The position numbers and the translations under genes are program-made. From a virus: a stretch of DNA of 11,144 bases. Location: the UHGV virus genome UHGV-0077918. One strand, given 5' to 3'. The notes below the pieces were generated by a model. That model had not been told where the DNA came from and ran no database searches. It worked only from the letters and a program-made list of their open reading frames with translations. Position 1 is the first letter of the stretch; the number at the start of each line of letters is the position of its first letter. Of the stretch, positions 1 to 11,144 are shown piece by piece.

Positions 1-20
1 TTTCTTCCATCCGTTTATAG

Positions 21-887
21 TCAGGAAGAAGGCGTTTCAGTGGTGCGGGGATACCGAAGCTTAACAGTAGCTGGGAGCCGGTCTATCAGGTCACATTCCC
101 GGATGGCTCCACGGATGTACTGAGCCAGGAGGATATCTGGCATGTGCGCACGCTGACGCTGGACGGACTGGTGGGGCTGAATCCCATCGCCTATGCCCGC
201 GAGGCAATATCGCTGGCGGCAGCGACCGAAGAGCACGGGGCCAGACTGTTCAGCAATGGCGCGGTGACGTCGGGTGTGTTGCGTACAGAGCAGACGCTGT
301 CAGATCAGGCTTACGAGCGCCTGAAGAAAGATTTTGAGGAGCGTCACACCGGGCTTGGCAATGCTCACCGCCCGATGATCCTTGAGATGGGGCTGGACTG
401 GAAGTCGATGGCGCTGAACGCCGAGGACAGCCAGTTCCTGGAAACCCGCAAGTTTCAGCTTGAAGAAATCTGTCGTCTGTTCCGGGTGCCGTTGCACATG
501 GTGCAGAACACCGATCGCGCCACCTTCAACAATATCGAAGAGCTGGGGCTGGGATTTATCAACTATTCACTGGTGCCGTATCTGACCCGCATCGAACAGC
601 GGATCAACACCGGACTGGTACGAAAAAGTAAGCAGGGCGTTTATTACGCCAAATTTAACGCCGGGGCGTTACTGCGCGGGGATATGAAGTCCCGTTTTGA
701 AGCCTACGCCACCGGGATCAACTGGGGAATTTACTCTCCCAATGACTGCCGCGACCTGGAAGATATGAATCCGCGTCCCGGTGGTGATGTCTATCTCACA
801 CCGATGAACATGACCACGAAACCCTCCGATGGCAGTAAAGCCGGTAAGCAGAAGGATAACGCCAATGCAGACGAAACAACGTCTTGA
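21..887 (+). CDS. Portal protein, HK97 family, C-terminal portion; 5' end disrupted or truncated
   Basis: Frame 3 is open from nt 21 (after an in-frame TAG at 18-20) to TGA at 885-887. The translation (..VYQVTFPDGSTDVLSQEDIWHVRTLTLDGLVGLNPIAYAREAISLA..FRVPLHMV..GDVYLTPMNM) matches my recollection of HK97-family portals. At most 289 aa are encoded, versus roughly 400 aa for this family. Confidence 0.75.
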   Translation, partial: SGRRRFSGAGIPKLNSSWEPVYQVTFPDGSTDVLSQEDIWHVRTLTLDGLVGLNPIAYAREAISLAAATEEHGARLFSNGAVTSGVLRTEQTLSDQAYERLKKDFEERHTGLGNAHRPMILEMGLDWKSMALNAEDSQFLETRKFQLEEICRLFRVPLHMVQNTDRATFNNIEELGLGFINYSLVPYLTRIEQRINTGLVRKSKQGVYYAKFNAGALLRGDMKSRFEAYATGINWGIYSPNDCRDLEDMNPRPGGDVYLTPMNMTTKPSDGSKAGKQKDNANADETTS

Positions 888-1515
888 TGTACCGCTGAGT
901 CTGAAATCTGTCAGTGACTCCGGTGAGTTTGAAGGGTATGGCTCCGTCTTTGGTGTAAAGGACAGTCACGATGATGTGGTGATGTCCGGGGCATTTGCTG
1001 CTTCCCTGCGGGCGTGGAGTGACAGAAAAGCGTTACCTGCGCTGCTCTGGCAGCACCGCATGGATGAACCCATCGGTGTTTACACCGAAATGAAGGAAGA
1101 CGATGTCGGGCTTTACGTCAGGGGACGGTTGCTTATTGATGATGATCCCCTCGCAAAACGCGCACATGCACACATGAAGGCCGGTTCGTTAACCGGCCTT
1201 TCTATTGGGTACGTCCTGAAAGACTGGGAATACGACCGGAGCAAAGAAGCCTTTCTGCTGAAAGAAATCGACCTCTGGGAAGTCAGCCTGGTGACGTTCC
1301 CGTCTAACGACGAGGCGCGGATCAGCGACGTCAAGAACGCACTGGCCCGCGGGGAAATCCCCGAACAGAAAAAAATCGAAAGAGTCCTGCGTGATGTCGG
1401 ACTCTCCCGTACCCAGGCCAAAGCATTCATGGCCGGGGGCTATGGCGCACTGTCCCTGCGCGACGCTGAGGATGTGGGCTCTGCACTGAATGCACTGAAA
1501 AATCTGAACTTCTAA
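865..1515 (+). CDS. Prohead maturation protease, HK97 gp4 family
   Basis: Motif EFEGYGSVFGVKDSHDDVVMSGAF near the N-terminus is typical of HK97-type prohead proteases. ATG 865 is preferred over ATG 829 because GAAGGA at 851-856 sits 8 nt upstream. The gene overlaps the portal 3' end and stops at TAA 1513-1515. Confidence 0.85.
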   Translation: MQTKQRLDVPLSLKSVSDSGEFEGYGSVFGVKDSHDDVVMSGAFAASLRAWSDRKALPALLWQHRMDEPIGVYTEMKEDDVGLYVRGRLLIDDDPLAKRAHAHMKAGSLTGLSIGYVLKDWEYDRSKEAFLLKEIDLWEVSLVTFPSNDEARISDVKNALARGEIPEQKKIERVLRDVGLSRTQAKAFMAGGYGALSLRDAEDVGSALNALKNLNF

Positions 1516-1529
1516 TCAGGAGAAATACG

Positions 1530-2735
1530 ATGGCGGTTGATATTAAAGATGTCGAACAGGTCGCGCAGGAGCTGCAGCAGAAGTTTGACGACTTCAAAGC
1601 AAAGAACGACAAGCGCGTGGATGCGATTGAGCAGGAAAAAGGCAAGCTTGCCGGGCAGGTGGAAACCCTGAACGGGAAACTCAGCGAGCTGGAAAATCTC
1701 AAAAGCGACCTTGAAAAAGAGCTGCTTGAGCTGAAACGTCCGGCAGGTGGTGCGCAAAATAAACTGGCCACCGAGCATAAAGAAGCGTTTGTGGGCTTCC
1801 TGCGTAAAGGCCGTGAAGACGGTCTGCGCGATCTGGAGCGTAAGGCATTGCAGGTGGGTACCGATGAAGACGGTGGCTACGCCGTGCCGGAAGAACTGGA
1901 TCGCAACATTCTTAACCTGCTGAAAGATGAAGTGGTGATGCGTCAGGAAGCCACGGTGATCACCGTTGGCGGTTCCGACTACAAAAAACTGGTGAATCTG
2001 GGCGGTACGGCTTCCGGATGGGTGGGGGAAACGGATACGCGATCCCAGACTGCCACCTCCAGACTGGAGCTGATTGAACCTCTCATGGGGGAAATCTACG
2101 GCAACCCGCAGGCTACCCAGAAAATGCTGGACGATGCCTTCTTCAACGTGGAGGCCTGGATCAACAGCGAGCTGGCAACCGAATTTGCCGAACAGGAAGA
2201 AATTGCCTTTACCTCCGGCGATGGCACCAAGAAGCCGAAAGGGTTCCTGGCGTATGAATCCACTGATGAAACCGACAAGGTCCGGGCGTTCGGCAAACTT
2301 CAGCATATTGTATCCGGCGAAGCGACCGCGGTGACCGCAGACGCCATTATCAAACTGATTTACACGCTGCGTAAGGCACACCGCACTGGCGCGAAGTTCA
2401 TGATGAACAACAACAGCCTGTTTGCCATCCGTCTGCTGAAAGACACCGAGGGTAACTATCTGTGGCGTCCGGGGCTGGAACTGGGGCAGCCGTCCTCTCT
2501 GGCGGGTTACGGTATCGCTGAAAACGAACAGATGCCGGATATCGCCGCTGATGCGAAAGCCATTGCATTTGGTAACTTCAAACGGGGTTACACCATCGTT
2601 GACCGTATCGGCACCCGCATTCTGCGTGACCCGTACACCAATAAACCGTTTGTCGGTTTTTATACCACCAAGCGCACCGGCGGGATGCTGGTCGATTCGC
2701 AGGCCATCAAACTGCTGAAGATTGCAGCGGCGTAA
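1530..2735 (+). CDS. Major capsid protein, HK97 fold, with N-terminal coiled-coil delta (scaffold) domain
   Basis: 401 aa; AGGAG at 1518-1522 sits 7 nt before the ATG. The first ~100 aa are charged and heptad-like (AQELQQKFDDFKAKNDKRVDAIEQEKGKLAGQVETLNGKLSELENLKSDLEKELLELK), followed by DEDGGYAVPEEL, the GGYxVP motif that follows the delta domain in HK97-like capsids. Confidence 0.9.
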   Translation: MAVDIKDVEQVAQELQQKFDDFKAKNDKRVDAIEQEKGKLAGQVETLNGKLSELENLKSDLEKELLELKRPAGGAQNKLATEHKEAFVGFLRKGREDGLRDLERKALQVGTDEDGGYAVPEELDRNILNLLKDEVVMRQEATVITVGGSDYKKLVNLGGTASGWVGETDTRSQTATSRLELIEPLMGEIYGNPQATQKMLDDAFFNVEAWINSELATEFAEQEEIAFTSGDGTKKPKGFLAYESTDETDKVRAFGKLQHIVSGEATAVTADAIIKLIYTLRKAHRTGAKFMMNNNSLFAIRLLKDTEGNYLWRPGLELGQPSSLAGYGIAENEQMPDIAADAKAIAFGNFKRGYTIVDRIGTRILRDPYTNKPFVGFYTTKRTGGMLVDSQAIKLLKIAAA

Positions 2736-2741
2736 TCACTC

Positions 2742-2769
2742 AGGGGCGCGGAACCGCGCCCCCTGTTCT
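2742..2769 (+). terminator. Putative intrinsic terminator or attenuator hairpin downstream of the capsid gene
   Basis: Perfect GC-rich inverted repeat AGGGGCGCGG / CCGCGCCCCT at 2742-2763, followed by GTTCTG. The U-tract is weak, so this may be a partial attenuator or an RNA-stabilising hairpin. Confidence 0.4.
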
Positions 2770-2784
2770 GACGGGTGAAGAATC

Positions 2785-2985
2785 ATGATCCTGAAACAAG
2801 ATCTGAAATGGTCACCGGACGGTATGCGTGTTGAGGTCATTCGGGCCGGTGAGTATGACGACGGGGCGCTTCCTGCCCGGGTGCAGGAGATTGCACTTCA
2901 GGCCGGGTTAGCAGAGCGCGGAATCAGTGCAAAAAGCAGTAAAGCGGCAAAAGAGAAAAAAGCCACGACCAGTAAAGAGGGCTGA
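2785..2985 (+). CDS. Hypothetical small protein (66 aa) between the capsid and connector genes
   Basis: ORF on the operon strand filling the capsid-to-gp6 gap; its stop (2983-2985) lies 2 nt before the next ATG. No family recognised; the RBS is weak. Confidence 0.45.
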   Translation: MILKQDLKWSPDGMRVEVIRAGEYDDGALPARVQEIALQAGLAERGISAKSSKAAKEKKATTSKEG

Positions 2986-2987
2986 GT

Positions 2988-3311
2988 ATGCTTCTGACAA
3001 TGGAAGAGATTAAAGCCCAACTCCGGCTGGATGAGGATTTCGATACTGATGACCGCCATCTGCAACTGCTGGCCTGTGCGGCACAAAAGCGGACGGAAAC
3101 GTATCTGAACCGGAAGCTCTATGCACCGGATGAAACCATTCCGGACAGCGATCCGGACGGGCTGCACCTGCCGGATGATATTCGTCTGGGGATGCTGATG
3201 CTTATCAGCCATTTTTACGAAAACCGCTCGTCGGTTACGGAAGTGGAGAAACTCGACATGCCGCAGAGTTTTGGCTGGCTTGTCGGCCCGTACAGGTACT
3301 TTCCGCAATGA
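2988..3311 (+). CDS. Head-tail connector protein, gp6-like (DNA-packaging / head-tail adaptor family)
   Basis: 107 aa; N-terminus MLLTMEEIKAQLRLDEDFDTDD..LQLL fits the gp6-like connector pattern. AGAGGG lies upstream of the ATG; position after the capsid is as expected. Confidence 0.7.
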   Translation: MLLTMEEIKAQLRLDEDFDTDDRHLQLLACAAQKRTETYLNRKLYAPDETIPDSDPDGLHLPDDIRLGMLMLISHFYENRSSVTEVEKLDMPQSFGWLVGPYRYFPQ

Positions 3312-3718
3312 AAATTCGTCAGGCGCAGACCAGCGCAACCTACATTCTGCCGGACCCCGGTGAACTGAATAAACGCGTCCTGATCCGCCAGCGGGTGGAT
3401 ATGCCCGCGGATAACTTTGGCATGGAGCCTCAATACCCGGTTACGTTCCGGACATGGGCGAAGGTTATCCAGACCAGTGCCACCACCTGGCAGGAAACCG
3501 CGCAGACCGGGGACGCCATCACCCATTACATCACCATTCGTTACCGCCGGGGGATCACCGCTGATTATGAGGTGGTCTGCGGTGACAGTGTGTACCGGGT
3601 GAAACGTCAGCGCGATCTGAACGGGGCGCGGCGCTTTCTGCTGCTGGAGTGTACGGAGCTGGGCGAATGTAGGCAGAGTCACGGAGGCAACAATGACGAC
3701 TTCCTTTTTGCACGTTGA
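3308..3718 (+). CDS. Head closure / head-tail joining protein, HK97 gp7-like
   Basis: 136 aa; ATGA overlap with the gp6-like stop indicates translational coupling. Size and position fit a head closure protein; the C-terminal ~25 aa overlap the next gene. Confidence 0.65.
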   Translation: MKIRQAQTSATYILPDPGELNKRVLIRQRVDMPADNFGMEPQYPVTFRTWAKVIQTSATTWQETAQTGDAITHYITIRYRRGITADYEVVCGDSVYRVKRQRDLNGARRFLLLECTELGECRQSHGGNNDDFLFAR

Positions 3719-4199
3719 TTTTCAGCAGCCCGCGGAGATGCGCTTTAACCGCGCCCGTGTCCGGCGGGCGTTTGTCACGATTGGTCAGCGTCATATGCGT
3801 GATGCCCGTCGGCTGGTGATGCGCCGTGCGCGGTCGGCACCGGGTGAAAACCCCGGTTATCAGACCGGACGCCTGGCTCGTTCGATTGGTTATATGGTGC
3901 CGAGAGCCAGTAAAAAGCGAGCCGGTTTTATGACACGCATTGCCCCTAACCAGCGCAACGGGAGGGGGAACCGGATGATCTCTGGTGACTTCTATCCGGC
4001 GTTTCTGTTTTTTGGTGTCCGGGGAGGAGCAAAACGTCGTCGTAGTCATCATCGTGGTGCATCCGGTGGCAGCGGCTGGCGACTGGCTCCACGTAATAAC
4101 TTCATGGTGGAAACGCTTGAAAAGAACCGCAGCTGGACACGCTATTTTCTGGCGCGGGAATTGCGTAAATCACTGAAGCCGGAGCGACGACACAGATGA
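3693..4199 (+). CDS. HK97 gp10-family neck / tail-component protein
   Basis: 168 aa, basic; GGAGG precedes the ATG. Contains a PGENPGYQTGRLARSI segment resembling the gp10-family signature; ATGA overlap with the next gene. Confidence 0.65.
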   Translation: MTTSFLHVDFQQPAEMRFNRARVRRAFVTIGQRHMRDARRLVMRRARSAPGENPGYQTGRLARSIGYMVPRASKKRAGFMTRIAPNQRNGRGNRMISGDFYPAFLFFGVRGGAKRRRSHHRGASGGSGWRLAPRNNFMVETLEKNRSWTRYFLARELRKSLKPERRHR

Positions 4200-4756
4200 A
4201 ACTGACGCCTGTTATTGCTGCACTGCGTGCCCGCTGTCCGTATTTTGAAAACCGGGTTGCAGGCGCGGCCCAGTTCAAAAATCTGCCGGAGGTCGGAAAG
4301 CTGAGACTCCCGGCGGCGTATGTGGTACCGGGTGATGACTCTCCGGGAGAAAACAAAAGCCAGACCGACTACTGGCAGGAGCTGAAAGAGGGCTTCTCCG
4401 TGGTTGTCATACTGAGTAACGGGCGTGATGAGCGCGGTCAGTTTGCCTCGTATGATGTGGTGGACGATGTCCGGCAGATGCTCTTTAAGGCTCTGCTGGG
4501 CTGGAACCCGGAGGCGTGCGGTAACCCGATTACCTATGACGGCGGCACGCTGCTGGATCTGAATCGTCATGAGCTGATTTATCAGTTCGATTTTTCGGTC
4601 ATCAGCGAGCTGACCGAAGACGATACCCGCCAGCAGGATGACCTGAACAGTCTGGATGAACTGCAAACGCTGGCGATTGATGTTGATTATCTCGATCCCG
4701 GTAACGGGCCTGACGGCGATATCGAACATCACACCGAAATAACCCTTCCTTCCTGA
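4196..4756 (+). CDS. Tail terminator / tail completion-like protein (gpU-like pattern) with acidic C-terminal extension
   Basis: 186 aa; residue pattern (M.L..V..AL..., LP..YVVPG, DYWQEL, FSVVVIL, WNP) resembles tail terminator proteins. Assignment is by pattern and position only. Confidence 0.5.
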   Translation: MKLTPVIAALRARCPYFENRVAGAAQFKNLPEVGKLRLPAAYVVPGDDSPGENKSQTDYWQELKEGFSVVVILSNGRDERGQFASYDVVDDVRQMLFKALLGWNPEACGNPITYDGGTLLDLNRHELIYQFDFSVISELTEDDTRQQDDLNSLDELQTLAIDVDYLDPGNGPDGDIEHHTEITLPS

Positions 4757-4764
4757 GGATCCTC

Positions 4765-4935
4765 ATGTTTGTCAAACCTGTTAAAGGGCGGTCAGTTCCT
4801 GACCCTGCCCGCGGCGACCTTTTGCCCGCCGAAGGGCGAAATGTTGACGAGAACAACTACTGGCTGCGCCGTGAAGCAGCGGGTGATATCCGGCGCGTGA
4901 ATAAAAAGGTGAACACCGATGACGATAAGCTTTAA
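4765..4935 (+). CDS. Small hypothetical protein (56 aa), not in the supplied ORF track
   Basis: My own translation: ATG 4765, MFVKPVKGRSVPDPARGDLLPAEGRNVDENNYWLRREAAGDIRRVNKKVNTDDDKL, TAA 4933-4935. GAGGA at 4755-4759 sits 5 nt upstream; the 3' end overlaps the next gene by 17 nt. Confidence 0.4.
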   Translation: MFVKPVKGRSVPDPARGDLLPAEGRNVDENNYWLRREAAGDIRRVNKKVNTDDDKL

Positions 4936-6202
4936 CACCATTCCGTCGAATACGCTGGTTCCGCTGTTTTATGCGGAAATGGATAACCAGGCGGCGAATA
5001 CCGAAGATCTGGGAAAAGTCACTTTCCGCCCGTCCATCACAGCTTATGTGGTGGGAGATGACTGCTTTGACCAGCGCGATCGCCTGATTGACGCGCTGAA
5101 TAAACCCGGTCCCGGCACGCTTGTCCATCCGACTTACGGTGAGCTGAAAGTCTGTGTTGACGGGGAAGTTCGGGTCAGCACATCGAAGAGTGAAGGACGT
5201 ATTGTCCGCTTTGACCTGAAGTTTGTCGAAGCAGGAGAACTCTCTTACCCCACATCAGGTGCGGCGACGGCGCAGGCGCTGATGTCATCCTGTTCTGCAC
5301 TGGATGACTGCATCAGTGACAGCTTCAGCGGTTTCAGTATCGATGGCGTGGCGGATTTTGTGCAGAACGACGTCGTCGGTAATGCCAGCACAATGCTTGG
5401 GTATGTTTCTGATGCGATGAAAGTGGTGGATTCTGCCGTATCGGATGCCGCCAGGCTGTTGCAGGGGGATATCTCGGTACTTCTGCCGCCGCCATCGTCA
5501 GGCAAAAATTTCGTTGAGCAGGTGCAGAAAATGTGGCGTACCGGGAAACGCCTTTATGGTAACGCCAGCGACCTGGTCACCATGATCAAAACGCTTTCCG
5601 GTGTCAGCCTCGGCAGCGATCTGCAACCGCGCGGCGTCTGGAAAACGGACAGTAAAACCACCGCCACGGCGACGCAGCAGCGTAACGTGGTTGCCAGCAC
5701 CCTTCGTACGACCGCAATCAGCGAAGCGGCGTATGCCGTCATCCGATTGCCTGCGCCAACAACTTCCGCGGTGATGCAGAATGCCGCAGTGGGGCAGTCA
5801 ACAACACCCGCGCAGAGCACCGGCTGGCCTTCCGTCACGCATCCGGCACTGAACAATGCACCGGCGGTGAAAAACACGGTTGACCTGCCAACGTGGGAAG
5901 AACTGACCGACATTCGCGACACACTGAATACGGCAATTGATAAGGAGTTGTCCCGTACAACCAGTGATGCGCTGTTTCTGGCGCTGCGCCGGGTGAAAGC
6001 AGATCTGAATGCGGATATCAACACGCGCCTTGAACAGTCTGCACGGATCATTCAGCGCACGCCGGATGAGGTTTTACCCGCGCTGGTGCTGGCGGCGACC
6101 TGGTTTGATAACGCGGCGCGTGACGCGGACATTATCCGGCGTAATGCCATTACGCATCCCGGCTTTGTGCCGGTGATCCCTCTGAAGGTGCCAGTGCAAT
6201 GA
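4919..6202 (+). CDS. DNA circularisation protein N-domain family (Mu gpN / gp43-like) tail protein; N-terminal ~28 aa possibly derived from a tail sheath gene
   Basis: 427 aa. EDLGK..VVGDDCFDQRDRLIDALNKPGPGTLVHPTYG matches my recollection of the DNA_circ_N domain, and the gene sits immediately upstream of the gpP/gp45/gp46/gp47/gp48 array as in Mu. The first residues (MTISFNTIPSNTLVPLFYAEMDN) look more like a Mu-type sheath N-terminus. Confidence 0.6.
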   Translation: MTISFNTIPSNTLVPLFYAEMDNQAANTEDLGKVTFRPSITAYVVGDDCFDQRDRLIDALNKPGPGTLVHPTYGELKVCVDGEVRVSTSKSEGRIVRFDLKFVEAGELSYPTSGAATAQALMSSCSALDDCISDSFSGFSIDGVADFVQNDVVGNASTMLGYVSDAMKVVDSAVSDAARLLQGDISVLLPPPSSGKNFVEQVQKMWRTGKRLYGNASDLVTMIKTLSGVSLGSDLQPRGVWKTDSKTTATATQQRNVVASTLRTTAISEAAYAVIRLPAPTTSAVMQNAAVGQSTTPAQSTGWPSVTHPALNNAPAVKNTVDLPTWEELTDIRDTLNTAIDKELSRTTSDALFLALRRVKADLNADINTRLEQSARIIQRTPDEVLPALVLAATWFDNAARDADIIRRNAITHPGFVPVIPLKVPVQ

Positions 6203-7273
6203 ACGATAATGTCACGCTACGGGTAAATGGCCGGGAGTGGAATGGCTGGACATCGGTGCGCATCGGTGCCGGTATTGAACGGCTGGGATTTCAGCGTGGA
6301 GATCACCCGCCAGTGGCCGGGAGATGAGGGTATCACCACGCTTCAGCCGCGCATTAAAAATGGTTCAAAAGTGGAAGTGCTGATTGGTGATGAGCTGGTG
6401 ATCACCGGCTGGGTGGAGGCGACCCCCGTTCGTTACGATGCCCGTTCGGTCAGCACCGGTATTGCCGGACGTAGTCTGACTGCTGACCTGATTGACTGTG
6501 CAGCCGAACCGACACAGTTTAACGGACGATCGCTGGTACAGATTGCGCAGGCGCTTGCTGCGCCTTTCGGCATTGAGGTGGTGAACAGCGATGCGCCGTC
6601 GGGTGTTATTCCTGATGTCCAGCCTGATCACGGTGAAACGGTGATTGAGGTAATCAACAAAATACTCGGTCAGCAGCAGGCACTGGCTTACGACGACCCG
6701 CACGGCAGGCTGGTGATTGGCGGTATTGGCTCAACGCGGGCACATACCGCGCTGGTACTTGGGGAAAACATCCTTTCCTGCGATACGGAGAAGAGTATCC
6801 GGGAGCGGTTTTCTGTTTACCAGGTGGCGGGGCAGCGTGCCGGAAACGACGATGATTTCGGTGAGGCCACCACCACCGCGCTGCGGGCCCGCACAGAGGA
6901 CGCATTTATTGCCCGTTACCGTCCGATGTATATCAGGCAGACAGGGCAGGCCACGGGGGCAGGCTGTATTGCGCGTGCTGACTTTGAAGCCCGACAACGG
7001 GCGGCGCGGACGGATGAAACCACCTATGTGGTGCAGGGCTGGCGACAGGGTAACGGTACGCTGTGGCAGCCCAACCAGCGGGTGATTGTCTTCGATCCGG
7101 TCTGTGGTTTCGACAATACCGAACTGCTTGTTTCGGAAGTCACGTTTACTCAGGACCAGAACGGCACCCTGACGGAAATCCGTGTCGGCCCACCTGATGC
7201 TTATCTGCCTGAACCAGAAGCCCCCGGCGCGCGGAAAAAGAAAAAAGCCAGAGTACAGGAGGACCCGTTCTGA
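6199..7273 (+). CDS. Baseplate protein, Mu gpP (gp44)-like; reading frame apparently interrupted near nt 6285-6290
   Basis: ATG 6199 overlaps the upstream stop (ATGA) and frame 1 encodes MNDNVTLRVNGREWNGWTSVRIGAGIERL before a TGA at 6325-6327. The rest of the protein (DFSVEITRQWPGDEG.. to 7273) is in frame 2, which is closed upstream of 6227. Confidence 0.6.
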
Positions 7274-7821
7274 TGAGGACGATTGAAGCCATGCAGCGAC
7301 AACTCCTCGGCCTGATTGGGCGGGCCGTGGTGAAAAGCATCAGTGCCGCCACGAAATGTCAGACCGTGGATGTGTCCCTGATTGCCGGTGAACCCAAAGC
7401 CGGGGTTGAACATCTTGAACCCTACGGTTTTACCGCAAGGGCAAACAGCGGTGCGGAAGCGGTGGTGTTGTTTCCGGATGGCGACCGTTCTCATGCGGTG
7501 GTTGTTACGGTGTCGGACCGGCGCTACCGCCTGAAAGGGCTGCAGACGGGTGAGGTGGCTGTCTATGACGATCAGGGGCAGTCCGTGACGCTGACCCGGG
7601 AGGGGATCGTGGTGGACGGTGCAGGTAAAACGATCACGTTTCGCAATGCACCTGAAGCACGTTTTGAAATGGACCTGGAAGTGACCGGACAGGTGAAAGA
7701 CCTGTGCGACTCCGGCGGCACCACCATGTCAGCGATGCGGCTTGCCTATAACGGGCATCGTCACAGAGAGAACGGTCAGGGCAGTAACACCGACAAACCG
7801 GATAAAGCGATGGAGGCATGA
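7273..7821 (+). CDS. Baseplate spike / assembly protein, gpV-like (Mu gp45-like)
   Basis: 182 aa; TGATG overlap with the gpP-like stop. C-terminal CDSGGTT..HRH motif resembles the P2 gpV / Mu gp45 family. Confidence 0.7.
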   Translation: MRTIEAMQRQLLGLIGRAVVKSISAATKCQTVDVSLIAGEPKAGVEHLEPYGFTARANSGAEAVVLFPDGDRSHAVVVTVSDRRYRLKGLQTGEVAVYDDQGQSVTLTREGIVVDGAGKTITFRNAPEARFEMDLEVTGQVKDLCDSGGTTMSAMRLAYNGHRHRENGQGSNTDKPDKAMEA

Positions 7822-8246
7822 TGGAACTGTGGCTGACGGTGAACGGTAAACGCACCTGCGCCAGCGCACCGCTGGATCCGCTGACCCGCGCCGTGGTGAT
7901 TTCCCTGTTTACCTGGCGGCGGGCGGAGCCTGATGACAACGCCGACGTCCCGATGGGATGGTGGGGGGATACCTGGCCTGCGGTACAGAATGACCGTTAC
8001 GGCTCCCGACTGTGGCTGCTTCAGCGCAGCAAACTGACCAATCAGCTGGTGCAGACGGTAAGGGGGTATATCCGCGAATGCCTGCAATGGATGATTGATG
8101 ATGGCGTGGTGTCCCGTATTGATCTGGATATCCGCCGCACCGGGATTAATGAACTGGGTAACAGTATCACTCTCTGGCGTCGTGACGGACCGGTAATGAT
8201 TTCTTTTGATGATCTGTGGAGTGCGATAACGCATGGCGGACAGTGA
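7818..8246 (+). CDS. Baseplate wedge protein, Mu gp46-like (GPW/gp25 family)
   Basis: 142 aa; ATGA overlap with the upstream gene. Size and position between the gpV-like and J-like genes match the Mu gp46 position. Confidence 0.65.
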   Translation: MMELWLTVNGKRTCASAPLDPLTRAVVISLFTWRRAEPDDNADVPMGWWGDTWPAVQNDRYGSRLWLLQRSKLTNQLVQTVRGYIRECLQWMIDDGVVSRIDLDIRRTGINELGNSITLWRRDGPVMISFDDLWSAITHGGQ

Positions 8247-9291
8247 ATTTCAGCGCCCGACGCTGGCAGAAAATATCAGTATGCTCCGTAACGATTTATT
8301 CGCCAGGCTGGACGTCAGCGACACGCTCCGGCGCATGGATGAAGACGTGCGGGCAAAGGTGTATGCGGCGGCGCTGCATACGGTTTACGGTTACATCGAT
8401 TATCTGGCAATGAACATGCTGCCTGACCTGTGCGATGAGTCCTGGCTGGCGCGACATGCTGCGATGAAACGGTGTCCGCGCAAGGGGGCCACGGCTGCCA
8501 GCGGGTATATGCGCTGGGAAGGTGTCAGCGATGGCCTGAAGGTGACTGCCGGGAGCGTGATTCAGCGCGATGACCTGGTTCAGTACACGGCAACTGCCGA
8601 TGCAACCAGCTCCGGTGGTGTCCTGCGCGTGCCGATCGCCTGCTCAAGTGCAGGCGCGGTCGGTAACGCTGACGACGGTACGGCATTAATCCTGGTCACG
8701 CCGGTGAATGGTCTGCCGTCTTCCGGTGTTGCAGATACTCTGACTGGCGGATTCGATACTGAAGATCTGGAAACGTGGCGCGCCCGCGTCATTGAGCGGT
8801 ATTACTGGACGCCGCAGGGCGGGGCTGACGGGGACTATGTCGTCTGGGCTAAAGAAGTGCCCGGCATTACCCGCGCATGGACATACCGTCACTGGATGGG
8901 AACGGGAACTGTCGGTGTGATGATTGCCAGCAGTGACCTGATTAATCCCATTCCGGAAGAATCAACGGAAACGGCGGCAAGACAACATATCGGGCCACTG
9001 GCCCCGGTGGCAGGCTCTGATTTGTATGTATTCAGGCCGGTGGCACATACGGTGGATTTTCATATCCGCGTGACGCCGGACACACCAGAAATACGGGCTG
9101 CCATCACCGCGGAGTTGCGTTCGTTCCTGCTGCGTGATGGTTATCCGCAGGGAGAACTGAAGGTATCGCGTATCAGTGAGGCGATTTCCGGTGCGAACGG
9201 GGAATACAGCCATCAGTTGCTTGCACCGGCAGACAATATCTCCATTGCAAAAAATGAACTGGCGGTACTGGGGACGATTTCATGGACGTGA
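8233..9291 (+). CDS. Baseplate J-like protein (Mu gp47-like)
   Basis: 352 aa; overlaps the upstream gene by 14 nt. Size and position are typical of baseplate J family proteins. Confidence 0.75.
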
Positions 9292-9866
9292 CAAACGATG
9301 ATTACATCCGTCTGTTGTCGGCACTGTTGCCCCCCGGTCCGGCGTGGTCAGCCAGCGATCCGGCGATTGCCGGTGCGGCACCGTCATTAACCCGCGTTCA
9401 TCAGCGTGCGGATGCCCTGATGCGGGAGCTGGATCCGCGCACCACCACTGAACTGATAAACCGCTGGGAGCGTCTGTGCGGTCTGCCGGATGAATGTATT
9501 CCCGCAGGGACACAGACCCTTCGCCAGCGTCAGCAACGGCTGGATGCGAAGGTTAACCTGGCGGGCGGCATCAACGAGAATTTTTATCTTGCACAGCTTG
9601 CTGCCCTGGGCAGACCAGACGCTACCATCACGCGATACGACAAAAGCACGTTCACCTGCTCATCGGCCTGTACTGACGCGGTGAATGCGCCGGAATGGCG
9701 GTATTACTGGCAGGTCAACATGCCAGCCGCCACAAACACCACCTGGATGACATGTGGCGATCCCTGTGATTCCGCGCTGCGTATCTGGGGCGACACCGTT
9801 GTCGAATGTGTGCTTAACAAACTCTGCCCGTCGCATACCTACGTAATTTTTAAATATCCGGAGTAA
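9282..9866 (+). CDS. Tail protein, Mu gp48-like (YmfQ-like, DUF2313-type)
   Basis: 194 aa; overlaps the J-like gene's 3' end and lies immediately upstream of the tail fibre gene, as for gp48/YmfQ-type proteins. Confidence 0.6.
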
Positions 9867-9869
9867 TCC

Positions 9870-10571
9870 ATGCATCGTATAGACACGAAAACCGCGCAGA
9901 AGGATAAGTTCGGCGCGGGTAAGAACGGTTTTACCCGTGGTAACCCCCAGACTGGCACACCTGCCACCGATCTGGATGATGACTACTTTGATATGTTGCA
10001 GGAAGAACTCTGCAGCGTGGTGGAGGCATCCGGTGCCAGCCTGGAGAAGGGGCGAAACGACCAGTTGCTTACCGCGCTTCGTGCTCTGCTGTTAAGCCGC
10101 AAGAATCCGTTTGGTGATATCAAATCGGATGGCACGGTGAAAACGGCTCTCGAAAACCTTGGTTTGGGAGAAGGCTCAGCATTACCCGTTGGTGTGCCTG
10201 TTCCGTGGCCTTCAGCCACTCCGCCAACAGGCTGGCTGAAATGCAATGGTGCGGCTTTTTCTGCTGAAGAATACCCGGAACTGGCAAAGGCTTATCCAAC
10301 AAATAAATTACCTGATTTACGCGGTGAGTTTATTCGTGGATGGGATGATGGGCGCGGGGTGGATGCAGGGCGCGCGCTTCTCTCGGCGCAGTCCGATTTA
10401 TTTAAAGCGCACCACCACAATTTTTCGTTTTTTAGAGCCTGGGCTGTAGATGGAGGGACTGGTGCTGTATACGATTTTAACGGCAGTGCAGGCAGAGATA
10501 CCGACGACACCGGCGGAAATGAAACGCGCCCCCGCAACATTGCATTTAACTACATTGTGAGGGCTGCATAA
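9870..10571 (+). CDS. Tail fibre protein: conserved N-terminal region plus tail-collar-type variable C-terminus
   Basis: 233 aa. The N-terminus [46 protein letters not shown] is typical of enterobacterial prophage tail fibres. The C-terminal part (..[18 protein letters not shown]..) resembles the phage tail collar domain. The gene contains the invertase crossover site at 10147-10172. Confidence 0.75.
10147..10172. other. Hin/Gin/Pin/Cin-family serine invertase crossover site (hix/gix-like) inside the tail fibre gene
   Basis: CTCTCGAAAACC-TT-GGTTTGGGAGAA: two 12-bp half-sites in inverted orientation around a 2-bp core. By my count 19 of 26 positions match hixL (TTCTTGAAAACCAAGGTTTTTGATAA). 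It sits at the constant/variable junction of the fibre ORF (encoding ..ALENLGLGE..). Confidence 0.6.
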
Positions 10572-11144
10572 TGACACAGGCAAAATTAAACAGTGAATTT
10601 ATTGCCACGGAACCCGGCTTCATTACCGTTTATAACTACAACGGAGAAACGCGGGAATATATATCCACATCAACTGAGTATCTTGCGGTGGGTGTCGGTA
10701 TTCCGGCGCATTCCTGTTTAGATGCTCCTGGCTCAAACAAAGCTGGTTATGCAATCTGCCGAACGGTAGATTTAAACTCATGGGAATATGTGTCAGACCA
10801 TCGCGGTGAAACGGTCTATAGCACCGAAACAGGAGAATCGAAAGAAATCACATCTCTGGGTGATTACCCCGAAAATACAACCACTATCGCCCCGTTAACA
10901 CCATACGATAAATGGGATGGTGAGAAATGGGTGACGGATACTGAGGCACAATGTAGCGCCGCAGTGGACGCGGCAGAAATCCAACGCCAGTCACTGATTG
11001 ATGCAGCAATGAATTCCGTCGGTCTGATTCAGCTGAAATTACAGGCCGGACGTAAACTTACGCAGGAAGAAACAACCAGACTTAACGCTGTGCTGGATTA
11101 CATTGACGCGGTGACGGCAACAGATACCAGCACCGCGCCGGATG
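10571..11144 (+). CDS. Tail fibre assembly protein (Tfa family), 3' end beyond the window
   Basis: Not in the ORF track because there is no stop in the window. My translation starts at the ATG overlapping the fibre stop (TAATG): [23 protein letters not shown]...NAVLDYIDAVTATDTSTAPD. The ..VDTSTAPD motif and the DHRGETVY / PEN / KWDGEKWV pattern match lambda-type Tfa proteins as I recall them. Confidence 0.75.
   Translation, partial: MTQAKLNSEFIATEPGFITVYNYNGETREYISTSTEYLAVGVGIPAHSCLDAPGSNKAGYAICRTVDLNSWEYVSDHRGETVYSTETGESKEITSLGDYPENTTTIAPLTPYDKWDGEKWVTDTEAQCSAAVDAAEIQRQSLIDAAMNSVGLIQLKLQAGRKLTQEETTRLNAVLDYIDAVTATDTSTAPD

Follow-up and report, generated by a model that had tools for sequence, protein, structure and literature searches.

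Gene content of the contig

The stretch of DNA analysed here (the window, 11,144 bp) is the whole of a low-coverage metagenome contig (ENA assembly ERZ773149, NODE_2963_length_11144_cov_3.26; k-mer coverage 3.26). It contains seventeen called genes that run from a portal gene fragment to the tail fibre genes in the order portal fragment, protease, capsid, connector, head closure, neck, terminator, DUF2635, "DNA_circ_N", baseplate and tail fibre (Table 1). From the head-tail connector to the tail fibre this is the gene order of the serotype-converting Shigella/E. coli myoviruses SfV, SfII, SfI and SfIV and of the E. coli prophages RM10466 and YD786. The genes of the head and neck block (865 to 4199, plus strand) have the lengths annotated in RM10466 and YD786, and elsewhere gene lengths also equal those of the intact counterparts, outside three lesions that affect the yfdR/portal, sheath/gpN and gpP genes, respectively. 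The baseplate and fibre region up to position 10173 is 97–98% identical to SfV and RM10466; plus-strand homology stops at that position, and window 10154–10364 matches an inverted segment of RM10466. The putative crossover site for a Pin-type invertase found there, within the fibre gene, is similar to the RM10466 site beside pinE. There is no host flank in the contig, whose left end reaches only 52 nt into a fragment of yfdR, a gene that adjoins xis/int in the relatives, and chromosomal integration of the element is presumed from those relatives.

Table 1. Genes, gene fragments and junctions of the window
Feature	Position	Strand	Evidence and remarks
yfdR-like HD-hydrolase (5'-deoxynucleotidase) gene, internal fragment	1–52	-	100% identity over window 1–52
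Junction J2, yfdR to portal	52–53	.	...GGGGAT joined to ACCGAAGCTT..., ~400 nt into portal gene
Portal gene, 3' two-thirds; 5' part deleted	53–887	+	Pfam Phage_portal on called gene
Prohead protease	865–1515	+	Gene call and Pfam; intact length
Major capsid	1530–2735	+	Gene call and Pfam; intact length
66-aa ORF	2785–2985	+	Gene call; intact length
Head-tail connector	2988–3311	+	Gene call and Pfam; intact length
Head closure	3308–3718	+	Gene call and Pfam; intact length
Neck protein	3693–4199	+	Gene call and Pfam; intact length
Tail terminator	4196–4756	+	Pfam Phage_tail_terminator PF23840, E=2e-26
DUF2635 (Mu gp38-like) gene, 56 aa	4765–4935	+	Pfam PF10948, E=1e-16
In-frame sheath'-'gpN fusion ORF, 427 aa	4919–6202	+	Gene call, BLASTP
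Tail sheath remnant, start codon and codons 1–28	4919–5001	+	28/28 identity to RM10466 sheath; DNA identical to SfV 7511–7593
Deletion junction J3	4998–5001	.	4-bp microhomology ATAC; BLAST arms overlap here
gpN 3' portion (DNA circularization protein / tube initiator), codons 43/44–442 and stop	5002–6202	+	394/400 identity to 442-aa gpN
Baseplate hub gene gpP, inactivated	6199–7273	+	5-bp deletion (CGCGG) between 6286 and 6287
gp45-like spike	7273–7821	+	Pfam on called gene; intact length
gp46	7821–8246	+	Pfam on called gene; intact length
Baseplate J	8233–9291	+	Pfam on called gene; intact length
gp48/YmfQ	9282–9866	+	Pfam on called gene; intact length
Tail fibre	9870–10571	+	Pfam on called gene; intact length
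pix-like crossover site, Pin-type invertase, within fibre gene	10147–10172	+	21 of 26 bases as in RM10466 site beside pinE (our position-by-position count)
Tail-fibre assembly gene	10571 onward, past contig end (11144)	+	Pfam on called gene

A 4,204-bp deletion fuses the sheath and gpN genes

An initial annotation of the window, made from its letters alone, placed the end of the tail terminator gene at 4756 and the start of a gpN-like gene at 4919 with only a 56-aa ORF between them, and gene calls and Pfam agree with this. The 56-aa ORF is a DUF2635 gene whose 3' end overlaps the start of the next ORF by 17 nt; in SfV the same overlap joins the DUF2635 gene (orf10) to the start of the sheath gene (orf11), and the intact phages are alike in this. 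The SfV genes follow one another in the order orf9, orf10 (DUF2635), orf11 sheath, orf12 tube, orf13 tail protein, orf14 tape measure, orf15 gpN and orf16 gpP, and the tail genes are ordered likewise in the intact E. coli prophages RM10466 and YD786. The annotation's further claim, that no sheath, tube or tape measure gene lies anywhere in the window, also held: in tblastn the RM10466 sheath protein matches the window only with its residues 1–28, at 4919–5002 and with 100% identity, and the RM10466 tube, assembly chaperone and tape measure proteins gave nothing significant over the whole window (best E ≥ 0.6).

The ORF that follows the DUF2635 gene is made of two parts, as had been suspected from a sheath-like beginning of about 28 amino acids and a gpN-like remainder. 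Separate alignments to sheath and gpN proteins, set beforehand as the test, both came out as predicted: by BLASTP, residues 1–28 of the fusion are residues 1–28 of the sheath (100% identity), where the sheath match ends, and residues 28–427 match gpN from its internal residue 43 through residue 442 (394 of 400 identities, 99%). The Pfam DNA_circ_N profile is matched only over its positions 34–88 of 88, so that this domain is N-terminally incomplete. The 90%-identity cluster to which the protein belongs has 249 members; those that were read are 442-aa gpN proteins (one is 456 aa) with a normal, full N-terminus, and no homologue that shares the fused N-terminus was found among them. The fused 427-aa sequence is on record on one contig only, the window itself.

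Comparison with the intact SfV-like relatives, a check proposed along with the initial annotation, locates the deletion to the nucleotide. In BLAST, window 2987–5001 corresponds to SfV 5579–7593 and window 4998–10173 to SfV 11794–16974; against the RM10466 locus (L003), window 52–5001 corresponds to 7353–12302 and window 4998–10173 to 16503–21683. The stretch lost is 4,204 bp relative to both references (SfV 7594–11797; RM10466 locus 12303–16506), and both of them keep it. In an ungapped comparison, sheath identity runs through window 5001 (...GCGAATAC) and gpN identity begins at window 4998 (ATACCGAAG...), which places the crossover within a shared ATAC; this tetranucleotide, at 4998–5001, is common to the sheath gene (GCGAATAC followed by TGCAC) and the gpN gene (CCCTATAC followed by CGAAG) by both ungapped comparison and alignment, and lies inside the interval, 4757–5010, that had been flagged. 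The join is in frame because both breakpoints are at the same codon phase. The left and right arms are 92% and 98% identical to SfV, respectively, and each is ~98% identical to RM10466, so one and the same nearest relative holds on both sides of the junction. One illegitimate, microhomology-mediated deletion of 4,204 bp would have joined sheath codon 28 to gpN codon 43 through ATAC, and would have taken out 470 of the 498 sheath codons, the tube, tail assembly chaperone and tape-measure genes, and gpN codons 1–42. A single loss of this size accounts for both arms, in accord with the proposal that one in-frame deletion had fused the 5' end of the sheath gene to the 3' portion of the gpN gene.

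In phage Mu the tube initiator is a hexamer of gp43 (protein N), and it is the tube-like domain of this protein that sets off tube assembly (PMC11915804). Full-length gpN of the SfV/e14-type relatives aligns with Mu protein N (PDB 9ki1) from gpN residue 10 (E=2.4e-14). The C-terminal 400 residues of the fusion are gpN of the Mu gp43 (DNA_circ_N) family, whereas the residues that replace the first 42 of gpN (Pfam positions 1–33 of 88) are a sheath N-terminus. Because the upstream DNA, including the DUF2635 overlap, is that of the sheath gene, the fusion would use the sheath start signals if the operon were transcribed, and late-operon transcription would then give a sheath(1–28)–gpN(43–442) hybrid. 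This hybrid is most likely non-functional, because the first third of the DNA_circ_N N-terminal domain, which is the tube-like barrel in Mu gp43, is missing. We note that an in-frame outcome has a one-in-three chance and is no indication of function.

Lesions at the left junction and in gpP

Two lesions absent from the initial annotation, a yfdR–portal join and a frameshift in gpP, were also found. Window 1–52 is 100% identical to yfdR as found in many E. coli genomes, and equally so to the HD hydrolase gene that the RM10466 prophage carries. In intact relatives such as RM10466 this gene adjoins xis/int, ~17.7 kb upstream of the point in the portal gene where the window resumes; alignment to the YD786 and RM10466 portal genes begins at window 52, and the two sides of the junction share a microhomology of 1 nt (T) only. 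The arm that carries the portal fragment is 98.4% identical to RM10466 without gaps, and translation in the portal frame meets a stop at codon 6, in the yfdR-derived part. The junction corresponds to ~17.7 kb missing, a stretch that in RM10466 holds early/regulatory, lysis, HNH and terminase genes and the 5' third of the portal gene. The gpP gene lacks five base pairs, CGCGG, that are present in both SfV and RM10466; read from the native start, the gene runs into a stop after 42 codons, and gpP residues 32–359 continue in another frame.

Occurrence of the junctions and their authenticity

Both arms of the window were found in one place in 801 of 5,426 complete E. coli genomes. In the best of these 801 the match spans 15.3–16 kb, compared with 11.1 kb for the query, and sheath and tape-measure genes are annotated beneath it. 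A 48-mer centred on the sheath–gpN junction is absent from all 5,426 genomes, an exact 39-mer gave no match among one genome per species, and degenerate 26-mers gave none in IMG/VR and in a metagenome contig collection. Likewise, the gpP 5-bp deletion is absent from the 5,426 complete E. coli genomes and from GTDB representatives, and no complete E. coli genome spans the yfdR–portal join.

Such rarity raises the question of whether the prophage is truly intact and its sheath 5' end was linked to its gpN gene only by a mis-join during low-coverage metagenome assembly or by a chimeric read. The case for it is a k-mer coverage of only 3.26, a sheath–gpN junction on record in this contig alone and three unique anomalies within 11 kb, but several features of the junction make this explanation unlikely. 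The two arms share 4 bp, far less than any assembler k, and the join must therefore be present in at least one physical read. The contig passes straight through the junction instead of ending there, which would mean that the assembly retained no branch in competition with it. The marks by which assembly chimeras are recognized, a repeat of assembler k-mer length or more at the join and a change of closest relative, are not seen, as both arms are ~98% identical to RM10466. In addition, the yfdR–portal join falls to the nucleotide on breakpoints of finished genomes and the gpN breakpoint is reused in an unrelated IMG/VR contig (L140; see below), neither of which random in-vitro chimeras would do.

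Nature of the element and relationship to e14

The window very probably represents a real remnant, damaged several times over, of a temperate Escherichia myovirus of the SfV/e14 type, in which a single microhomology-mediated deletion of 4,204 bp made the sheath–gpN fusion. It resembles a cryptic remnant of this lineage in its synteny with and ~98% identity to RM10466, and in having lost essential virion genes through three lesions. The sheath, a protein of ~498 aa whose gene normally lies between the DUF2635/gp38 and tube genes of Mu/SfV-type tail modules, is cut to codons 1–28; the tube, chaperone and tape measure genes are absent, gpN is without residues 1–42 and gpP is frameshifted, so the conclusion reached earlier, that the element could not build a tail, stands. 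To judge from the genes in the missing left stretch, it presumably cannot replicate, lyse or package either. The yfdR–portal loss, the sheath–gpN deletion and the gpP frameshift together make it a dead remnant, more degraded than the initial annotation had it, and the three lesions would represent successive steps of prophage decay.

It is extremely improbable that the contig instead represents a tail-less but functional entity, such as a capsid-forming satellite relying on a helper's tail or a defective deletion mutant propagated by a helper. Its head and neck genes are intact in length and its fusion is in frame, as such an entity might require, but its portal gene has lost the 5' part, the missing left stretch covers the genes that serve terminase, lysis and replication in the intact relatives, and the sequence has been found only once. 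Moreover, the presence of baseplate and fibre genes that are kept at 97–98% identity to those of functional phages, one of them frameshifted, is not a satellite layout. A tailocin is not indicated either, as sheath and tube are absent and head genes are present.

The E. coli K-12 element e14 (ymfR-beeE-jayE-ymfQ-stfP...pinE-mcrA) belongs to the same phage lineage as the window. The e14 locus, with ymfR, ymfQ, pinE and mcrA, is where the window's intact relatives are found, and e14 itself is a deletion derivative of the same phage type, which agrees with the likeness to e14 remnants that had been suggested. In e14 a portal fragment (beeE) is joined to a baseplate J fragment (jayE) through a 4-bp GGTA, and its portal breakpoint is that of the window. 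The two elements differ in what they keep: e14 has lost the stretch from mid-portal to baseplate J; in the window the head, neck and baseplate genes remain, and the losses are the sheath-to-gpN stretch and, separately, the left block. Of the portal gene, cut at the same site in both, e14 retains the left part and the window the right part. The e14 gene ymfN is annotated as a chimeric replication protein/phage terminase. SfV-type phages and RM10466/YD786, by contrast, have orf11 through orf14 (sheath, tube, tail protein and tape measure), a full gpN and an intact gpP, none of which the window has in intact form. Microhomology-mediated illegitimate recombination is the usual route of prophage decay, and the deletion is ordinary decay of this well-known kind, like that of e14. 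The junctions of the window and of the other remnants, which share only 1–5 nt, are as this general model expects; the model does not predict endpoints that are reused to the nucleotide in independent remnants.

Recurrent breakpoints in SfV/e14-type remnants

The right-hand ends of the window's two large deletions lie at one and the same 8-mer, T^ACCGAAG. The window has two copies of the 9-mer ATACCGAAG, one per junction, where 0.03 are expected, and the only copies of TACCGAAG within 24.3 kb of late region of the intact RM10466 prophage are in the portal and gpN genes, exactly where the window's two deletions end. A comparison of K-12 e14 with RM10466 that was not anchored on this site finds that the beeE–jayE join runs from portal sequence ...GTGT through the shared GGTA into baseplate J sequence TATGCG; the e14 portal breakpoint, at 7351–7354 of the RM10466 locus, coincides with that of the window at 7353.

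Scans anchored on the sites gave further cases in IMG/VR. At the portal site, the left part of the portal gene is joined to the 3' end of gp48 in contig L137 and to the capsid gene at GCA^ACCGAATTT in L138 (both partner genes identified by eye), L135, L136 and L139 are three e14-type copies, and in L134 ymfM is joined to the right part of the portal gene through TACCG. At the gpN site, the independent remnant L140 has an early-region gene joined to the right part of gpN through TAC, at the same 8-mer as the window's sheath–gpN junction. The partners of the yfdR breakpoint (...GCGGGGAT^G; GGGGAT^G) differ from case to case and number at least six: the portal gene in the window, tail-fibre codon 22 in E. 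coli SZQ1, a gene annotated as phage tail tip protein in PSS-10, a short fragment followed by gpP in strain 41, a ymfH-like gene in strain H2 and IMG/VR contig L131, and an inverted fibre segment 70 nt from a pix site in metagenome contig L133. It is thus known from the finished isolate genomes SZQ1, PSS-10, strain 41 and H2; among the first 120 IMG/VR contigs listed the yfdR site is intact in all copies. The joins of the window, e14 and the other remnants all have 1–5 nt of microhomology and no longer homology.

A few candidate junctions and causes were set aside. Metagenome contig L132, which matched the yfdR pattern, is an intact yfdR allele (GGGGATATCC) and not a junction. Descent of the SZQ1 junction from that of the window is contradicted by fibre genes that are only ~93% identical (our count over ~110 nt). 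The Pin invertase acting at pix-like sites does not explain the hot spots, as the pix sequence differs and the crossover position is unfit for exchange at a central dinucleotide, nor does integrase recombination at secondary sites, the yfdR site being ~1.3 kb from int and the remnants carrying different integrases. Self-targeting by a type I-E CRISPR system, Chi/RecBCD, KpnI-like cutting at GGTACC and pseudo-nic sites of a relaxase were also considered, and none is supported. A search for literature on e14 deletions and beeE/jayE gave nothing usable.

The coincidences that come from unanchored comparisons, namely the 8-mer common to the window's two junctions and the portal breakpoint that is also that of e14, are hard to ascribe to chance, and the recurrence of breakpoints suggests a sequence-preferred break. 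It is possible, and we hold this tentatively, that a sequence-specific activity, breaking DNA or transferring strands (a nickase, a restriction-like or relaxase-like enzyme or a recombinase), directs the deletions by acting at T^ACCGAAG and GGGGAT^G, after which the DNA ends are joined through 1–5 nt of microhomology. Consistent with this are the confinement of the motif to the two sites that became the window's right-hand breakpoints, both in the window and in the RM10466 late region, the use of the portal site also in K-12 e14, L134, L137 and L138 and of the gpN site in L140, and the many partners of the yfdR breakpoint. However, no enzyme or recognition logic was found, the yfdR site lacks the 8-mer, and plain microhomology joining also fits all of the junctions. 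In addition, several of the extra examples came from scans anchored on the portal, gpN and yfdR sites, in which their excess over control positions is unquantified, and the BLAST ranking favoured yfdR junctions with ACCG-like partners. A directed break would refine, and not replace, the explanation by plain deletion.

Implications

Annotation is what the sheath–gpN deletion mainly affects: the 427-aa ORF should be named a sheath'-'gpN fusion pseudogene and not a DNA circularization protein, and the contig should be left out of counts of viable phages. What merits further work is the recurrence of breakpoints. The general proposition, on balance doubtful, is that SfV/e14-type prophages decay non-randomly, with a sequence-preferred break or strand transfer at T^ACCGAAG (portal and gpN) and GGGGAT^G (yfdR) that repeatedly gives nucleotide-precise endpoints, including those of the e14 beeE–jayE join and of the window's two large deletions. 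If it were true, a host or phage activity would dismantle SfV/e14-type prophages at defined sites. Such a specific activity would be a concrete, testable mechanism for prophage inactivation, and would explain the structure of e14, a much-studied cryptic prophage.

Deletion ends in the window and its relatives

The contig starts with a piece of a yfdR-like gene (window 1-52) and not with portal sequence. This piece abuts the portal gene directly, about 400 nt into the latter, and since the corresponding yfdR and portal points lie about 17.7 kb apart in the intact E. coli RM10466 prophage, the window lacks the early, lysis and terminase genes. The yfdR breakpoint, ...GCGGGGAT^G, is common to the remnants of four E. 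coli isolates (SZQ1, PSS-10, strain 41 and H2), and is also found in two metagenome/virome contigs, L131 and L133. The sequences joined to it differ from remnant to remnant, and include a fibre, a tail tip, a gpP (baseplate hub gene) fragment, a ymfH-like gene and an inverted fibre segment.

The right ends of both large deletions in the window have the sequence (A)TACCGAAG (window 51-59 and 4998-5006); their counterparts in the RM10466 prophage locus (L003) are at 7353 and 16504, and these are the only two sites in 24.3 kb of its late region at which the 8-mer TACCGAAG is present. In the IMG/VR remnant L140 (coordinates of the reverse complement) an early-region gene is joined to gpN, the DNA circularization protein gene, also at TACCGAAG (10592/10593). 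A further stretch of about 1.15 kb is deleted from this remnant within the gpP-to-spike region, at a point where the two BLAST arms overlap by 10 nt (11821-11830).

The portal breakpoint is common to the window and the K-12 prophage e14 (L004), whose beeE-jayE junction lies no more than 2 nt from that of the window; e14, however, retains the opposite side of the portal site, which is joined there to baseplate J via GGTA. Three further IMG/VR remnants (L134, L137 and L138) are broken at the same portal site and have different partners. The homology of e14 to the RM10466 late region starts abruptly at L004 8402, equivalent to a position within RM10466's large terminase gene. In e14 this is the oweE/aaaE pseudogene boundary, inside ymfN (annotated as a chimeric replication protein/terminase), and no shared bases are evident in the sequence just left of the join.

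Coordinates of breakpoints and altered genes
Feature	Position	Remarks
yfdR-like HD-hydrolase gene, internal piece	window 1-52	antisense
yfdR breakpoint	L006 3052; L008, L009 and L010 each 2552	
yfdR site, intact copy	L007 3052/3053	
e14 beeE-jayE junction	L004 10136-10139	equals L003 7351-7354 and 20014-20017
gpP, frameshifted	window 6199..7273	5-bp deletion (CGCGG) at window 6286-6287, relative to phage SfV and RM10466
pix-like invertase crossover site	window 10147-10172	within tail-fibre gene

The gpP and tail-fibre genes

The 5-bp deletion in gpP is absent from all of the complete E. coli genomes searched and from the GTDB representatives. The variable part of the tail-fibre gene past the pix-like site (window 10154-10364) matches the inverted segment beside pinE in RM10466, so that the invertible fibre segment of the window is in the other orientation, or has become fixed so.

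Follow-up and report, generated by a model that had tools for sequence, protein, structure and literature searches.

A baseplate hub gene in two reading frames: an apparently private 5-nt deletion in an SfV-like phage contig

The window, the whole 11,144-nt stretch of viral DNA analyzed here, carries a pseudogene member of the Mu gp44/gpP family of baseplate hubs, its coding sequence divided between two reading frames at a 5-nt gap. The gap is probably a genuine mutation that turned the hub gene into a pseudogene, within a defective SfV-like prophage or phage element. The case is one of ordinary gene decay or, less likely, of an artifact; it is of an already known kind and is not programmed recoding. 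The initial annotation had described a gpP-like gene split over two frames by either an inactivating mutation or a sequencing error. Every coordinate it gave was confirmed, both causes are retained and the choice between them is narrowed; the exact 5-nt lesion, its apparently private status, the low-coverage source and a neighboring 4.2-kb deletion are added.

A hub gene in two reading frames

The ATG at 6199 shares the bases ATGA with the TGA stop codon (6200-6202) of the upstream gene. It opens a 42-codon ORF in frame 1 that bears the native N-terminus of a Mu gp44/gpP-type hub, MNDNVTLRVNGREWNGWTSVRIGAGIERL, followed by 13 unrelated residues, GFQRGDHPPVAGR, and the TGA at 6325-6327. The other 328 hub residues lie in frame 2, which is shut by a TAA at 6224-6226 and open from ATG 6227 to 7273 (348 codons). 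ATG 6227 is the start of the mechanically derived ORF; the public gene call uses ATG 6242, an out-of-frame codon that has a Shine-Dalgarno-like GGGAG (6233-6237) 4 nt upstream. No single uninterrupted hub ORF is present, the gene being split into the two overlapping pieces listed in Table 1. The Pfam profile GpP-like_1st is divided in the same way: profile positions 2-26 (E=1.5e-5) fall in the frame-1 fragment and positions 29-85 in the frame-2 ORF, a break in the first domain, between positions 26 and 29, that is independent of the alignment.

Alignment to SfV, SfIV, SfI and the E. coli prophage AMSHJX01 places a 5-nt gap after window position 6284 or, equivalently, 6285 or 6286, exactly within the interval 6284-6290 to which the initial annotation had assigned the switch. 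The relatives read ...GAACGGCT-GGCGC-GGGATTTCAG..., and the absence of these 5 nt from the window is the sole length difference in this four-relative alignment; reads of the intact allele over 6270-6300 would carry CTGGCGCGGGAT. At the lesion itself, CT-GGCGC-GGGAT in the relatives corresponds to CTGGGAT in the window. GG microhomology on both sides allows three placements, so that the deleted block can be written as GGCGC, GCGCG or CGCGG.

At the codon level, CTG GCG CGG GAT (Leu-Ala-Arg-Asp) is reduced to CTG G GAT, with a single G in place of Ala30-Arg31; Leu29 is the last native codon of frame 1 and Asp32 the first of frame 2. The lesion is one of 5 nt rather than a single-base slip, and its net effect is to set the remainder of the gene one base forward (+1) of the start frame. 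When GGCGC is put back, one 359-aa ORF results, with 3 amino acid differences from each of the SfV, SfII, 689R6 and E. coli AHB3 proteins. Because repair of the gap yields one ORF nearly identical to four orthologues, the two-frame pattern is not a matter of chance.

Table 1. Positions of the hub gene pieces, the two deletions and the neighboring genes in the window
Feature	Position	Strand	Description and basis
Sheath::gpN fusion ORF	4919..6202	+	Sheath residues 1-28 joined in frame to gp43/gpN from ~Glu58; 427 aa
~4.2-kb deletion junction	4998..5001		ATAC microhomology; blastn mapping, junction sequences, SfII annotation
Hub 5' fragment	6199..6327	+	Codons 1-29 (6199-6285) native, codons 30-42 out of frame; Pfam
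5-nt deletion site	6284..6287		Alignment to relatives
Hub 3' part	6287..7273	+	Frame 2, native from Asp32 (GAT 6287-6289) to stop
Downstream baseplate genes	7273..9866	+	Intact, same length as in SfII: gp45 spike 7273-7821; gp46 7818/7821-8246; gp47 baseplate J 8233-9291; gp48 9282-9866

The region belongs to the SfV/SfII/SfIV/SfI group of temperate E. coli and Shigella phages, with 97-98% identity by megablast and blastn. Phages of this group combine an HK97-type head with a Mu-type contractile tail. Phages 689R6, 720R4, SfI, SfII and SfIV align at 97-98% identity over 88-92% of the window in two collinear blocks, related prophages occur in ~1,090 of 5,426 complete E. coli genomes, and identity together with the order of head and baseplate genes places the window among the SfV-like phages. 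Records of the relatives contain a single 1080-nt hub ORF, labeled variously as a tail protein similar to Mu P, a baseplate hub or a phage baseplate assembly protein.

Profile and structure matches agree with these labels and with the gpP-like assignment of the initial annotation. The SfV orthologue contains the Pfam domains GpP-like_1st, Gp44-like_2nd and GpP_4th (E values of 3e-23, 9e-27 and 2e-18), and in the window the two pieces together account for domain 1 at positions 2-26 and 29-85 and for domains 2 and 4; the 3' part holds the remainder of GpP-like_1st, then Gp44-like_2nd and GpP_4th. Residues 1-348 of the SfV orthologue match residues 1-348 of Mu gp44 (PDB 1WRU, E=1.2e-50), and the orthologue also matches the MuSo2 43-kDa tail protein (PDB 3CDD, E=2.6e-52). 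The alignment of Mu gp44 begins at residue 1 and so covers the N-terminus encoded in frame 1; the frame-1 ATG is the start codon of every intact homologue, and none was found to start at the equivalent of ATG 6227.

Gene order, as read from Pfam labels on the contig and from SfII, SfV and E. coli annotations, places the hub between gp43/gpN (tube initiator / DNA circularization) and the gp45 spike, which is followed by gp46, gp47 and gp48. As judged from sequence, the gene is unambiguously a homologue of the Mu gp44/gpP baseplate hub. Mu gp44 is a trimeric hub whose tube-like domains make up a pseudo-six-fold ring under the gp43 tube initiator; it binds the gp45 spike as well as the tape measure's C-terminus (PMC11915804).

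Occurrence of the deletion among relatives

The initial annotation had proposed a check of whether related prophages share the indel, and this comparison indicates that the 5-nt deletion is private to the contig. A set of 108 full-length homologues was drawn from the phage, E. coli and IMG/VR loci retrieved for the comparison. Each of them has the 5 nt (G,G,C,G,C), and 102 have an intact 1080-nt ORF. Over positions 6100-6600, 1,097 E. coli records match, all at below 99% identity, and every E. coli match listed is 5 nt longer than the query. The length difference recurs over 5.2 kb, where the closest E. coli genome among the matches listed, at 99.0% identity, carries the hub gene intact. A 31-mer across the junction has no match in GTDB representative genomes and a 20-mer has none in IMG/VR, where the intact version of the site is found in at least 120 contigs. 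Exact-product look-up returned no record of the 348-aa product from ATG 6227, and for the 343-aa product of the public gene call and the 427-aa fusion product it returned only this very contig. These look-ups give no independent sighting, because the latter two products are known only from this contig.

Six JGI/ENA metagenome contigs (L128-L133) match the junction 20-mer and were rejected as chance matches on the basis of blastn and inspection, as they have unrelated flanks and the match extends over only 24 nt. They carry the junction 20-24-mer in unrelated genes, four of which (L129-L132) encode ...GIERLGFQ... in frame. Their coincidental match shows that 20-mer scans of very large collections give chance matches.

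Other frame-breaking indels do occur in the hub gene. They are found in 6 of the 108 related contigs (IMG/VR L019, L020, L037, L075, L030 and L040), either as 1-base deletions at alignment columns 765, 1028 or 1048 or as a shared 16-nt deletion at columns 231-247; of the four contigs with single-base deletions, three have them near the 3' end. These breaks, which may be errors or real pseudogenes, are independent of the one in the window and show that breaks of the hub gene are not rare.

The contig and its 4.2-kb deletion

The window is a whole SPAdes-style metagenome contig, ENA ERZ773149 NODE_2963_length_11144_cov_3.261340, with a k-mer coverage of 3.26. At that coverage, a Poisson estimate predicts a single supporting k-mer occurrence for ~13% of covered positions. 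The contig ends at assembly breaks on both sides, within the portal gene on the left and within the tail fiber assembly gene on the right. A Shigella chromosomal remnant was considered as the source and dropped, the source being a metagenome contig.

Over 7,746 positions at which at least 20 relatives are aligned, the contig has 3 private substitutions. The only one in the hub gene is synonymous, in a Pro codon at 7216. The other two, at 3422 (25 aligned relatives) and 5276 (116 aligned relatives), fall at first codon positions and are probably non-synonymous; the former lies in an ATG Met codon of the head-tail adaptor gene, the latter in a GCG Ala codon of the fusion ORF. With no private non-synonymous change in the hub gene, the deletion is either very recent or artifactual, although a test for relaxed selection that has one substitution to draw on is too small to be informative.

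A second lesion lies upstream of the hub gene. By blastn, window positions 52-5001 correspond to 1501-6450 of the SfII locus and positions 4998-10173 to 10651-15831, such that ~4.2 kb is absent relative to SfII and phage 689R6. The missing block comprises three whole genes, for the tube, the small tail assembly protein (chaperone) and the tape measure, together with almost the entire sheath gene and the first ~57 codons of gp43/gpN. In SfII (KC736978.1), the stretch from sheath to tape measure lies at ~7900-12100. The sheath::gpN fusion ORF exists because this deletion created it; residues 24-78 of its product match positions 34-88 of the Pfam profile DNA_circ_N, and its stop codon overlaps the hub start codon. 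This junction also appears to be private to the contig: a 22-mer across it has no match in IMG/VR or GTDB representatives, and complete E. coli genomes align over at most 50% of a 401-nt query that spans it.

The complete tail module of sheath, tube, chaperone, tape measure, tube initiator and hub is not present, and the element as assembled could make no contractile tail even if its hub were intact. All other genes on the contig equal their SfII counterparts in length, and the downstream baseplate genes are translationally coupled to the broken hub gene.

Two boundaries of similarity were seen near the contig ends. Similarity to SfI, SfII and SfIV stops at 10173, and the remaining stretch (10174-11144), the distal tail fiber and fiber-assembly region, resembles other E. 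coli prophages at ≤93% identity; it is the usual mosaic host-range cassette. At the other end, the first 51 nt, in the portal gene, match SfV and not SfI, SfII, SfIV, 689R6 or 720R4, whose matches begin at 52, and thus positions 1-51 look like a mosaic boundary.

Origin of the split and comparison with known systems

The preferred explanation is a small deletion in an element that also lost tail genes. The five nucleotides GGCGC would have been lost between two GG dinucleotides, most likely by replication slippage or microhomology-mediated deletion; that they were lost from template DNA, rather than during library preparation or assembly, and that slippage was the mechanism, we infer. Translation from the native coupled ATG 6199 would then give a 42-residue peptide of 29 native and 13 unrelated residues that stops at the TGA at 6325, and the 328 remaining native codons, in the +1 frame, would be left unread, making the gene a pseudogene. 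The loss of sheath, tube, chaperone and tape measure from the same 4.2 kb would make the element a defective prophage or phage genome, and the hub would no longer be under selection. Two private lesions in one tail module form a coherent picture of a decaying prophage.

It is possible, though a good deal less probable, that the 5-nt gap, and perhaps the 4.2-kb junction too, arose during library preparation, sequencing or low-coverage metaSPAdes assembly, the library step being polymerase template switching at microhomology, and that the hub gene of the real phage is intact. The contig as a whole is a SPAdes product of such low coverage that one aberrant read could define the site. Both lesions have short microhomology (GG and ATAC), as template-switch products do, and the hub gene has no decay elsewhere. 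Neither deletion is found in any other related sequence, which leaves both without independent sequencing confirmation. Against an artifact, multi-base deletions outside homopolymer runs are very rare in Illumina data and a 5-nt deletion is not a typical error, and the private substitution count shows the contig to be otherwise clean rather than error-prone. Furthermore, since assemblers normally retain the branch with better coverage, an artifactual read would have to be the sole cover at two separate places. Reads must span the 4.2-kb junction, because a de Bruijn assembler such as SPAdes, given how it works, cannot join sequences over a 4-nt overlap, and the straight passage of the contig through the junction suggests that no competing, sheath-containing path was present.

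Programmed frameshifting was considered as an explanation of the two frames and rejected. A scan of 6224-6330 for X XXY YYZ heptamers, homopolymers of at least 4 and prfB-type CTTTGA/CCCTGA +1 motifs found none, bearing out the earlier statement that no slippery heptamer is present. None of the 108 homologues and none of the ~1,100 matching E. coli records has the two-frame layout; because it occurs in no relative, no recoding signal could have been selected.

Unprogrammed rescue of the hub is very unlikely for the same reasons and for others. It could take place by a low-level +1 ribosomal shift, in which tRNA-Gly slips from GGG to GGA at GGG-AGA-TGA (6319-6327) during a pause at the rare AGA and the stop codon that end frame 1; the product would be a 357-aa protein in which 12 unrelated residues replace 14 native ones. 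Alternatively, re-initiation at ATG 6242, the start of the public gene call, behind its Shine-Dalgarno-like GGGAG would give an N-terminally altered hub of 343 aa. However, either product would miss or scramble the initial strands of its first, tube-like domain (Pfam profile positions 1-28), which in Mu forms the pseudo-six-fold tube-like ring in the trimeric hub (PMC11915804), and with the sheath, tube and tape measure genes absent the hub would be without assembly partners. GGGAG, both at 6233-6237 and within 6319-6323, lacks a conserved context. Relatives carry the same bases at 6233-6244 and 6319-6327 in the aligned region, and neither site is therefore specific to the split gene. It is hardly credible that the contig represents a viable or selected derivative that still makes the hub, its fusion ORF and retained head and baseplate genes forming a reduced particle or satellite-like element.

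The significance of the split gene extends little beyond annotation. The two ORFs are best annotated as one frameshifted pseudogene of a Mu gp44-type baseplate hub; otherwise they would be entered, wrongly, as a 42-aa hypothetical protein and a 343/348-aa baseplate protein with an incorrect N-terminus. ORF 4919-6202 needs a flag that marks it as a deletion fusion, and counts of intact or inducible phages should leave the contig out. In low-coverage metagenome contigs, a frame break calls for confirmation at the level of reads before it is interpreted biologically.

Among known systems, the split gene superficially resembles the lambda G/GT-type tail assembly chaperone -1 frameshift, as both present a tail-module gene in two overlapping frames. 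Programmed sites of that kind contain a slippery heptamer and are kept among relatives, whereas the window shows neither feature; the shift it would need is +1 and was made by a private deletion, and the chaperone gene, the usual home of the lambda G/GT-type frameshift, falls inside the deleted 4.2 kb. The closest likeness is to the hub genes of SfV (orf16), SfII (SfII_18), SfIV (SfIV_15) and SfI (MuP protein), at 97-99% nucleotide identity, and, in the same set of close relatives, to the phage baseplate assembly proteins of E. coli prophages (for example, WP_114107264.1 and WP_074477258.1). The window shares with them the order gpN, hub, gp45, gp46, gp47, gp48 and fiber, and its repaired protein differs at 3 of 359 residues. 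In contrast to the window, these relatives have single 1080-nt ORFs with the 5 nt at codons 30-31 in place, as well as the 4.2-kb block from sheath to tape measure. Mu gp44 (gene P; PDB 1WRU and 9KI1) is a full-length match with the same Pfam architecture, but it is a distant orthologue by sequence and, unlike the hub in the window, occupies one reading frame. Although the evidence from the window comes from a single low-coverage metagenome contig, its combination of a small out-of-frame indel with a large internal deletion in the structural module is that of the cryptic prophage pseudogenes of Enterobacteriaceae.

Follow-up and report, generated by a model that had tools for sequence, protein, structure and literature searches.

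A true pix-type crossover site, probably solitary, in the tail-fibre gene of a decayed e14/SfV-like element

The 26-bp dyad embedded in the tail-fibre gene of this element is confirmed by sequence comparison as a true pix-type crossover site for serine invertases of the Pin/Gin/Cin/Hin family, and the copy is best read, with a probability of roughly 0.76, as an inherited and solitary relic. The window, a term used here for the whole stretch of DNA that was analysed, is an entire metagenome contig of 11,144 bp (ENA ERZ773149 NODE_2963; coverage 3.26), the one contig on which its fibre protein occurs; it ends 972 nt past the site, within a tail-fibre assembly gene (tfa), and the content further downstream is read from its relatives. 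In Din-family segments, the two inverted sites typically lie 1.8–4 kb apart, and a serine invertase gene of about 180–195 aa adjoins them. The invertases act as dimers on the two sites together with a Fis-bound enhancer, cleaving the central 2 bp, rotating by 180 degrees and religating; with a single site, there is no inversion. A site that is solitary would therefore allow no switching of the fibre.

The crossover site (CTCTCGAAAACCTTGGTTTGGGAGAA; window 10147–10172, plus strand) is composed of two 12-bp imperfect inverted half-sites and a 2-bp core, with 9 of the 12 half-site positions symmetric about the central TT at 10159–10160. Its recognition is based on identity to the sites of K-12 e14 and SfV orf21 and on the consensus of the Mu gix and P1 cix sites. 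Relative to the family consensus TTCTCNNAAACCNNGGTTTNNGAGAA, in which 20 positions are specified, it carries one mismatch, while the annotated Mu G-segment boundaries and P1 cixL/cixR carry two to three of 20. The left P-segment site of K-12 e14, located inside stfP/ycfK (L004 4779–4804), is the same 26-mer at all 26 positions, and its partner, TTCTCCCAAACCAACGTTTATGAAAA, lies 55 bp ahead of pinE. Membership of the hix/gix/cix/pix family, as put forward in an earlier sequence-only reading of this DNA, is thus borne out by both comparisons. The 26-mer includes TTGGTTTGGGAGAAGG, the 16-bp inverted repeat that bounds the 1797-bp e14 P segment (PMC12529663). This segment is inverted by PinE, PinQ and PinR, also in trans (PMC12529663), and its phase variation in MG1655 cultures has been documented by sequencing and PCR (PMC4272514). 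When up to three mismatches are allowed, CTCTCGAAAACCTTGGTTTGGGAGAA occurs once in the window against 0.00 expected copies (200 shuffles), and a consensus scan of 1.25 Mb of related loci returned 49 sites against one in shuffled sequence. The central TT dinucleotide is the expected point of strand exchange and sets the polarity of the site, as indicated by the P1 annotation, in which the crossover point is the centre of cixL and of cixR, and by a natural inversion described below; the partner sites of relatives show an AA core on the same strand. Scans by consensus and by mismatch revealed no second crossover site anywhere in the window, and neither the list of open reading frames (ORFs) nor tblastn with PinE revealed a Pin-like ORF in it.

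The site lies in frame within a tail-fibre gene for a 233-aa protein (9870–10571, plus strand), delimited from the ORF list, PF07484 and alignment with K-12 stfP and stfE, and it encodes the peptide ALENLGLGE (residues 93–101). Directly upstream, as in e14 and SfV, is a baseplate gene of the Mu gp48/YmfQ family (9282–9866, plus strand; PF10076 and annotations). The N-terminal part of the fibre (9870–10146) is constant, being common to K-12 stfP/ycfK, SfV orf21 and e14-like prophages, and homology on this side with K-12 e14, SfV, L013–L017 and L046/L047 stops at 10173–10174. The remainder (10173–10571) is a variable cassette of the StfE type that also occurs in HK97, P2-like and P1-like elements. 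Homology on the cassette side with HK97, HK106, P2-like and Klebsiella phages starts at 10148–10159, with phage matches beginning at query positions 279–290. PF07484 Collar, the sole Pfam domain of the ORF, covers residues 108–155, just past the site. A breakpoint histogram of all loci retrieved has 22 alignment ends in the 10150–10174 bin and 38 starts at 10125–10174. The placement of the site at the junction between a conserved N-terminus and a variable C-terminus, which had been proposed from the sequence alone, therefore holds, given that homology switches at 10148–10174; together with a tfa gene inside the segment, this is the arrangement typical of the Din family. Alignment with K-12 indicates that the fibre joins an e14 (stfP-like) constant N-terminus at the site to an StfE-type C-terminus and is the flipped isomer ('StfP2') relative to the K-12 arrangement.

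Within the cassette, a second cluster of homology breakpoints delimits a hypervariable tip (10365–10520, plus strand), with 110 alignment ends at 10350–10399 and 87 starts at 10500–10549. In most relatives, alignment stops at about 10365 and resumes at about 10520, the intervening stretch being unrelated, which constitutes a second mosaic boundary past the site. The best match to the cassette among complete E. coli genomes is 93%, and the same tip type is present there in lambdoid, gtr-type, P1-like, P2-like and Mu-like contexts. Many tail-fibre proteins of the same family (P0002, P0003, P0007, P0017, P0019 and others) are named 'integrase' in NCBI records, evidently a propagated misannotation.

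The relatives, whose samples are not independent of one another, present the module in three states: among 64 informative loci with the exact 26-mer, pin is full-length in 31, disrupted in 20 and missing in 13. The intact state is exemplified by L160 (E. coli UPEC_U013), an e14-like prophage that is complete, has its pinE module intact with sites 1861 bp apart, and matches window 52–5001 in its head genes at 99.2% identity. Its P segment is oriented opposite to that of the window. Complete modules of this kind are also present in K-12, L017 and many IMG/VR prophages, and the window segment is likewise inverted relative to L017 and K-12. Modules with a truncated or frameshifted invertase occur at the e14 position in, for example, L019, L077 and L078, and a single site without an invertase is found in phage SfV, in HK97 and in several E. 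coli prophages. A second, inverted site is present in most family members outside the allele-matched set described below. An alternative fibre C-terminus with its tfa on the opposite strand is carried by L160, L017, L077, L078 and L167 and does not appear in the ORF list of the window. Identity over the constant region was considered as a discriminator between these states and rejected, since pin-bearing loci (97.7–98.8%) and pin-less loci (about 97–97.5%) are equally close to the window. One further match, the 5.8-kb L015 (JAEWTL010000032.1, from a metagenome-assembled genome labelled 'Bacillota bacterium'), is 97.9% identical to window 4998–10173 and ends just past the site; it is probably a binning contaminant consisting of E. 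coli prophage DNA.

A clean natural example of the switch is provided by L167 and L168, in which the same Mu-like prophage with identical recombinase proteins is inserted at tonB-yciI in two E. coli strains. The flanks of the two loci are 99.97% identical and collinear. Between them, a fibre-tip segment of 1874 bp (L167 4487–6360) is inverted in L168 at 99.15% identity, with breakpoints at the site core. The inverted segment contains a cassette of the window's tip type, 88.5% identical to that of the window.

For the window's own lineage, the most telling loci are those that match its allele. This set was assembled from complete genomes and from contigs of fibre proteins 94–100% identical, retrieved from a large protein collection, and comprises 11 informative loci that match the window in constant region as well as in 233-aa fibre allele. 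In all 11 the site occurs once, the 4.8–10.4 kb downstream contains no Pin ORF at E ≤ 1e-3, and the alternative cassette is likewise absent. What lies past tfa in these loci are IS elements, genes for O-antigen modification and an integrase, a layout like that of SfV. The best relative, L170 (E. coli GCA_015286505.1), is 99.2% identical over 10173–11144, including 800 consecutive nucleotides free of mismatches; past its tfa come two IS5-like elements on either side of an acyltransferase gene, and then host genes. The window's tip allele was found in none of the examined pin-bearing e14-family loci, whose alignments break at 10365–10520. The intact module that the sequence-only reading had predicted beyond the 3' end is therefore not supported for this lineage by the comparative evidence; the prediction was reasonable beforehand, considering that at least a remnant of pin survives in 51 of the 64 informative loci that have the exact 26-mer. 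A restriction of the tip allele to non-invertible contexts was considered and rejected as well, because cassettes of the same tip type at 88–89% identity (L164, L166, L167 and L168) are located in modules with full-length recombinase genes, these being intact invertible modules of P2-like and Mu-like prophages. IS5-family elements (IS5-like or ISKpn26-like) are situated about 25 nt to 1 kb past the tfa stop in many pin-less relatives (L170 2898–3900, L075 6061–7029, L079, L165, L172, L175 and L177), where they adjoin gtr or acyltransferase cargo.

The tfa gene, encoding the tail-fibre assembly chaperone (10571–11144, plus strand; PF02413 Caudo_TAP), is cut by the contig end after 191 of about 200 codons, and in relatives it runs 29 nt further to its stop. 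The last 55–64 nt of the contig (11090–11144) are identical to the 3' end of tfa in K-12 tfaE and in both pin-bearing and pin-less relatives, and the arrangements diverge about 46 nt beyond the contig end. The break at 11144 probably marks entry into a repeat common to several prophages in the sample, judging from this shared stretch. The contig end was examined as a clue to the downstream arrangement and discarded: because the 3' stretch of tfa is identical across arrangements, the break is uninformative on what follows. At their right ends, six IMG/VR contigs (L144, L145, L154, L156, L157 and L158) terminate 62–117 nt past the crossover site, which suggests that assemblers commonly break at the boundary of the fibre cassette.

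The constancy of the site differs between loci with and without pin. When site changes were counted in loci anchored on 100 nt of upstream coding sequence, so that the choice of loci was independent of the site itself, the 26-mer was unchanged in 31 of 35 loci with full pin, in 21 of 22 with partial pin and in 16 of 24 with none; changes thus affected 8 of 24 pin-less loci versus 5 of the 57 that have pin in whole or in part. Changes in the pin-less loci strike the site core (AAACC to AAATC; TTGG to TTGA or TTAG). Core-substituted sites are found in L001 (10948–10973), in L172–L174 and L177 (7278–7303) and in L080 (6278–6303), and one of them alters the encoded peptide from G to D. These substitutions are suggestive of relaxed constraint on the DNA site where pin is missing, in a set of loci that are not independent. 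The window's own site has none of the core mutations seen in some pin-less relatives.

The element as a whole is extensively decayed. Alignment to L002, L160, L017 and other loci identifies the junction of a 4.2-kb deletion, with ATAC microhomology, at 4998–5001. The deletion takes out the genes for tube, tail-assembly chaperone and tape measure, together with the greater part of the sheath gene and the beginning of that for DNA circularisation. This creates an in-frame fusion ORF (4919–6202, plus strand) in which 28 sheath residues are followed by the DNA-circularisation protein from about residue 43. The junction was found in 0 of 5426 complete E. coli genomes. Despite a coverage of about 3x, the deletion is probably real, because an overlap of 4 bp is unlikely to be bridged by a de Bruijn assembler. 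The suspicion that the prophage is degraded outside the fibre region, raised by the sequence-only reading, is accordingly justified by the loss of sheath, tube and tape-measure genes. The same block of genes is missing, by way of another junction, from the related pin-less prophage L177 (E. coli GCA_000785765.1; 1742–2123); in L002 coordinates, 1559–5435 is removed in L177 and 1594–5793 in the window. Elements that shed the tail core yet keep their head and baseplate genes have thus arisen repeatedly, as these two distinct junctions indicate. At the other end of the contig, window 1–52 is foreign to the portal gene that follows and matches an early region like SfV orf30/yfdR at 94%. The junction at about position 52 is in no complete E. 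coli genome and may reflect either an artefact of assembly at this tip of the contig or a second large deletion, one extending from the early region into the middle of the portal gene. From its gene content, the element is predicted to be unable to build a contractile tail, and any switching of fibre or host range would consequently lack a virion to act on.

Taken together, these observations favour a site inherited with a tail-fibre gene of the e14/SfV family. In complete modules, invertase dimers would bind such a site and its inverted partner about 1.8–1.9 kb downstream, cut both centrally and rotate the strands, and by the resulting inversion one pair of fibre C-terminus and Tfa chaperone would give way to another. 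The window represents the isomer that joins the e14 constant N-terminus to an StfE-type collar tip and its tfa. A solitary site may persist in such a gene because it codes for the ALENLGLGE linker and marks the point where phages exchange fibre-tip cassettes.

An intact e14-type invertible module could instead begin just past the contig end, with the window as one of two isomers, and would then include a convergent second tfa, a gp53-like alternative tip, an inverted site about 1.8–1.9 kb away and a full-length pin with its enhancer. This is unlikely. Although 31 of the 64 informative loci with the exact 26-mer have the intact arrangement, as does L160 with its closely matching head region (99.2%), none of the 11 loci that share both constant region and fibre allele does so. 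The window fibre is the flipped isomer of K-12, L017 and L160, its site is unmutated, and a cassette of the same tip type has been inverted between L167 and L168; nevertheless, the sole near-identical cassette (L170, 99.2%) is followed past tfa by an IS element and an acyltransferase gene, and the examined pin-bearing e14-family loci, with their alignments broken at 10365–10520, are without the window's tip allele. Quite unlikely, too, is a decayed module that retains the partner site and alternative cassette and has a truncated or frameshifted invertase, given that the allele-matched relatives are devoid of any partner site and that the evidence against an intact module applies likewise. Such modules do exist, with a disrupted pin at 20 of the 64 exact-site loci (L019, L077 and L078 being examples at the e14 position), and their segment would be frozen unless a Pin homologue from another prophage acted in trans, a capacity demonstrated on the e14 P segment for PinQ, PinR and PinE (PMC12529663).

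That the dyad is no recombination site, having arisen by chance or being conserved solely as the code for the ALENLGLGE linker, is extremely improbable. Its coding location and the conservation of the peptide even in the invertase-less phages SfV and HK97 would fit this explanation; however, the 26-mer is identical at all 26 positions to a site experimentally shown to recombine, the chance expectation is 0.00, and the natural inversion breaks exactly at the core of a homologous site. Conservation at third-codon and otherwise unspecified positions also argues against it, being 0.94 inside the site and 0.69–0.75 in the flanks, values anchored on detected sites and thus subject to some ascertainment bias. 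A different role for the relic has been considered, in which the tail-less remnant keeps an intact fibre–tfa cassette and an unmutated site through use by the host while Pin-type invertases of other prophages act on it in trans. This is very unlikely. If such trans action were true, it might flip a downstream segment unseen here or swap cassettes with the sites of other prophages, and would switch fibre-derived proteins that keep other phages from adsorbing, an effect reported in e14 for PinQ and StfE2. The reading preferred here thus remains that of an inherited, solitary site.

The principal implication is that a perfect crossover site in a fibre gene is, alone, no predictor of a working switch: among the sampled loci, a full-length invertase accompanies only about half of these identical sites, and in a whole SfV-like sub-lineage with gtr or oac genes the site stands by itself. 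Such sites also mark junctions where fibre-tip cassettes pass between unrelated phages. These points are relevant to the prediction of host range or phase variation from genomes and metagenomes and otherwise concern mainly correct annotation.

Both the site and the system to which it belongs are already known. Characterisation of the e14 P segment and of the Din invertases goes back to the 1980s, and the sequence-only reading was right to assign the site to a known class, the window copy being identical in sequence. The e14 P segment (stfP/ycfK–tfaP–tfaE–stfE–pinE, with pix sites) has the same left site at all 26 positions, a variable part of the same StfE type, in the opposite isomer, and a shared constant fibre N-terminus with upstream ymfQ/gp48 (96.7% nucleotide identity over 8504–10174). 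It differs in that the window cassette is 86–93% identical to K-12 stfE/tfaE and has another hypervariable tip, and in that the second site, the alternative cassette and pinE are not in the window and are absent from allele-matched relatives.

SfV shares the baseplate and fibre module (97.3% over 7699–10173) and has the identical 26-mer in orf21, where the site is followed by tfa, gtrV/B/A and int, with no invertase. The same order of tfa, then cargo and integrase, without an invertase, is typical of the Shigella serotype-converting phages SfV and SfI and of E. coli prophages that carry gtr or oac (PMC3636060), and the closest relatives of the window cassette have this SfV/SfI-type layout. Unlike the window, which has a collar tip and is without sheath, tube and tape-measure genes, SfV has a gp53-like tip and is a complete infectious phage.

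The Mu G segment (Gin/gix) and the P1 C segment (Cin/cix) resemble the window in that a 26-bp site lies where the constant part of the fibre meets the variable part and tfa-type chaperones lie inside the segment. They involve other fibre genes, their sites differ from that of the window at six (gixL) to seven (cixL) of 26 positions, and they are complete modules in which partner site and invertase are annotated, as is, in P1, an enhancer inside the 5' part of cin. HK97 stf/tfa and P2-like cassettes share a collar-type cassette (85–89% nucleotide identity) that begins exactly at the site, whereas the N-terminal part of the fibre and the virion type are unrelated. In HK97 stf, a site matching at 23 of 26 positions is followed by tfa, attP and int, with no invertase, which provides a precedent for a solitary relic site.
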